From positions 206,706 to 270,705 of the forward strand of contig CAVXSF010000008.1 of assembly GCA_963764345.1 (NCBI GenBank): DNA of 64,000 nucleotides, in the 5' to 3' direction. The DNA is from an uncultured Bacteroidales bacterium. Its GTDB lineage: Bacteria > Bacteroidota > Bacteroidia > Bacteroidales > GCA-2748055. The notes under the pieces were generated by a model that was not told the DNA's origin, searched no databases, and saw only the letters and a list, made by a program, of their open reading frames with translations. The translations under genes and the position numbers were made by a program. This document shows positions 1-64,000 of this stretch, one piece after another. Every line of letters begins with the position of its first letter. Positions within the stretch are counted from its first letter, which is position 1.

Positions 1-938
1 CGCGTATCCTGTCTAACCTTCTGAGTATCCTCCTTTTTTTGCTCTTTGTGGGCGCCGGACTTTTTTTCATTTACAAACAGGTTGGTGGATTTATCGACGA
101 TTTTCCTGTCTATAAAATCAAAGCCCTCGCAAATATCGACCGGCTTGAAAGTACCATTGAGAAAAATTTCGGGGTAAAGAACCTTCGCCTGGTCGATTTT
201 ATCCGGTTCAGGGTCAGGCATCTCTTCGATGTGGGTAATACGATGGTTAACAAGGCATTTACAAACACTGCAGGAACGGTGTTCAGACTGGCCATCCTGC
301 CTGTATTTATGTTTCTGTTCCTTTTTTACCGGACCAAGCTGGCCATTTTCATCCTTAAACTGGTTCCTCCTGAAAACAAAAGGAGCGCCATTTGGGTGCT
401 TAAGGAATTTGCCAGCGTCGTCCCCAGCTATATGGGAGGTGTTTCTACTGTCGTACTTATCCTTGCAGTCATTAATTCAACCGGTCTCCTTATTGTTGGT
501 GTCGATCATGCTATTGTTTTTGGGGTGATCTCTGCAATCTGTAATTTTATTCCCTATTTCGGCACCCTGATCGGAGGCTTCTTCCCTGTCATATTTACCC
601 TGCTTACCGGTGATTCATTCATGCTGCCGGCAAGAGTCATCGCCTTTTTCGCTATCGTGCAATTCATCGAAAATAATATCCTGACACCGAATATTGTTGG
701 GAACAGCCTTCGGTTAAATCCGATGGTGATTATCCTCGGCATCATAGGTGGAGGAATGGTCTGGGGGATCCCGGGAATGTTTGTCATCGTTCCCCTCCTG
801 GCCATGGTGAACATAATCGGTGAACATTTCACGAAACTTCAGCCTTTTTCCTATCTTCTCGGGATCAAGGGGGCCAGGAAACATTCAATTACCATTGCCA
901 ATATCCGGCGCTTTTTCAACAGGATGAAACGGAGATAA
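1..938 (+). CDS. AI-2E family (PerM-like) transporter, 5' end cut by the window edge
   Basis: The frame is open from nt 3 with no upstream stop. The protein is multi-pass and hydrophobic, with the typical C-terminal half (IPYFGTLIGGFFPVIFTLL ... GGGMVWGIPGMFVIVPLLA). Confidence 0.75.
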   Translation, partial: RILSNLLSILLFLLFVGAGLFFIYKQVGGFIDDFPVYKIKALANIDRLESTIEKNFGVKNLRLVDFIRFRVRHLFDVGNTMVNKAFTNTAGTVFRLAILPVFMFLFLFYRTKLAIFILKLVPPENKRSAIWVLKEFASVVPSYMGGVSTVVLILAVINSTGLLIVGVDHAIVFGVISAICNFIPYFGTLIGGFFPVIFTLLTGDSFMLPARVIAFFAIVQFIENNILTPNIVGNSLRLNPMVIILGIIGGGMVWGIPGMFVIVPLLAMVNIIGEHFTKLQPFSYLLGIKGARKHSITIANIRRFFNRMKRR

Positions 939-1049
939 ATACTTCTTTGGTAATTTTCATAATTTGTTAATGTTTTCTGAACTTTTGGAAACAATCTTCG
1001 TATTTTATTAACTACTTTAGTTCGGTATTTATGTTAAATAGTTTCCGCA

Positions 1050-4000
1050 TTGAGTATAATTAGGCAATATACCCAGCTTGTAACCATTGTAACCCTGTTG
1101 ATATTTCATTTCCCGGACCTGTTTTCACAACAGGTCGTAGATGGTTCACGTGCTGTATATACCCGTATTAACAGGGTCAGTTGTGATAATGCGAACGACC
1201 CTGATACCATTTATGTGACCACCGCAGTTTCATTTGCCGTTCATGACACCGTCCTGGTATTCCAGACGATTGGTGCTTCCGCAAATCCTCCCAGCTGGCC
1301 TTCGGGAAAGGGAGAGGTGGAGAGTATGTTCAATACCGGTAAATATGCCATTTTCAAAATAGGGGAGATTATCGACGATACAACGATCGTACTGAACACG
1401 ACCCTGCCAAATATGAAAGCCTATATGCCCGGTGAAGCCGGACAGTTGATTAAAATTCCTACTTACGAACGCGCCACCGTTGAACCAGGCTTCGATTTTC
1501 CTGCCTGGGACCCGGTGACAAAAACAGGGGGTATTTTTCCCCTGATTATCAGGAAAACACTTTATCTGAACGCAGAAATGAACGCAAGCGGCAAAGGTTT
1601 TAAGGGTGCTCAGCCTGCAGGTCAGTATACAAATGACTGTTCAGACGGTAATTTAGCGTACCTGAACGGGTATTATGCCGAGACGGCCCAGGATACGGCG
1701 GGTGAAAAAGGAGGGAGCCTTGTACGGGCAAGCTATGGCTATACACGAGGCAAAGGTCATCTGGGATCAGGCGGTGGTGGTGGCAACGGGAAGTTCTCCG
1801 GTGGAGGCGGTGGTGGAAACAAAGGTCAGGGCGGAAACGGTGGCTCTGAAGCTTCTTCCTGTCCCGTTCCCGGGAAAATCGGTGGTGAATTTGGTCCGGG
1901 ACTGGGAACATTTTACAGCAACAATACAGGTAATGTTTACTTCAACAGGATCTACCTGGGCGGAGGCGGAGGTACAGGCACCCAGGACCCAGCCTCTTCC
2001 AGATCAGCTACCAGAGGAGGAAACGGTGGGGGGATTATTATAGTTATCGCCGATACCCTGGTGGGTAATGGGAATGTTATTTCTGCCAATGGCGAAAGTG
2101 TGTCAGCTGTTGCATCGGCTGGCGCCGGTGGGGGAGGTGCAGGAGGTGTCGTTGTGCTGAATGTGGAAACTTATGTCGGGAATCTGAATGTGCAGGTCAG
2201 GGGCGGAAATGGGGGTAATACCATGGTATTACCCGACAGTACGGGACCTGGCGGCGGCGGCGGCGGCGGAATGATATGGTACAAGGGAGCAAATCTGCCG
2301 GCAACGGTTACCATCGACACCCTTCATGGTAATTCCGGTAAGATCGAGGGCACCGTGGATAAGTTCCGCGACGCCAGCAAAGGTTCTGACGGCAATTCTC
2401 AGGCAAAGCTCATTGTTCCCATCCGCGGTTTTATCATCAATACTATGCCCGATGATCAGACGATTTGCCAAAATGAAAGCCCGAATATCCTTAATGCTCT
2501 TGTTCCGATGGGAGGCAGCGGAGCATTCTTTTATAAATGGCAGGAAAGCTTGAATGCCGTCACCTGGAATAATGCCGCCGGTCCCAATCCCATAAACCAG
2601 AGGACCTATCAGCCACCGGTACTCACCGATACTATGTACTACCGCAGGATCGTGACGGACCAGACTAACGCTGATCTGGCCGATACCAGCTTTTTTGTCA
2701 CCATCTTAGTGGAGCCGGATCTGGTGAATAATATCATCGCAAGCGACGACACCGTTTGTTATAACCTTTCACCCGGCGTTTTGTCCGCCCCCACAGGAAT
2801 GTCGGGCGGACTTGGGATCTACGATTATCACTGGATCCGGGGCGGAACCGATAACCTGTGGTCGGATGCAACGGGCACGGCCAACCAGACTTCCTATTCG
2901 GTTCCCCTACTTACCGATACAACCTTGTATAAACGGATCGTAACATCGGGTGTTTGTGTCGATACCAGTAACAAGGTAACTATTACCGTGCTTTCTAACC
3001 TTACGGGAAATACCATTTCTGCCCCTCAGACTCTCTGCAACAACCAGTCTCCTGCAGCTCTCACCGGTCCGGTTCCTTCCGGTGGGGATCCGGCAGATAA
3101 ACGCTATTTCTGGGAAGTCAACCAGTCGGGGACCTGGAACCCTGCCGGGAATACTTCCAGGAACTATTCCACTATCGGCCCGCTCAGTGAAGGATTTTAC
3201 AGCTACCGGAGAACTGTCTTTTCCGGATCAGACGATGCCTGTGTTAGCATAAGCAATGCTTTGCTGATCAGCGTTCTTCCGGATATTACGAATAATGTTC
3301 TTCTGGACATCGATACCACTATCTGCGCAGGTCTCCCGAGTTTAAGCATTGCCGGGAATGTTCCTTCGGGCGGTAATTCCCCGGATTATAACTACGTATG
3401 GCAGAGCAGACCGGATGGATCTACAGTGTGGACCTCGGCAGCCGGACAGGCATCCAACCAGGTGTTCGAACCCGGCTCCCTTGGCACTTCAACATGGGTT
3501 CGCCGTACGGTTTATTCAGGTGCCGGAGATGTATGCATGAACGTCTCGGATTCCATAAAAATATCGACACTTCCGGCCATTAGCGGAAACACAATCTCTG
3601 CTCCGCAATCCGTGTGTGAAGGCATACAACCCGCTGATCTTACCGGCAGCACGCCATCAGGCGGCGGAGAAGGCCCTGGTACTTATTCCTGGAAATGGCA
3701 GAAAAAATCTTCAGGAGACAGCCAGTTTACAGATATTGCCACAGGCGGTGCTCAGAAAAATTATGCCTTCAGCCAGGCCCTGAACGATACCACCCTGTAC
3801 CGCCGTATTGTGCTTTCCGGTCCCTCAACCTATTTTACATGTAAGGATACGAGTGCTACACTTAAGATATCAGTTCCCCCGGCCATAGGGAACAACCTGA
3901 TTTCCGGTCCTTCCGCCCGCGAAACCTGCGTCGGTACTCAGCCTCCAGTTTTGCAAGCCTCCGGCAATGTAAATGGCGGAAATGGTGCGTATTCATATAC

Positions 4001-5330
4001 CTGGGAAGAAAGCCCGGACGGCATATCCTGGGTTGATGCCCAGGGAGTGAACAGTGAGACTGATTATCAGCCCACCATTCTTAATAATCCGATGCAATAC
4101 CGCCGTATCGTTCAATCGGCGACCGTATGCTCCGATACAGCACCTACCATTCGTATCGACACACTCGAAAGGCCGGGCCTGACTTTGCTGACAGCAAACA
4201 GGGATTCCATTTGTCACCTTGAGAAGAATTTCGCCCTCGCGATTGACATCCGGAACGGGGCGCCCGTATATACTGCCTGGTATTCAGACGGGACCGGAGG
4301 CGGGAGTACTGAAGTGAACAATCTCGGCCAGAACGGTCAGATCCCGATAAACAGTTTTCCGCAACAACGCATTTCCTATATTTTCAGAATAGATTCGCTT
4401 GCGGATTCAAAAGGCTGCTACACCAGAAGTGCAAACCTGTCACAGTTTACAGCTCAAAGTGAATTATTCCCCGATGCCGAACCAGTTATCCTGCTCGACG
4501 ACAGTACGGCAGTTTGCGGCAATGAACTGCAAATCACCGGAAACCCGGATATCGGCATCAATTACTTCTGGACGGTTTCGAACCCTGACATAACCATTGA
4601 CAACAGCCATGCAGAACAAAGTCGGGCGACAGTGGCACCCAATTTTAACATGCAGCAGACTTATCTTAAATTCTACGCTTATTCTCCAGGCTGTCAGAAT
4701 ATATCGGGATATACACCCTCCTATGATTCGGTGAAGGTCGCCTTCTTTGAACAACCCGGACCCCTGCAGTTCACCGACAGTTCAGTGGTCGTATATATTA
4801 CCGATAAATATACAGTTCATTACAATGAACCAAACGCCGGGCAAATGTACTGGACCGTCCTGGACGGAGATGGTAAATTTACCGGTATTGCTTCCGATTC
4901 AACCCTTATTTACGATATTCCGGAAAATCAAAGCGTATTCCGGCTTACCATTTCCAATGGAAACTGCGTACCTGTATCTGATGATATTACCATTAACCGC
5001 CGAAATGTGAATGTGTACGACGGGATCTCACCGAAGAATGCCGACGGGATCAATGATTTCCTGGTAGCCGAAGGACTGGATACCGAAGATGTGAACTTTA
5101 CCTTCCAGGTTTTCTCTACCAGCGGACTCCTGGTAAAAGAGATCACCGATAAAGATATTGACCGGCTGGGATTTAAGAGAGGACTTCCAAACAATGGTCT
5201 TGAGCTCTGGGATGGGAAAGGGAAAATCGGGGACAATGTCGTTCCGGCCGGTGTGTATTACTATGTGCTGATGATCAAATATAAGGGTGTAACGTATCCG
5301 CCGGCTAAAAACTATGTAGTTGTTAAATAA
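1050..5330 (+). CDS. Giant secreted adhesin-like protein with a T9SS type-B (gliding-motility-associated) C-terminal sorting domain
   Basis: 1426-aa ORF with an N-terminal signal-like segment. It has a Gly-rich block (GGGGGNGKFSGGGGGGNKGQGGNGG ... GPGGGGGGGMIWY) and six Cys-containing repeats of about 85-95 aa (GNTISAPQxxCxxxxPxxLxGxxPSGG..YxW..TLYRRIV). The last ~90 aa (VYDGISPKNADGINDFLVAEGL...GVYYYVLMIKY) fit the type-B CTD pattern, and a PorP/SprF gene follows directly. Confidence 0.8.
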   Translation: MSIIRQYTQLVTIVTLLIFHFPDLFSQQVVDGSRAVYTRINRVSCDNANDPDTIYVTTAVSFAVHDTVLVFQTIGASANPPSWPSGKGEVESMFNTGKYAIFKIGEIIDDTTIVLNTTLPNMKAYMPGEAGQLIKIPTYERATVEPGFDFPAWDPVTKTGGIFPLIIRKTLYLNAEMNASGKGFKGAQPAGQYTNDCSDGNLAYLNGYYAETAQDTAGEKGGSLVRASYGYTRGKGHLGSGGGGGNGKFSGGGGGGNKGQGGNGGSEASSCPVPGKIGGEFGPGLGTFYSNNTGNVYFNRIYLGGGGGTGTQDPASSRSATRGGNGGGIIIVIADTLVGNGNVISANGESVSAVASAGAGGGGAGGVVVLNVETYVGNLNVQVRGGNGGNTMVLPDSTGPGGGGGGGMIWYKGANLPATVTIDTLHGNSGKIEGTVDKFRDASKGSDGNSQAKLIVPIRGFIINTMPDDQTICQNESPNILNALVPMGGSGAFFYKWQESLNAVTWNNAAGPNPINQRTYQPPVLTDTMYYRRIVTDQTNADLADTSFFVTILVEPDLVNNIIASDDTVCYNLSPGVLSAPTGMSGGLGIYDYHWIRGGTDNLWSDATGTANQTSYSVPLLTDTTLYKRIVTSGVCVDTSNKVTITVLSNLTGNTISAPQTLCNNQSPAALTGPVPSGGDPADKRYFWEVNQSGTWNPAGNTSRNYSTIGPLSEGFYSYRRTVFSGSDDACVSISNALLISVLPDITNNVLLDIDTTICAGLPSLSIAGNVPSGGNSPDYNYVWQSRPDGSTVWTSAAGQASNQVFEPGSLGTSTWVRRTVYSGAGDVCMNVSDSIKISTLPAISGNTISAPQSVCEGIQPADLTGSTPSGGGEGPGTYSWKWQKKSSGDSQFTDIATGGAQKNYAFSQALNDTTLYRRIVLSGPSTYFTCKDTSATLKISVPPAIGNNLISGPSARETCVGTQPPVLQASGNVNGGNGAYSYTWEESPDGISWVDAQGVNSETDYQPTILNNPMQYRRIVQSATVCSDTAPTIRIDTLERPGLTLLTANRDSICHLEKNFALAIDIRNGAPVYTAWYSDGTGGGSTEVNNLGQNGQIPINSFPQQRISYIFRIDSLADSKGCYTRSANLSQFTAQSELFPDAEPVILLDDSTAVCGNELQITGNPDIGINYFWTVSNPDITIDNSHAEQSRATVAPNFNMQQTYLKFYAYSPGCQNISGYTPSYDSVKVAFFEQPGPLQFTDSSVVVYITDKYTVHYNEPNAGQMYWTVLDGDGKFTGIASDSTLIYDIPENQSVFRLTISNGNCVPVSDDITINRRNVNVYDGISPKNADGINDFLVAEGLDTEDVNFTFQVFSTSGLLVKEITDKDIDRLGFKRGLPNNGLELWDGKGKIGDNVVPAGVYYYVLMIKYKGVTYPPAKNYVVVK

Positions 5331-5331
5331 G

Positions 5332-6249
5332 ATGATGAAACGAACGCTCATATTGTTTTTTCTTGTCCTCGCTGCCCTGGATGCCGGCGCACAATTTGAT
5401 ATCCCCAGGCTCAGCCAGTATCTGATAAATGGTATGGTGATTAATCCCGCCTATGCTGGTAGCCGAGAAGCCTTAAGTATTACGGCCGTTGATAAGGAAT
5501 ATCTTACAGGCTTTGCCGGCCACCCAAGGACAATGAAATTTGCATTCCATACACCACTGAAGAATGAACATGTAGCCCTGGGATTCAGCATGGAGAATAA
5601 CTACAATCCATTAGTGAAGAATACCGGGATCTATGGCGACTATGCTTACCGGATATGGCTTGGCGGTGTGCGACTGTCTTTAGGACTAAAAGCCGGCATA
5701 TATCATTACACTGAAGATTTCTCCGGAGATTTTAACCTGTATGATCAGGCGCAGAACGATCCTTCATTTATCAACAGCAGTGGCTACGCTCCAAATTTCG
5801 GAGCCGGGGTTTACATCTACAACAATAAGTTTTTTACGGGATTTTCAGTTCCGTACTTCCTTGATTTTCCACGGGAAGGCAATAATTTTAATTTTAATAC
5901 CGGAAGTTATCATTACATCCTGACCGGAGGTTACCTGTTTGACGTTTCCCCGGACTTCAAGGTGAAACCTTCCACGCTGATCGATTACAGCACTGCAAAC
6001 CTGGATGTTCAGGCGGGACTCAATTTTATCCTGTTCCAGGATAAATTGTGGACGGGTGCCATGTACAGGCCAAGCGCCAGTGCATTTACCGGAATCATTG
6101 AATTCCAGGTCACCAGCTGGCTTAGGTTAGGATATGCGTATGATTATTACTTTACCGATCTGAGCAGGGTCTCCAATGGTACGCATGAGATCATGCTCAG
6201 GTATGAACTTAATTTCAAGTCTAACGCTGACAGCCCTTTCTATTTCTGA
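5332..6249 (+). CDS. PorP/SprF family type IX secretion system membrane protein
   Basis: Signal peptide followed by AQFDIPRLSQYLINGMVINPAYAGSREALSI, the family-typical N-terminus, and a beta-barrel-like C-terminus ending in F. The ATG at 5332 lies just after the upstream stop; the track start at 5320 is a TTG. Confidence 0.85.
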   Translation: MMKRTLILFFLVLAALDAGAQFDIPRLSQYLINGMVINPAYAGSREALSITAVDKEYLTGFAGHPRTMKFAFHTPLKNEHVALGFSMENNYNPLVKNTGIYGDYAYRIWLGGVRLSLGLKAGIYHYTEDFSGDFNLYDQAQNDPSFINSSGYAPNFGAGVYIYNNKFFTGFSVPYFLDFPREGNNFNFNTGSYHYILTGGYLFDVSPDFKVKPSTLIDYSTANLDVQAGLNFILFQDKLWTGAMYRPSASAFTGIIEFQVTSWLRLGYAYDYYFTDLSRVSNGTHEIMLRYELNFKSNADSPFYF

Positions 6250-6250
6250 T

Positions 6251-7672
6251 ATGAGGAGATGTTATTATATATACGGATTCATTTTTTTTCTGACCGGCCT
6301 GTGCAATGCCTTGCAGGCTCAGTCTTACATTAAAACTTCCAAGTTCCAGGTTTCTACTAACAACTTTAATGAAGTAGCACCTGTGATGACCAGTGCCGGA
6401 TTGGTATACTGTTCCGATAAAACATCAAGTTCTATGATGAATTACAAGGATAGAAATGACCTGCCAATGTATAACATCTTCATCTTGCCACGAAAAGGAA
6501 AGAATGAGTGGGGATCACCTCAACTTTTTTCGGCGACCCTGAAAACGAATCAGAATGATGGTCCCATATCTTTTAGCGGGAATGGTAAGCTTGCTGTCTT
6601 TACCCGGAATTATTCCATTAAATCCTACGGGAGTGATCTTAAGGGGAATCCTAATTTCGGCCTCTTCTTTGCCGATAGTACGGAAGCCGGCTGGACGAAT
6701 ATCAGAGAATTTGAATACAATGATCATGATGCACACACAACCCATCCTTCACTGGATTCCAGCGGGACAACGCTTTACTTTGCTTCTGACCGGAAGGGTG
6801 GTATCGGTGGGTATGACCTGTATGTCTCATATTTCAAAAACGGCGAATGGACCATGCCGGTAAATTTGGGTCCCCCAATCAATAGCCCGGGAAACGAGAT
6901 TTACCCTTATATCCATCCTTCCGGTCGCCTGTATTTTTCCTCCGACAGCCACGATAACACTAAGGATTACGACCTGTTTTACAGTGAGATATACAACAAT
7001 CGATGGATACAGCCGGTGAAACTGCCTTCCCCCTACAACTCCAGACGGAATGATTTTACCTATTATGCCGACAGAGACTTTAATTCCGGATTTTACACTT
7101 CCGACTTGAGAGGAAAAATGGATATCTACTCCTTTTCTTCAACAATACCTTCCTTCGACGTCTGCAAAAAACAGGTTGAGGATAATTTCTGTTATGTTTT
7201 CTACGAAGAAAATACGGTTACCCTGGATACAACGCTCTACGTCTATGAATGGGACCTCGGTGATAACTCAAAAGAAAGGGCAAAGGAGGCCGAACATTGT
7301 TACAACGGTCCGGGGGATTACACGGTTAAACTTGACGTGATCGATAAATTGACCGGCATTGTGCAGTTTAACCAGGCCGAGTATAAAGTTGAAGTCAGAA
7401 AAACCGTTCAATCTTATATCACCTGTCCTGACACTATGAAGACGAATGCCGATGTCGCAATGAATGGTCTGGAATCTTATTTTGGAGATGCCACACCGGG
7501 AGAATATTACTGGGATTTTGGCGACGGGTCCAGGGGCATGGGTGCTTCCGTTACACACAGTTATGCTATACCTGGGATCTACCAGGTTAAACTGGGGGTT
7601 ATCGAGGAAAGCAATGACCCTGAAACCGCAAGGAGATTCTGTTCGTATAAGACCATTGTTGTCGGGGAATAA
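6251..7672 (+). CDS. PD40 (TolB-like beta-propeller repeat) protein with two C-terminal PKD-like domains
   Basis: ATG at 6251 sits 1 nt after the PorP stop. It has a signal peptide and PD40-type repeats (LYFASDRKGGIGGYDLYVS, GRLYFSSD). PKD signatures WDLGDNS...GDYTVKLDV and WDFGDGS...GIYQVKLGV are present. Confidence 0.65.
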   Translation: MRRCYYIYGFIFFLTGLCNALQAQSYIKTSKFQVSTNNFNEVAPVMTSAGLVYCSDKTSSSMMNYKDRNDLPMYNIFILPRKGKNEWGSPQLFSATLKTNQNDGPISFSGNGKLAVFTRNYSIKSYGSDLKGNPNFGLFFADSTEAGWTNIREFEYNDHDAHTTHPSLDSSGTTLYFASDRKGGIGGYDLYVSYFKNGEWTMPVNLGPPINSPGNEIYPYIHPSGRLYFSSDSHDNTKDYDLFYSEIYNNRWIQPVKLPSPYNSRRNDFTYYADRDFNSGFYTSDLRGKMDIYSFSSTIPSFDVCKKQVEDNFCYVFYEENTVTLDTTLYVYEWDLGDNSKERAKEAEHCYNGPGDYTVKLDVIDKLTGIVQFNQAEYKVEVRKTVQSYITCPDTMKTNADVAMNGLESYFGDATPGEYYWDFGDGSRGMGASVTHSYAIPGIYQVKLGVIEESNDPETARRFCSYKTIVVGE

Positions 7673-7795
7673 GTTAAATCCGTCCAAAATATAGTCCGGC
7701 AAGCTGGATAGCTCATCAAATTTTACTTATTTTAGAGGAATTTTTCAAAAAAGCACGAATTATTTGTTCTGAAATTTGTTAACGCAAATTTATAT

Positions 7796-8767
7796 ATGAA
7801 GGTATATTTAATATTCATTTCATGGTTCTTTAGTGGATTCATTGCACTAAATGCGCAGCCTGTGCCAAACGTTGAGGAGAATATTCCATACCTGATGACA
7901 TTTGGCAAACAGGCTGAGACGAGCTGGGGTGATGATGATTTCTCTCAGACTTTCTTTTTCCTGCTGCCAAAAGATTACAGCCAGCCTGTTTTTATCTGGG
8001 TCTATGACCCTGATGTCGGAGGTGAAGTGGATGAGATCGCCGGCGAATGGAATACCCGCGTGAATTATTCCATCTATGGAGGCAAGGGATGCTGGTCCAA
8101 CCCCGACGCACAGGGAACCGATCCTGTGGGTGAATATCGCAGCGGGACCCTGCTGGCAACAAAAACCTTTGGCGAAGATCCCCGTTATGACCAGAACTGG
8201 TACGTTTTCGGCCCTTTCAACCCATCGGAAGGGGAATTCGTTGAAAAATATGATGGCAACGTGCTGAAGATTATCTGCGAAGGCGTTTCTGGCGACGACG
8301 GAAATCTGTACCGTTATTTTATGAGCACCTCTTCCAAAGAGAGGATACCTGTTGAAGGAGGCAATGCCCTTTCATTCGAATATTCATTCCGGATGTATAA
8401 CGTGCCTGAGGAAGTATCCCACATTTACCCTTATGTCGACAACCGCACGGTGACCGTTAAATTGTATGATTTTGACTGGGACAACGATGGTTTTATCCGC
8501 GTTGTATCTGTCGCGAGGAAAGGCCAGACCTGTCCGGTTTCGGGTGAAGATAAATGGGCCGAAGGTGAATTTAAAATTTTTGAAGAAGAAAAGAATACCT
8601 CCCTGGACATACAATTCATAAAGAAAAAAACACCTCCTATTGTAAAAAACAATAACGTGGTTGTGTATGTGAAAAACCAGTACGGCGAAAATATTGAATT
8701 TTTTACCAGCCCGATTGGCGGCGTGCCCAAATACAAATATAGCATTGGGGTAAGAAAGAAGGAATAG
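7796..8767 (+). CDS. Hypothetical secreted protein
   Basis: 323-aa ORF with a signal peptide (FIALNAQ) and no family I recognise. It ends 22 nt before the sensor-PP2C gene on the same strand. Confidence 0.55.
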   Translation: MKVYLIFISWFFSGFIALNAQPVPNVEENIPYLMTFGKQAETSWGDDDFSQTFFFLLPKDYSQPVFIWVYDPDVGGEVDEIAGEWNTRVNYSIYGGKGCWSNPDAQGTDPVGEYRSGTLLATKTFGEDPRYDQNWYVFGPFNPSEGEFVEKYDGNVLKIICEGVSGDDGNLYRYFMSTSSKERIPVEGGNALSFEYSFRMYNVPEEVSHIYPYVDNRTVTVKLYDFDWDNDGFIRVVSVARKGQTCPVSGEDKWAEGEFKIFEEEKNTSLDIQFIKKKTPPIVKNNNVVVYVKNQYGENIEFFTSPIGGVPKYKYSIGVRKKE

Positions 8768-8789
8768 AAAAAGGTTAAACTATATCAGA

Positions 8790-11700
8790 TTGAAAATCCT
8801 CAAGACCCAGACAATAACATTTTTAATGATGATATTGCTGGGAGGGAATGTTCTCTCCCAGAATTTTCGTTTCCTGAACTTCGGGGTCGAACAGGGCTTG
8901 TGTGATAATTTTATTTATAACATCATTCAGGACCCGCATGGCTATCTCTGGCTTGGCACGGGTGAAGGCATATGCCGGTTTGACGGCTTCAGTTTTTCAC
9001 AGGCTTTCCAGGGTGATACGCTGCCCCAGACACCGGTCACTCAAAGTTACAGGGACAAACAGGGCAGGGTATGGTTCGGTTACGACGACGGTGAACTGGC
9101 TGTCCTGGAAGATTCAAAATTCAGACTTATCAATATCCCACAGGCAAATCGCGGAAGGATAAACGGTATCGCGGAGACATCCGACTCCAGTATCATCGTG
9201 GCTACGCAGAACAAAGGGATTATTCTGATCCATAACAAGGATGAAATGACCGTACTAAAAGACGGTCTTGAAGGACAACTCATTTCCTCTATTTGTATCA
9301 CCCCTTCCGATGATCTTCTGCTTGGAACATTCGATGGTCTTTTTATGTACCATTTTACTGCCGGTTATTCCGGACTGCAGCTTATCGGCAGGTTTGAAGA
9401 TATCCCTTATACCAGAATACAATCCATAGGAATGGATGCCTCTGCAGGGAATTACTGGATAGGTACGGAGGACCAGGGGCTCTTTAAACTTCGGACCGGG
9501 ACAAACGATATTAACTCTTATACGATTACCAAACCTGGTGAAGGCTTTGGATTGGAAAATTCCAATATCCAGGATGTTTTTGAGGATGCAAACGGCAATT
9601 TATGGGTTTGTACTATGGGTCAGGGGATCTATGAACTGATCAGCTCTAAAGGCGACGGGCATTTTGTACGGTTGCGTCATTTTGATAAAACGTCGGGATT
9701 GCCGGGTAATTTCGTCAGCTGCATTTTCCTGGATACGGAAGGTGATTTGTGGTTTGGAACCAGTGGTGAGGGATTGTTTGTCCTGAAAGATCAGTCATTT
9801 TCATTCTATAAATTCAATGCTGATGGTTTCGTCGATAATATCCAGTCACTGGCCCAGGTCGACAGCCTGTACTGGTTAGGCGGTGAAAATAAAATTATGA
9901 TCACCGACCTGGCATCGAAACACTTCAGATTCCTCGATTCAAAAAACGGGTTGCCCGATGACAGGTTTACCGCTATTTATCCGGCTTCCGACGGAACTGT
10001 ATGGATTGGTACGGCCAGAAGCGGAATCTACACCATCAGGAAGGATGGCAAAATGGCGAAGATTGTTTACCGGACAAAAAACTCGCTCGAAAATACAATC
10101 AATGCCATCACCGGCTGTAGTGATTCTATCTGGGTGGCGACCAATAATGGTGTCATCTGGTTTAACCAGAATACCGGAGAAAGGCATCAGTTCAGGACAA
10201 CTGAAGGGCTTCCGCACAATAAGATCAGGGATATTTTTATTGACAAGAGCCATACTGTTTGGATTGCAACCCGGAGTAACGGTCTTTTTAATCTTTCCAC
10301 GGGAGAAGAACTGGCTATTGAAGCAAATGCTGAGCTCGAATTTGTGAGCATTACACAGGACAGTTCAGGGAACCTCTGGGCAGGCACTTACGGTGACGGC
10401 ATATTCCAGTTTTCCCGCGACAGCCTTAACTATTATTCTTCCGCTGACGGATTACGCTCTAATTTTTGTTACAGCATAGCCACCGATGCCCGCGGAAATA
10501 TCTGGTCGGGCCACCGTTTGGGCATGAGTGAAATCAATACGAAGACGGGTAATGTTAGAGCTTTCAGCATTGAAGAAGGAATATCGGCAGATTGCAACTT
10601 TGGCGCTGTTATTAACAACTCAGAAAATGAGTTGATTTTTGGGACTTCCAGAGGATTGATCGTCTATGATCCTTTAAAAGATCACCAGGACACTATCGCA
10701 CCACAGCTCAATATCACCTCCCTGAAAATTTCGGATAAGGATTATGATTTCTCCAAACCCGTTTACCTTCCTTATAACCGATACAAGATCAGAATTGACT
10801 TTATTGGGATTGATTTTAAATCGCCCGAAAATGTGGTTTATCAATACAAACTTCAGGGGTATGACGACTGGTCGGAACCTTCTAAGGTGCCGGTAGCTAA
10901 TTACAGCAGGGTTGAAGATGGGGATTATACCTTCCTGCTCAAAGCATGTGACGAAAATGGGGTTTGTACCGAAACGCCACTGAAACTGCAGATCCATATT
11001 AAGATTCCGATCTGGAAGGCATGGTGGTTTATCCTGCTCGTTATCTTTATTGTAATTGTTACCGTCTTTGTCATCATCAAACTCAGGGAGAGAAAACAAA
11101 AACAGATACAGGATTATCTGCAGAGAGCTCTCGATGAGCGGACCCGGGAAGTGATGGAGCAGAAAGAAGAAATTGAAAATAAAAACAGGGATATCACCGA
11201 TAGTATTAACTATGCCCAGAGAATACAGGCCAGTATCCTGCCACCTATCAAACGTATTCAGGATACATTCTCGGGCAGTTTCGTCTATTACCAGCCCAGA
11301 GATATTGTGAGTGGTGACTTTTATTGGTACGACAGGCTTTGGGACGATAAGTTTGTGATTGTATGTGCCGACTCTACAGGCCATGGTGTCCCCGGCGCTT
11401 TCATGTCTATGATCGGGACAACCCTGATTAAAGATATTTGCTCGCGTCCCGATGTCCGGTCTCCTTCCCATATTCTCGAGACTCTGGATCAGGAAATTCA
11501 GAATGCTCTGAATCAAAACCTGGAAGCTGAAAAGTCAAATGACGGTATGGATATTATTGTTGCGGAAATTGACCTGAAAACGAACTACCTCCGCTTAGCT
11601 TCAGCTATGCGGCCAATCATCCTTTATATTAATAAGCAACAGGTGTATGTCAGAGGTTCAAGAAATTCCATTGGCGGGCATTTTGAAGAAGAGGCCGATG

Positions 11701-11954
11701 AAAAGGAATTCCGCGATGAAGGATTCCAACTCTCGAAAGGTGACCTTATCTATATGTTTTCCGACGGTTACCCCGATCAGTTCGGCGGACCATTGGGTAA
11801 GAAGTTTAAGATGGTCAGATTGAAAAACCTCCTTCGTGATATCCATGACAAACCCATGGATGAACAGTACAATTACGTGAAGAGCAATTTCATGCTCTGG
11901 AAGGAAGACCTTGAACAGGTTGATGACGTGCTGTTTATGGGAATCAAGATTTAA
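8790..11954 (+). CDS. Periplasmic two-component-regulator-propeller / Y_Y_Y sensor fused through one TM helix to a PP2C (SpoIIE/RsbU-type) phosphatase
   Basis: Repeated WxGTxxGL propeller motifs are followed by a Y_Y_Y-like segment (YQYKLQGYDDWSEP), a TM helix (WWFILLVIFIVIVTVFVII) and a coiled coil. The PP2C core follows (SGDFYWYD...VCADSTGHGVPGAFMSMIG...MFSDGYPDQFGG). Confidence 0.8.
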   Translation: MKILKTQTITFLMMILLGGNVLSQNFRFLNFGVEQGLCDNFIYNIIQDPHGYLWLGTGEGICRFDGFSFSQAFQGDTLPQTPVTQSYRDKQGRVWFGYDDGELAVLEDSKFRLINIPQANRGRINGIAETSDSSIIVATQNKGIILIHNKDEMTVLKDGLEGQLISSICITPSDDLLLGTFDGLFMYHFTAGYSGLQLIGRFEDIPYTRIQSIGMDASAGNYWIGTEDQGLFKLRTGTNDINSYTITKPGEGFGLENSNIQDVFEDANGNLWVCTMGQGIYELISSKGDGHFVRLRHFDKTSGLPGNFVSCIFLDTEGDLWFGTSGEGLFVLKDQSFSFYKFNADGFVDNIQSLAQVDSLYWLGGENKIMITDLASKHFRFLDSKNGLPDDRFTAIYPASDGTVWIGTARSGIYTIRKDGKMAKIVYRTKNSLENTINAITGCSDSIWVATNNGVIWFNQNTGERHQFRTTEGLPHNKIRDIFIDKSHTVWIATRSNGLFNLSTGEELAIEANAELEFVSITQDSSGNLWAGTYGDGIFQFSRDSLNYYSSADGLRSNFCYSIATDARGNIWSGHRLGMSEINTKTGNVRAFSIEEGISADCNFGAVINNSENELIFGTSRGLIVYDPLKDHQDTIAPQLNITSLKISDKDYDFSKPVYLPYNRYKIRIDFIGIDFKSPENVVYQYKLQGYDDWSEPSKVPVANYSRVEDGDYTFLLKACDENGVCTETPLKLQIHIKIPIWKAWWFILLVIFIVIVTVFVIIKLRERKQKQIQDYLQRALDERTREVMEQKEEIENKNRDITDSINYAQRIQASILPPIKRIQDTFSGSFVYYQPRDIVSGDFYWYDRLWDDKFVIVCADSTGHGVPGAFMSMIGTTLIKDICSRPDVRSPSHILETLDQEIQNALNQNLEAEKSNDGMDIIVAEIDLKTNYLRLASAMRPIILYINKQQVYVRGSRNSIGGHFEEEADEKEFRDEGFQLSKGDLIYMFSDGYPDQFGGPLGKKFKMVRLKNLLRDIHDKPMDEQYNYVKSNFMLWKEDLEQVDDVLFMGIKI

Positions 11955-12175
11955 GACCTCCGAGTCCTTAGCGGCGATATGGGGAAATTTCCAAAAACAA
12001 ATAAATTTCAATCTTCAAAATATCAAATTCCAAATCCGGGGGGCAAAGCGCATCAAGGATCAAATGGCTGTTCACACGGAGAGATATGTCTCAGGGTGTG
12101 TCTCTGCGATAAAAGAAACGATTATTCATCCCGTACCCCTATTAGCCGACGTGATTACGGTTTCCTCTCTTGTCC

Positions 12176-12703
12176 CTACATCCCTCCGCCCGTCAAATCA
12201 AGCCCTGTAAATATGATCGTTTCCGTGGTATCCACATTGCTCCTGTGGAACTGGCGATCGATAAGATAAAACGTGTAACGGATGGTATCGTACTGGATGG
12301 TCTTATATTCCAGGCTTACCGTAATCAGGCCTTTCAGAGTTTTGTTCTGCCCGGTTCTTTCAATATAGGGAACCCGGAAATTCTGAACGCTTGATTCGTC
12401 CTGTGCTTTTTCCCAGGTGTTGTTTTTCAGGGTCCACATCGTCATAAAGAGGTTGTATTTGAGGCTGTCAGCAGTGGCAGAAGAATCGGGCTGTTCGATA
12501 CCGATATCGCCATCACCGTCGGTGAACTGGATTTCCAGCTCACCCAGGAGGATATTGTTGCCAAGAACATCCTGCGACTTGTACAGGTTAAAGCCTTTAT
12601 ACTCCACGGTAGGGATATCGGGATATTTCTGCAGCTTCTCACATGATGAGAAAGCCATCATCAGCAGAAACAGGAATGCCGTAACATAAAAAAAAGTTCT
12701 CAT
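12176..12703 (-). CDS. Hypothetical lipoprotein
   Basis: 175-aa ORF with a lipobox-like N-terminus (LMMAFSSC), downstream of der on the same strand. Confidence 0.55.
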   Translation of the reverse strand: MRTFFYVTAFLFLLMMAFSSCEKLQKYPDIPTVEYKGFNLYKSQDVLGNNILLGELEIQFTDGDGDIGIEQPDSSATADSLKYNLFMTMWTLKNNTWEKAQDESSVQNFRVPYIERTGQNKTLKGLITVSLEYKTIQYDTIRYTFYLIDRQFHRSNVDTTETIIFTGLDLTGGGM

Positions 12704-12750
12704 GGCATGACAAATTACCTAATTTTCCTGACAGAAAGAACAACCGCTTA

Positions 12751-14058
12751 TTATTTTTTTCTGAAAAATAACTGAAGGGGAACACCTGTAAAATGAAAAT
12801 GTTCTCTCAGTTTATTTTCAAGATAGCGTCTGTAAGGATCCTTAATATGTTGGGGAAGATTACAGAAAAAAATAAAAACCGGAGCATAGGTCTTCAACTG
12901 TGTAATATATTTGATCTTTATGAATTTGCCTCTTACGGCTGGAGGGTGATACGCTTCGATGGCGGCCTGCATCACTTCGTTAAGCTTGGATGTGGGTATT
13001 TTCAGTTTGCGGTTCTGGTACACTTCCATCGCGGTGTCGAGGACTTTCTGAATACGTTGTTTGGTAATGGCTGACGTAAAAATGACAGGTATATCGGTGA
13101 AGGGTTCGAGCTTTTTCTTTATCTCCTGCTCATAAAGTTTGGTTGAATGATTGTCTTTCTCAATCAGATCCCACTTATTCACAAGGATTACGATGCCCTT
13201 GTGGTTTCGTTCCACTAGCCTGAAGATATTCACATCCTGGCTTTCAATACCTCGTTCAGCATCGAGAAGAAGAAGGCAAACATCGGAATTTTCAATGGCG
13301 CGGACAGACCGCATGACGGAATAGAACTCCACATTCTCAGACACTTTGCCCTTTTTTCTCAGGCCAGCAGTGTCGATGATATAAAAATCATGGTTAAACT
13401 TTTTATACCTGGCATTCACCGAATCACGGGTTGTTCCTGCAACCGGTGTAACGATATTCCTCTCCTCCCCGATAAGGGCATTGATCAGGGATGATTTTCC
13501 AACGTTAGGCCGGCCGATAATGGCAAACCTGGGGATATCTTCTTCTTCCTTTATTTCATCCTTTGCCGGCAGGCTGCTGGTTATGGCGTCGAGAAAATCA
13601 CCGGTTCCGCTGCCGTTGGCTGCTGATATCGGGAACAGTTCTCCAAAGCCAAGGGAATGAAAGTCATGGATATACGCCATTTTTTCACCGCCGTCAACCT
13701 TATTGACCGCAACCAGCACTTTTTTCCCTGATTTCCTCAGTAAAGCGGCAATGGAATTATCGAGATCGGTGACGCCACTGTTCACGTCCACAAGGAATAC
13801 AATGACATCAGCCTCCCCGATGGCCAGCATAACCTGTTTGTTTATCTCCTCCTCAAAAACATCCTCTGAATTAGCTACGTAGCCGCCGGTATCAATGACA
13901 GAAAATTCCGCCCCGTTCCATATGGTTTTACCGTAATGACGGTCGCGCGTCACCCCGCTGGTTTCATGAACGATGGCCGACCGGGTTTCGGTCATACGGT
14001 TAAAGAAGGTGGATTTTCCGGTATTCGGTCTTCCGACAATGGCAACAATGTTTGACAT
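12751..14058 (-). CDS. der: Ribosome-biogenesis GTPase Der (EngA)
   Basis: Two tandem GTPase domains (GRPNTGKST and [10 protein letters not shown]-loops; DTGG and DTAG; NKVD and NKWD) plus a KH-like C-terminus. Confidence 0.95.
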
Positions 14059-14069
14059 GTTTTTTGGTT

Positions 14070-14964
14070 TTACCTGTAACCGAAGTTTTTAAGCATACGG
14101 TCATTATTTCGCCAGTCTTTTCTGACCTTTACATATAACTTCCAGAAATACTTTTTTACCGAAAAATTTTTCCATGTCCAGTCGTGCATCCGTGGCGGTT
14201 TTCTTCAGCAAAGTTCCCCCTTTGCCGATGATGATCCCTTTCTGGGTTTCCCGTTCTACATAAATCACCGCTCTGAGCCTGATGAGCGCCTGACTGTCGT
14301 GGAATTCTTCAATCTCAATTTCCACTGAATACGGGATCTCCTGCCGGTAATTCAATAATATTTTTTCACGAACGATTTCTCCTGCAAAAAATCGTTCCGA
14401 TTTATCGGATATGGTATCCTTGGGATAAAACGGCGGATTTTCAGGTAACTTTTCCAGGATGAGATTTAATAAACGATCCAGGTTAAATCCTTCAACTGCA
14501 GATAATGGGAGGAAGATGGCTTTGGGAAGAATGGCGGACCATGCTTCAAACAGGGCTTCGACCTTTGCCTGGTCGCACAAATCGATTTTGTTCAGCAGCA
14601 GGAATACGGGAATGTCTGTCTGCTGCAGGTGATCCGAAAATCCCGGGATGATAAGAGGCTCCTCCTTAACATCGGTAACATAAAGGATGATGTCTGCATC
14701 CGTGAGTGCCGACCGTGCTGCCTTCAGCATACTCTCCTGCAGCCTGTATTTCGGCGAAAGGATGCCGGGTGTATCGCTGTAGACGATCTGGAAATCATCA
14801 CCGTTTACAATACCATGAATGCGATGCCGCGTGGTCTGAGCCTTGGATGTGATGATGCTCAGTTTTTCACCCGTCATGGCGTTCATGATGGTAGATTTTC
14901 CAACATTCGGATTTCCGATGATATTAACAAAACCTGCTTTATGGATATGGTCAGTCATCATCAT
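14070..14964 (-). CDS. era: GTPase Era; the last ~21 codons lie in another frame in this sequence (1-nt indel near 14136)
   Basis: [13 protein letters not shown] and NKID motifs and a KH domain. The track ORF ends at 14104 (..[14 protein letters not shown]). The adjacent frame reads [21 protein letters not shown] and ends at 14070, which is the canonical Era C-terminus. Confidence 0.9.
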
Positions 14965-16109
14965 TCGAACGCATTCATCTTTAACATGTTGACTTCCATT
15001 TCCGTCAGAAACCTGAATTTTCCGCGAGGCAGGTTCTTCTTGGTTAGTCCGGCAAATAATACCCTGTCGAGACGGATCACTTTATATCCCAAATGTTCGA
15101 ACATTCTTCTAACGATACGGTTTCTCCCCGAATGGATTTCCATCCCAACCTCATTTCGGGTTTCAGGTTTAATAAAACTCAGTGAGTCAGGCTTGATAAA
15201 TCCGTCTTCCAGGGTTAGACCTTCTTCCATCCTGGCAAGGTCCTCGGCTTTGAAGTCACCTTCAAGGAAGATATGATATATTTTTTTTACGTTGTATTTC
15301 GGATGGGTCAGACGTGTAGCTATTGCACCGTCGTTGGTCAGCAGAAGGAGCCCGGTCGTGTTCCTGTCGAGCCTTCCTACCGGGTAAACCCGTTCTTTAC
15401 ACGCGTTTTTCACCAGGTCCAGTACCGTTTTGCGACCTTCGGGATCATCACTTGTAGTTACGTAATCTTTAGGTTTATTAAGGAGGATATAGATTTTCTT
15501 TTCAGATCTGAGTTTCTCTCCGTTGTATTTGACCACATCACCAGGATTTACTTTAACGCCCATTTCCGTGACCACCGTGTCGTTCACCATGACAAGTCCG
15601 GCTTTTATCAGGTCATCCGCTTCACGTCTTGAACAGATCCCTGCATGGGCAATATATTTATTCAGCCTTGTGGAGCCGTCACCTTTAAAACCAGAAGAAC
15701 TGTTATTATTTTGCTGAGATTTTGTAATTCTCGGTCGTTTCCCCCGGCGTTCACCGGACACGCTATCGTCCCTTCTGACTCGTTTTCCGGCCGGATATGG
15801 CCGATCATTAATACGGCTTTCATCAGCTCTTCCGATGTTGTTATAGGATGGTTTCGTTCCGTATCCTGGTTTCCTGTCATTTGAACGGGCACTGTCTCCA
15901 CCGGGCTTATCCGAAGTACGCCCGTCTTTTCCCCTGTAAGGTCCGGGCTGGCTTTTGTACTGACGGGTTTTTCCATCCCGGTTGTCAGAACCGTATGAAT
16001 TGCGGGAATCCGGACCTTTGCGGTCTTCACCTCGGTTTTCAGATGTATATGGTCTTTTTCCCCCTCGCTTGTAACCATTGGTTTGGTTACTGTTGTTATT
16101 GGTTTTCAT
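14961..16109 (-). CDS. RluB/RsuA-family rRNA pseudouridine synthase with a ~140-aa basic Gly/Arg/Asn-rich N-terminal extension
   Basis: S4 domain (RLNKYIAHAGICSRREADDLI) and catalytic motif GRLDRNTTGLLLLTNDG. A 4-nt ATGA overlap links it to the era start. Confidence 0.85.
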   Translation of the reverse strand: MKTNNNSNQTNGYKRGGKRPYTSENRGEDRKGPDSRNSYGSDNRDGKTRQYKSQPGPYRGKDGRTSDKPGGDSARSNDRKPGYGTKPSYNNIGRADESRINDRPYPAGKRVRRDDSVSGERRGKRPRITKSQQNNNSSSGFKGDGSTRLNKYIAHAGICSRREADDLIKAGLVMVNDTVVTEMGVKVNPGDVVKYNGEKLRSEKKIYILLNKPKDYVTTSDDPEGRKTVLDLVKNACKERVYPVGRLDRNTTGLLLLTNDGAIATRLTHPKYNVKKIYHIFLEGDFKAEDLARMEEGLTLEDGFIKPDSLSFIKPETRNEVGMEIHSGRNRIVRRMFEHLGYKVIRLDRVLFAGLTKKNLPRGKFRFLTEMEVNMLKMNAFE

Positions 16110-16436
16110 TTATCAGGTAATAATAGATATAAATGCTTTTTCATTAGTAAAAAGCTTGCAAAAATAATATTTTTGAACAGCAAACCGAAGTGAGAACGGA
16201 GTTATTTTTAATTCCGGGATGAATATTTGACTGATAGCGAAAAAATTAGGTCTGCTGTCTTTTTACGACAACAGCGGATTCATCAGTTCTGAATGCTGTC
16301 AAAATAACCGGAATTTGTCAGGCATGCCAGGGAAAAAGGGTTATCTGACAACCGGAGTGTACAGACGGTCAGGATTTGTCATCGGTTTGTATAATAACAA
16401 ACTTTAAAATGTAAAAGTTATTTTAAGTATAAGCAA

Positions 16437-17825
16437 ATGACATTAATAAAATCTATTTCAGGAATCAGGGGCACTATTGGGGGCAGGCCCGGGGAGTCAC
16501 TTACTCCTCCCGACATTGTAGGATTTACCTCGGCGTATGCAACCTGGTTACAGCGGACGGGCAGGAAGCTGAACCGCCGTATCGTTATTGGAAGGGATGC
16601 AAGGGTTTCAGGACCTATACTGGAACAGTTGGTTGCAGCCACATTGAACGGAATGGGTTTTAATGTGGTCATGCTCGGGCTGGCGACCACACCGACTGTG
16701 GAGATTGCCGTTCCCCTTGAGAAGGCTGATGGCGGGATAATACTGACGGCCAGCCATAATCCTGCCCAATGGAATGCTCTTAAATTACTGAATCACGAGG
16801 GCGAATTCCTCTCAGCAGCAGATGGAAATGAAATCGTCGGATTGGCTGAACGGTCAGACTTTACCTTTGCCTCGTTCGATCAGCTTGGGAAATGCACTTA
16901 TTCAGATGATTATAGCCGGAAGCATATAGAAATGGTTAAAAATCTGAAGCTGGTTGATACGGAAAAGATAAGGGCTGCCGGATTCAGGGTAGTGATCGAC
17001 GGGGTAAACTCGGTTGGAGGACTGATAATCCCGGATCTTCTCAGAGAACTGGGCGTAAAGGAGGTGACGGGCCTGAATACGGAAGCCAATGGACTTTTTC
17101 AACATAACCCCGAACCTCTTCCTGAAAACCTGACGGCCATTTCAGAAAAGGTGAAGGAGACAGGCGCCGATGTCGGTTTTGTCGTTGATCCGGATGTGGA
17201 CAGGCTGGCCATTGTGAACGAAGACGGGACCATGTTTGGTGAAGAGTATACCCTGGTGGCCGTTGCCGATTATGTGCTCAGCCGTACACCGGGGAATACG
17301 GCTTCCAACCTTTCATCGACAAGAGCGCTGAGAGATATTACGGAAAAATCGGGATATACCTACACGGCGTCCGCTGTCGGTGAAGTGAATGTGGTGGAAG
17401 CGATGAAAGCCAACCATTGCGTCATCGGTGGTGAAGGTAACGGCGGAATTATATTTCCGGCCCTGCACTATGGAAGGGATGCACTTGTGGGCATCGCCCT
17501 TTTCCTTACCCATCTTGCCGACACCGGGCTGAAATGTTCAGATTTAAGAAGGACATACCCTGAATATGTAATCTCAAAAAATAAAATTTCTCTCCGTGAG
17601 GGAATAAATGTCGATGCAGTTTTGTCAAATGTAAAAAGTCATTTTTCAGCTCAGCCTCTGAATGAGAGCGATGGTCTGAAAATTGATTTCCCTGACAGCT
17701 GGGTACATCTGAGGAAGTCAAATACGGAACCCATAATCAGAATTTACGCTGAGCATGCGGACAGGGAGAAGGCAGATGAACTGGCAAACCGTGTTATGAA
17801 GGTAATCCTTGATTTTATCTCATAA
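16437..17825 (+). CDS. glmM: Phosphoglucosamine mutase (alpha-D-phosphohexomutase family)
   Basis: SGIRG at the N-terminus, phosphoserine loop TASHNPAQWNALK, and the Mg site FVVDPDVDRL. Confidence 0.85.
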   Translation: MTLIKSISGIRGTIGGRPGESLTPPDIVGFTSAYATWLQRTGRKLNRRIVIGRDARVSGPILEQLVAATLNGMGFNVVMLGLATTPTVEIAVPLEKADGGIILTASHNPAQWNALKLLNHEGEFLSAADGNEIVGLAERSDFTFASFDQLGKCTYSDDYSRKHIEMVKNLKLVDTEKIRAAGFRVVIDGVNSVGGLIIPDLLRELGVKEVTGLNTEANGLFQHNPEPLPENLTAISEKVKETGADVGFVVDPDVDRLAIVNEDGTMFGEEYTLVAVADYVLSRTPGNTASNLSSTRALRDITEKSGYTYTASAVGEVNVVEAMKANHCVIGGEGNGGIIFPALHYGRDALVGIALFLTHLADTGLKCSDLRRTYPEYVISKNKISLREGINVDAVLSNVKSHFSAQPLNESDGLKIDFPDSWVHLRKSNTEPIIRIYAEHADREKADELANRVMKVILDFIS

Positions 17826-18125
17826 CTCAATAATATTGTAGACATTATCGTTATCAGGGAAGAAGGGTGAACAATCCATTTACTTTTTTCAGGTTTAAAG
17901 GTTCATGCGGGCCTGTGAAACAGCATGAGGCAGTGCCCAAAGGAGTTGGATTGTGTTATGCCATAAGAGTATCCTGATTGGGGAACAGCCCCTCTTGAAA
18001 AAATTAAGTAGGTCATGCCTGAGTGTGTGATAAAAAAAAATAAAGTAAAACAGATCTAAAAAAAGCATAGCCCTGACCGGCCTATTTTTACGTCAGTTAG
18101 TTCATATCGTTTATTAAAGAAAATA

Positions 18126-19536
18126 ATGAAAAAGAAAGTACTCATCCCAATTATTATTCTTGTTCTTACACTGGTGGGCATTATCATTTATTCAGCCGCT
18201 TCAAAGACTGAAGGTGATGTAAAGCTGACCAGTAAAGTCAAAAAAGGTGATTTTGAAATTCTTGTTTCTGTAACCGGTGAGTTGCAGGCCGAGAAATCCG
18301 TTGAGATCAGGGGGCCTTCAAATCTGAGATCCAGGAATCTGAGATTGAGGGGAATAAAGATACAGGAGCTTATACCCGAAGGTACGGTGGTAGATTCAGG
18401 AGATTGGGTCGCAACCCTCGATCGTTCTGAGGCCGATAACTCACTCAAGGACATCTCCGATGAACTTGAGAAGGATGAATCCCAGTATACCAAAACCAAG
18501 CTCGATACCACGATACAGCTTCGCCAGCTCCGGGATGATCTTATCAATCTTAAATTTTCCATGGAAGAGATGAAAATTGCCCTGGAACAATCACAGTATG
18601 AACCTCCGGCAACCATCAGGCAGGCACAGATCAATCTCGACAAAGCCACCCGTGCTTTTGAACAGGCCAGAAAAAACTATGATCTTAAAGTGAAACAGGC
18701 ACAGGCCGATATGACGGAGGTCAACATTAACCTGGGAAAACAGGAACGGACACAAAAGGAAATGGTGGATGTTTTAAAAGATTTTGACATCTATGCTCCG
18801 GCTCCGGGTATGGTCATCTACAAAAGAGAATGGAACGGTCAGAAACGGACCGTCGGATCGGAAATCAGTCCCTGGGACCTTACGGTTGCCACACTTCCCG
18901 ACCTTTCGACACTGGTTTCAAAGACGTATGTGAATGAGATTGATATCAGCAAGGTGAATGTCGGTCAGTTGGTTCGGGTTGGCGTTGATGCTTTCCCTGA
19001 AAAGAAGTTTACCGGCCGGGTCATCGATGATTGCCAATATCGGAGAGCAGTTACCCAACACCGATGCCAAGGTTTTTGAGGTAAGCATCAGGCTGAATGA
19101 AAATGATACCATTCTCCGGCCATCGATGACAACGAGTAACCAGATCATTACAAGTAAGTTCGGGGATGTTCTTTCCTTACCCCTCGAGGCAGTGCATACC
19201 AACGATTCTCTTTCCTTTGTCTATACCACAAAGGGGGCAAGGAAGGTGGTTGTACTTGGCGATGCCAATGAGAACGAGATCATTGTGGAACAGGGACTGG
19301 AAGCCGATGAGGAAATTTACCTCACAGTACCCGACAATCCGGAATCTTATCGATGGGAGGAACTCGAGCTGGTAAATGTCATAAAGCAAAAGAAGGCCGA
19401 AGAGGAAAAGAAGAAATTGGAGCAGCAGGAAAAGCCTGTTCACAGGAAAGGACAGCGTTCAAATAACGGACAAAACAAAGGGAATCCAGGACCAAACGGA
19501 ACCGGGAATAGCAGACCCAATAGAAACAGACAGTAA
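18126..19536 (+). pseudogene. HlyD/MacA-type periplasmic adaptor of the downstream MacB-like/TolC system, frame broken near 19029
   Basis: Track ORFs 18126..19079 and 18958..19536 are two halves of one adaptor. ..FTGRVID switches frame to IANIGEQLPNTDAKVFEV.., and removing 1 nt in gatgatt restores a continuous protein. It has a low-complexity K/E/N-rich tail. Confidence 0.8.
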
Positions 19537-20888
19537 TGAGCAGGTACTTTCATGATATCGTAATAGCTATAGAATCTATTCTGTCCAATAAGCTCAGGAG
19601 CTTTCTCACCGCTCTTGGCATTATTTTCGGTGTAGCAGCTGTTATCAGCATGCTGGCCATCGGCAAGGGGGCACAACAGGAGATTCTTGATCAGATCAAA
19701 ATGGTGGGGGTGAACAATATTATCATCACACCGATTGTGCAGCCTAAAGGCCAGGATGAAGATTCGGATAATGGCGGTGCCAGCAAACAAAAGGCAAAAT
19801 TCTCACCCGGGCTTAATCTTAAGGATGTTAATGCGATCAAAGAGATCCTGCCTACTGTGAAAAGGATCAGCCCTGAGATTACCCTGAATTCTTTTGTGGT
19901 GCAAAACGGTAAACGGGCTTCAGCTAAACTTTTAGGAGTTTCGAACGCTTACTTCGATATTTTTAACCTGAAACTTTCGGAAGGTATATTCTTTAACGAC
20001 TACCAGGAAGAGAATGGAATAACTGTTTGTGTAATAGGGGCAAATATCGCCCAGACATTTTTCAGCAAGGAGAATCCTATTGGGAAATACATCAAGTTTG
20101 ACAGGGTATGGCTGAGGATCATCGGAGTAATTGCACGTAACGATGTGAAGTTGACCGGGTTTGAAAATACGGGTATTAACGTGATGAACGATAATATCTA
20201 TGTTCCGGTGAAGACGATGCTCCTGAGATTTCAGAACCGGGCACTGGTCTCATCACGGATCAGCAACAGCACGATCAGGTCGGGAGGCTTTATTTTATCG
20301 ATCAGCAGTGTCCCATCCCAAAATAGCGACAATAACTACCATCAGCTTGATAAGATCATTGTCCAGGTGAATGAATCCAAGGAACTTGATCCCTCAACGA
20401 AACTTCTTAGCCGCATGATCCTGAGGCGTCACCAGGAAGTCAGGGATTTCGAGATTACAGTGCCAGAGCTGTTGCTCAAACAGGAACAACGGACAAAGGA
20501 TATTTTTAACCTGGTTCTTGGTGCCATTGCCAGTATATCACTTCTTGTGGGAGGGATCGGCATTATGAACATTATGTTCGCCACGGTTATGGAACGGATC
20601 CAGGAGATCGGCACCAGGATGGCTATCGGGGCAAGAAAGCAGGATATCGTGGTTCAGTTTCTTTCTGAAGCCGTGCTGATCAGTGTTACGGGCGGTCTGC
20701 TAGGAGTCATTATCGGCATTGTCGCTTCCCGGCTTATCAACGATTTTTCCGGCATACTTACCATAATATCCCCATTCTCGGTTATTATAGCCTTTTTTGT
20801 TTCTGCTTCGGTAGGCATAATTTTCGGTTATTCACCGGCTAAACGGGCTTCAGAAAAAGATCCAATAGAATCACTCAGATATGAATAA
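19536..20888 (+). CDS. MacB-like ABC transporter permease (periplasmic core domain plus FtsX), without an ATPase domain
   Basis: N-terminal TM (LRSFLTALGIIFGVAAVISMLAIG), a large periplasmic domain, then the FtsX 3-TM C-terminus. A TAATG overlap links it to the adaptor stop. Confidence 0.85.
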   Translation: MSRYFHDIVIAIESILSNKLRSFLTALGIIFGVAAVISMLAIGKGAQQEILDQIKMVGVNNIIITPIVQPKGQDEDSDNGGASKQKAKFSPGLNLKDVNAIKEILPTVKRISPEITLNSFVVQNGKRASAKLLGVSNAYFDIFNLKLSEGIFFNDYQEENGITVCVIGANIAQTFFSKENPIGKYIKFDRVWLRIIGVIARNDVKLTGFENTGINVMNDNIYVPVKTMLLRFQNRALVSSRISNSTIRSGGFILSISSVPSQNSDNNYHQLDKIIVQVNESKELDPSTKLLSRMILRRHQEVRDFEITVPELLLKQEQRTKDIFNLVLGAIASISLLVGGIGIMNIMFATVMERIQEIGTRMAIGARKQDIVVQFLSEAVLISVTGGLLGVIIGIVASRLINDFSGILTIISPFSVIIAFFVSASVGIIFGYSPAKRASEKDPIESLRYE

Positions 20889-22371
20889 GCGAACTACGTT
20901 TTTTGTGAACCTGGCCATTATCCTTCTGCTACCATCGCAGCTAATCTTTTCGCAAGCCAATAAAAGGACCTTCACGCTGAACGACGTGATCCTGATTGCC
21001 AGAGAGCAATCACCAATGGCCATCATGGCAAAGCACCGTTTCAGAGGAAGTTATTGGGAATTCAGGACGTACAAGGCTGGTTTTCTGCCTACCCTTACAC
21101 TGAATACCACCCTGCCGGATCTGAACCGTTCCATCGACAAAATAACCCTGAACAACGGTAGTGACGCTTTTGTTGAAAGGAAACTCATTAACTCCAGCGC
21201 CGATATGGAACTCAGGCAGAACATCGGGTTTACCGGCGGCAGTATTTATATGAGTTCGGACCTTCAGAGGATCGACAACCTGGGGAAGGAGGGAGGAACA
21301 TCATACCTTTCGTACCCTGTGAATATCGGATTGCAGCAACCGATTAACGGTTATAATGATTTTCACTGGGAGAGACAAATCGAACCTCTTAAATACCAGG
21401 CCGCCCAGAGGCAGTATATCCAAACGCTCGAACAGGTATCTCTCCGGGCTGTCAACTATTTCTTTGACCTGGCACTGGCCCAGAAAAATCTGGATATCGC
21501 CAAAGTGAACTATTCGAATGCCGATACGCTGTACCGTATTGCAAAAGGACGTTACCAACTGGGTACCATTGCCGAGAATGAACTTCTCCAGATGGAACTC
21601 TCTTACCTGAATGCAGGAACGGACCTGAACAGTGCCCAGATCGACCTGGCTATTAAGAAATTTCAGCTGAACTCCTTCCTCGGACTGGGTCAGGAGGTCA
21701 ATATCGATCTGGATGTCTCTATCGATATTCCTGAAATTGAAATAAACCTTCAGAAAGCCCTGGATCAGGCCCAGACAAACAATCCTGATGTACTCGACCG
21801 CCAGCAACAGCTTTTGGAAGCCGACCAGGAGGTTGACAGGACGAAATCACAAAAGGGCCTCAATGCCTCTATCAATGCCAGCTTTGGACTGAGTCAGCGG
21901 TCGGACAAACTGAGTACTCTATATGCTGATCCGCAGGATCAGGAAAGAGTCAGGGTGGGTCTTACGATACCATTGGTCGACTGGGGCCTCGGACGCGGAA
22001 AATTCCGTATGGCACAGTCAGCGCAGGAAGTCGCTAAAACGAACGTCCATCAGGCAGAAATGGACTTTCAGCAGGAAGTCCTGCTCGAAGTCATGCAGTT
22101 CAACCTGCAGGATGATCAGCTTAAGATTGCGGCCAAGGCCGATACAGTTGGCTCAAGTCGTTACTTCGTAACGAAAGAGCGTTTTCTCATCGGCAGAATC
22201 AGCGTTCTTGACCTGAACGTGGCCCAGACCGAAAAAGATGAAGCCACACGCCGTTTCATCGCCGCACTTAGAAACTACTGGACCTATTTTTATACCATTC
22301 GCTCACTCACACTGTATGACTGGCTCAATGCCAAACCTCTTGAAGAAGATTTTGACGTCCTGCTCCAATAA
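20881..22371 (+). CDS. TolC family outer-membrane efflux protein
   Basis: Signal peptide and two TolC-type coiled-coil/barrel repeats. It overlaps the permease gene by 8 nt. Confidence 0.85.
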   Translation: MNKRTTFFVNLAIILLLPSQLIFSQANKRTFTLNDVILIAREQSPMAIMAKHRFRGSYWEFRTYKAGFLPTLTLNTTLPDLNRSIDKITLNNGSDAFVERKLINSSADMELRQNIGFTGGSIYMSSDLQRIDNLGKEGGTSYLSYPVNIGLQQPINGYNDFHWERQIEPLKYQAAQRQYIQTLEQVSLRAVNYFFDLALAQKNLDIAKVNYSNADTLYRIAKGRYQLGTIAENELLQMELSYLNAGTDLNSAQIDLAIKKFQLNSFLGLGQEVNIDLDVSIDIPEIEINLQKALDQAQTNNPDVLDRQQQLLEADQEVDRTKSQKGLNASINASFGLSQRSDKLSTLYADPQDQERVRVGLTIPLVDWGLGRGKFRMAQSAQEVAKTNVHQAEMDFQQEVLLEVMQFNLQDDQLKIAAKADTVGSSRYFVTKERFLIGRISVLDLNVAQTEKDEATRRFIAALRNYWTYFYTIRSLTLYDWLNAKPLEEDFDVLLQ

Positions 22372-22401
22372 ATGTACCTTTGGGTTAAATAAATTTTGGT
22401 T

Positions 22402-23961
22402 ATGAGGGTAGCGATCATTACAGTGCTGGCCCTCTTCACTCTTGAAGCCACATGGTGCCAGCACGACAGCCTTTCAATCGTTCATTTTGATGAGCTGAGT
22501 TATAATTCCTATTTTGAGGAACTGGCTTTCCTGGACTTTGAAAAGGGGAAGCAGGATTACCTCAGACTGCTGATGGCTGTCGATCCTTCCGTCAACACCA
22601 CGAAGTATGAAATCACCAGACGGGAGATCGAACTGGAACTGCAACAGGTGAAGGTCAGGAAATTTCAGAAAGCGAAACCCGAAAAGAAAATTGAACTCCT
22701 TTACGAAAACGTAAACGCCAATATCCTGAAGAGATACAAGGAGAAAGTATTGTTTCCCGACATATTCGCCCGGGGAGAGTTTAATTGTCTGACCGCTACA
22801 GCCTACTACGGGCTTTTGCTGGATTCTCTGAAGATTCCTTATGAATTCAGGGAAACCTATAATCACGTGCATCCGGTGGCCTACCCCGGACAGTCCCAGA
22901 TAAATATCGAAACGACAGATCCCTTCTCCGGGGTGAATTATTTCGATGAAAAGCTGAAGGTGAAGTTTGTGAATTATCTGCTGGATACCAAACGCGTCAG
23001 CCGTGAAACATACGACACGACAAACGTGGATCAACTGTTTAACCTGTATTACCTGCCCGAGAAAAATATCGGTCTGGAGGAAATCACCGGGCTTCAGTAC
23101 ATGAATGATGCACTTTTCCATTACGGATCGGAACAATATGCAGAAGCTTTCGAACAGATTAAAAAAGCCTATTTCCTCTATCCCTCGTCAAAAGTCCTGG
23201 CCGTTTTCCAGTTTATCCTCAACGGAACCATCTATGAAAGTGATTTTAAACAGATGATGGATGCGAGGTTCATAGTCTATCTTTCCCGGCTGATCAGGGA
23301 AAAGGTGGTAAGCAGCGAAACAGTGGCGAATTCGTTTAACTACATGAGTAATCTTGTTCTGGTCAACCGGTCGGATAAACAGTTGTACGACAGTATTTTT
23401 AACTTTCTCATGAGTAACCTTCAGCAACCTGAATTAAGAGAAACCATTGAATTCCAATATTCACTTTTAAGGGGGAAGTCCCTGCTCAATGAGTACAAAC
23501 TGAAAGAAGCACTCAAAATGTTCCAAAGAGCCTATCAGTTGAATCCTGAGAATCTGGAAGTGCAGTCGCTTTTCGTGAACACCTTTGCCTATACCTTTCA
23601 GAATTCTTCAAATAAGGAGGTGGTGAGCCGCATTGAAGATATCAGTGCCAGGTTTCCTTCCTTAGAAAAAAACGGCCTGTTTATCAGTCTTAAAATGATG
23701 GCCTACCTTTCATATGTGGAAGAGTTGTTTGATTTCGATGAACCGGAGTCGGCAATGAAGTATTTGACAGAATTTGAAACCATCTATAAAGAGAATCCCG
23801 GTCTGGAGCTCAATTATAAGCTTGTGGGAGATGCGTATTCGGCCGCTGCCGTCTATTTTTTCAAACACTATAATAAAAGCCGGGCAAAGGAATACCTCGA
23901 GAAAGGACTTAAAATAGCTCCGGATAACTATGAATTGCGCTACCGCCTGAATTCACTCTGA
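22402..23961 (+). CDS. Hypothetical protein with a possible transglutaminase-like Cys-His-Asp core and C-terminal TPR-like helices
   Basis: Signal-like N-terminus. GEFNCLTATAYYGLLLDSLKIPYEF..HVHPVAY..ETTDP resembles the C/H/D order of a transglutaminase-like core. The C-terminus contains ALKMFQRAYQLNPENLEV and AKEYLEKGLKIAPDNYEL. Confidence 0.4.
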   Translation: MRVAIITVLALFTLEATWCQHDSLSIVHFDELSYNSYFEELAFLDFEKGKQDYLRLLMAVDPSVNTTKYEITRREIELELQQVKVRKFQKAKPEKKIELLYENVNANILKRYKEKVLFPDIFARGEFNCLTATAYYGLLLDSLKIPYEFRETYNHVHPVAYPGQSQINIETTDPFSGVNYFDEKLKVKFVNYLLDTKRVSRETYDTTNVDQLFNLYYLPEKNIGLEEITGLQYMNDALFHYGSEQYAEAFEQIKKAYFLYPSSKVLAVFQFILNGTIYESDFKQMMDARFIVYLSRLIREKVVSSETVANSFNYMSNLVLVNRSDKQLYDSIFNFLMSNLQQPELRETIEFQYSLLRGKSLLNEYKLKEALKMFQRAYQLNPENLEVQSLFVNTFAYTFQNSSNKEVVSRIEDISARFPSLEKNGLFISLKMMAYLSYVEELFDFDEPESAMKYLTEFETIYKENPGLELNYKLVGDAYSAAAVYFFKHYNKSRAKEYLEKGLKIAPDNYELRYRLNSL

Positions 23962-24768
23962 TCATTTATTGTCAATCGCAAGATTGTATTTCCGGCTTAC
24001 TACCGCCCAGCTTTTATGGCTGGTCAGGAATGTTGCCGATATGGTGAGCGTTTCCATTAAAAAGCCGCCTTTATGCACTTCAAGATGGTAGTCAAGGGTG
24101 CCGTTTGCCGCTTTTCTTGGCCAGAGTCCACTGTGAATATACTTGTTATCTACCAGATCACCTATATAAAAAGTGGTTGAAGGTTCATTTTTTGAGAGAG
24201 AAATTTTCAGAATGTAAGTATTTCCCAGAGCCAGCCTGTTATCGGCAGTAATCAGGATCTTCGGAAGAAGATCAGGTATCTGTTTGCCATCCTGGGTATA
24301 TTCCCGGATGCCCAGGCCGGGATAATCATCTTTATAAGGCACTTCCGACATGACTTTACCGTTTTTGTAATAGCTGATTCTCATGCCTTCCGCCTTGCCT
24401 TCCCGGTAGTTGGTTACCCGGTATAATTCACCGCTTTTGTAGTACATTCTGACCGTGCCATTCAGCTTATTATTCCTGAAACTAACCTTGGTCCGGAGCT
24501 TACCATTATTGTAATAGGTGACGCCGGGCCCTTCCTTTTTCCCGTCCACATAGGTGTAAACACTTTCAAGGTAACCGTCAGGTGTATAGTTTTTGCAGAT
24601 CCCGTTCAGAAGGGTATCGTTTTTTACCCCGGCCTCAGTCTTTATCCTGCCGTTATCGTAATATTCATAGGCCACATTATCTTTTACACGGTTGTTCTTT
24701 GGTTTACAACCTGAAAAGACAAGAATAGTTGTAACCAGGATGATTAACAATCTTTGAATCTTGTGCAT
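23962..24768 (-). CDS. MORN-variant (YwqK-like) repeat lipoprotein
   Basis: Lipobox (LVFSGC) and repeated G..G....YY.NG.L motifs (YYDNGRIKTE, TYYNNGKLRT, MYYKSGELYR, SYYKNGKVMS). Confidence 0.65.
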   Translation of the reverse strand: MHKIQRLLIILVTTILVFSGCKPKNNRVKDNVAYEYYDNGRIKTEAGVKNDTLLNGICKNYTPDGYLESVYTYVDGKKEGPGVTYYNNGKLRTKVSFRNNKLNGTVRMYYKSGELYRVTNYREGKAEGMRISYYKNGKVMSEVPYKDDYPGLGIREYTQDGKQIPDLLPKILITADNRLALGNTYILKISLSKNEPSTTFYIGDLVDNKYIHSGLWPRKAANGTLDYHLEVHKGGFLMETLTISATFLTSHKSWAVVSRKYNLAIDNK

Positions 24769-24944
24769 TCACTGAAGTTTTAGGTCTACGGGCTGCATGT
24801 ACCCATAGGTGCTGTAAAGGAACAGCATTCCTGTAAAGATAATATCTTTCGGGAAATCTGATAAATTTCCGGCAGGGAAAACTGACGGTCAGTCTTCCTC
24901 GCTCAGATCGAATGTATACTCCTCGAAGAAGATTCCGGTTGGTT

Positions 24945-25886
24945 TCAATCGAAAAGATGCATATCATCCAAAATTTTCATCACACTCTTTACCGAGCTGG
25001 CTGATTCCATCAGCAATTTTTTCTCAGCTTCATTGAGTTTGATTTCGATGATCTCTTCTACACCCTGACGGCCCAGTTTAACAGGAACTCCGAGGAAAAT
25101 GTTATCCAGTCCGTATTCTCCGTGAAGGCAGGTGCAAATCGGGAAGATGCGTTTCTGGTCGTCGACGATAGCCTCAACCATCTGGGCGGCGGCAGCGCCG
25201 GGTGCATACCAGGCGGAAGTGCCCATAAGATTAACCAGTTCTCCACCGCCTTTGCGCGTGCGTTCAACAATCTTATCAATGACATCTTCACTCAGAAGGT
25301 CGGTTACCGGGATACCGTTTACCGAGGTGAACCTTGGCAGCGGAACCATGGTGTCACCATGACCGCCCATCAACAAAGCGTGAATATCTTTCGGGGAAAC
25401 ATCGAGGGCATCGGCAATAAAAGCTTTGTACCGGCCAGTGTCGAGTGTTCCCGCCATGCCAAATACACGGTTACATGGCTTGTGGGCTGCCAGTGAAGCA
25501 GCATAGGTCATAACATCCAAAGGATTGGAAACAACGATGATAATGGATTCAGGCGAATACTTAACCACCTTTTCGGTTACCTCTTTTACAATACCGGCAT
25601 TGGTCTTGATCAGGTCATCCCGCGACATTCCAGGCTTCCTGGGAATCCCGGATGTGATTACCACGATTCCCGAACCACGGGTCTTGAGGTAATCATTCGT
25701 CGAGCCAATGACCCTGGTGTTGAAATTATTAATGGAAGAGGACTGCCAGATATCCAAAGCCTTCCCCTCGGCAACACCCTCCTTGATATCTACAAGTACA
25801 ACTTCCTTTGCCAGGTCTTTATGTGCAATGACATTTGCGCAGGTAGCACCGACATTTCCTGCACCGATAACTGTTATTTTCTCCAT
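24945..25886 (-). CDS. mdh: Malate dehydrogenase (LDH-like MDH)
   Basis: KITVIGAGNVGAT Rossmann motif, ITSGIPRKPGMSRDDL substrate loop and the GGHGDTMVPL motif. Confidence 0.93.
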   Translation of the reverse strand: MEKITVIGAGNVGATCANVIAHKDLAKEVVLVDIKEGVAEGKALDIWQSSSINNFNTRVIGSTNDYLKTRGSGIVVITSGIPRKPGMSRDDLIKTNAGIVKEVTEKVVKYSPESIIIVVSNPLDVMTYAASLAAHKPCNRVFGMAGTLDTGRYKAFIADALDVSPKDIHALLMGGHGDTMVPLPRFTSVNGIPVTDLLSEDVIDKIVERTRKGGGELVNLMGTSAWYAPGAAAAQMVEAIVDDQKRIFPICTCLHGEYGLDNIFLGVPVKLGRQGVEEIIEIKLNEAEKKLLMESASSVKSVMKILDDMHLFD

Positions 25887-26131
25887 GTTTTAAAGGTTTA
25901 AGGTTTTCCTGAACACGTGAAACAAATATAATTAAATTATTTAATTATGTATATCTATTCCTTTAAGGGGAGTAATGACCTTGATACAATAGCAATAACA
26001 AGCTTCGGGAAATGAAGTTCGGTGCGGGATTTTTCATTCAGGCGGACTGAAAATGAACATGTGACACTCCGCCAAAGAAGCGACACGGGTATGCCATGCT
26101 GATTTGATATTCACTGTTTTTTATTAAACTT

Positions 26132-26599
26132 GTGAAAATTTTACTGATGCGGGATAAAATATGCCGTTTGCCATTGGAGATCATTGAACTCGACACTATG
26201 AGCTATCATATTATGGTTGAAGGGCAGATCAATGGCATACCCTGTCACCTGATCATTGATACAGGTGCCAGCCGTACCGTTTTTGACCGTAATTATTTCG
26301 AAAATGATATTGAAATACTGGAAGACAGAACCGATGATCTCCTTACAGCCGGCATTCTTGCCAGCAACATCGAATCGGTAATTGCGAACGCTGCAACATT
26401 CAGCATGGCAGGGTTCACCCTTAAGAACCTCCGGATCATCCTCATAGACCTTACGGGTATCAACGGCATTTATAAACCGGTGACCGGGAAAAACATTCAC
26501 GGCCTCCTGGGAAGTGACTTTTTGTTAAGCCATGGTGCTGTGATCGATTTTGAAAACAGATCTCTGGTGCTGCATACTAAGCGTATTCCGATAGGATGA
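26132..26599 (+). CDS. Retropepsin-like (clan AA) aspartic protease family protein
   Basis: LIIDTGASRTVF catalytic motif in a ~150-aa protein. The start is uncertain: GTG at 26132 or ATG at 26147. Confidence 0.6.
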   Translation: MKILLMRDKICRLPLEIIELDTMSYHIMVEGQINGIPCHLIIDTGASRTVFDRNYFENDIEILEDRTDDLLTAGILASNIESVIANAATFSMAGFTLKNLRIILIDLTGINGIYKPVTGKNIHGLLGSDFLLSHGAVIDFENRSLVLHTKRIPIG

Positions 26600-26786
26600 A
26601 GAGCGGGTCAAAATACTCCGGTACGGAATATGCCGGAATTATTTCCCTTTTATTTTATCGGTCTATTGATTGAATACCAATATATTTATACCAAAGTCAG
26701 AGGATGCCTTTTCAAGAATAAAATCAGGTTCATGATATTGCGTCTTAGAACATTCCCGGCAGGTATGAATTATAAAAAAAATGTTT

Positions 26787-26794
26787 TATATTTG
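26787..26794 (+). promoter_or_regulatory. Candidate Bacteroidota -7 box (TAnnTTTG) upstream of secDF
   Basis: TATATTTG lies 55 nt upstream of the secDF ATG. This is a motif match only. Confidence 0.3.
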
Positions 26795-26848
26795 CCCGTC
26801 AATTTTGGACGTTAATAGGGAACAAATCAAATATTTAAATTAATAAAC

Positions 26849-29800
26849 ATGCAAAATAAAGGAGCCATCCGATTATTCGCTATCATTTTGGCCCTGGTCT
26901 GCGTTTACCAGTTATTATTCACTTTTTTTGCCGTAAGAACGGAGAATAAGGCTAAGGAATACGCAGCGGGTAACAGAACTTTGGAACGCCATTACCTGGA
27001 TTCAATATCCAATGTGACCGTTTATAATTTCCTCGGTTTACGGAAGTATACCTATGAAGAATGTAAAGAGAAGGAAATTAACCTTGGTCTTGACCTCAAA
27101 GGTGGAATGGACGTTGTTCTCGAGATTTCAGTCGAAGATGTTATAAAATCGGTTGCCGCACCACATTACCTTACCGATCCGATGTTCACTAAGACCCTGG
27201 AGCTTGCTAAAAAGAAGAGGCTGAACAGTCAGGAAGATTTTGTGGATATGTTTGCTGAATCCTATCAGGAAGTCAATCCTGGTGGAAAGCTGGCACAATT
27301 TTTCATGACTCCCGAAACAAGAGGAGAAATTGATCTGAATACAACCAATGAGCAGGTTGTTGCATTTTTAAAGAAACAGGCTGAATCGGCAGTGTCCAAT
27401 TCTTTTAACGTTCTCAGAAACAGGATTGACCGCTTTGGGGTTGTACAGCCCAATATTCAGCGTCTGGAAAATCAGGGGAGGATACTGGTTGAGCTTCCCG
27501 GTGTCGATGATCCCGACAGGGTGGCCCGGCTATTGACCGGAACGGCAAACCTTGAATTCTGGACCACTTATGAGAACTCCGAGATCCTTCCTTACCTCCA
27601 GCAGGCAAACAGTCTCCTGAAAGATATTATGAGTACCGGCACAGAGATCCTGCCCACTGACAGTTCTGTTCATGGCACCACTCAGGGTTCATCACCGGCT
27701 AAAAGCGACACATCCGAAATTTCCATATTAGGGAATCAGGACACTACCGGCCAGGTTGGCCTGCTTCAGGGAACCGATACTACGCAAACCGGTCTTGAAC
27801 AGCAGGAAGCGGAGAAGGAAAACCCACTGTTTTCTATTCTGACCCCTTATGTTGATAATAATATGCAACCGGTGGCGGGTGCAGTTGTTGGAGTCTCCAA
27901 TGTCACCGATACGGCAATGGTTGATTCATACCTCAACCGGCCCCAGGTTAAAGCATTATTCCCTAACGATCTGAGATTTTACTGGGATCATAAGCCGATG
28001 AAAGGAAATGAATCGTTCATCAGACTCTATGCCATCAAAACAACCCGCGACGGGCGTCCTTCTCTCAGCGGTAAGTATGTCACGAATGCAAATATGGCTT
28101 ACGGGCAGTTTAAAAGTGAAGCTGAGGTAAGCATGACGATGAACTCGGAAGGTGCCAAGAAATGGGCTAATCTTACCAGGGAGAATGTCGGAAAATGTAT
28201 TGCCATTGTGCTCGACGGTTACGTTGTCTCTGCACCGGTTGTAAAAACGGAAATCAAAGGAGGTTCCTCCAGCATCAGCGGTAATTTTACCCAGGCAGAA
28301 GCTACCGACCTTGCCAACATTCTTAACTCCGGTAAAATGCCGGCACGGGCCAGGATCGAATCTGAAGAAGTGGTTGGTCCGTCTCTCGGACAGGCTTCAA
28401 TCAATGCAGGTCTGAACTCATTCCTGATTGCTTTCGTTATCGTCCTCCTTTATATGCTTTTCTATTATAGCCGCAGTGCCGGTTTAATCGCAGATATTGC
28501 CCTGATAGCCAATATGTTCTTTCTTATCGGGGTGCTTGCCTCACTGCAGGCCGTTCTTACCCTCCCCGGTATTGCAGGTATTGTGCTTACCATTGGTATG
28601 TCTGTTGATGCCAACGTGCTGATATATGAACGAATACGAGAAGAAATATCGGCGGGGAAAGGCATCAAGCTGGCCATTTCCGATGGGTATAAGCATGCCT
28701 ACAGCGCCATCATCGATGCCAACGTCACGACCCTCCTCACCGGGATCATCCTTTACCTGTTCGGTACCGGACCCATCAAGGGTTTTGCCACCACACTGGT
28801 CATCGGTATCCTGACATCCCTCTTCTCCGCGATCTTCATCACCAGGCTCATTTACGAAAGAAAACTGGCAAAGGATAAATCATCACTGAGATTCTCAACC
28901 AAACTGACGGAGAATGCCTTCAAAAAAGCCCATATCAATTTCATCGGTCTGAGGAAAATTTTCTATGTCATTTCCGGTATAATAGTCCTCGGCGGAGCAT
29001 TGGGTCTCATCTTCCGCGGATTGAATACAGGTGTTGACTTCACGGGGGGACGTAACTATGTGATTCAGTTCTCTCATGATGTGAATCCCGTTGAAGTACG
29101 GTCAGCTCTCAGCAAGGAGTTCGGTGAAATGCCGGGTGTGATCACCTTTGGAGAGAAGACTACCATCCGGATTACCACGAAATATATGATTCAGAGCGAC
29201 AGTCCTGAAGCGGATTCCACCATCAGGTCAATGCTCTATGCCGGGCTTCAGCCATTCTTTAAGGAGAAGGTACCCTATACTAAGTTCATGACCACCGATG
29301 ATTATATCAAGTCAGTCCAGAAGGTAGGTCCAACCATTGCCGATGATATCAAGGTCCAGGCAGTCGAGGCGATCTTCTTCGCCCTGATTATGATGTTCAT
29401 CTATATCATCGTTCGGTTCCGGAACTGGCAGTATGGTCTTGGTGCCGTCCTCGCCCTGGTTCATGACGTGACCATTACCCTTGGAGCCTTCGCACTTTTC
29501 CATGATATTCTGCCGTTCTCCATGGAGATAGATCAGGCCTTCATTGCGGCCATACTTACTGTGGTGGGGTATTCCATCAACGATACGGTGGTAATCTTCG
29601 ACCGTATCAGGGAATACCGGAAGGTATTCCGGCGAAAGGGACAATGCGGAGACGATGAACCTGGCACTGAACAGTACACTGGGTCGTACCTTCAGTACAT
29701 CGTTAAGTACCTTTGTCGTTATCCTGGCGATCTTTATTTTCGGTGGTGAAGTGATCAGAGGCTTTACCTTCGCCCTTCTTATCGGTGTATTTGTCGGTAC

Positions 29801-29882
29801 ATATTCCTCATTGTTCATTGCAACACCGATCGCTTACGATACCTTTGGTAAAAACCTCGAAGCAGAAAAAGAGAAAAAATGA
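26849..29882 (+). CDS. secDF: Protein translocase subunit SecDF (fused), frame broken near 29620 in this sequence
   Basis: SecD and SecF halves are in one ORF. After ..VVIFDRIREYRKV the track ORF runs into nonsense, while the adjacent frame gives YSGERDNAETMNLALNSTLGRTFSTSLSTFVVILAIFIFGGEVIRGF..., the conserved SecF end. Confidence 0.9.
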
Positions 29883-29920
29883 ATTTTTATTGAATTGAAT
29901 AATATGATGAACTGATCTTG

Positions 29921-29961
29921 AACCGCAGGGTTTCACAATGTTGAAATCCTGCGGTTTTTTT
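29921..29961 (+). terminator. Rho-independent terminator after secDF
   Basis: AACCGCAGGGTTTCA / TGAAATCCTGCGGTT stem followed by a T7 run. Confidence 0.7.
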
Positions 29962-30058
29962 ATCTTTCAGGCTTAGTAATAAGCTTAAATAAAGTTAATC
30001 CACGGAAGGTATCCTGATAATTTTTAAACGTTGGGAGACAACTTTGAAAAAGTCTGTA

Positions 30059-30066
30059 TATCTTTG
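30059..30066 (+). promoter_or_regulatory. Candidate -7 box (TAnnTTTG) upstream of tatA
   Basis: TATCTTTG lies 18 nt upstream of the start codon. Motif match only. Confidence 0.3.
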
Positions 30067-30083
30067 TTGAAAATTATTGCAAG

Positions 30084-30356
30084 ATGTCAGGAAGTCTGTT
30101 ATTTATTAGCGGGCAGGAGATGGTAATAGTATTCATCATTGTACTGTTACTATTCGGTTCAAAACGAATCCCCGAAGTTGCTAAGGGTCTGGGCAAAGGC
30201 ATGAAGGAATTTAAAAAGGCCACTGACGATATAAAGCGTGAAATCAGGGATAGTTCTGCTGATGTGATGGAAGATTTTAAAGATATCAGACGCGATATCG
30301 AAAGCGACACCAGGGAAATTGTAAAAAATGTGAAGAAAAATATCGAGGAAGATTGA
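30084..30356 (+). CDS. tatA: Twin-arginine translocase TatA/TatE family subunit
   Basis: Short TM helix plus amphipathic helix ([32 protein letters not shown]) and an acidic tail. Confidence 0.85.
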
Positions 30357-30395
30357 TTTTTCTCTTCTCTTTCCTGGAAATCCCTCAGATAATAT

Positions 30396-31334
30396 ATGGA
30401 ATACCTGTATGCCTTACTGGGTTTTGCTTTACTTATCGGTAGCGGAAAGTACCTGGTCAGGGGCAGCGTATCACTGGCACAGCATTTCAAAATTTCCACA
30501 CTGGTCATAGGGGTCACCGTGGTAGCTTTCGGAACCTCGGCACCCGAACTTCTGGTCAGTATTCAGGCGGCACTGAAAGGCTATCCCGAAATGTCAGTCG
30601 GAAATGTTGTGGGTTCAAATATTTCCAATATCGGACTCGTTCTGGCGATTACCGCCATCATCCTGCCTCTTCGGGTAAACAGGAACTCGATACTTATCGA
30701 CTGGCCCGTCATGATGGCTGTCAGTATCCTGTTTTATCTCATTGTACGAAATCATATATTGAGCCGGCCTGAAGGACTGGTTTTCTTTCTCCTGCTCGTG
30801 GTATACGTGGTATTTTCTCTGAGAATGTCCCGAAAACAAATGAGAACAAGCGGTAAAATCCGCCCAAAACCGGATATGGGCATTCCGTTTTCACTGTTTC
30901 TCGTCATCGCTTCCTGTGCCGGACTGGTTGCCGGTTCAAGTCTGCTGGTGAACAATGCCGCGATCCTGGCCCGTGATTTTGGTATAAGTGAACGGGTTAT
31001 TTCCATAACCATGCTGGCAATAGGTACCAGCACTCCTGAACTGGTAACATCGGTTATGGCCGCGATTCAAAAGGAACCTGATATTTCTGTGGGGAATATC
31101 ATTGGTTCGAATATATTTAATATTCTGAGTGTCCTTGGTATAACGGCTATCATCAAACCAATACGGTTGTCGGCGGTCATGGTGAATGTCGATATTCTGT
31201 GGATGATGGCTATCACAGTGCTTCTCGCCGTATTGCTTATCCCTTTCAGAAAGCCAAGGTTAAGCAGGGTCGACGGTTTTATTTTATTATTCGTCTATGT
31301 GGTATATATTTACCTTGTAATCCACAAAGGCTGA
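30396..31334 (+). CDS. Calcium/sodium antiporter (CaCA / YrbG family)
   Basis: Two alpha-repeat motifs (GTSAPELLVS and GTSTPELVTS; GNVVGSNISNI and GNIIGSNIFNI). Confidence 0.85.
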   Translation: MEYLYALLGFALLIGSGKYLVRGSVSLAQHFKISTLVIGVTVVAFGTSAPELLVSIQAALKGYPEMSVGNVVGSNISNIGLVLAITAIILPLRVNRNSILIDWPVMMAVSILFYLIVRNHILSRPEGLVFFLLLVVYVVFSLRMSRKQMRTSGKIRPKPDMGIPFSLFLVIASCAGLVAGSSLLVNNAAILARDFGISERVISITMLAIGTSTPELVTSVMAAIQKEPDISVGNIIGSNIFNILSVLGITAIIKPIRLSAVMVNVDILWMMAITVLLAVLLIPFRKPRLSRVDGFILLFVYVVYIYLVIHKG

Positions 31335-31347
31335 AATGTAACAGATT

Positions 31348-32001
31348 ATGATCATTATTGATAACATAGAAAAAAATTTTGGAGACCTTAAGGTTCTGAA
31401 AGGCATCAATCTGAGAATAGAGAAACGGGAGATCGTTTCCATTGTCGGCGCCAGCGGTGCCGGGAAAACCACCCTGCTTCAGATTATCGGTACATTGCTT
31501 CCGTTTGACAAAGGTAAAGTGATCATTAATGGAGCTGATATCAACAGTTTAAATGAAAAGCAACTGGCCAGGTTCAGAAATCAGAATATTGGTTTCGTTT
31601 TCCAGTTTCACCATCTGTTACCGGAATTTAACGCTTTCGAAAACGTATGTATTCCTGGCTATATTTCCGGTTCACCACGGTCAAAGGTCGAGTCAAGAGC
31701 CCGGGAATTGCTGGGACTGCTCAATCTGGACGACCGGCTTGATCATAAACCGTCTGAACTGTCGGGTGGTGAACAGCAACGGGTTGCTGTTGCCAGGGCG
31801 CTGATCAACAGTCCGGCCGTGATTCTTGCCGATGAACCCTCCGGAAACCTTGACAGCCAGAACAAAAAGGAGTTGCATTCCATGTTTTTCAGCCTGAGGG
31901 AAAAACTGGGACAGACCATTGTCATCGTTACCCATGACCCTGAACTGGCAGAGATGGCAGACCGGAAACTGATCATCCATGACGGGGTGATTGCCGGCTG
32001 A
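31348..32001 (+). CDS. ABC transporter ATP-binding protein (LolD/MacB-ATPase-like)
   Basis: Walker [10 protein letters not shown], signature [15 protein letters not shown], Walker [12 protein letters not shown]. Confidence 0.85.
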
Positions 32002-32198
32002 AGCAGACAACAGGAAGAAACCTGAAAGCCCGTAGAAGCAGGGCATGGACCTTTGTACCCTGATCATGAAAGGGCTTGTACCCGGCGGCATGGATAGTTT
32101 ATTATTCCTGTATTGAAAATGCTGTCCACAGAGCTTTTCCCGGGTTGGTGAAGCCGTTAAAATAAAGGTCTCCTGTTGATAACCTTAATGACATCGAT

Positions 32199-32972
32199 TT
32201 GAAAGAGAAGGAACTGAAGAAATGGCTTGATGAGTATTACGATTACTTTGACCGTAAATCTTTCATCCCGACCGATCCCATCCAGGTGCCGCATGCCTTT
32301 GAATCAGCCGGTGATATTGAAATTGCCGCTTTTCTCACTGCCGTCATTGCCTGGGGACAACGCCCGGTGATCATTAAAAATGCAACCTGGCTGGTTGACA
32401 GTATGCCCGACGGTCCTTATCAGTTTATCTTACACGCCGGAGAGCAGGAGCTGGAATATTTTTCAGTATTCCGGCACCGGACCTTCAACGGCACCGATTG
32501 TGTTTTTTTTCTCAGATCACTCCAAAATATTTATAAAAACTGTGGCGGTCTTAAAGAGGTGTTCAGTGAAGGATTTAACCTCTATGGAAATATCCCCGGT
32601 GCGATCCGGCATTTCAGAAATGTATTTTTCAGTATCCCTTTTCCTGAAAGAAGCCTTAAGCATCTTCCCGACCTTGAAAAAAATGCTGCCGCCAAACGCA
32701 TCAACATGTTCCTGCGATGGATGATCAGACGCGATGAACGGGGTGTGGATTTTGGCTTATGGGATTCAATACCCCCTTCGGCCCTGTACATTCCCCTCGA
32801 TGTCCATTCCGGGAAAGTGGCCAGGGAACTGGGACTTCTCAGGCGAAAACAGAATGACTGGAAAGCCGTCAGTGAGCTGACACTCAGATTGCGGACTTTC
32901 GACCGGGATGATCCTGTAAAATATGATTTTGCCCTTTTTGGGATCAGTGCACTCGAAAAATGGGTTGAATAA
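32199..32972 (+). CDS. TIGR02757 (DUF2400) family protein
   Basis: DPIQVPH...DIEIAAFLTAVIAWGQR and PLDVHSGKVAR motifs are typical of this family as I recall it. The start codon is uncertain. Confidence 0.6.
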   Translation: MKEKELKKWLDEYYDYFDRKSFIPTDPIQVPHAFESAGDIEIAAFLTAVIAWGQRPVIIKNATWLVDSMPDGPYQFILHAGEQELEYFSVFRHRTFNGTDCVFFLRSLQNIYKNCGGLKEVFSEGFNLYGNIPGAIRHFRNVFFSIPFPERSLKHLPDLEKNAAAKRINMFLRWMIRRDERGVDFGLWDSIPPSALYIPLDVHSGKVARELGLLRRKQNDWKAVSELTLRLRTFDRDDPVKYDFALFGISALEKWVE

Positions 32973-33688
32973 TGGCAAACGACTGGTTCAGATTTAAACA
33001 GTTCATGGTGAAGCAGGATAAAACCGCCATGAAAGTCGGTACCGATGGTGTTCTCCTTGGGTCCTGGGCAGGAGTGGAGAATCCCGCAAGGATCCTCGAC
33101 ATTGGCACCGGAACCGGACTGATAGCCCTGATGATGGCTCAGAGATATCCTTCTGCCACTGTCGATGCGGTTGAAATCGATAAGGATGCGGCGGGTCAGG
33201 CCGCAGAAAACTTCAGGCATTCAGCGTGGGATGACCGACTGAGTATTCATCACCAAAGCTTACGGGAATTTGCCGTTGACAGGAAAAGGGATTATGATCT
33301 TATTGTCAGCAATCCCCCCTATTTCAGCCGTTCCATGAAGGCTCCCGGCAAAGGAAGGACCCTGGCCAGGCATGATGACCTGCTTTCAAAGGAGGAACTA
33401 TTACAGGATGTTGTCAGACTGCTGAAACCGGAAGGTGTATTTGCAGTGATCCTTCCCTTCGGGAGTTCGGCAGAATTTATATCCATTGCAACGGGACTGT
33501 TGCTGTTTCCCCAAAAGGGGTTAAAAGTCAGGCCTGTACCAGGCAGACCTTTTGCCAGGATATTGATCAGCTTCAGCTTTACTGCAGGAGAGTTTCATGA
33601 AGACGAAATCATCATTGAATCCGGTGGAAGGCATGTATACTCGGAAGAATATATCCGGCTGACAAAAGACTTTTACCTTGCCTTCTGA
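32972..33688 (+). CDS. tRNA (adenine-N6)-methyltransferase, TrmN6/YfiC-like
   Basis: FRFKQF..DKTAMKVGTDGVLLG, SAM motif LDIGTGTGL, catalytic NPPYF. TAATG coupling to the upstream gene. Confidence 0.8.
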   Translation: MANDWFRFKQFMVKQDKTAMKVGTDGVLLGSWAGVENPARILDIGTGTGLIALMMAQRYPSATVDAVEIDKDAAGQAAENFRHSAWDDRLSIHHQSLREFAVDRKRDYDLIVSNPPYFSRSMKAPGKGRTLARHDDLLSKEELLQDVVRLLKPEGVFAVILPFGSSAEFISIATGLLLFPQKGLKVRPVPGRPFARILISFSFTAGEFHEDEIIIESGGRHVYSEEYIRLTKDFYLAF

Positions 33689-33709
33689 CTTCAACTCCCG
33701 GAACCTTAC

Positions 33710-35047
33710 TTAAGATATCCTGATGTCATTCTCTTCAAAACGGATCCCGAACTTAACCAGTTCTTTCAGGACAGGTTCATACACTTGCTTCTGCACCGGG
33801 ATATGTACACCTGTCAGGTCTATTTTACCCTGAAGGATCAGTTTGGACGTGATGCCCAGAGGTAGTCCCACACCTTTTGACATAGCCGAGAGATGGGAGT
33901 TTTCACCTTTAATCACGAGGGTGGAATACAGCTTGCGGTGACTGCCAAGCCGGATATAATCAAACTGGTGTTGCATGACAATCAGATCTTTATCTTCCGG
34001 TTCCATTTTCCATTTTCTTTCGAGGATATGCTGAAGGACCTGGGCCGGTGTAAGATCCGGTACACCGATGACTTCATCGCTGAACAGACCAAGCCATTCG
34101 AGCTTTTTCATGATCTCCGACTTCTCAGAAATGCCAAGGTAGTGAGCCACCTTGGTTTCGACAGGATCAACCATATTATAGGCCAGGAAGCTGTTGGTAA
34201 ATTCACGGCAGGTCATGATCTCCGTTCCGGCCATGGTGTAGGAATCGTCGGTGGCCCCGAGCTGCACCAGGGTATTCCAGGCTTCACAAAAACCCGGGCG
34301 TCGGATGGTTCCCCGGAACATGGTCATTAAGTCACTTAACCCGTACGAATCCTGGTACTTCAGTGAATCGCGATTAGGATAAACCTCAAACTGACCCAGC
34401 CCCGGGATGTCAATCACTTCGTACCGGCTGAAAATTTTATGGTAAGGAATATATTTGAATTTGCCGTTATGCATGAACCTGGCTCCCCTTTGCCCTGCCA
34501 GGACCACATTCCTGGGATTCCAGGTGAATTTGTACCGCCATGGATTGTTATCGTAATTCGGGGCTACAAGTCCTCCCGTGGCTGACTCAAAGGCGATAAG
34601 CTGGTCGCCGTTTTCCCTGATCCGGTCGATGACCTGCATAGCCGATATATGATCTATTCCGGGATCCACTCCGGTTTCATTCATTAACAGGACACCTTTT
34701 TCCCTTGCACTTCTGTCGAGAGACTCAATTTCGGGTGAGACATAAGAAGCCGTGACCATATTCTTTCCATACCTTACACATTCGAGAGCTATCCGGTAAT
34801 GAAACTTTGCCGGCAGCATGGAAATTACAAGGTCGGCTCCATGGATCTCTTTACCAGGCTGCTCCGGATCATCAGCATTGAAAAATATGGCCTCCCCATG
34901 AGCATGGCCTTTAATTTTTTCTCTTGCCAGATCGACCGATACATCCCCTAGACGGATCTGCCAGTCATATTTTACGGCATTTTCCAGCATATAACTGATC
35001 AGGGTGGAGGATGATAACCCTGCACCCAGAATAAGAATGGTTTTCAT
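33710..35047 (-). CDS. Saccharopine dehydrogenase family oxidoreductase
   Basis: MKTILILGAGLSS Rossmann N-terminus and a conserved C-terminal homodimer-type domain. The ATG at 35047 is preferred over the track start. Confidence 0.75.
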   Translation of the reverse strand: MKTILILGAGLSSSTLISYMLENAVKYDWQIRLGDVSVDLAREKIKGHAHGEAIFFNADDPEQPGKEIHGADLVISMLPAKFHYRIALECVRYGKNMVTASYVSPEIESLDRSAREKGVLLMNETGVDPGIDHISAMQVIDRIRENGDQLIAFESATGGLVAPNYDNNPWRYKFTWNPRNVVLAGQRGARFMHNGKFKYIPYHKIFSRYEVIDIPGLGQFEVYPNRDSLKYQDSYGLSDLMTMFRGTIRRPGFCEAWNTLVQLGATDDSYTMAGTEIMTCREFTNSFLAYNMVDPVETKVAHYLGISEKSEIMKKLEWLGLFSDEVIGVPDLTPAQVLQHILERKWKMEPEDKDLIVMQHQFDYIRLGSHRKLYSTLVIKGENSHLSAMSKGVGLPLGITSKLILQGKIDLTGVHIPVQKQVYEPVLKELVKFGIRFEENDIRIS

Positions 35048-35334
35048 AATGGAATGGTGTTTTATCCCTGTCAAAAATAAGTCTAATGTGTTCAGTTTAA
35101 AGTAAAGATTATGTCTTTTAAAACATATAGGGGTATGTTGTATAAAAGGGCACTGATTAACAGATATTGGTATGTCCAGTCCATAAGTTTCTGTTTCAGG
35201 ATAGTCCCGTTTTTAGCTTTGCCAGTTGTACTGAATGCTCATGGCTTTAGCCTGTCGGGCTGCGTCAGAAAATCATTTACCGGGATATCGGAAAAATGGT
35301 TTCCTACTCTTTTCAAAAACTCATCTTTTAGTTA

Positions 35335-35342
35335 TATTTTTG
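35335..35342 (+). promoter_or_regulatory. Candidate -7 box (TAnnTTTG) upstream of mutS
   Basis: TATTTTTG lies 23 nt upstream of the GTG start. Motif match only. Confidence 0.3.
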
Positions 35343-35364
35343 TTAACCAAACCAGGAGGACCCC

Positions 35365-37983
35365 GTGGCTGATATCCCGAAGAAATACGTGGACACACCG
35401 TTGATGAAACAATTCTATGCCATCAAGGCTAAACATCCTGATGCGGTTCTTCTTTTTCGTGTGGGGGACTTTTATGAGACCTTCGGTGATGATGCTATCC
35501 GTGCTTCTGAAATCCTTGGTATCACTCTCACCCGCAGGGCCAACGGTTCGGCATCCTACGTTGAACTGGCCGGCTTCCCTCATCATGCTCTCGATACGTA
35601 CCTTCCCAAACTTGTCAGGGCAGGGCAGAGGGTGGCCATCTGTGATCAGCTTGAAGATCCCAAACTGACAAAAACCATTGTTAAAAGAGGCATCACCGAA
35701 CTTGTTACACCAGGGGTGAGCCTGAACGAGAATGTCCTTGAAAACCGGGAAAATAATTTTCTTGGCAGCGTTTTTATGGAGAAAAAAGTTGCCGGTGTGG
35801 CTTTTCTTGATATCTCTACTGGTGAATTTCTGACAGCTGAGGGCAGTTTCGAATATATCGATAAACTCCTCAGCAGTTTTCAGCCGAAAGAAGTACTCAT
35901 AGAAAAACGCCGCCAGACCCAGTTTCGTGAAGTCTTCGGTAACCAGTATTATGTCTCTGCCCTCGATGACTGGGTTTTTACCGTGCAGAATGCCAGCGAA
36001 AGGCTTCTGAAACAATTTGAGACAGCCACCCTGAAAGGATTTGGTGTGGAGAACCTGCAGTATGGGATCATTGCCGCCGGGGCTGTTCTGCAATATCTCG
36101 AATTTACTGAACATCATCATTCAGGGCATATCTCTAAATTGTCCCGGATTGAAGAAGACCATTATGTATGGCTCGACCGGTTTACCATTCGCAACCTTGA
36201 AATTTTCAGGTCGATATATGATGAGGGGAAGGCACTGATTGATATTCTTGACCATACAACCACGCCCATGGGCTCCCGTCTGCTGAGGCGCTGGCTTGCC
36301 CTGCCACTGAAGGATATTGATCCCCTCGAGGAGAGGCTGGATATTGTAAGCTACTTTTCGGGTGATGAAGACCAGGCTCTGGAATTGAAAAGCAAGCTCA
36401 AAGTAGTGGGGGATCTGGAACGGGTCATCTCGCGGGTGGCTCTGCGCAGGGTGACTCCCCGTGACCTTGTCCAGCTTAAAACGGCTCTTGCAACCATCGG
36501 ACCACTCCGGGAATTTTGTGCGGCTTCGGGAATAAAGGCGCTTCAAAACCTTGGACAACAACTTAATCCGTGTGACGAGGTACACGACCGGATCGGGAAG
36601 GAAATCGTGAATGATCCCCCCAACATGGTGAGTAAAGGCGGGACCATCTCAAAAGGCGTCTCCGGTGAACTCGATGAGCTCAGGGAAATGATGCATTCGG
36701 GGAAGAATTACCTGCAGGACCTGCAGCAACGCGAAAGCGAGAGAACGGGAATATCATCCCTAAAAGTGGCCTTCAACAACGTTTTTGGTTATTATATTGA
36801 AGTACGGAACACACATAAAGATAAGGTTCCCCCGGAATGGATCCGGAAACAGACCCTGGTAAGTGCCGAACGCTATATTACCAGTGAACTTAAAGACTAC
36901 GAAACAAAAATTCTTGGCGCCGAGGAAAAAAGCCTTGCACTTGAGACACAGATTTTCCTGGATCTTGTGAACTACATTGCCGGTTATGTATCTGCCATTC
37001 AGATTAACGCGGGTGTTCTTGCTACGATGGACTGCCTCCTGTCATTCGGTCTGCAGGCCCTGGAAAATCATTACATCAGGCCGGAGTTGAACGATTCCGA
37101 TACCATTGACATCCGCCAGGGCCGCCACCCGGTGATAGAGAAACAACTGCCCCTGGATGAGAAGTATATTGCTAACGACGTTTATCTTGACCGGGATGAC
37201 CAACAGATCATCATCCTGACCGGTCCGAATATGTCAGGTAAATCGGCTCTCCTTAGACAAACAGCCCTGATAGTGCTCCTGGCTCAGATCGGGAGTTTTG
37301 TGCCGGCTGAAAAAGCCAGCATCGGGATGGTGGATAAGATCTTCACCAGGGTAGGGGCTTCCGATAATATTTCACTCGGGGAATCCACCTTCATGGTTGA
37401 AATGCTCGAAGCTGCGAGTATTTTAAATAATCTCTCCGGGAAAAGCCTTATCATCCTCGATGAGATCGGTCGCGGGACAAGCACATACGACGGCATTTCC
37501 ATCGCCTGGGCTATGGTGGAATATATTCACGAAAATCCCAGGCACAGGGCAAAAACTTTGTTTGCAACTCACTATCATGAGTTGAATGAAATGGAGACAT
37601 CATTCCCCAGGGTAAAAAATTATCATATAGCCATAAAAGAGCTGGAAGATAAGGTGATATTTCTTCGTAAACTCATGCGGGGTGGAAGCGAACACAGCTT
37701 TGGAATCCATGTCGCAAGGATGGCAGGGATGCCTAAATCGGTGGTAAAAAGGGCAAATGAAATCCTTGCGGAACTTGAAAAATCCCACGAGAAAAAGTCA
37801 CTTACTAAGCCGGTGTCCGACCTCGCCTCACACAGGGAAGGTTTCCAGATGAGCATCTTTCAGCTCGATGATCCTGTGTTGAAACAAATCCGGGATGAAA
37901 TAAAAAACGTGGATATCAATAATCTTACTCCTGTTCAGGCTCTGAACAAGCTCTACGAAATAAAAAAACTGACCGGATTGTAA
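35365..37983 (+). CDS. mutS: DNA mismatch repair protein MutS
   Basis: [31 protein letters not shown]-terminus, Walker [21 protein letters not shown], and HATHYHEL-like [10 protein letters not shown]. Confidence 0.97.
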
Positions 37984-38001
37984 TGAGCCCGGTCAGTTTT
38001 A
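37970..38001. terminator. Bidirectional hairpin terminator between convergent mutS and the hydrolase gene
   Basis: CTGACCGG / CCGGTCAG stem with an A-run on one side and a T-run on the other. It overlaps the mutS stop. Confidence 0.45.
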
Positions 38002-39177
38002 TCAACTCAGAAAGACTGCGGCTTTCCGGAAAGTTTTATCAAAAGCCTCATCAACACGGTCTCTGATATCCCTTACTCTGAAAGGAAATGGCATTTCATG
38101 TGAATAAGGATAGTTGAAATCGTACACATCCATATTTACAGGAAGTTTGTTGCCTTTACCCATCAGGGTTGATCCTATTGAGGCAGGAGGAATAACCCTG
38201 TCCTTCAGGAGGGAGATAGCGTAGATCTGGCGGGAATGCTTTCCAAAGACCTGTTCACGGATCTTTCTGAATCGGTCTGGTGCGATCATCGAACGAAAAG
38301 CCATACCAATCTGACTGTTATTAAAGAACTCTGAAAACACACCAGCTTTGTTTATATTTTCTTCAAGTTCATTTTTATAGTAATGCTGAATTCTCTCGTT
38401 GGCTGTCGGATCAATGATGACCCGGGATATTCCGTTCATCTGGCAGAACAGCGATCCCGCACAAAACAATAAAAGTCTTGAACGGTTTAACAGCCCGTCC
38501 GGGTTGGAGATGAACAATACCTGTGCTAAAAGTCCGCCGATTGAATAAGCAAAAAAGTCAGAGCCGGTGCCTTTTTCAAAAAGAGGATGTCCCCCTGAGA
38601 AAATCGTTCCCAAAAGGCTCCGGAGATCGATGGCAGTTTGCAGGCCTGCGAGAAACAGACGTTCCGGTGTTTCCGTGAGCCTTTCACTCAGAGCCAGGTT
38701 TATGTATGTCGACAGATGAGGATCGGCTGTGTACTTCTGACGGCGGAAAACAACTTTATCGTTCATGAAACGCGGATCAAGCCAGTTGGGCAGGCTTCGG
38801 TTTATATGAAAGGACGTGGGAAAAATGAGGACCGGCTTTCCCGTTTGTTCGGCAAGGTAATGTGCCCATGCCAGGTACTTGTCCCATTTCCGTTCATTGA
38901 GACCGTGGAGCATGATAATTACCCGGTTACCACTCCTGTTTTCCGGCATGAAAACCGGGTATACAAAATGCTTGTTCTGTTGAATGAGCCCGTCGGATTC
39001 CGCACCAGGTATGACTTCACGCATGCGGGAAAGGAAAAGCGACTCCTGATTGCCGGGTTGTACAACCGACTCAAAAGGCAGGAAATGCACATTTACGGAT
39101 GTTCCCTCAATGATATTTGTGGCAAGTGAAGGATCAAAATACTTGAGAAGGATCTCCTGTCTTTCGGTGAAGTTCAT
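38002..39177 (-). CDS. Hypothetical alpha/beta-hydrolase-fold protein
   Basis: IIMLHGLNERKWDKY (HG oxyanion region) and a nucleophile-elbow-like FFAYSIGGLLA. I do not recognise a more specific family. Confidence 0.5.
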   Translation of the reverse strand: MNFTERQEILLKYFDPSLATNIIEGTSVNVHFLPFESVVQPGNQESLFLSRMREVIPGAESDGLIQQNKHFVYPVFMPENRSGNRVIIMLHGLNERKWDKYLAWAHYLAEQTGKPVLIFPTSFHINRSLPNWLDPRFMNDKVVFRRQKYTADPHLSTYINLALSERLTETPERLFLAGLQTAIDLRSLLGTIFSGGHPLFEKGTGSDFFAYSIGGLLAQVLFISNPDGLLNRSRLLLFCAGSLFCQMNGISRVIIDPTANERIQHYYKNELEENINKAGVFSEFFNNSQIGMAFRSMIAPDRFRKIREQVFGKHSRQIYAISLLKDRVIPPASIGSTLMGKGNKLPVNMDVYDFNYPYSHEMPFPFRVRDIRDRVDEAFDKTFRKAAVFLS

Positions 39178-39250
39178 TTATGGGGCTGTTTGATACAAAG
39201 TTATGTGACAGGTATGACATTAAAAAAGAAATGGGATTTGCCGGCATGTT

Positions 39251-39338
39251 CAGGGGCGAAATTCAAAATCCAGGGGCGGAATTCAGCAATGCGGGGTAAA
39301 TTCAGGATTCTATTAAAATTGCCGGGGTGAAAGATTCA
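39251..39338 (+). promoter_or_regulatory. Four GGGG-N-(A)AATTCA direct repeats, three at 20-nt spacing, upstream of the LytTR gene
   Basis: CAGGGGCGAAATTCA (39251), CAGGGGCGGAATTCA (39271), GCGGGGTAAATTCA (39291) and CCGGGGTGAAAGATTCA (39322). A TACATTTG -7 box follows at 39350-39357. Confidence 0.4.
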
Positions 39339-39374
39339 GATAAAAAGAATACATTTGTTTGAAAATTTGGTCAA

Positions 39375-40233
39375 ATGACATTCTTTGAGAGCAAAATACC
39401 GGGCTTCCTGACCGACAAGAAAAATACGATCAGGCAGATTCTCTTTACGGCGGTGTTTGCCCTGATATTCATCAACCTGTATTCACCATTCGGAGTGAAT
39501 ACGTGGTACGATGTAACCAATCCACAGCTTTTCTTTTATTCCAGCCTGGTTATTCTGACCGGATTGCTGGTCATTGCCCTGAGCCGGATCCTCATGTTGT
39601 GGGTGGCCAGAAAAAAACCCCTGAATACCGGAGCCTATATCGGATGGATTGCCATGGAGATCGTCACCCTGGCTATCGTATATGTTATCCTCAGAATGAT
39701 TTTTGTGTCAAGGATCACTGATATTCTCATGGCGTTCCGGGAATCGCTGAAACTGACGTCACTGGTACTGTTATTTCCCTATACCTTGACTTTCCTTTAC
39801 TTTTCCTGGCAGGAAAAAAACCGGAAACTTGCCGAGCTTTCCGAAACCGGGCCAACAATAAATATTTCCAAGCCGGTCATGATGTCTTTCAGGGATGAGA
39901 AAGGGGATCTCCGCTTTTCGGTTAAAAATGAAGACCTGCTTTTCCTTGAAGCAGCCGATAATTATGTGGTCGTTCATTATCTGGACGGCAATAAAAGATC
40001 GAAATACCTGATCCGGAATTCTTTAAAAAATCTCGAAAATACAATTACGTGACATGACCGTTCTGAGATGTCACCGGTCTTATATTGTAAATTTTGAGAG
40101 AGTCAGAATCTTAAGAAAAGAAAAGGATGGTCTGGTCCTTGAACTTGACACTTCAGACCGGCAGACTTTACCGATTTCCCGTTCTTATGTGGAGGAAGTG
40201 ATGCGATTGTTCTCAGCATTCACACAAGGTTGA
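39375..40233 (+). pseudogene. Membrane-anchored LytTR-domain DNA-binding protein, frame broken near 40041
   Basis: Four TM helices are followed by the LytTR start (LLFLEAADNYVVVHYLDG..YLIRNSLKNLEN). The track ORF stops at 40052, but the next frame continues QLRDMTVLRCHRSYIVNFERVRIL...LPISRSYVEEV, the conserved LytTR end. Confidence 0.8.
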
Positions 40234-40348
40234 CCGTCTTGTTATTTCATGATAAAAAAACTTTTTTCTTTTGCGGAATCAAAAATTCATTTAAATTTGC
40301 AATCCCAATCAGGGAGAACGTTCTGAAGATAAGTTCTTATTTGTTCAT

Positions 40349-40421
<73 letters not shown>

Positions 40422-40427
40422 CAAGGA

Positions 40428-40491
40428 AGTTGTTTAATTGTTGAGTCGTTTAGTTGTTTAGTTGTTTAGTTGTTTAGGTGTTGGTTCAGGG
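40428..40491. repeat. 8-nt tandem array (AGTTGTTT-type, about 8 units)
   Basis: agttgttt aattgttg agtcgttt agttgttt agttgttt agttgttt aggtgttg, starting 7 nt after tRNA-Gly. Confidence 0.9.
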
Positions 40492-40952
40492 TTCATGCTT
40501 TGCTACGCAGGACTGGCAGGATTAATTAACCTTGAACTGATAATACATGATTGATCCAATCCCCCTTCCTGCAAGAATATAATTATTTGCAATTTCGATC
40601 ATCCGGTTCTTTCAAAAGCTGCACAACAATGATCAATCTTGAATTATCGGTAAGCAGTTCCTTCGATCCGGTACTTCCATGGTCTCAAACTAAAGGGCAG
40701 CCTGCTGTTCAAGATCCGACCAGGAATTTTACTCTGAATATATATTGTTGTTGAAGAAATAGACGAAACTGTTTTTTAGATTGAGTTATTACCGGAATCA
40801 GGAATTTCTTAGAATTTAAGTACAGATGATCTGAAAACAGAAGCCTAAAGACCTTTACGTATATTCGCCTCCTCTCGTAAATATGTAAAAAACAGACTTG
40901 AAGCCAGGAAAATATAACATTTGACTTTGTTACAACTTAAACCATTTCAAAT

Positions 40953-41008
40953 CAACGACTTAACAACTCAATGACTCAACAACTCAACAACTCAACGACT
41001 CAACAAAT
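40953..41008. repeat. 8-nt tandem array (CAACAACT-type, about 7 units), reverse complement of the 40428 array
   Basis: caacgact taacaact caatgact caacaact caacaact caacgact caacaaat, ending 7 nt before tRNA-Leu. Confidence 0.9.
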
Positions 41009-41014
41009 AAATCC

Positions 41015-41101
41015 GCCCGGATGGCGGAATAGGTAGACGCGCTGGACTTAAAATCCAGTGGCCAGAAATGGCCGTACCGGTTCGATTCCGGTTCCGGGTA
41101 C
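41015..41101 (+). tRNA. tRNA-Leu (anticodon TAA)
   Basis: Acceptor GCCCGGA/TCCGGGT (G1-U72 wobble), anticodon loop CTTAAAA, a long variable arm, T-arm ACCGGTTCGATTCCGGT. Confidence 0.9.
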
Positions 41102-41110
41102 ACTACATGA

Positions 41111-41141
41111 CCATGGCATAAAGCTGCCATGGTTTTTTTAT
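41111..41141 (+). terminator. Rho-independent terminator after tRNA-Leu
   Basis: ACCATGGCA / TGCCATGGT stem followed by a T7 run. Confidence 0.7.
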
Positions 41142-41351
41142 TTAAAGGCGTCTGTCCCTTCCGATCAGAAAGTACAGAAACGCTCCGAGGAAGGGCAGAA
41201 AGATGATCATCAGAACCCATACGACCTTATCATTTCCCTCAAAGCGGCTGGTCAGGACATCAATCAGGGCTACCAGCGGAAAAAGAGCGATGAAGAAGAT
41301 GATAAACAGAATACCAAGAACTCCGCCTACTCCAAAAAAGCAAGGTATCAT
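41142..41351 (-). CDS. PLD-nuclease N-terminal (PLDc_N) domain small membrane protein
   Basis: Two TM helices and the C-terminal signature KVVWVLMIIFLPFLGAFLYFLIGR. The internal ATG at 41351 is preferred over the track start. Confidence 0.65.
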   Translation of the reverse strand: MIPCFFGVGGVLGILFIIFFIALFPLVALIDVLTSRFEGNDKVVWVLMIIFLPFLGAFLYFLIGRDRRL

Positions 41352-41683
41352 TTTAATAAAATTAGGTTTATTTGTATGGCAAGATAAGCCCGGACCTGTA
41401 ATTACAAAATTATTATTTATCATATGACCCTGCGAAAAGAATCCTTCTCATCCGCGCTGGTGAGGATGTCGTTCATTTTCAAGACCGGGGAGCTGATAGG
41501 TTACGCCGGGAGCTGAACGTGGACATGTGCTGTGCATCCCCCGTATAATGATTGGGCAGGTGCCGTATGCATTCAAAGGGAAGGCGGATATACCTGCGGA
41601 TATCACAGGCCTGGATATCAGGTGGAATCGTTTAAGAGGATGCGTTTTTTAATGATGTGCATTTTCCTTCTGGTTCCTAAACC

Positions 41684-41718
41684 AAAAAAAAGCTGCTTAC
41701 GAGGTAAGCAGCCTTTTT
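41684..41718 (-). terminator. Hairpin terminator downstream of asnB, possibly bidirectional
   Basis: GCTGCTTAC / GTAAGCAGC stem, flanked by A8 on the plus strand (T8 on the asnB strand) and T5 on the other side. Confidence 0.65.
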
Positions 41719-41772
41719 CCATTTATAAACCAAAAGCGGCTTGATTATGCTTTCATATATCACTGGTCTGTA

Positions 41773-43359
41773 TTATTCGCCGCTTTTTCCGTAGTTTGGC
41801 AATACCCGGGCGCTTGGATCGTTTACATCGCAGTTTTTCCATTCTTTATTAGGCATCCACATCGATTTGACCACATCGGCACGTCCAGGGAAATATTTCT
41901 CAAATATATCGCGGTACATCAGTGATTCTTTGGAGATTGGCGGTGCGTGTTTGTACCTGACCTGAGCGATCAGTAAGTCTTCATCGGAATACAACTCTTC
42001 GGCATAGGCTTTCAGGTAATCAACCATGCTATGACCCACGGCGTCAGAAAATGCGGCTTTTTCCCTGTAAAGGATCTCATGCGGCAGGTAATCACCCTCA
42101 AAACTTTTCCTGAGCAGATATTTGCCAATGCCGGTGAAGTTCATCTTTTTTTCCGGACGGATACTCATCACATAATCCACAAAATCAAGATCACCGAAAG
42201 GAACCCGTGCTTCCAGCCCGTTGGAGGAAATGCAGCGGTCGGCCCGAAGGACGTCGTACATATAGATCTCCCTGATCCTTTTTTCCGCTTCCTTTTGAAA
42301 ATCATCGGGTGAAGGGGCGAAATCGGTGTACTTGTAACCGAAGATCTCATCGGAGATTTCCCCGGTCATAAGGACCTTAATGTCGGTATTTTCCCGGATA
42401 TACTTACAAACCAGGTACATACCCACGGAGGCTCTGATGGTGGTGATATCCCAGGTTTCGATGTTATAGATTAGCGTACTCAGGGTATCGAAGATATCCT
42501 GTTTTTTGAACAGGACTTCGGTATGGTCTGCACCAAGATAGTCGGCCACCATCCGGGCATACTTTGTATCGATAGGGCCATCTTCAATACCAACGGCAAA
42601 AGTTCTGATTGGCTTGTCCATCATTTGTGCCGCAATGGCACACACCAGGCTTGAATCGAGTCCGCCACTGCACAGGAATCCTACCGGTACGTCGGCATGA
42701 AGCCTTTTTTCGACGCCCCGGGTCAGCAGCCTGTTGATGTTTTTAAAGATGGTTTCCAGGTCATCGTCTTTATACTTGTCTACCCTGGAAACATCGCGGT
42801 AAGGCAGGATCTTCTCCCCGTCGAAATAGTGTCCGGGGGGAAAGGGTTTCACTGTTTTGCATGATCCGATAAGGGCTTTCATCTCGCTGGCAAACATGAT
42901 CTCGCCATAGTCGCTGTACCCGTAAAACATCGGCCGGATCCCGATCGGATCCCGGGCGGCAAAATATTTATTCTGCCTTGAATCATAAATGACGCATACA
43001 AATTCTGCATCCAGCTCAATAGCCGTCTGTTTTATACCCTTTTCCAGAAACATCGGGATGATTACCTCACAATCGCTTTCCGAACTGAACGTGAAAGTGT
43101 CTTCATACTTTTCCCTCAATTGCGGGTAATTATAAATTTCACCATTGCAAACGAGATGAATATGCTCATACTGAAGCGGCTGGTTGCCGTCATCACTGAT
43201 GTCAATGATCTTAAGACGGTGAAAGCCCATCCAGCCGTCTTCTCCAAAATCTGTAGTAACTGAATTATCCGGTCCCCTGTGTTTAACCGATCTGAAATCA
43301 TGAGCCACATCGAGCTTCAGCTTTTTGTCCTTCCCCGTATAAACCGTAAATCCACACAT
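41773..43359 (-). CDS. asnB: Asparagine synthase (glutamine-hydrolysing)
   Basis: N-terminal MCGF nucleophile, GATase-II domain, and the SGGLDSS PP-loop motif. Confidence 0.92.
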   Translation of the reverse strand: MCGFTVYTGKDKKLKLDVAHDFRSVKHRGPDNSVTTDFGEDGWMGFHRLKIIDISDDGNQPLQYEHIHLVCNGEIYNYPQLREKYEDTFTFSSESDCEVIIPMFLEKGIKQTAIELDAEFVCVIYDSRQNKYFAARDPIGIRPMFYGYSDYGEIMFASEMKALIGSCKTVKPFPPGHYFDGEKILPYRDVSRVDKYKDDDLETIFKNINRLLTRGVEKRLHADVPVGFLCSGGLDSSLVCAIAAQMMDKPIRTFAVGIEDGPIDTKYARMVADYLGADHTEVLFKKQDIFDTLSTLIYNIETWDITTIRASVGMYLVCKYIRENTDIKVLMTGEISDEIFGYKYTDFAPSPDDFQKEAEKRIREIYMYDVLRADRCISSNGLEARVPFGDLDFVDYVMSIRPEKKMNFTGIGKYLLRKSFEGDYLPHEILYREKAAFSDAVGHSMVDYLKAYAEELYSDEDLLIAQVRYKHAPPISKESLMYRDIFEKYFPGRADVVKSMWMPNKEWKNCDVNDPSARVLPNYGKSGE

Positions 43360-43622
43360 AAGAATTCAAATTAATGGTTAAAAAGAAATTCAGAAATATA
43401 AATCTGATATTATTATTGTTCAAAAATAACTAAAATGTAATTAATAATGGCATAAAAATTACATAAAATAAGATAAAACTAAGTTTTACTTACGAATAGT
43501 TATTTAAAGGCTAAAATATTTACGATTTGTTACCCGGAGAAGGGTAAATGGTTGTTCCAGCTTATACTTTATAAGATGGTTTGATGGCAGGCCGGAGACG
43601 ATAGTTTCCGGCACTGCAATAT

Positions 43623-43678
43623 AGTTGTTTAGTTGTTTAGTTGTTTAGTTGTTTAGTTGTTTAGTTGTTTAGTTGTGT
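43623..43678. repeat. (AGTTGTTT)x7 tandem array
   Basis: Six perfect units plus one variant (agttgtgt), in the asnB / ECF-sigma divergent intergenic region. Confidence 0.95.
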
Positions 43679-43685
43679 CTGGATA

Positions 43686-43762
43686 ACCCCTAACTAATCC
43701 CTAACCCCTAACCCCTAATCCCTAATCCCTAACCCCTAATCACCAACCCCTAATCCCCTCCA
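43686..43762. repeat. 7-nt tandem array of CTAAYCC units (about 10), telomere-like CCCTAA-type; the minus strand is G-tract-rich
   Basis: cccctaa ctaatcc ctaaccc ctaaccc ctaatcc ctaatcc ctaaccc ctaatca ccaaccc ctaatcc. Confidence 0.9.
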
Positions 43763-44001
43763 ACATATTTACCTGAAAAACAGACCTGTATATCTTATTT
43801 AAAAATTCACCTTATTATTGTTTAACGATATACTGACAAGATTGAACGATAAAAATTTGTTTGGATATTATTTAGAATAAAAGATCAAAAACTCTTAAAA
43901 AGCCAATAAAAGTAGTAAAAATAGAAAATACCTATTTATAAAGTCTTTCTGAAATGACAGTTTGTAGTTAAATAAATTTGGAAGTTTGTTCAATATACTA
44001 T

Positions 44002-44009
44002 TATATTTG
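44002..44009 (+). promoter_or_regulatory. Candidate -7 box (TAnnTTTG) upstream of the ECF sigma gene
   Basis: TATATTTG lies 36 nt upstream of the ATG. Motif match only. Confidence 0.3.
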
Positions 44010-44044
44010 TTAAACAAAAGAAGATAACCTAAAACCTTCACACC

Positions 44045-44548
44045 ATGACAGCAATAGAATTTAGCAACGCATTGATTAACATGGAAGACAGTCTGGAAAG
44101 GTTTGCACTTAGCCTGACTTCCAATCGAGAAGAAGCAAAGGATCTCTTGCAGGAAACCTATCTGAAGGCCCTGACCTACAGGGAGAAATTTGTTGAGTTC
44201 ACCAACCTTAAAGCATGGGCTTATACCATCATGAAGAACACCTTCATAAATAATTACCGTAAGTCTATGCGGGAAAATACCAAAGTTGATAGTACCAAAG
44301 ATCTTTACTATCTGAATAATTCAAAGGAGTCACAGTTGATCAAACCAGATTCCGAGATCCGTATCAAAGAAATCAGAAAGGCCATCGAACAACTGGACGA
44401 TGATTTCAAAGTTCCTTTCAAAATGCATACGGAAGGGTACAAGTATAAGGAAATAGCCGACACACTGGACCTCAAAATCGGAACTGTCAAAAGCCGTATC
44501 TTCTTTACACGGAAAAAATTGATGGAATCACTGAAGGATTACAGCTAA
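44045..44548 (+). CDS. RNA polymerase sigma-70 family ECF sigma factor
   Basis: Region 2 (DLLQETYLKAL...KAWAYTIMKNTFINNYRK) and region 4 HTH (YKYKEIADTLDLKIGTVKSRIFFTRKKL). No anti-sigma gene is adjacent. Confidence 0.85.
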   Translation: MTAIEFSNALINMEDSLERFALSLTSNREEAKDLLQETYLKALTYREKFVEFTNLKAWAYTIMKNTFINNYRKSMRENTKVDSTKDLYYLNNSKESQLIKPDSEIRIKEIRKAIEQLDDDFKVPFKMHTEGYKYKEIADTLDLKIGTVKSRIFFTRKKLMESLKDYS

Positions 44549-44605
44549 ATTTTTTCGCGTAAATAGGATATACGCATCGTAAAATCTTTAAAATAATTTT
44601 CGTTA

Positions 44606-45319
44606 ATGAAAATCAATGGGAATAATGCGCTGAAAAGTGATGAAGACCACTTTTCAGCTTACAGAGAACTTATGGTTATCGGGGATCAGCAGCCGGAATT
44701 AAACGCTGTTACCCCTCTGCGGTCAGATGCTTTTACAATGTCCAATGATGAGAAGAAACAGAAGATCGCCTATCATTTCAGAGAGATAATGGAAACTCTT
44801 GGAATGGATCTTCAGGACGATAGTCTCAGTGGAACGCCCGACAGGGTTGCACGCATGTATGTCGATGAGATCTTTTACGGACTGGATCCAAAAAATAAAC
44901 CTGAAGCGACGCTGTTTAACAACAAATTCGGATATACGGAAATGCTTGTGGAGAAGGATATAAAGGTGCATTCCTACTGTGAGCATCACTTTGTACCGAT
45001 ATTGGGGAAAGCACACGTGGCCTACATCTCATCCGGTAAAGTCATCGGGCTTTCCAAAATAAACCGGATTGTGGATTATTATTCCAGGCGTCCCCAGGTA
45101 CAGGAACGTCTCACCATACAGATCGCCACCGAACTGATGAGAATCCTGGAAACGGAAGATGTTGCGGTGCTGATTGATTCCGAACATTTCTGTGTTATTA
45201 CACGCGGTGTTCGGGATATTAACAGTTCAACGGTAACCACTTCTTATCATGGCAGGTTCAAAGATCCATCCGTGCGGGGTGAATTTTTTTCCTACATTGG
45301 CATGAACGGGAAAAAATAG
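44606..45319 (+). CDS. folE: GTP cyclohydrolase I
   Basis: GTPDRVARMY and SYCEHHFVPILGKAHVAYI...IGLSKINRIV, plus QVQERLT. Confidence 0.92.
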   Translation: MKINGNNALKSDEDHFSAYRELMVIGDQQPELNAVTPLRSDAFTMSNDEKKQKIAYHFREIMETLGMDLQDDSLSGTPDRVARMYVDEIFYGLDPKNKPEATLFNNKFGYTEMLVEKDIKVHSYCEHHFVPILGKAHVAYISSGKVIGLSKINRIVDYYSRRPQVQERLTIQIATELMRILETEDVAVLIDSEHFCVITRGVRDINSSTVTTSYHGRFKDPSVRGEFFSYIGMNGKK

Positions 45320-45648
45320 GACAGAGTCATTTTTTGACAAGTGGGATTATGGGTATCAGTCCCGGAGGAAGGAATAAATCCTGAAACCGGGACTGATTGT
45401 TTCCGGCTTCTTATCAGGCATTAAACGAACCAAAGCGTTCCGTCAGTACCCGTTAACGGTAATTGAAAATTCCCTCCCCATAGCTTACCGATGCCGATGG
45501 GTATCCTTTCTGTTCAAATCAGTTGATACCTGGTAAACGAATCATATCCGACAGAACCCGAAACGGGCCTGCTGTACATTTGTTCGTTCCGCTGATCCGT
45601 TCTTCTTCTGTCCGGGAGATATTACCGGGTTCTTTTTACCGGTGGCTC

Positions 45649-46911
45649 TCAGGTATACATCAGGATATAGGTCAGGAATCCCGCGCTGTACCCGATCAGG
45701 GCAAGAAGACTGACCCGTTTCAGATACCAGAAAAATTCTATTTTTTCCATACCCATGACCACTACACCGGCAGCCGAACCGATGATGAGCACACTGCCTC
45801 CCGTGCCTGCACAGAATGCCAGCATCTCCCAAAGGCTGTTATCGATGGGGAAAACTGAGACATCATACATGCCCATACCGGCGGCAACGAGAGGAACATT
45901 GTCGATCACGGCCGACATCAGACCTATGATATAGATGATAAGCCGTTTATCGGCAAAGGCATGGTCGAGTCCTGCGGCCAGGCTTTTCAGGATACCAGCC
46001 GACTGCAGTGCTCCGACGGCGAGTAAAATCCCGAGGAAGAACAGCACACTGGAAATATCGATCCGCGATAAAGCCTCGTTGATACGCAGATGCCTCCGCT
46101 CTTCATACCGGGAATGCATCAGGTCGGTCACCATCCACATAATGCCCACTCCGAGCAGGATCCCCATATAAGGAGGAAGGTGGGTAATGGTTTTGAATAT
46201 TGGGACAAAGATCAGCGAGCCTATACCGAGGAACAGTACAAAAACGCCTCCCGGTTCGGTTTTGGACTGCTCTTCGATCTTCTTTGCATTGACCATTAGA
46301 GTTCCTTTCAACCGGAATGATTCGATCGCAAGTGGGATGGCGAGAGTCACAATACTCGGTATGAAAAGGGCCTTGATGATATTCCAGCTTGTGATCCTGT
46401 CGCCGATCCACAGCATGGTGGTGGTGACGTCCCCGATAGGAGTCCATGCACCACCTGCATTGGCAGCAATAATGACCATACTGGCAAACATGACCCGGTC
46501 CTTCTTGTCGTCAATGAGCTTTCGCAGCAGGGAGACCATAACGATGGAGGTGGTCAGGTTATCCAGGATGGATGACAGGAAGAATGTGGCAAAGCCGGTC
46601 ATCCATAACAGGCTCACTTTGTTTTTTGTATGAATCCACTGGATTATGACCTTGAATCCTTTATGGGCATCGATCATCTCGACAATGGTCATGGCTCCCA
46701 GCAGGAAGAAAAGGATCTGGGATACTTCAGCAAGGTTTTCAGACAATTCGTGAACGGTTTGAGGGATATCATATTCGCCCAGTGAGAATATAACCCACAG
46801 CGCCACAGCCATAAGCAGTGCTATAGCTGTTTTCCCTACTCTTAAAGGGTGTTCCAGCGCGATTGCCGTATATCCGGCAATGAAAACTACAATGAGTGAA
46901 ATAATAAACAT
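45649..46911 (-). CDS. NhaD-family sodium:proton antiporter (ArsB/NhaD permease superfamily)
   Basis: 420-aa polytopic protein of about 12 TM helices, with NhaD-like segments (SSILDNLTTSIVMVSL, ANAGGAWTPIGDVTTTMLW, SAVIDNVPLVAA). Confidence 0.75.
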   Translation of the reverse strand: MFIISLIVVFIAGYTAIALEHPLRVGKTAIALLMAVALWVIFSLGEYDIPQTVHELSENLAEVSQILFFLLGAMTIVEMIDAHKGFKVIIQWIHTKNKVSLLWMTGFATFFLSSILDNLTTSIVMVSLLRKLIDDKKDRVMFASMVIIAANAGGAWTPIGDVTTTMLWIGDRITSWNIIKALFIPSIVTLAIPLAIESFRLKGTLMVNAKKIEEQSKTEPGGVFVLFLGIGSLIFVPIFKTITHLPPYMGILLGVGIMWMVTDLMHSRYEERRHLRINEALSRIDISSVLFFLGILLAVGALQSAGILKSLAAGLDHAFADKRLIIYIIGLMSAVIDNVPLVAAGMGMYDVSVFPIDNSLWEMLAFCAGTGGSVLIIGSAAGVVVMGMEKIEFFWYLKRVSLLALIGYSAGFLTYILMYT

Positions 46912-47205
46912 AATGGTTAGTTTGGTTGAAAAAACGTCGTCAAAAGTAGTAATGAACCTTTATCGTTATTCTGTAAGTGTGAATTTTTTCGAAAAAAAAT
47001 GAGGGTAAATACCGGACGCGGAATCACCTTCCGGGAAACCGGCCTGGCAAGTGGATGAGGGAGAAGGCGATCCATAGGATTGAAAAAAGAATATCTTTGT
47101 TACCCGTTTCACTATTTGAAACATTTTCATTCTCTGAAAGTTTTAAGGATAGCCGGTGGATGTTTACCGGGAATTCTTCATTTTTGCAATTTCAACAGAA
47201 TAGAT

Positions 47206-47628
47206 ATGACAAAATCCAGGTACAGGAAGTGGTTGATTCCGGTCTTTTATTTCTGGCTGATCACCTTGTATGTTCTTACAGCAATACCAGGCAGCAACGG
47301 TCCTGAGAAATTTTCTGACTCACCCGTCCGGTGGGACTATCTGGAGCATCTGTTTCTGTTCATGCTCATACCCATACTTTATTTCCTGTCGGGAGGAGCC
47401 GGTATGAAGATAAAAACCCTGCGGGCAGGGATTCTTCTTATATGCGCAGGATTATTTTACTCCGTGGTTGCTGAAGTTCAACAGATATGGGTCCCCGGAA
47501 GAGCTTTCAACCCTGTGGATCTTACTCTTAACCTGACAGGTTTCCTTACAGGCATCCCTGCCGGGATATTTGCAAGCCGGATCATCTTCAGGAAGCGTTT
47601 GAAAAATGGGCAAAGAGCGGACATCTGA
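47206..47628 (+). CDS. VanZ-like family membrane protein
   Basis: Four TM helices and a C-terminal GRAFNPVDLTLNLTGFLTGIPAG motif. The ATG at 47206 is preferred over the track start. Confidence 0.6.
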   Translation: MTKSRYRKWLIPVFYFWLITLYVLTAIPGSNGPEKFSDSPVRWDYLEHLFLFMLIPILYFLSGGAGMKIKTLRAGILLICAGLFYSVVAEVQQIWVPGRAFNPVDLTLNLTGFLTGIPAGIFASRIIFRKRLKNGQRADI

Positions 47629-47826
47629 ATGATTGGGATCAGCGGTAAGGATTTAATTAGTACAGACCGGTACCCGGGGAACCTGTCAAATACTGGTCTG
47701 AATCCGGATTTCCGTATCCATGATTGTGCAGAATCCGGAATTTTGCCTGGTCGTCAATTAGTCATTTTCCCATGGTTTTTACCTTTACTGCATTCTTCCC
47801 ATCCGCTTTCCAATGATTTCTGATTT

Positions 47827-50592
47827 CTAGTTCTCTTCCCCTTTTCGGACCTTCCTGATAAAGGCATCTGAATATCCTTCCCCTCTCACTCTCTGAAGGG
47901 CTTTTTCTGCATCGGACATATCCATGTAAATGCCCTCCGAAATTCTAAAGAAACCGTCATTTCCCTTTGTAATCCTCAAATCCCGCAGCTGGGTGAAGGC
48001 CGACGGGTCAGGCCGGTTTTTTGTGGCAGTGATCTGTATGGTGAAGTAGAAATTGCTGGTATTACGGTCCGGTTCTGCTGGTGATATGGTGATATAGTTT
48101 GACAGGGGCATGACAAATGCATCAGTGTAACCTTCTTCTATATAATGACTTAACCTGGTCATGGCCTGGTCGTGGGTTTCAAAAATGCCGGTAACATACC
48201 TGTGATACCCGTCTTTACCTTCATACAACTGAATGTTCTCAGGATGGCCGAAAACATCGAAGTCAGTTTCGTTTTTAAGTGCCATGAGTTGAATGGTGAA
48301 CGGACCCTGAACTTCTTCAGGGCTGAGATCGGACGTGGATAACAACCTGGTGAAATCATTTTCTCCAAGCATAAATGCATCTGAAAAGTCACCGTCAATC
48401 ACAGTATTTAGAAATTTGGTGGCTTCAGTCCTGATACTGAAAGGCCCGGTAGCATACAGGCAACCTTTTTCCGTTTCGAAAAGACGTGTATCCTGACCCT
48501 CCACATTAGCCGGGAAGGTGTTTAGCTTTTTCTTTGGTTGTTCAAGAATGACATAATACCGTTTGTCTCTCATCGGCTTGAGACTTTCAGGCACTTTCAG
48601 TTCATCCATCCTGATGTTCTCATAATGATTGTTGATGAGCATGATTTCCACCTGGCGATTCAGCTTACGGCCTTCGGGATTATCTGTCCCGTCAGGATTG
48701 ATATTCCTGGCGACATTTCCCTGTTCACCCACCCCCGATGAGATAAACCGTTCCCGGCTAATACCCCTGGCGACCAGGTAATCGAGCACAGACCTTGCTC
48801 TCTGCCGGGAAAGGTTCAGGTTATAATCCGAAGCACCCCTGGAATCGGAATGACCACGCACCTGTACAAACAAATCAGGGTAGGTTGTCATCACCTGGCA
48901 GAGTTTCTCAAGTTCAAACCGGGCTTGTTTATCGAGCACAATACTGTCGAAGCCGAAGAGAATATTTTTGACCAGGAGATAGGTGCCGTTGGTTACTTTT
49001 TCGGGTTGAAGGCTGGATTCCACATGTATTTGTTCCCGGGTGATGCCCGGCTTGATATCCAGGTCAAGTTTTTGTTCACTATAATGATCAGAATTGATCA
49101 CAATGTTGTAATTACCGGAGGGTACTTCAGCGGTGTAATTCCCTGTTTCCGGATCCGGCGCGACGGAGGCAACAGTGTCACCTGACCCGGTGTCAATGAT
49201 TTTTACTTCAGCAGATGCACTGATGTCGACATTATCTTCAGCGGTCAGGTTTCCGTCTATAATATAGTTGTGGTCGGCTGAGCCCGTAATAAAGCTGACC
49301 CATTCAATCCTGCCTTTGGGCATAGGTTGGTGGAAGCTGCTGTAAAGGGCATATTTGCCATCCGCCAGGGGAAAGAAAAAGAGGTCGTCGTCGCTGGTAC
49401 TAAGAGGAAAACCGAGGTTTGCAGGAACCGACCATGTATCATCGGGAAGCCTGGTACTGTAAAAGATATCGAAGCCACCCATGGTGGCGTGACCCATAGA
49501 ACTGAAGTAAAGGGTTTTACCATCTTCAGAAAGAAAGGGCGTTTCCTCGCTGTAAATTGAATTCACGGGCTTTCCGGCATTCACCGGGTTCGACCATGAA
49601 CCGTCTTTCCCGGGATGTGAGAAGTAGATATCCATGGCACCGCAGCCCCCGGGACGGTTGCTTGTAAAACAAAGTGTCTTCATGTCGGCGGAAATACTGA
49701 CATGTGTCTCATCCCACTGAGAATTCACCGGCTCCGGCAGTTTCTCCATTTCACTCCATCCGCCTTTTTTGAAGTGACTTACATACAGGTTTTTATCGAG
49801 GCCATCCTGTTTAACCAGGAATAGCTCGGAGCCGTCGGTTGAGATGTCGGTAATCTGGCAATCCTCACCACCCCTGATCTGGTCATTGATATTTACCGGC
49901 TTCTCCCAATTCCCATTCTTTTTCCGGGTCATCATGATGGCCGAATAGAACGGTTTCTCCGACATAAATAGCAGAACTGAATCTTTCTCAGCCATCACAG
50001 CATGGAATGCGGAAGAAGCACCGTTCACCATATTGCCTGCATCTTTTAATCCGATCTTGACGGTGTCCCTGATCATTTGTTTTGCCAGGTTCACCGAGGC
50101 AATCTGTTCAGCCACATAATCGATCTCTGCTGCGTCATATAAGGGCATCACATTTTTATATTTCTCATAGTAGGTCATGGCTTCATCAAAACGGTTTTCG
50201 ATGTGGTAGGCTCTTGCGAGGGCGAAAAACGCCTCCCGGGGAGCATTCCTTTCGCGGTATGAACCCTCACGGTAACCTGGCGATACACTGGCAACTGCCT
50301 GTTCGAGAAACGGGATGGCCCGTTCCTTAAGTCCGTCAACACTCAGGTAACTTGCGCCTGTAAGGAACTGCAGATTGGCATTTGTGGGGTCAGCCTTTAA
50401 AAGCTCATGATAGAGAAAGGCAGCTTCCTGAAAATCACCACGCAGGAAAAAGTATTCCGCCTCCTGGAATTTTTCCTTAAAGGTCTTCTTGTCCAATCCC
50501 TGTTGAGGGTAACCCTTGGCGAGAAAGACAAACATGAATATGCACGTACAGAATACCTTCGTCAACATTTTTGGAATTCCTTCACGGTTCAT
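47827..50592 (-). CDS. Large OmpA-family envelope protein: TPR, PD40 beta-propeller repeats, OmpA_C domain and C-terminal SPOR-like repeats
   Basis: N-terminal TPR-like helices and PD40 repeats (LCFTSNRPGGCGAMDIYFS, LYFSSMGHATMGGFDIFYS). OmpA_C is present (LFGFDS..VRGHSDSRGASDYNLNLSRQRARSV). Two or three ~70-aa modules end in GYxDAF (SPOR-like). Confidence 0.8.
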   Translation of the reverse strand: MNREGIPKMLTKVFCTCIFMFVFLAKGYPQQGLDKKTFKEKFQEAEYFFLRGDFQEAAFLYHELLKADPTNANLQFLTGASYLSVDGLKERAIPFLEQAVASVSPGYREGSYRERNAPREAFFALARAYHIENRFDEAMTYYEKYKNVMPLYDAAEIDYVAEQIASVNLAKQMIRDTVKIGLKDAGNMVNGASSAFHAVMAEKDSVLLFMSEKPFYSAIMMTRKKNGNWEKPVNINDQIRGGEDCQITDISTDGSELFLVKQDGLDKNLYVSHFKKGGWSEMEKLPEPVNSQWDETHVSISADMKTLCFTSNRPGGCGAMDIYFSHPGKDGSWSNPVNAGKPVNSIYSEETPFLSEDGKTLYFSSMGHATMGGFDIFYSTRLPDDTWSVPANLGFPLSTSDDDLFFFPLADGKYALYSSFHQPMPKGRIEWVSFITGSADHNYIIDGNLTAEDNVDISASAEVKIIDTGSGDTVASVAPDPETGNYTAEVPSGNYNIVINSDHYSEQKLDLDIKPGITREQIHVESSLQPEKVTNGTYLLVKNILFGFDSIVLDKQARFELEKLCQVMTTYPDLFVQVRGHSDSRGASDYNLNLSRQRARSVLDYLVARGISRERFISSGVGEQGNVARNINPDGTDNPEGRKLNRQVEIMLINNHYENIRMDELKVPESLKPMRDKRYYVILEQPKKKLNTFPANVEGQDTRLFETEKGCLYATGPFSIRTEATKFLNTVIDGDFSDAFMLGENDFTRLLSTSDLSPEEVQGPFTIQLMALKNETDFDVFGHPENIQLYEGKDGYHRYVTGIFETHDQAMTRLSHYIEEGYTDAFVMPLSNYITISPAEPDRNTSNFYFTIQITATKNRPDPSAFTQLRDLRITKGNDGFFRISEGIYMDMSDAEKALQRVRGEGYSDAFIRKVRKGEEN

Positions 50593-50807
50593 TCAATTAA
50601 CAACGCCTGAAAGTAACGATTTCATCCTGTGAATATCAATTTCTTTTATGAACAAACATTTTATGAATCTGCAGGTTAATGACCGAATCCGCTATGATGA
50701 GGCAACCGGCTGAATATGAAAAATTGGTAAGTGGATCGATGATAACAGATAATCCCTGGCTTATTGTCAGTTTTCAGCAGAAAAAAGGAAGTCGGCAGTT
50801 TATAGAC

Positions 50808-51716
50808 TTAGCCTGCATTTTCTTTTTCGCTGATCTTCTCCAGAAAATGTACAAAATCAATGGCACTATCCATCATCCTGACATTATGTGGAAGGCCCTC
50901 TTTCACCGGGTCGGGATCGAAAGTGGAAAAAAGAATGATCTGATCGGGAAATTTCCTGGACAGTTTATCGAGGTATGTCCTGAAGTTGATCCCGGAAATA
51001 TTGGAGCTCAGGGATGTAATGAGATAATCGCAGGGTCTGATCTCCACCACTGCCTGAAGGTCATTGAAGGGGACAGACTGACCCAGGTAAATGACCATGT
51101 TGCCTCTTTTCTTGACCAGGTAATAGTAGAACAACAGGCCGATTTCATGAAGTTCCCCTTCTGGGAGAAAGAGAACAAAGCGTTTGCTGGGTTTATTGGG
51201 TTGGTCTTTATCCATGATGCCATCGATGGCAACAATGAGCTTCTGCCGCACCAGGTTGGAGATGAAATGTTCCTGGGCAGGGTTGATAGCCCCGGTTTGC
51301 CAAAGGATCCCGATTTTCTGAAAGAAAGGGTAAACGGTATACAGGATGGTTTTTTCAAATCCTTCCTGCATAATCTTTCTCGATAATATTTTTTCAAACT
51401 TCTTCTCATCCAGCTCTATCATGGCAATCACCAGGTTGTCAATCAGACTTTCTGTGTCTTGATTCTGCCTGGAAATCTCGTTAATTTTTGAGCTGATCTC
51501 TTCGTTACCCAGGTTGGCAATATGGCTTATTTTAAGCCCGTTACGGTTTAGCAGGGCTACGTTCAGTACTTTTTTCAGATCCAGATCATCGTAGAAACGG
51601 ATATTCGTATCCGTTCGTTTCGGTTCCAGAAGGTTATACCTCTTTTCCCAGATTCTAAGGGTATGAGCCTTGATGCCTGAGATTTTTTCAAGATCCTTGA
51701 TAGAATAGTTTGACAT
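50808..51716 (-). CDS. MerR-family regulator with a C-terminal cobalamin-binding domain (CarH/LitR-like)
   Basis: MerR HTH (YSIKDLEKISGIKAHTLRIWEKRY) and a B12-binding-type Rossmann region with LPEGELHEIGL (E/DxHxxG-like). Confidence 0.75.
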   Translation of the reverse strand: MSNYSIKDLEKISGIKAHTLRIWEKRYNLLEPKRTDTNIRFYDDLDLKKVLNVALLNRNGLKISHIANLGNEEISSKINEISRQNQDTESLIDNLVIAMIELDEKKFEKILSRKIMQEGFEKTILYTVYPFFQKIGILWQTGAINPAQEHFISNLVRQKLIVAIDGIMDKDQPNKPSKRFVLFLPEGELHEIGLLFYYYLVKKRGNMVIYLGQSVPFNDLQAVVEIRPCDYLITSLSSNISGINFRTYLDKLSRKFPDQIILFSTFDPDPVKEGLPHNVRMMDSAIDFVHFLEKISEKENAG

Positions 51717-51824
51717 ATCAAAATTCCCCGGTAAGATGCGGTGTTCAGGACATCGCGAATCCAAATTATTTTGCTAAACTAACAAATTTTGTTTAAAAAA
51801 GTTTATGGAAAGTTGAACATAATG

Positions 51825-51951
51825 GAGGGAGGGGTGAAGAAGTGAAGAAGGTAGAGGTTGGAGGTTGGAGGTTAGAGGTTAGAAAGTTAGAGAGTTAGAA
51901 AGTTAGAAAGTTAAGAGGTTAAGAAGTTAGGAAGGGAAGAGGGGGAAGGAG
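51825..51951. repeat. Stack of purine-rich 7-8-nt tandem blocks (GTGAAGA, GGTTGGA/GGTTAGA, GTTAGAAA, GTTAAGAR)
   Basis: ggtgaaga agtgaaga .. gttggag gttggag gttagag gttagaaa gttagaga gttagaaa gttagaaa gttaagag gttaagaa gttaggaa. Confidence 0.9.
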
Positions 51952-52410
51952 GAATGATCCTTTGAATTGTATCTTCCCAACCGAGGAGCGGTAGCCCATG
52001 CATAGCCACAGAAAGTTAGAAAGTTAGAAAGTTAGAAAGTTATGGAGTTAAGAGGTTAAGAAGTTAAGAAGGGAAGAGGGGGAAGGAGGAATGATCCTTG
52101 GAATTGTATCTCCCCGAACCGAGGAGCGGTAGCCCATGCATAGCCACAGAAGGTTAGAAAGTTAGAAAGTTAGAAAGTTATGGAGTTAAGAGGTTAAGAA
52201 GTTAAGAAGGGAAGAGGGGGAAGGAGGAATGATCCTTGGAATTGTGTCCCCCGAACCGCGGAGCGGTAGCCCATGCATAGCCACGGTTTTGCCCGTGGTG
52301 GTTATGACCGGTGAAAGACGCAGGGACGAAAAGGAAAAAGAATAATCCCTGGAATCGGTCCCCCGAACCGCAGAGCGGTAGCTCATGCATAGCCATGGTT
52401 TTGCCCGTGG
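51873..52410. repeat. About 138-bp tandem repeat, three full units plus one partial core copy, each with a microsatellite head and a conserved ~60-nt core
   Basis: The unit ends ..CATGCATAGCCACAG at 52011 and 52149 and ..CCACGG at 52286, giving periods of 138 and 137. Core: GGAATGATCCTTGGAATTGTrTC.CCCGAACCGnGGAGCGGTAGCCCATGCATAGCCAC. A partial core lies at 52337-52398. CCAYGG-TTTTGC-CCGTGG hairpins lie at 52281-52298 and 52393-52410. Confidence 0.9.
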
Positions 52411-52854
52411 TAGGAATGGTCGTCGTTCCAGGGAACCCGGGAAGGCTTCAATAATCGTATCCAGGTTTTTTGATTGTGGTGGGAATGCCCGGAATTTCTG
52501 CGTTATGATGGGGAGTTCATCATGATTCCAGACAATTCCGGAAACATCGCGAGGAAAATTTCATTCCTGTTCAGAAGCCCCGAAATGGTCCTATACAAAA
52601 AAGGACTGAAATATTCTTGCAGTGAAGGAAAAAAATATGTATTTCGGCTGGCATTCGTCAAAATGAGAATCATCATTTTGGGTGAGTTGATAACTTTTCG
52701 TCAAAAAGGTAAAAACAGGACGCTGAGATTTGGGGGGTTGAAAGGATTAAGGGGCGGTGTGTTGGAAGGTGGGGGAGGGATCCCATTTCAAGAAAAGACA
52801 TCCTTAGAATAACGAAGCCCCTTACTCTGCCCCGACGTTAATACTCCTTCTGAG

Positions 52855-52906
52855 TCCTTCGAAATTCAGATTCACCACAGTCCTTCGAAATTCAGTTTCA
52901 CCACAG
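52855..52906. repeat. 26-nt direct repeat x2 (TCCTTCGAAATTCAGwTTCACCACAG)
   Basis: Two adjacent copies that differ at one position. Confidence 0.85.
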
Positions 52907-52943
52907 ATCCCGATAACTATAAAGGACAGATTATCACAGATTA
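52899..52943. repeat. About 45-nt ACAGAT-rich element, copy 1
   Basis: CACCACAGATCCCGATAACTATAAAGGACAGATTATCACAGATTA. An inverted copy lies at 56731-56773. Confidence 0.75.
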
Positions 52944-53080
52944 CCGATTGTTGTCGGTACAGTATAAACAGATTGGGTATCCAGTTTTTTTATAGACGCG
53001 AAGCATCACGTCTCAACGATTTGGTTTTTCATTCAATATTCAGATCTCCTTTCTCCGTATCATTCGATATTCTATTTCAA

Positions 53081-53285
53081 TCTCTCAATCTCTCAATCCC
53101 TCAATCCCTCAATCCCTTAATCCCTCAATCCCTTAATCCCTTAATCCCTCAATCTCTCAATCCCTAACTCCCTAACTCCCTAACTCCCTAACTCCCTAAC
53201 TTTCACCTTTCACCTTTCACCTTTCACCTTTCACCTTTCGCCTTCACTCTAACCCCTAACCTCCTAATCCTAACCCCTAACCTCC
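53081..53285. repeat. Stack of four pyrimidine-rich tandem blocks: TCYCTYAA x10, TCCCTAAC x5, TTTCRCC x6, TAACCYC-type x5
   Basis: Read directly from the sequence. The array ends 8 nt before the stop codon of the methyltransferase gene. Its reverse complement gives GGTGAAA / GTTAGGGA / TTGAGGGA, the same motif families as 51825-51951. Confidence 0.95.
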
Positions 53286-53292
53286 TCCGCCC

Positions 53293-53944
53293 TCACTTCT
53301 TCCGTATCACCATCAGCCCGTCACGTAACGGAAGGATAAAATTTTCCACCGCCGCATCCCCTGTAACATACGCGTTGAAAGCTTCGATACCTAGCGTGGC
53401 TGAGTCTTTGTTTTTGCCGGGGTCGAGGACTTTTCCATACCAGAGAACATTATCGGCAATAATGATCCCACCCGGGGAAAGTCTGGGCAGCACAAGTTTA
53501 TAATATTCGACATATTCTTCTTTTTCGCCGTCGATGAAGACCAGGTCGAAGGTGTCGTTTAGGTTGGGGATGAGTTTCAGGGCATCACCGTTAATCCTTT
53601 TGATCTTTTCCGTCCAGTCCGGCCTTACGGAAAAAGCCATCGCTTACGTCGTTGAGTTCGTCATTGACTTCGAGGGTGATCAGTCGGCCATCGTCTTTCA
53701 GTCCGCGGGCCAGGCATATGGCCGAGTATCCGGTGAAGGTCCCGATTTCCAGGATACGTGAGGGCCGGACCAGCCTGCTGACAAGCTCCAGAAGTTTACC
53801 CTGTACCGGTCCAGACAGCATGGAGGGGAAGGCGGTATTCAGACCGGTGAATCTTCGGATTTCCGCCAACAGCGGATCTTCAGGAGACGAGTGTGCTTCG
53901 ATATACCGGTTCACAATATTTGTGGATTCAAATTGTTCCATCAT
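53293..53944 (-). pseudogene. Class I SAM-dependent O-methyltransferase (family 3, caffeoyl-CoA-OMT/YrrM-like), frame broken in a T4/A4 run at 53606-53609
   Basis: Track ORFs 53591..53944 (..ILEIGTFTGYSAICLARGL..FFRKAGLDGK) and 53293..53640 (IKRINGDALKLIP..DLVFIDGEKEEY..GGIIIADNVLW) join into one standard OMT if 1 nt is removed. Confidence 0.8.
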
Positions 53945-55161
53945 TTGTAGTGTAAAAGGGATAATATTTTTGGATCGAGGATCTCATTGGCGACTTCAAG
54001 AATATGGGAGGCTGTGATGGACTCGATTTTTTCACCAATCTCTCCAAGACTGTCGTAACGGTCATAGAGAAGTATGCTTTTTCCAAGGGTGAGCATGAGG
54101 TGTTCATTGCTCTCGGAGGCAATGGCAACCTGTCCCATCAGTTGTTTCTTGGCTTTGCTGAGTTGCAGGGTACCGAGTTTTTCCTCTCTCAGTCTCTGAA
54201 ATTCGCGGTACACCAGGATGAGGCTTTTTTCGAACTTATCCTTGTCGCTGCCGAAATAGATGTCGAGGATACCGGTGTCGGTGTAGGGAGCATACTGGGA
54301 TTCGACATTATAGGAGTATCCGGTTTTCTCCCGTAGGCTCATATTGAGACGGCTGGTCATCCCGGGACCACCCAGGAGGTTGTTAAGCAGGGCCAGAGGG
54401 TACCGTTTTTCTGAATACGCATCATAAGCCACATTACCAATGATGCAATGCGACTGGTGAGTGTGTTTGTCAACCGTCCGGTGCATGGGTTCATAGGTAT
54501 CGGGCCTGGTGCGCTTCCTGAGACGATCTTTCATAACTACCTGACCGAAATATTTCTCACATAGTTTTCTGTACTGGCTGAAGCTGAGATCACCAACGGA
54601 GCAGAGCACCATTTCGCTGGTAGCATAGTTGTGCCGGATGAAATGGTTGACATCGTCATGGGAGAAGCGCATAATCTGTTTCTCATCGCCAAGGATACTG
54701 CGGCCGATGGGATGACGGTTGAAGACCTGTTCCTCAAACTCGTCGTAGATCAGCTCGGAAGGGGTATCAAGGTAAGACATGATCTCGTCGACAATAACGC
54801 TTTTCTCCCTGTCGAGCTCGCGGGGCGGAAACACCGAGTTGAAGCAGATATCGTAAACCAGTTCAATAGCCCGTTCATAGTCCTGTTTAAGAAAGGAAGC
54901 ATAAATGCAGGTCTCCTCCTTGGTAGTATATGCGTTCAGTTCACCACCCACATCTTCAAGGCGGGAGAGGATATGAAAGGCTTTCCGTTTACGGGTACCT
55001 TTAAAGATCACATGTTCGATAAAATGGGCCATGCCGTTCTCGCGGACTTTTTCATCGCGTGATCCGGTATGGACCATAAAACCGAAATGTGCCGCCATGT
55101 TGCCCTCCTGAAGGTGGGCCAGCCGGATGCCGTTGGGCAGGGTGTGCGTCTGTAGATTCAT
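53941..55161 (-). CDS. M16 family (pitrilysin/insulinase-like) zinc peptidase
   Basis: HxxEH motif in GMAHFIEHVIFKGT and a downstream E in the LNAYT..E region. A 4-nt overlap links it to the OMT start. The ATG at 55161 is preferred over the track start. Confidence 0.8.
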   Translation of the reverse strand: MNLQTHTLPNGIRLAHLQEGNMAAHFGFMVHTGSRDEKVRENGMAHFIEHVIFKGTRKRKAFHILSRLEDVGGELNAYTTKEETCIYASFLKQDYERAIELVYDICFNSVFPPRELDREKSVIVDEIMSYLDTPSELIYDEFEEQVFNRHPIGRSILGDEKQIMRFSHDDVNHFIRHNYATSEMVLCSVGDLSFSQYRKLCEKYFGQVVMKDRLRKRTRPDTYEPMHRTVDKHTHQSHCIIGNVAYDAYSEKRYPLALLNNLLGGPGMTSRLNMSLREKTGYSYNVESQYAPYTDTGILDIYFGSDKDKFEKSLILVYREFQRLREEKLGTLQLSKAKKQLMGQVAIASESNEHLMLTLGKSILLYDRYDSLGEIGEKIESITASHILEVANEILDPKILSLLHYK

Positions 55162-55323
55162 GGAGGCAAAGGTAGCAAAAATTAACAGCGGAGAGGCGTT
55201 AAGAGTGGACTGCGTCTGCAAAATCATGCAAAAATAAATGGTATCAAATCATGAAACTATCGTGATCATTCTGTGACACTTACACGGGAAATTAGCATCA
55301 GATTAATTTAAAAATATAATGTT

Positions 55324-56622
55324 ATGAAAAAAGCACTGTTTACGATGAGTTTAATTCTCGTTGCTGCCATTTTTAACGGGTGTAACAAGTATGAACTGGC
55401 TGATGCCCTTAAGTATGGGAAAGGTCATGGAAAGGCACCGAAAGGCAGCTTCGTGGTAAGGATTGAAAACGTATCCACACCCTACGATTATTTTGCTGCG
55501 GGAGCGCAGTTCATCGCCGACGGTAAAGATACGCCCGGACCGGCTCACCCGGGCGAGTCATTTACCGTGAAATTCCATGCAGGACCAGGACACCGGCTCT
55601 CTTTCGCCACCATGTACGGCGCATCCAATGATCTTTATTATGCACCTTCAGACGGAGGTATTCAGCTGTTTAACGGCACCACCCCCACCACAGGTGATAT
55701 AACCGGGATGATCAGTCTTTGGGATGCCGGGACTGAAGTGAACCATGCCCCGGCATCGGGAGAAGACGGCGCCAATGAATCGGTTCCGGTTGAGAGCGTC
55801 CGGAATACCGATAATGTCATGGACGGATTCACCTACAATACTGTTGAACAGAACATCAAAGTAATGCTTGACTATGACGGGACAAGCATGTTCACCTTAA
55901 CCGTGCAGGACCTGGCCGGATCGAGCACACCGCTGTCACCGGTTGCCTGGGTGGTGCACTACGACGGGCAGAAGCCGATTTTTACCGAAGGACAATTGGA
56001 TTACGGTCATGGTCTTGAAGACCTGGCTGAAACGGGTAATGCAGAACCGTTAAGTACCTACCTTGAAATGAACAGCGGTTATGTTTCACCGGTTGCTCCC
56101 GGCGTGTGGGTCGTTCACAAGCAGGGTCAGAAACCGATTTTTAAAGAGGGCAAACCCGATTATGGCCAGGGACTGGAGAAGCTTTCTGAAGTCGGCGATC
56201 CGTCAGAAGTATACAATTCACTGGTTGCAGGGGGTTATAACGCCGGTGTTTACAACATACCCGACGGGGCTTCAGATCCCGCTCCGCTCATGCCCGGACA
56301 GTCGTACACGTTTGTCGTCCAGGCCAAAGTGGGTGACTACCTCAGTTTTGCCTCCATGCTGGGTAAATCGAATGACGAGTTCTTTGCTCCCGGTGATATG
56401 GGCATCCGGTTGTTTGATGGTGCGACAGCAATTGGCGGAGATATAACAGGAAAGATCATGCTGTGGGATGCCGGTACGGAAGTGAATGAGTACCCCGGCG
56501 CCGGAATTCACGAGGGTGGTAACGGAGGCATCGATGAATCACAGGATGTAATGACCGTGAACGACCAGTTCATGTGGCCCGCGGTATCCCAGGTCATTAA
56601 AGTATCTATCATGGCTTTATAG
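55324..56622 (+). CDS. Lipoprotein with two spondin_N-like domains flanking two short PVAPGVWVVH..GQKPIF repeats
   Basis: Lipobox (IFNGC). The module is duplicated internally (HPGESFTVKFHAGPGHRLSFATMYGASNDLYYAP / MPGQSYTFVVQAKVGDYLSFASMLGKSNDEFFAP, each followed by GDITGxIxLWDAGTEVN). The family assignment is from memory. Confidence 0.5.
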   Translation: MKKALFTMSLILVAAIFNGCNKYELADALKYGKGHGKAPKGSFVVRIENVSTPYDYFAAGAQFIADGKDTPGPAHPGESFTVKFHAGPGHRLSFATMYGASNDLYYAPSDGGIQLFNGTTPTTGDITGMISLWDAGTEVNHAPASGEDGANESVPVESVRNTDNVMDGFTYNTVEQNIKVMLDYDGTSMFTLTVQDLAGSSTPLSPVAWVVHYDGQKPIFTEGQLDYGHGLEDLAETGNAEPLSTYLEMNSGYVSPVAPGVWVVHKQGQKPIFKEGKPDYGQGLEKLSEVGDPSEVYNSLVAGGYNAGVYNIPDGASDPAPLMPGQSYTFVVQAKVGDYLSFASMLGKSNDEFFAPGDMGIRLFDGATAIGGDITGKIMLWDAGTEVNEYPGAGIHEGGNGGIDESQDVMTVNDQFMWPAVSQVIKVSIMAL

Positions 56623-56663
56623 TTTGAGGGTTAGATGCTCGTGATGAGAGCCATGTATTGAGA

Positions 56664-56700
56664 CCCGCCGGTTTTTCCTAATGGAACCGGCGGGTTTTTA
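56664..56700 (+). terminator. Rho-independent terminator after the spondin-like gene
   Basis: CCCGCCGGTT / AACCGGCGGG stem followed by T5. Confidence 0.7.
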
Positions 56701-56730
56701 TTATAATTAAACCAGATCAGAAACATAAAA

Positions 56731-56773
56731 TATCTGTGTCAATCTGTCCCGTATAGTAATGGGATCTGTGGTT
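56731..56773. repeat. About 45-nt ACAGAT-rich element, copy 2 (inverted)
   Basis: The reverse complement, CAACCACAGATCCCATTACTATACGGGACAGATTGACACAGATA, matches 52899-52943 at roughly 36 of 44 positions by eye. Confidence 0.7.
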
Positions 56774-56790
56774 GAAAAGAGGAGGTTTAC

Positions 56791-56970
56791 CCTGGCCGGC
56801 TCAATCACTCTTGCGCCAGATGCCTTGAAACTACCGGGGCTATCCCGGAAATGATGATGAAGGAATGGGAATACGGAGTAGGCGGGGCGAGGATGAAATG
56901 CCGGAGGATTTCATCTGCCGCTTGTAATCAGTATGCAACAGCCTCCGGCGATATCATCGATCATATGACT
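56791..56970 (+). pseudogene. Decayed fragment of a dienelactone-hydrolase paralogue
   Basis: CCCTGGCCGGCTCAATCACTCTTGCGCCAGATGCC...GGATGAAATGCCGGAGGATTTCATCTGCCGC aligns with 60004-60140 of the intact gene (CCCTGGCCGGCTTTATCAGTCTGGCCCCGGATGCC...GAATGAAATGCTGGAGGATTTCATCGCCGCC). The fragment has no intact reading frame. Confidence 0.65.
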
Positions 56971-57021
56971 CCCATCTCCAACTACAATTGTTAGCCGGGT
57001 TCATCTGCGAAAATCACAATC

Positions 57022-59287
57022 CTAAAATTCATCGAACGAAATCATATTTTCGGGAACGCCGAGGCCTGCCAGCATTTTCGTCCCTGCCTCAATCAACGCA
57101 GGCGGGCCGCAAAGGTAATATTCAACCTCACCGGGATGTTTATGGTCCTTCAGGTATTTTTTCAGTAATACCTCGTGAATAAATCCTCTGTCACCATGCC
57201 AGTTGTCATGTTTGCCGGGTTCTGACAAGGCCGCATGAAAGGTAAAATTATCGTTGGTTTCAGCCAGATTTTTAAAATAGTCATCGTAGAAAAGATCATC
57301 CAATGTTCGGGCTCCGTACCAGAAACTCACCTTCCGTTTCGTTTTCAATGATTCGAACAGGTACGACACGTGTGACCGGAGGGGCGCCATTCCAGCTCCT
57401 CCGCCTAAATAAACCATCTCCCTGTCCGAATCTTTGATGTAAAAATCACCGTAGGGTCCTTTCAGCATTACTTCATCACCCGGTTTCAGGTTAAACACAT
57501 ACGAGGTCCCGATTCCCGCAGTGATGTTCCTGTCACCGGGCGGCAGGGAAATCCGCACATTGAACCGGAGCAGCCGGTCCTTTTCGGGATTATTCGCCAT
57601 GGAGAAGTTACGTTTTGTATGGATCGTATTCCTGGAAAAGCAGTCGAATAATCCCAGGTCCTTCCAGGTTTTATCATACGGATTATCAATCAGGATCTGG
57701 TCAAAAGTTATGTCAAACGGAGGGATCATCAATTGAATATATTCACCCGGCCTAAATGTGAAGTTCTTCTCTTCTAATGTTTCCAGGACAAGTTCTTTAA
57801 TAAAGGCTGCCACATTATGATTGCTCACCACCCTGAACCTTATTTCCCTATCCGTATCCGGGATGGAGGCTTTCTTTTTGCCGGAAATGTGCAGGTACAC
57901 CTTATCGTCATCCAGACTTACGTTAAACGTACGAATGGCAACACATGCCGGTATCCGTTTGGGAGACCCGTCTTTAATACTGAACCGGCCATTGTGTTTG
58001 GGGCACTCGATCAGGTCCCCGATAACCACTCCTTCAGCCAGATGGGCATTACTGTGGGAGCAAATACCGTCTGTGGCGTAAAATTTGTTTTCATCCGTTC
58101 TGTATATGGCATATGTTCTCTGGTTGAAATCAAAGCGGACCACATCTCCTTTTGGAAGGTCACCAATACGGCAAACTTCAATCCGGCTGTCCACCACCCT
58201 TGAAGGATCTCCCGTAATGATCTCCTTCTGTTCCATCTGGTGACCGGCGCCTTCAGGCAGTTTCCGTTCCACAAAATAGTATGGATCTTTCCGTTGCTTC
58301 AGGAGGGTGGGGATCATCTCCCGGTATACTTCAAGGATCCCGATATACGGCGTGGGGCAATCGTTCTTCACCAATTCATGCAAACGCGGGAGGGCATGAT
58401 AGGGTACAAGAGGGAACATATGATGTTCAACGTGGTAATTCATATTCCAGTACAAATACCGGTGCAGCCGGTTCATGTAAACGGTCCGGCTGTTCAGCCG
58501 GTGGTCAAGCACATTCTCCTGTAAACCGGCGTGTTGGGTTAACCCGTATAACTGTAACAACCATGAACCAAAGAGGGTCGGAATTCCAACATACATCAAA
58601 GGCAGGATGCTGCCGATAATAAACCGACAGACCGATCACACATAAAAATATGAGCATATAGATCCGTGCTTCGAGGATGATCTTCTTATAATCGGATTCA
58701 GGAACATAGGTTGCCACCTCAGGGTCTATTTTCCCTGCAATATGCCGGAATAACCTCTTTGCCTCGGGAATGGTACCACCCAGGCCAAAAAATCCACGTA
58801 TCACCTTATTCAAATTCGGAGGCCGCGGTACAGAAATCTCTGGATCACGACCCCTGATAATGGTATCACTGTGATGACGGGCATGGCTCCACCGCCAGGC
58901 AGTTGACTGCCTGAAAACCATAAATGAAGCGATCTTATATAAAAGATTATTCATCCAGTCCGTCTTGAAGGCGGTACCGTGACCCGCCTCATGCCACCTT
59001 GAATCGGAGGTGGAAGCATACAGTGTACTATAAATGATATAAGGAAGAATAAACCACCAGGTACCCCATAACAGGAAGACGAGGAAGCCTGAACCTATGA
59101 TAAGACCGAACCAGATGATCGTATCCCTGAGAGCAGGACCGTCTTTCCTGACCAGCAGCTCGCGCATTTTTTCCCTGGGAACAGGCGACTGATACCATTC
59201 TGCATCAGCCAGCCCTGCTTTTATCGCCTTTTTTGTTTCAACGCCAATCAGGCTGTAATCCCTGACCATTTCCTGAGTTTCTTCCAT
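57022..59287 (-). pseudogene. Fusion of a membrane di-iron fatty-acid-desaturase-family domain, a Rieske [2Fe-2S] domain and an NqrF/FNR-like FAD-NAD(P)H reductase; frame broken near 58615
   Basis: His boxes HEAGH and HARHH lie in ORF 58505..59287 and HVEHH in ORF 57022..58599. The Rieske motif is CSHSNAH..x16..CPKHNGRF. The reductase motifs are RNFSMANNP and GGGAGMAPLRSH. The two ORFs join at ..GLSVYY / GSILPLMYVGIPTLFG with a 1-nt shift. Confidence 0.8.
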
Positions 59288-59630
59288 ATAATTCCTGCGG
59301 ATAAAGGGAAATTAGAAATCATTTAATGTGGTACGACGGATCCATGTGCCAATATAAGAACCAGACAGCCGTGATTTTGTTTACGACCGGGGGATACGGG
59401 ACTTCATCCATTCTATCGCACTCCAGTGGATTCGCAATCATCCAAGTCTGAACATGTCGCCCGATTCCCTGCAGGCATCAATCTTCTCATCACAAAATAG
59501 CATCCTTAAATATTATCAGGACCCGATAAACGGTGTGCAGCCTTCCCCTTGCCCTGTTATATTTCCTGCAGCCTTTTGCCATAAGAGTTTGTTGAACTAT
59601 TCCTGATTCCGTTTTGTTCTTACCTTACAA

Positions 59631-60527
59631 ATGATTTCTATGAACACAATCAATAAGGAAAACATTCCTCAGGAAGTATTTGATCTGTATGACGCCTATG
59701 CTCATAACAAGATCGACAGAAGAAAATTCATCGACAGGCTCTCCACCTATGCAGTAGGAGGGATCACCGTAGGGGCTTTGATGAGTTTTATGATGCCACG
59801 TTACCAGGAAACAGTTCAGGTTAGTCAGGATGATCCAGGATTGACTACAGAATACGTTACCTATGAATCTCCCAAAGGCGGAGGCTCAATTCGCGGTCAG
59901 CTGTCGCGGCCAAAGAATGCAGGCGGCAGATTGCCGGGCATTGTCGTTGTTCATGAAAACAGGGGACTGAATCCGTATATCGCGGATGTAGGGCGCAGGC
60001 TTGCCCTGGCCGGCTTTATCAGTCTGGCCCCGGATGCCCTGACACCACTGGGGGGCTATCCAGGAAATGATGATGATGGAAGGGAATTACAGAGTAAGCG
60101 GGACAGGAATGAAATGCTGGAGGATTTCATCGCCGCCTTTGAATATCTGAAATCCAGTTCAGAATGTACAGGAAAGGTTGGTGTTGTCGGCTTTTGCTTC
60201 GGCGGCTGGATCACAAATATGATGGCCGTGAAAGTGCCTGACCTGGCTGCAGCGGTTGCATTTTATGGTGTACAGCCCTCTCCAGAATTGGTTCCTGAGA
60301 TTCATGCTCCCTTATTGTTACACTATGCAGCTCTCGACAATCGTGTGAATGAGGGATGGCCGGCCTATGAAGCAGCATTGAAAAAATATCACAAGGAGTA
60401 TACAGCCTATATATATCCGGATGTCAATCACGGCTTCCATAATGACTCGACACCACGGTATGATAAAGCTGCCGCTGAGCTTGCCTGGAAAAGGACCCTG
60501 GATTTCTTTCTGGAGAAATTGAAATAG
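59631..60527 (+). CDS. Dienelactone hydrolase family protein with a Tat-type signal
   Basis: Twin-arginine motif (DRRKFIDRLSTYAVGG), a VVVHENRGL region, nucleophile motif GFCFGG, and C-terminal HGFHN. Confidence 0.85.
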   Translation: MISMNTINKENIPQEVFDLYDAYAHNKIDRRKFIDRLSTYAVGGITVGALMSFMMPRYQETVQVSQDDPGLTTEYVTYESPKGGGSIRGQLSRPKNAGGRLPGIVVVHENRGLNPYIADVGRRLALAGFISLAPDALTPLGGYPGNDDDGRELQSKRDRNEMLEDFIAAFEYLKSSSECTGKVGVVGFCFGGWITNMMAVKVPDLAAAVAFYGVQPSPELVPEIHAPLLLHYAALDNRVNEGWPAYEAALKKYHKEYTAYIYPDVNHGFHNDSTPRYDKAAAELAWKRTLDFFLEKLK

Positions 60528-60990
60528 GAGAAACTCCCGGTCCGGTCCCGAACTTCAGCAACGTTTACCTGAAAAATACAATAAAGGCAAACATCTGCCT
60601 TAGATATTTCTAAACTATGATGTCCGGTAAAACTGAAAAGCGTTTTAATGATCTTTCCACACCTTCATTTCAGGTGTTCAGCTTCCGGAAAAAGTTTCAC
60701 CATTACAGGCACATTAGCCAGCCAAATTGTAATGGAAGGCCACCTGAACATTAGGATTCATCCCCGGACATCCATCAAATGGTTATGGGAGAGTGCGGGC
60801 ATACAGGATTTAAAGACCTTGTATCTGGGACTGCAGTTACACAACTTATTCGTAAAAAGGCGTTGTACTATTGATCCGGAAACGTTGCCTTATGGAGAAA
60901 ATACAATGAGGTGGCATGAGAGCCTGACATGAGGGACAAATCGTTTTTGTTGTTTTATTTCTAACCCTCTTTAAAATATCATTGCTAATC

Positions 60991-61494
60991 TTACCTTGTT
61001 GCAATGAACCAACCGTTGACTTTTACAAATTCCCCTGTATTAGCATCTTTCATCGAAACGTCATTCAGTTCTCCATGAATAAGATCCTGATTCAGCTCGA
61101 TAACAAAAAATTCCTGTTCCGGTTCTATATAATAAAGTCTTGCATTAAACTCCCCTGCAGTACCTACTCTCACATCCGTCTTTGACAAAGATGCAGAAGC
61201 TATAATACAGAATTTATTGACTGCAAGATTTGAATCAACTGTCATGATTAGTGACCCAAGTGGTTCATTGTTGTCATCTGTCCCAAGGTAAATTGTATGA
61301 CCGTACGGGTCCCATCTTGAGTCGATGTTTTCACCAATTAATTCAAGTTCATAATTGTCCTCGCCCGTAATTTTCAGATTATACCCATCTTTTTGAGCTG
61401 TATCCTTGCCGGACTTGTCTTTCTGACATGATATAAACATAACAGACATTATCATGACAGACAATAATGTAAGATAACGTAAATATGATTTCAT
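60991..61494 (-). CDS. Hypothetical lipoprotein
   Basis: 167-aa ORF from the ATG at 61494 with a lipobox (VMFISC), in an AT-rich context. No family recognised. Confidence 0.5.
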   Translation of the reverse strand: MKSYLRYLTLLSVMIMSVMFISCQKDKSGKDTAQKDGYNLKITGEDNYELELIGENIDSRWDPYGHTIYLGTDDNNEPLGSLIMTVDSNLAVNKFCIIASASLSKTDVRVGTAGEFNARLYYIEPEQEFFVIELNQDLIHGELNDVSMKDANTGEFVKVNGWFIATR

Positions 61495-62125
61495 TTCATA
61501 AAATATTTGGTATACACACAATTTACGAATAAAATCGTGGGACAGGAAACTAAAACCTGGTCCAGTGCATTAATTATAAGGTCATTAGAAGTGTCGTTTA
61601 CGCTTAAGGGAGGTTTGCAGGCCCATCTCAGTGAAAATAAAAAAATTACTTCTAAATAAAGATTTGAGGTAAACAGGCTTGGTACAAAGGATGTGTGTTG
61701 CTCTGAAAATTGAAGTAAGCACCTCATTCCAGAGACTGTGGTATCGAAATTCACCGGGAATTCCTGTATAGGATTTTTGAACCGGGATCAGGCGGAAATT
61801 ACAATCATAGTGAGTGTTTGGTTCCAGTCTGAACTTAGCTTTATTCTATGGAACATGACAGTATGCTCTGATAGGGGAAGGATGTGCAGTTAAGCCGGTA
61901 TATGCATCCAGGAAAAAATACGCCACTTCCGGATTTAAATTTGGGTTTGTAGAGGTTACAATTACAGAGCTGTATAATTAAAAATCACTGGTGTCCGGTA
62001 AAATCGAAAACCGATAATTTACTTCATATAATTGCCTGATAATCTGAAGTATATAATTAAATATCAAAATCAAGGCCCCTTTTTTCAAAGATTATGGAAT
62101 TTCATAATGTCAGATGTCAGTAAAG

Positions 62126-62174
62126 AAATATTGAATATCGAATATTGAATATCGAATATTGAATATCGAATGTC
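62126..62174. repeat. (AATATYG)x7 tandem array
   Basis: aatattg aatatcg aatattg aatatcg aatattg aatatcg aatgtcg. Confidence 0.9.
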
Positions 62175-62289
62175 GAAGTTGTAAGACCTCGCTTCATAAC
62201 TCCATAAATTTTCCAAAGAGAGTTATGAGGTTATGAAGATGTTAATTCGGGGGCACTCTTCCTAACCCCTAACTACTAACGAAACCTTA

Positions 62290-62521
62290 CTTGCACACCC
62301 TTCGGGGTGCCGGGGAACCTTTCCTGTCAAATATTCTATCGCTCTCTGACCCTGATGGGGCCTTTTTGGACTATCCGTTGATTGATAATTAGCCATTTCG
62401 TGACAACGATCAGCATTTTGATCACAAAATTTCGCAATCACGATGAACAAAGCCTCCCATAGGAGGCAGCGAGCGATAGAACGATGCACGACATCAAACA
62501 CGGCGCCCCGTAGGGTGTGCA
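62290..62521. other. Candidate structured region: nested long-range stems (22 bp outer, 15 bp inner) with internal hairpins; strand unknown
   Basis: TTGCACACCCTTCGGGGTGCCG (62290-62311) pairs with CGGCGCCCCGTAGGGTGTGCAA (62500-62521). TTCTATCGCTCTCTG (62333-62347) pairs with CAGCGAGCGATAGAA (62466-62480). A GCCTCC-CATA-GGAGGC hairpin lies at 62451-62466. Confidence 0.3.
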
Positions 62522-62724
62522 ACACCTATTCGGTTTACCGGACACCAATGATTAAAATAGTATATTTTTTGGATATTAGTATGACAAATACCAAAGGATC
62601 TTACACTTATCCCTGATTACCGGTTACAGAATCTGTAAGACCTTTTTCCGGGAAATTTTTCACACACTCCCCGGATTAAAATTAACCAAAGTCTATAAGA
62701 TGAAATATCAAAAGCAGCCTGTAT

Positions 62725-63810
62725 TTATTGACCCTGAACCATTATTTTTACGGCTATACCCGGCTTAATTTCTTCACTGCCGCGGGTTAGCAATGTATCA
62801 CCTTCTTGCATGTCCCCGAATATTTCGACGCTGTCCTTCATTGATATCCCCTCCTTTACATCTACCCACTCAACTGTGCCAAGGTTTGCCCTTACAATGA
62901 ATTGTCTCTCAAGAGAGGTCACTACCGAACTAAAAGGAACACCAAAGGAGCTGCCTTCCCGCATGAGTATGATGTGGGCCATGGCGTACATCCCCGGCTT
63001 GAGTTCATTGTTCCCGTTGTCATACTCATATTCCCATAATTCGGTGCGGGTATCGGGATCAATGCTTTCGGATTTTCTAGCGGGATTGGCATAGAATGTT
63101 TTATTTGCCACTGCATCCGTAGTGAAGGCTAATACTTTCTCTTCCGGATGGCTTTGAACGTAGGCTTCCGGGACATGAATCCGCAACCGCAGGATATCCG
63201 GTCTTTCCAATACGAAGAGTATACTGTGATCTTTTGATCCCACGAGGTCGCCAACATCGATGAACCGTTTGGTGATAATGCAGTTAAAGGGAGCCTGGAT
63301 GGTAAGATAAGCCTGCAAATGCCGGTAAGAAAGGGTTTTTGACCTTGCTGAAACGAAACGACGCGGAACTGTCTGCGGAGACCAGGTTCCCGGCAGTGAT
63401 CAAATCACTTTCTGCGATAACCCCCTGCTCCCGGGATGCCTTGCTCAACCGGTTGAACTTATCAAGGCTTGCTTCATAATGAGCCTTTGCTTCGTCATAC
63501 TCTGCTTTAGCTTTGCACTCCGGGCCACAATCTCCGGGGCATCCAGCACCGCGAGGATCTGGCCCTTCCTGACTTTATCACCAATATCAACCAAATATTT
63601 CTGAACGTAACCCTCTACCTTTGCATTGATCTCTGCCCGTTCAAAAGGCAATAATTCTGCAGGCAGATCCAATGTTTTGCTGACCTTTTTCTTCGTAAGG
63701 ACAAAGGCATCTTTAGCATCTTCCGCTTTGTGGTTTTTTGTCCTTTCAGGTGCGCAGGACAGAAGAATGAACGCAAAGAAAACCGAAAGAAGCAGTGCTG
63801 TCTTTTGCAT
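62725..63810 (-). pseudogene. RND/efflux periplasmic adaptor (membrane fusion protein), two frame breaks (about 63520 and about 63355)
   Basis: Lipoprotein N-terminus (ILLSCAP) and lipoyl-like VGDKVRKGQILAVLDAPE. The middle coiled coil is readable only in a second frame (AKAEYDEAKAHYEASLDKFNRL). The C-terminal half is in a third frame (LTIQAPFNCIITKRFIDVGDLVG...). Confidence 0.75.
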
Positions 63811-63824
63811 GATGGTTTATGGTT

Positions 63825-64000
63825 TTACTGTTTTTCAAAATATTTACTATCCGGATCATCGGGATTGAGAGAAACACTTGTGAAGGCTTTGCTTCCGACC
63901 AGGGTTCTGTATATGAGGGGTAAAAAGAGCAAAGTGCTGATCAGGGAAAAAACTAAGCCTCCGATGACGGCAATTCCCAGGGGTGCAACCTGAGCTATTC
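63825..64000 (-). CDS. RND-family efflux permease (AcrB/CzcA-like), C-terminal end only
   Basis: The minus-strand frame reads ..IAQVAPLGIAVIGGLVFSLISTLLFLPLIYRTLV..*, the typical last TM helix of RND pumps. The frame is open to the window edge. Confidence 0.7.
   Translation of the reverse strand, partial: IAQVAPLGIAVIGGLVFSLISTLLFLPLIYRTLVGSKAFTSVSLNPDDPDSKYFEKQ

Follow-up and report, generated by a model that had tools for sequence, protein, structure and literature searches.

The window, by which we mean the whole 64-kb stretch of DNA analyzed here, contains a gene-free spacer of 1,576 nt (51717-53292) between two genes that both lie on the minus strand, an O-methyltransferase as the upstream flank and a MerR/B12 regulator as the downstream flank (Table 1). 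The regulator has 302 amino acids counted from an ATG at 51716; its homologues measure 293-310 aa and are named light-induced MerR regulators in some sources. The methyltransferase, whose stop codon occupies 53293-53295, is intact in two relatives, L001 and L202 (216 aa), and is broken into two ORFs in the window by a single extra A near 53613 (CTGG(A)CGG in the alignment), with positions 2-97 and 91-204 of Pfam Methyltransf_3 matching separate ORFs. Immediately upstream of the regulator is a conserved region that is the sole part of the spacer common to L001, L002, L202, L203, and L204 and is 89% identical to L001. Judging from sequence, this region is probably the promoter/operator, and it lies outside the arrays described below.

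We performed Tandem Repeats Finder (TRF) and found 7-8-nt tandem arrays stacked at either end of the spacer, where an earlier reading made from the letters only (the sequence-only reading) had placed them. The distances given there also held: the left arm starts 109 nt upstream of the MerR ATG and the right arm ends no more than 8 nt from the methyltransferase stop codon, with CCTCCTCCGCCC filling the right arm's end from the CTAACCY array to that codon. On the plus strand, the left stack is without C and the right stack is without G. Across the window, TRF reported 9 array blocks (695 bp) with periods of 5-11, those at periods 7 and 8 having 4-15 copies; among 30 dinucleotide-preserving shuffles, 29 contained no block and one contained a single block. 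All 695 array base pairs are intergenic, with none in ORFs or tRNA genes, and intergenic DNA makes up 20% of the window. A regex scan identified five canonical G-quadruplex (G4) motifs in the whole window, 3/5 of them within arrays. Both right-arm motifs are on the sense strand of the methyltransferase, and the left arm was found by the same scan to be without G3 tracts in G4 spacing. Separately, the repeat units GGGATTGA and GTTAGGGA are candidate G4-forming units.

Table 1. Coordinates of the island, its flanking genes, and other array-bearing features in the window
Feature	Position	Strand	Basis
Second mirrored pair, arms 465 nt apart	40428..41006		TRF
Third mirrored pair (TAGTTGTT x6.9 followed by CTAATCC x9.1), between divergent genes	43622..43757		TRF
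MerR-family regulator with B12-binding domain	50808..51716	-	Pfam MerR_1, MerR, B12-binding_2
Conserved upstream region of the MerR gene, with near-palindrome CTAACAAATTTTGTTT (51779-51794)	51717..51824	-	Comparison of relatives
Left arm: stacked C-free 7-8-nt arrays, then GGGAAGAGGGGGAAGGAGG tail	51825..51951	+	TRF, GC skew +1.0
Left-arm array GTGAAGAA x2.1	51834-51850		TRF
Left-arm array GAGGTTG x3.9 (GAGGTTG/GAGGTTA)	51854-51880		TRF
Left-arm array GTTAGAAA x4.5	51878-51913		TRF
Left-arm AAGTTAAG-type units (GTTAAGAR listed among the arm's arrays)	up to 51942		TRF
Higher-order tandem repeat, 137/138 nt, three copies	51839..52251		TRF period 137, score 734
61-nt core (CCCCGAACCGNGGAGCGGTAGCCCATGCATAGCCAC...), four copies	51971..52418		Starts 51971, 52109, 52246, 52358
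Unique non-coding center	52420..52850		Alignment to L001, Rfam, plasmid/phage searches
Direct repeat, 26 nt, two copies	52853..52904		TRF
Small hairpin GAGACGUGAUGCUUCGCGUCU	52994..53013	-	MFE -12.3 kcal/mol, z -3.5
Right arm: stacked G-free arrays	53077..53292	+	TRF, GC skew -0.9 to -1.0
Right-arm octamers, 15.1 copies in total	53077-53197		TRF
Right-arm octamer TCAATCYC/TTAATCCC x10	53077-53160		TRF
Right-arm octamer CTAACTCC x5	to 53199		TRF
Canonical G-quadruplex motifs, two (G3+N1-7, >=4 tracts)	53098-53148, 53162-53196	-	Regex scan
Right-arm array CTTTCAC x6.4	53200-53244		TRF
Right-arm array CTAACCC (CTAACCY) x4.9	53249-53282		TRF
Class I O-methyltransferase, upstream flank	53293..53944	-	Pfam Methyltransf_3
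277-nt array-bearing segment, absent in L001	62002..62278		Comparison with L001

The interior of the island had been described in the sequence-only reading as having no convincing ORF and as dense in other repeats, and both statements hold. No ORF of the island has a Pfam match or is conserved in the orthologous islands, and the interior carries a 138-nt repeat three times, a 61-nt core four times, and a 26-nt direct repeat twice. Each copy of the 137/138-nt repeat combines an octamer block with a unique segment, and identity between copies 2 and 3 is 97%; the left arm is copy one of this repeat, which takes the octamers deeper into the island. The copies of the 61-nt core starting at 52246 and 52358 bear a CCACGG/CCGTGG hairpin. 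Compared with shuffles, the 61-nt core folds no better (z -0.05 to -1.1), and the same is true of the 112-nt unit. Read on the minus strand, the small hairpin near the right arm runs into a stretch of A, and its T-run is on the wrong side, making it terminator-like in neither direction; in L001, it is doubled inside a 96-nt repeat. A terminator scan of the spacer returned no site.

The unique center is 81% identical to its counterpart in L001, whereas the four-fold degenerate sites in the flanking genes reach 88%; the center diverges faster than synonymous sites. Its indels relative to L001 measure 1, 1, 2, and 28 nt, which are not multiples of three. In Rfam searches, two tRNAs were the only matches at the gathering score in the whole window, and three chance-level hits with no real match were obtained in the island at E <= 10. 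Using blastn, we found no match of the center in plasmid and phage collections. In the 64-kb window and ~1.9 Mb of loci, the orthologous locus was the only place where the center and the 61-nt core occurred.

Comparison of the locus in related genomes, which the sequence-only reading had proposed, showed that three close relatives (L001, L201, and L202) share the island. Among these and the window, the architecture is alike and copy number differs for every array, though such differences among assemblies may include long-read consensus errors. L202 has a spacer of 1625 nt and L001 one of 1274 nt, and L201 provides 1528 nt before its contig stops within the right arm. The 137/138-nt repeat is present in one copy in L001, about 3 in L201, and about 2 in L202; the 61-nt core is present in four copies in the window, L201, and L202 and in one copy in L001. 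The flanks of L201 are 99.7% identical to the window, yet whole octamer units differ, and array differences between strains consist of whole-unit gains or losses only, with the flanks unchanged. The 78-82% relative L002 has 179 nt in the same spacer and no arrays. The spacer of L204 has 484 nt (ATTTGGTG x3, then AAACCACTTC x23), and that of L203 has 1647 nt of other content, including a 181-aa ORF of which tblastn found no remnant in the window island. In further relatives, the same spacer holds unrelated but again mirrored arrays. Going by these alignments, the island sequence is not conserved and is dispensable and lineage-specific.

Arrays are also found elsewhere. They occupy 11-15 bp of every kb in L001 and L002, five spacers of the 64-kb window bear them, and arrays of the same families are present at several further loci and in many metagenomes. 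In the second mirrored pair of the window, AGTTGTTT x6.9 begins 6 nt past tRNA-Gly and CAACTCAA x7.4 stops 8 nt before tRNA-Leu. In the third, AACAACTA has 7 copies in the window, 9 in L201, 5 in L202, and 4 in L001, between identical flanks. The 277-nt segment that L001 lacks comprises AATATYG x7, GTTATGAG units, a 26-nt core, and CTAAC units; we found nothing in Rfam at 61.4-62.9 kb. In L002, three tandem copies with 98% identity to the segment's core lie at a non-syntenic locus, and the genomes sharing this core are only about 80% identical in protein. The 98% core at non-syntenic loci hints that some array cassettes may move.

The two arms of the island had been interpreted as a giant inverted repeat. 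Of this claim, the opposite polarity of the arms and their common motif families (GTTAG-, GTGAA-, and RTTRAG-) stand, and the idea of a palindrome specific to the locus does not. Complementarity between the arms reaches only 72-83% over 40-49 nt, and the colinear order of their blocks is not significant, as 65/500 and 29/500 unit-order shuffles equaled the observed order. Arrays from another genome, at a locus unrelated to this one, match the left arm at 89-97% and are closer to it than its own right arm is. The arms draw on a genome-wide motif vocabulary and form no specific palindrome. Pairing of the arms is predicted at -124 to -131 kcal/mol (z about -5 versus shuffled arms); most of this energy is attributable to composition, because mononucleotide-shuffled arms still reach about -94 to -103 kcal/mol. 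We also considered a strand asymmetry of RNA arm pairing through G-U wobble and found none (-124 versus -131 kcal/mol).

Random orientation of arrays had been named as the observation that would overturn the mirrored arrangement, and orientation proved not to be random. Among about 200 loci, from metagenomes at 21-69% GC, 38 spacers were informative, as they contained both G-skewed and C-skewed arrays; all 38 had the net order G-skewed to C-skewed, and none had the reverse. These counts rest on crude longest-ORF gene maps, and arrays that share a spacer do not count as independent. Skewed arrays outside the selection by search pattern were concordant with the polarity in 75/105 cases (p = 1e-5). 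Arrays fetched by pattern lay a median of 17 nt from the 5' neighbor and 109 nt from the other neighbor, and their C-skewed partner was on the right in 16 cases and on the left in 1. The polarity holds whatever the orientation of the flanking genes, and the G-rich strand is the one nearest the 5' neighboring ORF in both island arms and in two more spacers of the window. Mirror polarity is therefore not special to the island and follows a rule published for other bacteria, as G-rich heptamers in Xanthomonas and Nostoc obey the same polarity (Rehm 2015, PMC4692102). Partner arrays share more 5-mers than arrays of different loci (0.52 versus 0.18), a sharing of motifs that hints at inverted duplication or concerted evolution between arms and that independent slippage does not predict. 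Avoidance of start codons on the strand that reads into the gene was considered as a cause of the polarity and found no support in a weak test (7 versus 12 among 25 low-skew arrays).

The island belongs to the long simple-sequence repeats (LSSRs) of 5-11-nt units, together with STRR, the Xanthomonas/Nostoc heptamers, and the Bacteroidetes assemblages. It consists of tandem 5-11-nt units above chance, is non-coding, and shows whole-unit changes between close strains. STRR heptamers are defined by the STRR1-3 consensus sequences of heterocystous cyanobacteria; the island is not STRR in the strict sense, having units such as GTTAGAAA, GTGAAAG, and GGGATTGA, a Bacteroidales host, and a lineage-specific vocabulary (GTTAG-, GTGAA-, GTTATGAG, TAGTTGTT). 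In the account of Mrazek et al. 2007 that PMC4679880 gives, LSSRs have 5-11-nt units and polymerase slippage is the proposed mechanism. Likenesses to the island, as far as that account extends, are the dominance of heptamers, a unit that is not a multiple of three, an intergenic location, and a sporadic phylogenetic spread.

Heptamers from other bacteria offer closer comparisons. The sequence-only reading knew of no equivalent in Bacteroidota, which is contradicted by heptamer assemblages described in five Bacteroidetes (MacGregor 2015, PMC4679880). Those assemblages are intergenic, place several different heptamer arrays in a spacer, and are missing in close relatives that have the same neighboring genes around a shorter spacer; contigs often stop in the repeats, and orientation is forward upstream of starts and reverse after a stop. 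The island arrays differ in their greater length and in facing each other as mirror images from the two ends of a 1.6-kb spacer. Beggiatoaceae repeats are mostly within a few nucleotides of a start codon, whereas the promoter region separates the left arm from the MerR gene. The TAACTGA repeats of the same study have TAAC(T) in common with pyrimidine-strand units here (for example, TAACTTTC and TAACTCCC), though TAACTGA itself is unused. The Xanthomonas/Nostoc heptamers, GGGAATC / GGGGA(C/T)T, are likewise intergenic arrays of ~7 nt that vary extensively, in length and in sequence, when close relatives are compared at one locus (PMC4692102). Their G-rich strand adjoins the 5' ORF, being the sense strand after a stop and the antisense strand before a start, and inverted pairs are possible. 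Their G-quadruplex potential has a counterpart in the G4 motifs of the island's right arm and none in its left arm. Among the units here, GGGATTGA, GGGATTAA, and GGATTAG resemble GGGGATT. However, the island is in another phylum, and its units are mostly 8 nt and of other sequence than GGGNATC / GGGGAYT. Many of its units (GTTAGAAA, AGTTGTTT) are C-free and not G-rich and are unable to form G4. Its blocks have 5-15 units as opposed to the reported preference for four, and they are stacked and embedded in 112-138-nt higher-order repeats.

Resemblance to REP/BIME elements and minisatellite-bearing MITEs is limited to the intergenic, repetitive character, inverted symmetry, hairpin potential, and presence or absence among relatives. 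Unlike these, the island has no 20-40-nt palindromic unit and no terminal inverted repeats with target-site duplication, and its unique parts have no dispersed copies in the window and ~1.9 Mb of loci. A CRISPR array, with 24-48-nt repeats and unique spacers, was ruled out, as the units follow one another head to tail, without gaps, every 7-8 nt.

We think it likely that the island is made of slippage-driven, essentially unconstrained intergenic arrays oriented by a polar constraint, and that it is no gene, RNA, or discrete machine. The view that such an arrangement is not what simple slippage produces does not fit the strain differences, which are whole-unit gains and losses; the polarity itself is unexplained by slippage. 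As the strain comparison shows, the 7-8-nt arrays grow and shrink by whole units through replication slippage, and the 112-138-nt blocks of array plus unique sequence are duplicated by unequal recombination. The strand running 5' to 3' away from the nearest gene is the C-free, G-skewed one. The mirror image would arise because each array follows this general polarity rule, so that arrays at both ends of a spacer always read G-skewed and then C-skewed, whichever strand is read. Our guess at the cause of the polarity is a transcription-linked constraint, in which RNA leaving a gene would be G-rich and partly G-quadruplex-prone and RNA heading into a gene would be G-free. The paired arms may be a barrier that uncouples the MerR/B12 promoter from read-through of the upstream peptidase-methyltransferase genes.

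In a rival proposal, selection acts on the mirrored arrays as an insulator or as a barrier to transcription in both directions; this is compatible with an origin by slippage and differs in that the arrangement would be kept for function. A G-rich RNA or non-template strand (forming a G-quadruplex or R-loop), combined with the pyrimidine-rich arm, could give a long hairpin with a U-rich tail; alternatively, an exposed C-rich Rho loading site could keep read-through out of the next gene. The arms are able to pair (z about -5), G4 motifs lie on the sense strand right after the methyltransferase stop, the polarity is independent of flanking-gene orientation, and the spacer is without a canonical intrinsic terminator at a place where co-oriented genes need a terminator and a promoter. 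Rehm 2015 (PMC4692102) discusses the folding of such repeats into G4 and stem-loop structures. On the other hand, L002 copes with its short, array-free spacer, the left arm cannot draw on G3 tracts in G4 spacing, and the pairing is mostly compositional, and we consider selection as a barrier rather unlikely. To our knowledge, cyanobacteria have no Rho; because they show the same polarity, the Rho version is disfavored. It is also improbable, in our estimate, that the polarity and the motif sharing of partner arms reflect an active directional DNA process, not passive slippage with selection. Such a process may be repeat addition to the 3' ends on both sides of a break or excision site or the copying of cassettes between spacers, at which the 277-nt indel at 62.0-62.3 kb and its 98% core at a non-syntenic locus hint. 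The island would then be a large healed or colonized site, with the arms as true inverted copies.

Insertion of a non-autonomous, MITE-like element, or a scar of one, whose terminal inverted repeats had grown into arrays, would explain the absence from L002, and minisatellite-bearing MITEs have a precedent in Porphyromonas gingivalis in what PMC4596501 sets out. The presence or absence of the island among relatives fits this idea, as does that of the 277-nt segment between 97% relatives, with its core found again at a non-syntenic L002 locus. A 10-nt GAAGAAGTGA is inverted near both outer ends, its right copy overlapping the methyltransferase stop codon; however, this match is in low-complexity purine sequence and 13 nt off one end, and no target-site duplication is present at the island. 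The center and the 61-nt core lack a second copy off the locus in the sequences searched, and there were no matches in the plasmid and phage collections or, by exact-pattern scan for both cores, in viral contigs. The unrelated, again mirrored fill of the spacer in relatives suggests that the arrangement belongs to the site and not to an inserted element, and we give the insertion account little credence. We judge it very unlikely that the arrays are a contingency (phase-variation) switch tuning expression of the MerR/B12 regulator through copy number. Copy number does vary between near-identical strains, and the left arm is just upstream of the regulator's conserved promoter region. However, spacing inside the promoter is unaffected by unit changes, because the conserved 108-nt upstream region contains none of the variable arrays, which also lie past the methyltransferase stop. 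Arrays of the same kind flank tRNA and housekeeping genes, and Rehm 2015 (PMC4692102) found no association with gene classes. The idea of an island that codes for a structured non-coding RNA or a small protein flanked by the arrays has a very slim chance of being right: the four copies of the 61-nt core with their small hairpin and a 112-aa ORF at 52474-52812 could be read in this way, but Rfam is without a match even at E <= 10, the cores fold no better than shuffles, the ORF is without a Pfam match, the longest ORF of the L001 island is on the other strand, and the center outpaces synonymous sites in divergence and has frame-breaking indels. We regard as close to negligible a collapse, expansion, or chimera in long-read metagenome assembly. 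The L201 contig does stop inside the right arm, and the one-base frameshift of the window's methyltransferase could be a consensus error, but four assemblies from different samples agree in architecture, unique flanks, and common blocks, and arrays of the same families recur at several other loci and in many metagenomes.

As close relatives do without it, the island is probably of little consequence to the cell. It is not a new system but a clear case, of uncommon size, of a class of bacterial DNA that has been on record for decades and is unexplained. Near-identical assemblies that differ only in unit numbers make mutation rates and mechanisms measurable from long reads, and sister lineages that filled the same spacer independently, with other motifs and the same polarity, allow a property of the site to be separated from a property of the sequence. 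Since the order held in 38/38 informative spacers, a simple, testable mechanistic cause is to be expected. In practice, such arrays break assemblies and generate spurious ORF calls. In L204, for example, a 150-aa "gene" called across a 333-nt AAGGTGA array is a spurious ORF.

The arrays packed into the spacer between the O-methyltransferase and MerR genes belong to a repeat class in which mirrored arrangement is the norm, and the mirror arrangement is not peculiar to this island. At 1,576 nt (51717-53292), the spacer is matched by no longer gene-free gap in the window. The 7-8-nt tandem arrays that a sequence-only reading had described at its two ends were recovered there by Tandem Repeats Finder; on the plus strand, C is absent from the left stack and G is nearly absent from the right one. 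We found nine array blocks in the window, all within its non-coding 20%. Of 30 dinucleotide shuffles, 29 yielded no block and one yielded a single block, so the arrays far exceed chance expectation. That reading had missed the higher-order repeat, the 61-nt core, the 26-nt duplication and the small hairpin. Within the island we found no Rfam match, even at E ≤ 10, no ORF with a Pfam match, and no folding of the cores better than that of shuffled sequence. The O-methyltransferase gene carries one extra A near 53613 (CTGG(A)CGGAAAAG compared with L001, a locus from a close relative), splitting it into two overlapping ORFs; it is unbroken, at 216 aa, in L001 and in a second relative, L202, so the window copy has either become a pseudogene recently or contains an error of the consensus.

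Features of the island, of two further mirrored spacers in the window and of the same spacer in close relatives
Feature	Position	Strand	Description
Class I O-methyltransferase	53944->53293	minus	upstream flank of island; preceded by M16 peptidase
MerR-family regulator with B12-binding domain	ATG at 51716	minus	downstream flank of island
Left-end arrays	51825-51951	plus	GTGAAGAA x2, GAGGTTG x3.9, GTTAGAAA x4.5, then GTTAAGAR units
Right-end arrays	53077-53292	plus	15 octamers (TCAATCYC x10, then CTAACTCC x5), CTTTCAC x6.4, CTAACCC x4.9
Higher-order repeat	51839-52251		137/138 nt, three copies; left arm is its first copy
61-nt core	island		four copies
26-nt duplication and small hairpin	island
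Unique centre	about 52420-52850
tRNA-Gly(GCC)/tRNA-Leu(TAA) spacer	40349-41101		span includes both tRNA genes; spacer of 592 nt with mirrored octamer arrays at both ends
Spacer of two divergent genes	window		TAGTTGTT x7, then CTAATCC x9
Island spacer, window			1576 nt; 61-nt core x4
Island spacer, L201			at least 1528 nt (contig stops within right arm); 61-nt core x4
Island spacer, L202			1625 nt; 112-nt units x3, 137-nt units x2; 61-nt core x4
Island spacer, L001			1274 nt; 61-nt core x1; TAACTTTC x13.5

Two further spacers of the window show the mirrored arrangement. Between the tRNA genes, AGTTGTTT x7 begins 6 nt past tRNA-Gly and CAACTCAA x7 stops 8 nt short of tRNA-Leu; the two arms of this spacer share a perfect 10-nt complement (TTGAGTCGTT / AACGACTCAA). 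Beyond the window, we examined polarity in two sets of loci. In the first, fetched by protein and therefore unbiased as to arrays, the G-skewed strand runs away from the nearer gene in 30 of 41 skewed arrays, and G comes first in 6 of the 7 spacers with both skews. The second set comprised 120 loci (L081-L200) from a metagenome scan for GTTAGRRA x3, all selected on one motif. The 80 loci analyzed for composition (L081-L160) span 21-69% GC; here the fetched arrays lie a median of 17 nt from the 5' neighbor and 109 nt from the other, with 32 nearer the 5' neighbor versus 13 nearer the other (p = 0.007); where a spacer also holds a C-skewed partner, that partner stands on the right 16 times and on the left once. 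Across L081-L200, the GTTAGRRA arrays frequently extend over the final codons or the stop codon of the ORF on their 5' side; one array (L090 544-917) has 47 copies.

When the loci were pooled, 75 of the 105 arrays outside the search-pattern selection were concordant (p = 1e-5), equally clearly beside stop codons (43/58) and start codons (32/47). Because arrays sharing a spacer are not independent, per-spacer counts are safer than per-array ones: of the pooled spacers with both skews, 38 have a net order of G then C, and not one has the opposite order. The gene maps behind these statistics are crude longest-ORF calls, from which spurious island ORFs were removed and to which tRNA genes were added by hand. 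As "G then C" reads identically on either strand, the result is not an artefact of locus orientation. Array orientation is thus not random, and the original observation of mirrored stacks stands. In Xanthomonas and Nostoc, GGGNATC heptamers had already been described as following the same polarity rule (Rehm et al. 2015, PMC4692102).

The stronger proposal, that the two arms form a degenerate giant inverted repeat, holds only loosely: the arms have opposite polarity and partial complementarity, but they match at only 72-83% over the best 40-49 nt. Their block orders show no significant colinearity, and the left arm is 89-97% matched by arrays at an unrelated locus of another relative, L002. 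Together, the loose match, the lack of colinear order and the L002 match indicate that the motifs of both arms come from a vocabulary shared across the lineage (GTTAG-, GTGAA-, GTTATGAG, TAGTTGTT and GGGATT-). Nonetheless, partner arrays in general have more 5-mers in common with one another's reverse complement (0.52) than do arrays of different loci (0.18), which makes a degree of inverted copying, or of concerted evolution between arms, likely. Predicted arm-arm pairing reaches -124 to -131 kcal/mol; most of this energy reflects composition, because shuffled arms reach -94 to -103 kcal/mol. The computed pairing energies show no strand asymmetry. Of the two arms, only the right one carries canonical G-quadruplex motifs, on the methyltransferase sense strand.

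We also compared the island across relatives. A search with the peptidase among species-representative genomes yielded L001 and L002, both from uncultured Bacteroidales MAGs (97% and 82% protein identity), followed by Marinilabiliales-like relatives at 59% or less; a search with the MerR protein added L201 (flank DNA 99.7% identical), L202 (96%), L203 (80%) and L204 (78%). The island differs in every close relative. L201 has about 7 GGAGTTAG units versus 5 in the window and one additional TAACTTTC, and in L001 AAGGCGA x9.4 replaces the window's GTGAAAG x6. At a second locus, at 43.6 kb, AACAACTA is present in 7, 9, 5 and 4 copies across four assemblies with invariant flanks. Between the window and L001, identity is 81% in the island centre versus 88% at four-fold degenerate sites in the genes on either side, and the centre indels are 1, 1, 2 and 28 nt, indicating no detectable constraint on island sequence. 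As the assemblies probably derive from long-read consensus, errors could account for part of the single-unit differences; the larger differences, and the same architecture in four assemblies, cannot be explained in this way. The 9.7-kb contig of L201, a near-identical strain, terminates inside the right-arm array (L201 1-27), so arrays of this kind break metagenome assemblies.

In more distant relatives, the same spacer is filled differently. In L002 it is 179 nt long with zero arrays. In L204 it is 484 nt, with ATTTGGTG x3 after the stop codon and AAACCACTTC x23 before the MerR promoter, equal to the window in mirror polarity and different in motif and period. In L203 (8354-10000; 1647 nt) it holds mirrored purine-rich/pyrimidine-rich degenerate repeats and, on the opposite strand, an unrelated 181-aa ORF with a signal-peptide-like start and no recorded Pfam match; the ORF is bracketed by these repeats and by a GC-rich palindromic element (CCGTTCAACGCCACCCGTAGTGGCGGGTCGCC...) present as inverted copies of ~37 nt. 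All relatives' spacers have in common only ~60 nt around AAACAAAATTTGTTAG, immediately upstream of MerR and presumably its promoter/operator. The site is thus a hot spot whose filling arises independently in different relatives, and the island is dispensable.

The island agrees with the 5-11-nt class of long simple sequence repeats in the defining features tested, the presence of many loci per genome being assessable within 64 kb only, and its polarity is that of G-rich heptamer repeats (PMC4692102). We rejected it as a cyanobacterial STRR in the strict sense, as a CRISPR array, as a contingency locus and, on present evidence, as a MITE. The sequence-only reading knew of no equivalent in Bacteroidota; heptamer assemblages in Bacteroidetes spacers, lacking in closest relatives, had in fact been described (MacGregor 2015, PMC4679880). 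The novel elements are the lineage of the host, a vocabulary of octamers, the array size and stacking, the higher-order repeats, and G-then-C pairing in every informative spacer across a wide GC range.

The comparisons show arrays that differ by whole units, duplicated blocks of 112-138 nt, unconstrained content, a near relative that lacks the island, and a polarity that is general. We rank first a neutral product of slippage whose orientation passes a filter linked to transcription: replication slippage, together with unequal recombination, would generate and enlarge arrays in a tolerant spacer, and some polar constraint would set their orientation. The main rival, which is not exclusive of it, is a selected insulator. 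As for the constraint, it may be that start codons, or purine runs resembling ribosome-binding sites, are avoided on the strand reading into the gene, as a G-free strand can contain no ATG, GTG or TTG; a weak test on low-skew arrays gave this no support (7 vs 12), and arrays flanking tRNA genes follow the rule as well. Avoidance of promoter-like TTG elements on that strand is also possible. The data would also fit a possible barrier, formed where the outward transcript or the non-template strand is G-rich (G4/R-loop) and a complementary, pyrimidine-rich arm comes after it. Loading of Rho on the inward transcript, which is C-rich, could likewise set polarity; it is unlikely as the general cause if cyanobacteria, which obey the rule, lack Rho.

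Other repeats were found in the window and in L204. L001, with about 13 nt at this point, lacks a 277-nt segment of the window (62002-62278) that bears AATATYG x7 as well as a unit of the form GTTATGAG-core-CTAAC. The 26-nt core of the segment, GAAGATGTTAATTCGGGGGCACTCTT, is matched at 98% identity across 45 nt by three 119-nt units in tandem at L002 4625-5095, whose flanking genes are without homologue in the window. The segment may be an array cassette that moves or has been copied. The two copies of a 93-nt direct repeat (81% identity) lie 3.2 kb apart at 56836-56928 and 60052-60144, one copy in the spacer after a 432-aa gene and the other inside ORF 59631-60527. Two further gene-free gaps exceed 1 kb (58597-59630 and 61495-62809); neither has an Rfam family at gathering score, 61.4-62.9 kb has no Rfam match at E ≤ 1, and tandem arrays are absent from 58597-59630. 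At L204 3755-6007, a 152-aa Y1_Tnp gene (IS200/RAYT-like tyrosine transposase) adjoins ~1.5 kb of GGCGAATATCGATAG 15-mers arranged as 85-100-nt higher-order repeats, which may be a REP/RAYT-type system in this sister lineage. Finally, L204 14035-14371 holds AAGGTGA x46.6 (333 nt, 43-nt higher-order period), which starts at the stop codon of an OmpA/PD40 gene and over which the source annotation places a 150-aa "gene"; C-skewed decamers follow it, in the usual polarity.

Follow-up and report, generated by a model that had tools for sequence, protein, structure and literature searches.

The repeat-rich intergenic region that we studied in the window, a stretch of 64,000 nucleotides from an uncultured Bacteroidales bacterium, is probably (a chance of about 60% in our estimate) one copy of a lineage-specific, non-coding, modular dispersed repeat that bears an internal minisatellite. 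The element is built of a C-free microsatellite head with motifs of 7-8 nt, n tandem units of 112-121 nt, and a tail of ~330 nt. An initial annotation of the sequence had singled out a 138-nt tandem repeat and read it as a module that joins a microsatellite head to a hairpin-bearing core. We found that this 138-nt repeat is a recent, strain-specific rearrangement inside the larger non-coding element. The natural unit of the family measures 112-121 nt and carries two hairpins, 138 nt is not the basic unit, and the previously described core amounts to the first ~59 nt of the 112-121-nt unit.

The tandem repeat itself was readily recovered. Tandem Repeats Finder placed it at 51876-52284, with a period of 137, 3.0 copies, 95% matches, and a score of 734. 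The core pattern matched the window four times, always on the plus strand (at 51975, 52113, 52250, and 52362, with spacings of 138, 137, and 112 nt), against an expectation of 0 in 100 shuffles. Cutting after CATAGCCAC yielded the three full units reported before, with lengths of 138, 138, and 137 nt; the source assemblies are long-read metagenomes with split genes, and an indel error may account for the 1-nt difference in period. Units 2 and 3, which by eye had seemed to differ at about five positions, differ at four by count, and units 1 and 2 differ at 12. The fourth copy indeed has no microsatellite head and spans 52340-52433. Hairpin 1 is foldable as described, copies 3 and 4 having the form ACCGC-NGA-GCGGT and copies 1 and 2 the form ACCG-AGGAG-CGGT, and CCAYGG-TTTTGC-CCGTGG is confined to copies 3 and 4. 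What did not hold up was the proposed module of head and core: the 138-nt block is a secondary duplication, in which generic microsatellite sequence is fused to a unit truncated before hairpin 2.

On the plus strand, the element opens with head 1 (51822..51950), a run of C-free microsatellites (GTGAAGAA, GAGGTTG, GTTAGAAA, and GTTAAGRR) that ends in GGGAAGAGGGGGAAGGAG and lies immediately upstream of the start of a MerR/B12 gene (51716, minus strand). Equivalent heads precede the arrays at the loci designated L002, L004, L005, L006, L007, L011, and L012. Half-unit 1 (51951..52009, plus strand; nhmmer model positions 13-56, 1-58) comprises unit positions ~1-58 with hairpin 1 only, as ACCG-AGGAG-CGGT, and is cut after CATAGCCAC. 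It is followed on the same strand by a duplicated microsatellite block (head 2, 52010..52087), half-unit 2 (52088..52147, detected with nhmmer), and another such block (head 3, 52148..52225). The sole full unit of the 112-nt type in the window (52226..52339, plus strand; nhmmer E = 3e-25, model positions 3-109) contains, in order, hairpin 1 (ACCGC-GGA-GCGGT), GCCCATGCATAG, hairpin 2 (CCACGG-TTTTGC-CCGTGG), and GGTTATGACCGGTGAAAGACGCAGGGACGAAAAGGAAAAA; its identity to the units of the metagenome-assembled genome (MAG) described below averages 86%, with a maximum of 90%. The terminal unit (52340..52433, plus strand) carries both hairpins, hairpin 2 with a T.G pair, and its 3' part is replaced by GGTCGTCGTTCCAGGGAACCCGGGAAGG, a variant also present in L005, L013, and L015.

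A spacer of ~100 nt (52434..52533, plus strand), common to the paralogue L005 and the orthologue L015, leads from the last unit to the tail, a conserved non-coding module of ~330 nt (52534..52868, plus strand). Within the tail lies the near-invariant imperfect palindrome ACTGAAATATTCTTGCAGTG (52604..52623, plus strand), whose alignment columns are invariant even when the divergent L002 copy is included. The palindrome encloses the box TATTCTTG (52611-52618, plus strand), a putative promoter element judging by its resemblance to the Bacteroidetes -7 element TAnnTTTG, and directed away from the array. Exact TAnnTTTG matches occur in L002, L003, and L007, and even the L002 tail copy, ~70% identical and without an array, has the box ACTGAAATATnnTTGCAGT unchanged, along with three blocks downstream of it, AGTTGATAACTTTTCGTCAAAAAG, GGGACGCTGAGAT, and ACGAAGCCCC. 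The first of these is a 24-mer (52685..52708, plus strand) found exactly in the window and in six further tail copies from L002-L007. The downstream module (52853..53035, plus strand) is a second repeat family of variable copy number, with a 26-nt direct repeat, CACAGATTA-type repeats, and the hairpin AGACGCGA-AGCA-TCACGTCT. Finally, the right-hand microsatellites (53077..53304, minus strand; plus-strand motifs TCAATCCC, CCCTAACT, CTTTCAC, and CTAACCC) are C-free on the minus strand, inverted with respect to the head, and adjoin the stop codon of an O-methyltransferase gene (53293). The long intergenic regions of this organism resemble “islands” set between inverted arms of C-free microsatellite, with the C-free strand always running from the gene edge inward. 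In a reading that we consider unlikely, this geometry would reflect the addition of repeats to 3' ends at a break, or a new kind of insertion.

The element belongs to a non-coding family that is dispersed over many loci, which bears out the earlier suggestion that the repeat is not local drift: the core was found beyond the window, in arrays at no fewer than nine intergenic loci of a related genome, one uncultured Bacteroidales MAG. A 22-nt core pattern, scanned against 185,579 species representatives, matched seven stretches, all of them in this MAG. The arrays hold from one to at least 11 unit copies; by nhmmer, two to three units are present in L002, L004, L005, L006, and L007, and at least 11 in L003, L008, and L011. 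Overall, more than 50 unit copies with coherent variation were recovered, in elements of 0.6-1.7 kb, every copy of which is intergenic. No match to the family patterns was found in viral contigs, nor by a distant blastn search against plasmids and phages.

We examined the loci as pieces of 8-12 kb, with ~120 kb of flanking DNA in total. The flanks are mutually unrelated at the DNA and protein levels, apart from L012, an allele of L004, and from two GH26 genes paired by chance; the M16 peptidase of the window and two L002 ORFs of equal length also proved unrelated. Neighboring genes are ordinary (DnaK, GH26, sulfatase, galactokinase, methyltransferases), both orientations of the element relative to them were seen, and the ~120 kb of flanks contained no transposase or candidate partner protein gene. 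A coding repeat was rejected, as the arrays have no long ORF running through them and have a period not divisible by 3. Nor is there conservation of the small tail ORFs, and the 16-codon tail ORF MMISAGIHQNGCHHFG was rejected as a gene on that ground. A protein-database search with a tail ORF gave no match, and one with a translated array ORF returned only spurious gene calls of the same assembly, which led us to L011 and L012.

Two related assemblies, L013 and L015, carry the element at the same site as the window, between the O-methyltransferase and MerR/B12 genes, with the same gene order and flanks that are 95-98.5% identical. All three orthologous loci are occupied and no empty site was seen; the element was already at this site in the common ancestor of the three sampled strains. 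Its modules, however, vary in number across the window, L015, and L013: head plus half-unit occurs 2/1/0 times, the full unit 1/2/0 times, and the downstream module 1/2/3-4 times. The first of these series speaks against head plus core as a functional module. In L013, only one degenerate unit survives, and the array is thus dispensable there.

The tail follows the array wherever the 3' end of an array lay in the examined DNA. It also occurs without an array (L002:5130-5368) and, in a single case, as a second, inverted copy ~75% identical to the first (L011:7288-7518). Its distal boundary differs between subfamilies. The tail of the window is ~81% identical to its own orthologues, and its central part matches the paralogue type of L007. 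The tails are mosaics and show ectopic gene conversion between paralogues, with the window tail as the clear case. The identity matrix did not support a first impression of conversion of the L013 tail from L006. Regarding hallmarks of transposition, we found no terminal inverted repeat common to the head and tail ends (the former is microsatellite, and the latter, …ACGAAGCCCCTTnnTnTGCCC, has no inverted counterpart), and no direct repeats indicative of a target-site duplication were evident at the element boundaries, which the microsatellites blur. With all three orthologous sites occupied, we infer mobility from dispersal alone.

Within the unit, a hairpin-bearing core of 54 nt is far more conserved than the remainder, in line with the conserved hairpin-bearing core of the initial annotation. 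The non-consensus fraction is 1.6% in stems versus 13.6% outside the core, and nearly invariant columns outside the search anchor make up 26/34 of the core versus 13/62 elsewhere (Fisher p = 2e-7). The unpaired GCCCATGCATAG segment of the core is conserved as well. The whole unit period is conserved at 85-92%, with unit identities of 90.5% within arrays versus 85.2% between arrays, a pattern of concerted evolution. The units of an array are only ~90% alike, so that the arrays have been retained and do not stem from very recent expansion. The slow evolution of the 54-nt core, including its unpaired segment, points to a sequence-specific function, which pure “junk” would not predict.

The initial annotation had favored an RNA or protein-binding module over drift; the dispersed family and its conserved core argue against drift, and RNA structure received no positive support. 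It is nonetheless conceivable, if unlikely, that the arrays and/or tails are transcribed and functional, either as 112-nt structured RNA modules (e.g., a protein sponge or a processed multimer) or as a ~230-nt tail small RNA driven by the TAnnTTTG-like box, with the array as an upstream element. Consistent with this are the strong conservation of the hairpin core, whose loop positions vary while its stems do not, and the invariance of the tail box and its three downstream blocks in the divergent L002 copy. A lone compensatory change, G:C to A:T, was also seen in hairpin 1 of L011, with an A.C intermediate in L008, and plus-strand C-to-T changes that keep a G.U pair exceed G-to-A changes by ~7 to 3 in a manual count. 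Set against this, the unit alignment has 97.4% of its cells paired and this one compensatory pair, too little stem variation to decide, and the observed pair statistics were reached by 122/500 and 77/500 shuffles. One-sided changes comprise 11 wobble-compatible and 13 pairing-breaking cells; the C-to-T wobble once taken as a sign of kept pairing is one of the 11. A covariation test on the aligned copies, as had been proposed, gave an RNAalifold term of approximately zero or slightly unfavorable (+0.06 for the unit, +0.51 for the tail). Folding energies are likewise unexceptional, with z-scores of -0.4 to -0.8 on the plus strand (+0.8 for the half-unit) and a better value, z = -1.9, on the minus strand. 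No intrinsic terminator was found by scanning, and a scan for sigma-70 promoters is not informative for Bacteroidota. At gathering thresholds, Rfam returned only two tRNAs for the window as a whole, and a search of 51700-53400 at E <= 10 gave only two chance-level matches, in line with the earlier impression that the repeat matches nothing familiar; an origin from a tRNA or tmRNA was rejected. A long-range P1 helix (TCCCTG...CAGGGA) that seemed by eye to close the unit in the window copy is not kept elsewhere and is absent from the RNAalifold consensus. The dispensable array of L013 and the window half-units, which have no hairpin 2, also weigh against a structured RNA.

Conservation of paired and unpaired core positions alike fits sequence recognition better than pure structure, as would be the case for an array of DNA binding sites. 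Under this distinctly unlikely reading, the three palindromes in a row (ACCGC-NGA-GCGGT, ATGCAT, and CCACGG-N6-CCGTGG) would be the sites of a dimeric DNA-binding protein, of a recombinase, or of an HUH/RAYT-type transposase, with the tail palindrome as a second site. The direct tandem arrays in intergenic DNA, in both orientations relative to genes, and the GTAG at the base of hairpin 1, a feature also of REPs, agree with it. However, the ~120 kb of flanks offer no candidate protein, and the 112-nt units are far longer than REPs or iterons and all direct, unlike REPIN/BIME doublets. Taken more broadly, the notion that units and tail form a lineage-specific functional system with its core under purifying selection, whether as a processed tandem structured RNA or a tail small RNA or as high-affinity sites for an as yet unrecognized protein, is in our judgment unlikely. 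Tandem direct repeats beside a conserved A/T-rich flank at several loci might also recall a degenerate CRISPR-like array or a type III toxin-antitoxin (ToxI-like) RNA array, and this we consider effectively refuted: the full 112-nt period is conserved without unique spacers, no cas or toxin gene adjoins any array, and tail and unrelated genes follow the arrays. Furthermore, the units have three times the length of ToxI or CRISPR repeats, and their number shifts at a fixed orthologous site with no new sequence added. The earlier exclusion of CRISPR and of a tRNA fragment therefore stands, given the absence of spacers and cas genes and of any relevant Rfam match. Very improbable, finally, is a long-read assembly artefact or the amplification of a decayed gene fragment, with hairpin 2 stemming from the HHGQNRGYG motif of a GT2 glycosyltransferase. 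The assemblies do carry frameshift-type errors, and a 24-nt hairpin 2 pattern, scanned against metagenome contigs, matches only a GT2 gene in two JGI contigs, in an alignment that extends to 34/39 nt. Yet the same element occupies the same locus in three independent assemblies, and its more than 50 copies vary coherently; the GT2 match is one independent sequence (two near-identical stretches, L009 and L010) from a high-GC organism, the similarity stops after 39 nt, and no reading frame is conserved in the unit. We judged this match to be due to chance.

If the region is a copy of a dispersed modular repeat, as we favor, its dynamics may be explained as follows. Module copy number would change by replication slippage or unequal recombination between the element's own direct repeats; unit and tail both start with GAATRATCCCyGGwAATC and thus supply such repeats. 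In the window, duplication of a block of microsatellite plus the first 59 nt of the unit would have produced the 138-nt repeat. Paralogous copies exchange sequence through ectopic gene conversion. The family might be maintained by a trans-acting protein (transposase-like, nucleoid, or regulatory) that recognizes the palindromic core; alternatively, recent spread and homogenization by conversion may account for it. Effects on the host, if any, would presumably be local, exerted by the promoter-like tail box facing away from the array and by hairpins in read-through transcripts. By analogy, the element would behave like BrickBuilt, BOX, or BIME-type repeats.

Should this reading be true, a well-delimited case from an uncultured soil or sediment Bacteroidales would join the small set of such elements with an internal minisatellite (BrickBuilt, MITEPgRS, BOX), and it would bring direct comparative evidence with it: in the three orthologous loci, each module varies in number as a VNTR does, and sequence passes between paralogues. 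Practically, loci of this sort are markers for strain typing, as well as hot spots of misassembly and spurious gene calls; public databases contain several “hypothetical proteins” that were translated from these arrays. The slow evolution of the hairpin core, or the inverted C-free microsatellite geometry, could point to a protein-nucleic-acid interaction not identified so far.

Comparison with known systems places the element among modular intergenic repeats. It shares with CRISPR and ToxI arrays tandem direct repeats beside a conserved flank, but its unit is much longer, it lacks spacers, and no cas or toxin genes accompany it. REPs are imperfect palindromes of 20-40 nt, usually in inverted doublets and accompanied by a RAYT gene; BIMEs alternate in orientation, and repeats of the REP/BIME/REPIN type are conserved through recognition by a protein. 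The element resembles them in its palindromic, hairpin-forming intergenic repeats in arrays and in the GTAG beside the hairpin. Unlike them, its units of 112-121 nt are all direct and no RAYT gene occurs in the flanks, and we do not assign it to this class. BOX of Streptococcus pneumoniae reportedly has the structure boxA-boxB(n)-boxC; its modules measure 45-59 nt, it is found in Firmicutes at more than 100 copies per genome, and it can affect the expression of neighboring genes. Here, too, distinct end modules flank a variably iterated central module in a dispersed intergenic repeat with predicted stable hairpins and no encoded transposase. BOX has no microsatellite head and no 330-nt tail, so that the resemblance is one of architecture only.

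Intergenic heptamer and octamer arrays are known as cyanobacterial STRR and as the TAACTGA repeats of Beggiatoaceae, Cyanobacteria, and some Bacteroidetes (MacGregor 2015, PMC4679880). In our element, the likeness covers the head and the right-hand arrays only: intergenic 7-8-nt units beside start or stop codons, strand-asymmetric and with stops in all frames, which gain or lose whole units between strains and to which no function has been ascribed. Their motifs are not the same (GTTAGAAA, GTGAAGAA, GGGTTAG, and others here, all C-free), and here they form inverted arms around long intergenic regions, one arm being physically continuous with the array of 112-nt units.

BrickBuilt and MITEPgRS/MITE464 of Porphyromonas gingivalis are intergenic multi-copy elements with a leader, a minisatellite, and a tail, and with promoter activity (Klein et al. 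2015, PMC4596501). As with these MITEs, our element is short, non-coding, multi-copy, and strictly intergenic, belongs to the order Bacteroidales, and consists of a leader, a spacer-free tandem minisatellite of variable repeat number (1-23 internal repeats there, 1 to at least 11 here), and a tail; some copies have no flank, and the host range is one species group (19 copies per genome there, at least nine loci here). Promoter activity of a flank was shown there, whereas here we infer it. The units are also of a different kind, 23 or 41 nt there versus 112-121 nt with two hairpins here, and the leader is unique sequence there and microsatellite here, with no sequence similarity by eye. BrickBuilt further ends in IS5-type terminal inverted repeats of 12 nt that resident ISPg elements also carry, and some of its copies show target-site duplications; in the examined pieces of DNA, neither these nor a parent IS was found for our element, and inverted repeats do not mark its two ends. 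Taken together, by its architecture the element appears to resemble most closely known bacterial repeat families such as BrickBuilt or BOX.

Tandem Repeats Finder recovered the repeat reported in the initial annotation at window 51876-52284 (period 137, 3.0 copies, 95% matches), and cutting it after CATAGCCAC split it into units 138, 138, and 137 nt long. Unit 2 is separated from unit 3 by 4 differences and from unit 1 by 12. The core pattern occurs at 51975, 52113, 52250, and 52362, with no further occurrence in the 64-kb window and none in shuffles, and the small hairpins are present as described. The repeat region resides inside a 1,576-nt non-coding gap, bordered by the start of a MerR/B12-binding regulator gene (ATG at 51716, minus strand) and, on the other side, by the stop of an O-methyltransferase gene (53293, minus strand).

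To search for the core elsewhere, as the annotation had proposed, we scanned a 22-nt piece of it against one genome per species (185,579 species) and obtained seven matching stretches, all from one MAG, the uncultured Bacteroidales MFD02416.bin.1.410. Reading these loci revealed a full unit of 112-121 nt, of which the annotated core covers just the first ~59 nt. The unit consensus is GAATRATCCCyGGwAATCag-TCCCCCGAACCGCrGAGCGGTArCCCAyGCATAGCCACGGTTyTGCCCGTGGTGGkwATGAcCGGtGAAnGACGCArrGACGAmAAGGAAAAA, and units are arranged head to tail in tandem arrays: two to three units at loci L002, L004, L005, L006, and L007, 11 at L011, and at least 11 at L003 and L008. L011 was reached via the spurious "proteins" that gene finders call on arrays; NCBI and ENA list eight spurious calls of this kind as "hypothetical proteins" (P0001-P0008; 76-166 aa), all of them minus-strand translations of arrays. 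Certain units at L003 (593-1178) and L011 (5926-7225) carry an internal 7-nt expansion, (ATGACCG)3, or an inserted GGTGAATGAT. These account for periods of 118-121 nt in place of 112, and thus represent a microsatellite nested in a minisatellite.

Comparison of the fetched loci revealed no common DNA outside the element and no common flanking proteins, except for the alleles L004 and L012 and a coincidental GH26 gene pair. The genes beside the element are ordinary (e.g., DnaK, sulfatase, galactokinase, and methyltransferases), with no transposase or recombinase among them in the fetched loci, and the element is variably oriented with respect to these genes. No ORF spans the arrays, and the small tail ORFs show no conservation among copies. 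Nothing similar was found in Rfam, in IMG/VR viral contigs, or in plasmids and phages. The sole match in JGI metagenomes is 39 nt long (34/39 nt; hairpin 2 and its 3' flank, HHGQNRGYG motif) and lies within a GT2 glycosyltransferase gene (contigs L009 8461-8496 and L010 723-758). As a single short match in an unrelated high-GC organism, it was judged to be chance.

Upstream of each array lies a purine-rich, C-free microsatellite head, and a conserved ~330-nt tail (window 52534-52868) follows every array whose 3' end fell in the fetched DNA, a count that excludes L002 and L008, whose arrays run beyond the fetched piece with their 3' ends outside view. The tail also occurs without an array, as a ~70%-identical solitary copy (L002:5130-5368), and at L011 (5630-7518) two inverted tail copies (~75% identical) surround the head and 11-unit array, the second on the array's far side. 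Three head-unit-tail elements stand in tandem at L012 (1-1605), an allele of the L004 locus from the same metagenome. Within the tail, a near-invariant imperfect palindrome, ACTGAAATATnnTTGCAGT, holds a Bacteroidetes -7-like box (exact TAnnTTTG in three copies, one mismatch in the other copies read) oriented away from the array; going by its sequence, this box may act as a promoter. A second family of repeats, ~100 nt long, was observed at window 52853-53035, L003 1827-2006, L005 6640-6775, and in the intergenic regions of L013 and L015, the orthologues of the window locus. It comprises CACAGATTA-type 9-mers, followed by GGGTATCC, a T-run, and an 8-bp hairpin (AGACGTGA-AGCA-TCACGTCT).

One strand is C-free in every 7-8-nt array of the window and loci (window 40428-40482, 40948-41006, 43622-43757, 51834-51942, and 53077-53304; L002 319-382; L003 1673-1702 and 6503-6622; L004 736-838; L005 5838-5961 and 6820-6924; L007 1665-1709). 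Whichever strand the gene is on, the C-free strand reads 5'->3' from the edge of the closest gene or tRNA toward the intergenic middle, in all ~13 testable cases. Since it always runs inward, long intergenic regions look like islands between inverted, non-identical microsatellite arms. At window 43622-43757, 17 nt separate the two arms, and no further element lies in between. The genes for tRNA-Gly(GCC) and tRNA-Leu(TAA), 592 nt apart (window 40349-41101), enclose a gap bounded by inverted microsatellites (AGTTGTTT x7 after tRNA-Gly and CAACTCAA x7 before tRNA-Leu) with an interior of ~465 nt. Another intergenic segment, of ~140 nt (window 56783-56921), is ~86% identical to the inside (59997-60136) of a DLH-family hydrolase ORF (59631-60527), and resembles a gene fragment that has been copied.

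Two proteins cluster with the M16 peptidase of the window at ≥90% identity. Their contigs supplied L013, which belongs to the MAG's own assembly, and L015, which belongs to a different one. Both preserve the window's gene order, with flanks 95-98.5% identical to it, and carry the element at the same place, indicating that it is ancestral at this site. The copy number of every module differs among the window, L015, and L013: the head plus half-unit, which is the annotated 138-nt unit, is present 2, 1, and 0 times, respectively; full 112-nt units 1, 2, and 0 times; the terminal truncated unit once in each (degenerate in L013); and the downstream ~100-nt hairpin module of the second family 1, 2, and 3-4 times. 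Both microsatellite blocks also differ in length among the three loci. The 138-nt periodicity therefore stems from a recent duplication specific to the strain, and the duplicated block is a microsatellite fused to a unit cut right before hairpin 2. The 138-nt block is not the basic unit.

The tail of the window is only ~81% identical to its orthologues, compared with 95% between L013 and L015 and 95-98% in the flanks, and its central ~85 nt match the paralogous L007 type (window 52606-52836 compared with L013, L015, and L007). This divergence and the L007-like centre point to a mosaic tail, which ectopic gene conversion would explain. Identity among units is 90.5% within arrays and 85.2% between arrays.

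Two genes are split in the window. The O-methyltransferase (Methyltransf_3) at 53293-53944 (minus strand) consists of overlapping ORFs (53293-53640 and 53591-53944) and is an intact 216-aa gene in L013 and L015; the split may be a genuine frameshift or may stem from an indel error in the long reads. A fatty-acid desaturase/Rieske/NAD-binding fusion at 57022-59287 (minus strand; ORFs 57022-58599 and 58505-59287) is one 754-aa gene in L013, and similar splits in L015 suggest assembly indel errors.

A functional RNA role or a protein-binding role is possible because the core is conserved. RNAalifold on 34 units predicted two hairpins, just those annotated, with no compensated pair and a covariation term of about zero. 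Across 42 distinct cores, 97.4% of cells pair, 11 carry a wobble-compatible one-sided change, and 13 are unpaired; the one compensatory change, found in L011, turns a G:C pair of hairpin 1 into A:T, and L008 has the A.C intermediate. Shuffles attained the observed pairing statistics in 122/500 and 77/500 trials. Folding of the full unit was ordinary (z = -0.4 and -0.8 on the plus strand, -1.9 on the minus strand), the half-unit gave z = +0.8, and the tail alignment yielded a weak consensus fold without support. Overall, none of these results lends positive support to selection on RNA structure, but stem variation is too scarce for a meaningful test. The core does evolve much slower than the remainder of the unit: non-consensus residues make up 1.6% of stem positions, 7.1% of loop positions, 7.1% of the remaining core, and 13.6% of the positions beyond it, and, leaving out the 20 columns used to find units, nearly invariant columns number 26/34 in the core vs 13/62 elsewhere (Fisher p = 2e-7). 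The unpaired GCCCATGCATAG segment is likewise conserved, so that sequence-specific recognition fits better than structure alone. We consider the RNA and protein-binding roles, taken jointly, less likely than not, though a substantial possibility.

On present evidence, the element is best read as an intergenic repeat that is restricted to one lineage, modular, and dispersed, whose modules would grow and shrink by slippage or unequal recombination and whose copies would be homogenised by gene conversion. The original interpretation holds in part: the core is a real, conserved, dispersed module, but the 138-nt unit arose by secondary rearrangement, and an RNA role is hypothetical. Among described elements, those closest in kind are BrickBuilt and MITEPgRS of Porphyromonas gingivalis, which lie between genes, have a leader-minisatellite-tail layout, number 19 copies per genome, and show promoter activity (PMC4596501). 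The present unit is five times longer than the BrickBuilt repeat. As no terminal inverted repeats, target-site duplication, or parent IS were found in the fetched loci, the element is not a demonstrated MITE. Pneumococcal BOX elements provide a second parallel. The microsatellite head, in turn, resembles the unexplained intergenic heptamer arrays of Cyanobacteria, Beggiatoaceae, and some Bacteroidetes (PMC4679880).

Follow-up and report, generated by a model that had tools for sequence, protein, structure and literature searches.

Two minus-strand open reading frames (ORFs), 58505..59287 (260 aa) and 57022..58599 (525 aa), constitute one gene split by a single extra base. They lie in a 64-kb stretch of Bacteroidales DNA, referred to here as the window. 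The whole gene (57022..59287, minus strand) encodes an oxygenase–Rieske ferredoxin–reductase fusion, and removal of base 58616 yields an ORF of 754 codons plus stop with no internal stop. The first-pass annotation had described a single gene interrupted by one frame break, and the one alignment gap and uninterrupted ORF bear this out; its estimate of roughly 745 aa is revised to 754 aa. The motifs that it quoted were all located in the joined protein by regular-expression search.

In the ORF map, a divergent intergenic region of 343 bp (59288..59630) separates the fusion gene from a dienelactone-hydrolase-family gene (59631-60527), which, together with an unannotated lipoprotein, makes up its neighbourhood in the window. 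The promoter presumably lies within 59288..59630. Scans for sigma-70-type promoters and terminators around the gene performed no better than on shuffled sequence and located no promoter, and the Bacteroidota TAnnTTTG motif was not found upstream of the gene.

A frame break in an otherwise constrained gene

The extra base, a coding-strand T at 58616..58616 on the minus strand (TTATTA[T]CGG), was placed by MAFFT alignment against an intact relative, P0001/L001, with which the protein shares 97% identity. Across 2,266 columns, the alignment contains 64 mismatches and one gap, at column 671. Base 58616 is outside any homopolymer. It maps to a loop/helix segment that separates predicted membrane helices 3 and 4, and the hydrophobic stretch at residues 200–235 spans the site. 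The two genes differ by 36 synonymous and 24 nonsynonymous codons, which indicates that the gene was constrained by purifying selection until recently. Among 12 window genes compared with L001, three are frame-broken, including the fusion gene, with four indels, none of them in a homopolymer. The two other broken genes, an O-methyltransferase gene (53,6xx) and an RND adaptor gene (63,36x-63,51x), are unrelated to the fusion gene and lie within 17 kb.

The frame break is probably an assembly consensus error, one of several such indels and not specific to this gene. This explanation is preferred over three independent recent inactivations because two other nearby genes are likewise broken. Should base 58616 prove genuine, the window would carry a gene, conserved elsewhere, that became a pseudogene very recently, and its ORFs would not be expressed as a working enzyme. 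Such a genuine inactivation appears somewhat unlikely. It would agree with the position of the insertion, which is outside the homopolymers where long-read errors concentrate, and with the usual partner genes having been lost from, or never present in, this lineage, which could mean a relaxed need for the enzyme. Against it stand the similar non-homopolymer indels relative to L001 in the two unrelated genes, the purifying selection seen apart from base 58616, and the fact that the top 120 homologues and the copies at 80 genome loci are all intact. A pseudogene would be compatible with any reading of the function, and its probability is not to be added to those given for the functional readings below.

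A programmed frameshift was rejected, as the 97%-identical relative lacks the extra base and all other homologues are single ORFs. Division of the gene into functional subunits is unlikely: the second membrane hairpin is interrupted by the break, and no signs of an independent start accompany the internal TTG at which the downstream ORF opens.

Domains and redox centres of the joined protein

The joined protein matches, in order, the Pfam families FA_desaturase, Rieske (E 2.9e-18), FAD_binding_6 (E 4.4e-4) and NAD_binding_1 (E 5.8e-17). The metal-ligand residues are all invariant across 31 homologues, and the domain and motif matches are far beyond chance. The combination of a di-iron membrane domain, a Rieske [2Fe-2S] domain and an NqrF-like FAD/NADH domain in one polypeptide, proposed from the first reading of the sequence, is thus supported by Pfam, TIGR01941, a match to PDB 2r6h and invariant ligands. 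Domain content and invariant ligands also uphold the further suggestion that a full chain from NADH through FAD and [2Fe-2S] to the di-iron site is contained within one protein.

The membrane di-iron oxygenase domain occupies approximately residues 50–335 (58282..59140, minus strand) and is assigned to the MocD-like clade of the fatty-acid-desaturase superfamily by Pfam PF00487, identity to MocD-annotated proteins and hydropathy. PF00487 matches both ORFs, over profile positions 2–170 (E 9.8e-12, 45.6 bits) and 163–248 (E 9e-17, 62.1 bits) against a cut-off of 29.7, and the profile runs contiguously across the frame break. Three histidine boxes were found by regular expression on the minus strand: HEAGH at residues 99–103 (58979..58993), HARHH at residues 135–139 (58871..58885) and HVEHH at residues 285–289 (58420..58434), the last also by reading of the DNA. 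They follow the patterns HxxxH, HxxHH and HxxHH. All eight box histidines (His99, His103, His135, His138, His139, His285, His288 and His289) are invariant in the 31 sequences, as is Glu100. Two predicted hydrophobic hairpins, of four membrane helices in all, flank the histidine boxes at approximately residues 52–87 and 200–250, with Kyte–Doolittle stretches at 52–87 and 200–235. Correspondingly, the predicted structure model contains long helices at 49–72, 77–103, 197–224 and 228–252.

In the PDB sequence search, the oxygenase domain had no match to a solved structure at E < 0.01. Fold searching with the full-length model was silent on this domain because the top 50 matches were all of the NqrF/FNR type. 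The model itself is of moderate quality (pLDDT 74, pTM 0.54), so the docking of the domains relative to one another in it is tentative.

The Rieske-type [2Fe-2S] ferredoxin domain comprises residues 367–467 (57886..58188, minus strand; Pfam Rieske E 2.9e-18). Its predicted cluster ligands are Cys409 and His411 in the CSH motif beginning at residue 409 (58054-58062, minus strand), and Cys428 and His431 in the CPKH motif beginning at residue 428 (57994-58005, minus strand), and all are invariant in the 31 homologues.

The C-terminal FAD/NADH reductase domain, of the type found in the C-terminal half of NqrF, comprises residues 484–754 (57025..57837, minus strand). It contains the FAD-binding motif RNFS at residue 559 and the NADH-binding motif GGAGMAP at residue 629. 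The resemblance to NqrF noted at first sight is borne out by TIGR01941 (327.7 bits against a cut-off of 295, model positions 132–403 of 405), by PDB 2r6h, the NqrF FAD/NAD domain (E 1.9e-82), and by Foldseek matches to NqrF structures at target TM-scores of 0.93–0.95 and 44–46% identity with the predicted model as query.

The NqrF label and kinship with MocDEF

The fusion is common. The best 120 homologues are 745–775 aa in length, carry the same set of Pfam domains and are intact, and the intact fusion occurs in 80 species genomes from six or more phyla; Wenyingzhuangia gilva and Sunxiuqinia indica are among the carriers of an intact homologue. The first-pass annotation would have counted as refutation an architecture that is common and already assigned a function in curated databases; the first half of this applies, while the only curated assignment is the wrong name NqrF, which public sources, including NCBI and JGI, give to 27 of 30 named homologues. 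The label arises because TIGR01941 passes its cut-off on the C-terminal FAD/NADH half alone.

Applied to the fused family, the name NqrF is a mislabel. The alternative that the protein is subunit F of the Na+-translocating NADH:quinone reductase could claim the above-cut-off TIGR01941 score and the name carried by most named homologues, and it is vanishingly improbable. The match is limited to model positions 132–403, and the N-terminal part of TIGR01941 is unmatched. Where NqrF has an N-terminal membrane helix and a plant-type [2Fe-2S] ferredoxin domain, the fusion has the desaturase-like and Rieske domains, and the CxxxxCxxC motif of the plant-type domain is absent from the joined protein. 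Furthermore, the adjoining genes in the window are not nqr genes, and no nqr-type family was seen among the annotated neighbours of related loci. Identity with NqrF is ruled out by domain content.

Compared with NqrF structures (PDB 2r6h, 4u9u, 7qty and 8a1t chain F), the C-terminal 270 residues of the fusion are a close homologue of the FAD/NADH domain, at the 44–46% identity given above. Unlike NqrF, the fusion is not encoded beside nqrA–E, and its electrons would go to a Rieske cluster and a di-iron site rather than to NqrD/E. The protein is present in at least 80 species genomes and in many metagenome sequences, and the sodium-pump name is attached to most of its named homologues. Counting NqrF in metabolic reconstructions will give wrong results for organisms with the fusion.

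The remainder of the protein resembles MocD and MocE. MocD, MocE and MocF are described as a ferredoxin oxygenase in the catabolism of the rhizopine 3-O-methyl-scyllo-inosamine (3-O-MSI) in Sinorhizobium meliloti L5-30 and Rhizobium leguminosarum (Bahar et al. 1998, 2000). Residues 1–346 show 54–56% identity, at 97–100% coverage, to stand-alone proteins of approximately 360 aa in 405 plasmid and chromid records. The comparison with MocD covers homologues to which databases give that name; these include UniProt Q92VY9 ("MocD") of S. meliloti 1021 and a "putative hydrocarbon oxygenase MocD" of S. fredii. TIGR02377, the MocE family, is the top Rieske model among the NCBIfam matches listed; it covers model positions 3–101 of 101 and scores 110.3 bits, below its cut-off of 136.15. 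The Rieske domain is 44% identical to the MocE protein of Acidiphilium and 48% identical to that of S. meliloti.

In the operons of proteobacterial MocD-annotated proteins, a LacI gene stands beside genes for a desaturase-like protein, a Rieske protein of the MocE family and an FAD-dependent oxidoreductase, in that order. The Acidiphilium operon continues with a TIM barrel, Gfo/Idh/MocA oxidoreductases and sugar-phosphate isomerase/epimerases. A Rieske carrier had at first seemed unusual in comparison with a plant-type ferredoxin. It is in fact the usual partner in the MocD clade, as MocE-family genes adjoin mocD and the fused domain shares 44–48% identity with their products.

The role of MocD in rhizopine demethylation is a genetic model. 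Full-text searching of the literature found no biochemical assay of MocD, only rhizopine genetics and a P450 sugar demethylase. PMC10107442 and PMC5132102, citing Bahar 1998, assign to mocDEF a ferredoxin oxygenase complex for the breakdown of rhizopine. The oxygenase that turns 3-O-MSI into scyllo-inosamine is given as MocD (PMC2593844), and in Pseudomonas syringae mocDEF adjoins "xylA2" (PMC5132102).

The fused protein and MocDEF thus have homologous oxygenase and Rieske components in a common order, oxygenase then Rieske, and both associate with xylose-isomerase-like TIM barrels and sugar or inositol genes. They differ in that the fused family places three functions on one polypeptide, and in the reductase: MocF is an FAD-dependent protein of approximately 410 aa of the pyridine-nucleotide-disulfide (glutathione-reductase) type, whereas the fusion has an FNR-family, NqrF-type FAD/NADH domain. 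The fusion therefore shows a non-orthologous reductase swap, NqrF type for MocF type. It is hosted by Bacteroidota, Acidobacteriota, Verrucomicrobiota and others, in contrast with the rhizobial hosts of MocDEF, and lacks mocABCR genes nearby. Full-text searching found no paper on a desaturase–Rieske–NqrF-type fusion.

Genomic neighbourhoods and candidate substrates

Among 78 related loci, a sugar-related gene (divergent TIM barrel, mutarotase or sugar transporter) is directly adjacent to the fusion gene in 37 and no more than two genes away in 42. A divergent xylose-isomerase-like TIM barrel (clusters 1 and 17) is adjacent in 26 of the 78. This partner distantly resembles AsbF (7.7e-5), a 3-keto-glucoside 4-epimerase (7.2e-4) and IolE (1.7e-3). 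Other neighbours across the loci are aldose 1-epimerase (12), MFS sugar transporters (9), RhaT (6) and GH127 (4). L-rhamnose mutarotase appears three times among operon-like neighbours, and an FGGY sugar kinase is present in two of the loci examined. Two Bacteroidota loci lie inside polysaccharide utilisation loci with GH2/GH38/GH123 and SusC/D genes. The mutarotases and sugar kinases would suit a sugar-modifying reaction of any kind and do not single out demethylation.

Genes of methyl-group metabolism form a second, smaller set of neighbours (corrinoid/URO-D link in approximately 6 of 79 loci). URO-D-family (MtaA-like) genes lie directly upstream of the fusion gene and in the same direction in Chloroflexota, Kiritimatiellia, Verrucomicrobiota and a betaproteobacterium. 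An operon from Anaerolineae encodes a sugar-binding protein, four URO-D-like proteins, a B12-binding corrinoid protein, the fusion protein, a TIM barrel, AP_endonuc_2, an FGGY kinase and a LarA-like protein. In a Prolixibacteraceae locus, AraC plus B12-binding, URO-D, CobW and Met_synt_B12 genes stand beside the fusion gene.

Sugar and methyl partner genes are absent from 36 of the 78 loci, including the window and its closest relatives, L001 and L006. A tblastn search of the 64-kb window found no match to the TIM-barrel, mutarotase, sugar-transporter, AraC, URO-D or AP_endonuc_2 clusters. The window gene is best regarded as an ordinary, probably mis-assembled member of the family that lacks the usual partner genes.

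The first-pass annotation held that the substrate cannot be inferred and listed lipid acyl chains, alkanes, carotenoids and sphingoid bases. Homology and neighbourhoods point elsewhere: judged from sequence comparison, the substrate is probably a water-soluble sugar or cyclitol rather than a lipid. A lipid-modifying enzyme (an acyl-lipid, sphingoid or carotenoid desaturase or hydroxylase) or an alkane hydroxylase with its own electron chain is a quite improbable alternative. It would suit an integral membrane protein of the Pfam family FA_desaturase, the weak match to the NCBIfam model of the Delta(10) desaturase DesB (35.3 bits) and the absence of adjacent sugar genes from about half of the loci, including the window. 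With a cut-off of 500 for the DesB model, however, that score falls far short, and the model for GntB (NF041365), an enzyme of a soluble substrate, scores about equally (28.5 bits against a cut-off of 380), so the superfamily name is uninformative on lipids. The identity to MocD-annotated proteins of sugar- or inositol-type operons also argues against a lipid substrate. Lipid, carotenoid and alkane genes were not seen among the recurrent neighbours of related loci. None of the four AlkB signature motifs (HELxHK, EHxxGHH, NYxEHYG and LQRHSDHH) is present in the joined protein, and no AlkB model is among the best 25 of 30 NCBIfam matches.

GntB, the L-arginine gamma-hydroxylase of guanitoxin biosynthesis, resembles the fusion in being a desaturase-superfamily membrane enzyme with a small polar substrate, which demonstrates that the desaturase fold is not restricted to lipids. 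It differs in being distant by score and in having no fused redox domains. Fusions of AlkB are also known, namely AlkB–rubredoxin and a ferredoxin–reductase–AlkB protein in Leptospira, Limnobacter and Polaromonas (PMC4021335). These likewise join a desaturase-like di-iron membrane enzyme to electron carriers. They belong to a different clade, employ rubredoxin or a plant-type ferredoxin where the present fusion has a Rieske domain, and show the opposite domain order, the oxygenase being first in the MocD-type fusion; their context is alkanes rather than sugars.

Proposed reaction and its consequences

The interpretation towards which we lean, with modest confidence, is that the protein is a self-sufficient MocDEF-type oxygenase, with an NqrF-type reductase in place of MocF, whose substrate is a sugar or cyclitol taken up from outside the cell and whose reaction may be O-demethylation. 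Four predicted membrane helices would anchor a di-iron centre, with the three histidine boxes as ligands, in a topology that would face the cytoplasm. The MocE-like Rieske [2Fe-2S] domain is fused behind the oxygenase, and the C-terminal FAD/NADH domain appears to have been recruited from NqrF to take the place of MocF. Electrons would pass from NADH to FAD, to the Rieske cluster and to the di-iron site, where O2 would be activated and a C–H bond of a small hydrophilic substrate hydroxylated. In typical loci, this substrate, most likely of the sugar or cyclitol class, would be imported by the adjacent transporter. The reaction preferred here, as a hypothesis, is hydroxylation of an O-methyl group with release of formaldehyde and the free sugar, that is, oxidative O-demethylation, as has been put forward for MocDEF acting on 3-O-methyl-scyllo-inosamine.

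A sugar or cyclitol oxygenase that does not O-demethylate would also fit the sugar-linked neighbourhoods. Such an enzyme might hydroxylate the C6 methyl of a 6-deoxy sugar of the rhamnose or fucose type, hydroxylate another C–H bond or introduce a double bond, with the TIM-barrel enzyme processing the product. RhaT at six loci and L-rhamnose mutarotase among the operon-like neighbours point to 6-deoxyhexoses, and the TIM-barrel partner is distantly like dehydratases and keto-sugar epimerases, for which plain demethylation has no obvious need. This alternative is nevertheless considered unlikely: the literature gives the homologous MocDEF no proposed role other than O-demethylation (PMC2593844), and the corrinoid/URO-D methyltransferase genes that recur beside the gene in several phyla would be left unexplained.

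By extension of the demethylation reading, the fused proteins might, tentatively, constitute a widespread but so far unrecognised class of self-sufficient membrane di-iron enzymes. Their role in polysaccharide-degrading Bacteroidota, Acidobacteriota, Verrucomicrobiota, Planctomycetota and Chloroflexota would be the oxidative demethylation of O-methyl sugars or methyl-cyclitols, and the corrinoid/URO-D genes that neighbour them in several lineages would provide an O2-independent route for the same substrates. Methyl ethers block glycoside catabolism and, to our knowledge, only one P450 system is known for the step that removes them. In that system, a P450, a ferredoxin and a ferredoxin reductase demethylate 6-O-methyl-D-galactose in marine Bacteroidota (Reisky et al. 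2018; PMC6292453, PMC10033563). It may be a functional analogue of the fusion, as it removes O-methyl groups with O2 and NAD(P)H in polysaccharide utilisation loci and releases formaldehyde. Its catalyst is unrelated (haem-thiolate rather than membrane di-iron), it is soluble and three-component, and its activity is demonstrated, whereas that of the fusion is proposed from homology and context.

If the broader proposal is true, the fusion would be a second aerobic solution to methyl-sugar catabolism besides the P450 system, and there would be a first candidate for anaerobic sugar demethylation, a step that PMC12316285 describes as still unknown. If the substrate is a methylated sugar or cyclitol, the family would account for the removal of methyl ethers by major polysaccharide degraders of soil and water, and the neighbouring corrinoid systems would become testable candidates for the anaerobic version. 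A single polypeptide leading from NADH through FAD and a Rieske cluster to a membrane di-iron site would also offer a convenient, self-sufficient model enzyme in a superfamily whose reconstitution is difficult. Candidate substrates under the demethylation reading are methylated fucose, xylose, rhamnose or galactose, or cyclitols of the pinitol type.

Domain architecture and the frame break

The fusion gene (57022–59287, minus strand) is interrupted once in the assembly. An upstream ORF of 260 aa (58505..59287, minus strand) overlaps a downstream ORF of 525 aa in a different frame (57022..58599, minus strand). Pfam divides the fatty-acid-desaturase profile between them, with positions 1–170 falling on the upstream ORF and positions 163–248 on the downstream ORF, where Rieske, FAD_binding_6 and NAD_binding_1 domains follow in that order. 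Removal of base 58616 yields a 754-aa protein with no internal stops, which carries the motifs HEAGH (residue 99), HARHH (135), HVEHH (285), CSH (409), CPKH (428), RNFS (559) and GGAGMAP (629). The metal-binding residues of these motifs are invariant across 31 homologues of 60–97% identity. Hydropathy and a structure model locate two helical hairpins, at approximately residues 49–103 and 197–252, on either side of the histidine boxes; with pLDDT 74.4 and pTM 0.54 the model is moderate, and inter-domain geometry lies outside its reach. The first-pass annotation had proposed that a single gene encodes desaturase-type, Rieske and NqrF-like domains, and the Pfam order, the joined ORF and the recovery of every motif it named bear this out. 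The protein almost certainly has the oxygenase–Rieske–reductase architecture described.

The closest public relative, P0001, is an intact protein of 754 aa with 97% identity. At the DNA level (locus L001), alignment with the window gene shows 64 mismatches and a single gap, which corresponds to the extra base at 58616 (coding strand TTATTA[T]CGG). Setting this base aside, the two genes show 36 synonymous and 24 nonsynonymous codon differences, a pattern indicative of a constrained gene. The window and L001 share approximately 95% DNA identity and the same gene order across 17 kb. Among 12 L001 genes compared for frame (one further L001 gene has no window counterpart), three are frame-broken in the window: the fusion gene, an RND efflux adaptor (62728–63810, minus strand; 1-base deletion and 4-base insertion) and an O-methyltransferase (53296–53944, minus strand; 1-base insertion). 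None of these indels lies in a homopolymer.

This distribution suggests scattered indel errors in the assembly. Because the indels are spread over unrelated neighbouring genes, a consensus error is favoured, and the extra base at 58616 is quite probably an assembly artefact. A genuine, recent inactivation of the window copy is less likely, since consensus error fits the scatter better than a set of three independent recent inactivations. A conserved programmed frameshift was also considered and is ruled out, since the best 120 of 3,804 matching proteins and the best 80 of at least 587 genome loci are all uninterrupted. The window copy is an ordinary member of its family, probably mis-assembled.

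Distribution and naming of the family

A word-indexed search returned 3,804 protein relatives at E ≤ 1e-10, a total that includes partial matches; the best 120 are all 745–775 aa long and share the same Pfam set. Scanning a single genome for each species identified at least 587 stretches encoding a relative, and the best 80 of these align with the query over its full length at 54–78% identity. These 80 loci derive from Bacteroidota (Prolixibacteraceae, Mariniphaga, Wenyingzhuangia, Sunxiuqinia and Saccharicrinis), many Acidobacteriaceae, Verrucomicrobiota (Opitutaceae, Chthoniobacter, Terrimicrobiaceae and Lentimonas), Chloroflexota, Planctomycetota, Kiritimatiellia and one betaproteobacterium. 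As end-to-end matches occur in so many phyla, and the best 120 proteins share the architecture, it is common rather than rare; on this point the first-pass annotation does not hold.

The name NqrF is given to 27 of the 30 named top homologues, 'MocE subfamily Rieske' to two and a composite domain name to one; the NqrF names, which fall among homologues P0004–P0115, come from NCBI and JGI. They arise because the NqrF equivalog model TIGR01941 passes its cut-off (327.7 bits versus 295) on the FAD/NADH half alone, matching model positions 132–403 only. The fusion protein lacks both the N-terminal helix and the plant-type ferredoxin of NqrF, and no nqr genes adjoin the fusion gene in the window; on these grounds, the NqrF name is a systematic mislabel. 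The kinship of the C-terminal domain itself with the flavin domain of NqrF is genuine and close: it matches PDB 2r6h with an E-value of 1.9e-82 and NqrF flavin domain structures with target TM-scores of 0.93–0.95 and 44–46% identity. A full-text literature search found no publication on the fused desaturase–Rieske–NqrF-type architecture. The family is abundant in sequence data, functionally uncharacterised and mislabelled in annotation. It is a worthwhile experimental target.

Kinship with MocD and MocE and sugar-linked neighbourhoods

Searching residues 1–346 against annotated plasmids and chromids returned 405 records, mostly from Rhizobium, Sinorhizobium, Ralstonia and Ensifer, of stand-alone proteins of approximately 360 aa with 54–56% identity and 97–100% coverage. 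Database names in the S. meliloti cluster of these homologues include MocD (UniProt Q92VY9) and 'putative hydrocarbon oxygenase MocD' (S. fredii entries). On S. meliloti pSymB, the operon comprises a LacI regulator and genes for a desaturase-like protein, a Rieske protein and an FAD-dependent oxidoreductase. The same trio occurs on Acidiphilium pACMV1, where the Rieske protein is annotated 'MocE family 2Fe-2S type ferredoxin' and the genes after the trio encode a TIM-barrel protein, three Gfo/Idh/MocA oxidoreductases and two sugar-phosphate isomerase/epimerases. The window Rieske domain is 48% identical to MocE of S. meliloti and 44% to that of Acidiphilium, and its top NCBIfam Rieske model is the MocE family (110.3 bits, under the cut-off of 136.15).

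As summarised in PMC10107442 and PMC5132102, Bahar et al. (1998) described mocDEF as a ferredoxin oxygenase complex needed to catabolise the rhizopine 3-O-methyl-scyllo-inosamine (3-O-MSI). According to PMC2593844, MocD has three histidine boxes and carries out an O-demethylation, turning 3-O-MSI into scyllo-inosamine. Woody-host lineages of Pseudomonas syringae are marked by mocDEF-like genes adjoining 'xylA2', a xylose-isomerase-like gene (PMC5132102), and Rhizobium mesoamericanum mocDEF homologues are upregulated 1.5–2.1-fold in a root exudate in which the methyl-inositol pinitol is the main component (PMC5789663). MocDEF is the nearest known system, differing in that the fusion is one chain rather than three and in its reductase type; the window protein is therefore best described as a fusion of MocD to MocE, in which an NqrF-derived flavin domain replaces MocF, a reductase of the glutathione-reductase type. 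AlkB–rubredoxin and ferredoxin–reductase–AlkB fusions (PMC4021335) share the design idea, but differ in clade, motifs, carriers and domain order.

A MocD homologue on the R. leguminosarum Vaf-108 plasmid (L087, 6897–9056) lies near a sugar-type ABC transporter, a Gfo/Idh/MocA oxidoreductase, an isomerase/epimerase and iolD/iolE, and is preceded by a 'sterol desaturase family' gene. Rieske and reductase genes were not found in its vicinity; the same oxygenase seems to be partnered differently here.

For the fused form, ORFs were called in the best 80 genome loci and clustered by BLASTP, and recurrent clusters were named by Pfam. The commonest partner is a divergent xylose-isomerase-like TIM barrel of 270–300 aa. 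Its main cluster (cluster 1) is present in 23 loci, in 21 of them next to the fusion and in the same orientation, and a related cluster (cluster 17) in five; one or the other adjoins the fusion in 26 of 78 loci. Examples are found at L017 9142–9960, L010 9158–9967 and L061 12292–13104, with 25 other loci. This partner has no NCBIfam matches and its PDB relatives (AsbF, 3-keto-glucoside 4-epimerase and IolE) are all remote. Nine residues are invariant in its alignment A4 (E126, H128, R129, D154, S156, H157, H184, R186 and E234), which suggests an active enzyme. The TIM-barrel partner also lies downstream of mocDEF in Acidiphilium.

Other recurrent neighbours are aldose 1-epimerase (12 loci), MFS sugar transporters (nine), AraC regulators (nine), the RhaT sugar/proton symporter (six), URO-D family proteins (five), canonical AP_endonuc_2 barrels (four), GH127 (four) and L-rhamnose mutarotase (three operon-like neighbours). 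A sugar-related cluster directly adjoins the fusion in 37 of 78 loci and lies at most two genes away in 42 of 78. Two Bacteroidota polysaccharide utilisation loci with GH2, GH38, GH123 and SusC/D contain a TIM barrel–fusion–RhaT cassette, and another locus contains an MFS sugar transporter, a 3-keto-disaccharide-hydrolase-domain protein, an SASA carbohydrate esterase and an FGGY sugar kinase. A carbohydrate- or cyclitol-linked role for the fused family is likely. The first-pass annotation had listed lipid acyl chains, alkanes, carotenoids and sphingoid bases as possible substrates; given the MocD/MocE kinship and sugar-linked neighbourhoods, these are probably wrong.

Proposed mechanism and the window locus

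Starting from the directly observed domains, ligands, domain order, MocD/MocE/NqrF homology and sugar-linked context (about half of the loci), a mechanism can be proposed. Judging by the usual behaviour of the superfamily, the four helices would leave the C-terminal Rieske and flavin domains on the cytoplasmic side, where NADH is found. NADH would reduce FAD, which would pass single electrons to the Rieske cluster; the Rieske domain would then dock on the membrane domain from the cytoplasmic side and reduce the di-iron site, much as rubredoxin serves AlkB and cytochrome b5 serves desaturases. The di-iron site would activate O2 and hydroxylate the substrate, hypothetically an imported O-methyl sugar or methyl-cyclitol whose hydroxylated methyl group would depart as formaldehyde. 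O-demethylation specifically is proposed tentatively.

O2-independent O-demethylases of methylotrophic anaerobes usually combine a corrinoid protein with URO-D-like methyltransferases. URO-D family genes, whose products have the fold of MtaA-type corrinoid methyltransferases, lie directly upstream of and co-directional with the fusion in one locus each from Anaerolineae, Kiritimatiellia, Chthoniobacter and a betaproteobacterium. The Anaerolineae operon (L061, 2542–17300, from a MAG) begins with a periplasmic sugar-binding protein, four URO-D-like genes and a B12-binding corrinoid protein, and continues with the fusion, the TIM barrel, a second AP_endonuc_2 protein, an FGGY sugar kinase and a LarA-like protein. 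In a Prolixibacteraceae locus (L005, 10253–14853), AraC, B12-binding, URO-D, CobW and Met_synt_B12 genes adjoin the fusion. The corrinoid/URO-D genes of these two loci are candidate oxygen-independent sugar or cyclitol demethylases. Because both systems share one sugar operon, the same methyl group may be removed by two routes, with and without O2, although at approximately six of 79 loci this is suggestive only. Among sugar O-demethylases, activity has been demonstrated only for a soluble P450 that works with a ferredoxin and a ferredoxin reductase (PMC6292453), and sugar demethylation in anaerobes is still unexplained according to a 2025 paper (PMC12316285).

None of the usual partner genes occurs within the 64-kb window, so the window copy adds no contextual support and its proposed function is borrowed from the family. 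The fusion gene is divergent from a dienelactone-hydrolase-family gene (59631–60527) and convergent with an unannotated lipoprotein gene of 432 aa (55324–56622). L001 and L006, the locus of another close relative, have the same neighbours in the same orientation, likewise without the usual partners. Other window genes are typical of Bacteroidota (PorP/SprF, CHU_C type IX secretion). A strong terminator-like hairpin of 16 pairs with a T-run (56660–56698, plus strand) lies just 3′ of the lipoprotein gene; no similar structure was identified for the fusion gene. Downstream of the fusion, the 400-bp spacer contains a short fragment (56780–56918, plus strand) resembling residues 119–165 of the dienelactone-hydrolase-family protein, which may be a duplication remnant. 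A 915-bp L001 segment (7534–8448) with a Phenol_MetA_deg-family outer-membrane gene is missing from the window at approximately 60835–60838, a clean presence/absence difference between genomes that are approximately 95% identical. By synteny with L001, the product of the gene at 50811–51716 (minus strand) is a MerR-type regulator that carries a B12-binding_2 domain, a pairing known from light- or B12-responsive CarH/LitR-type regulators.
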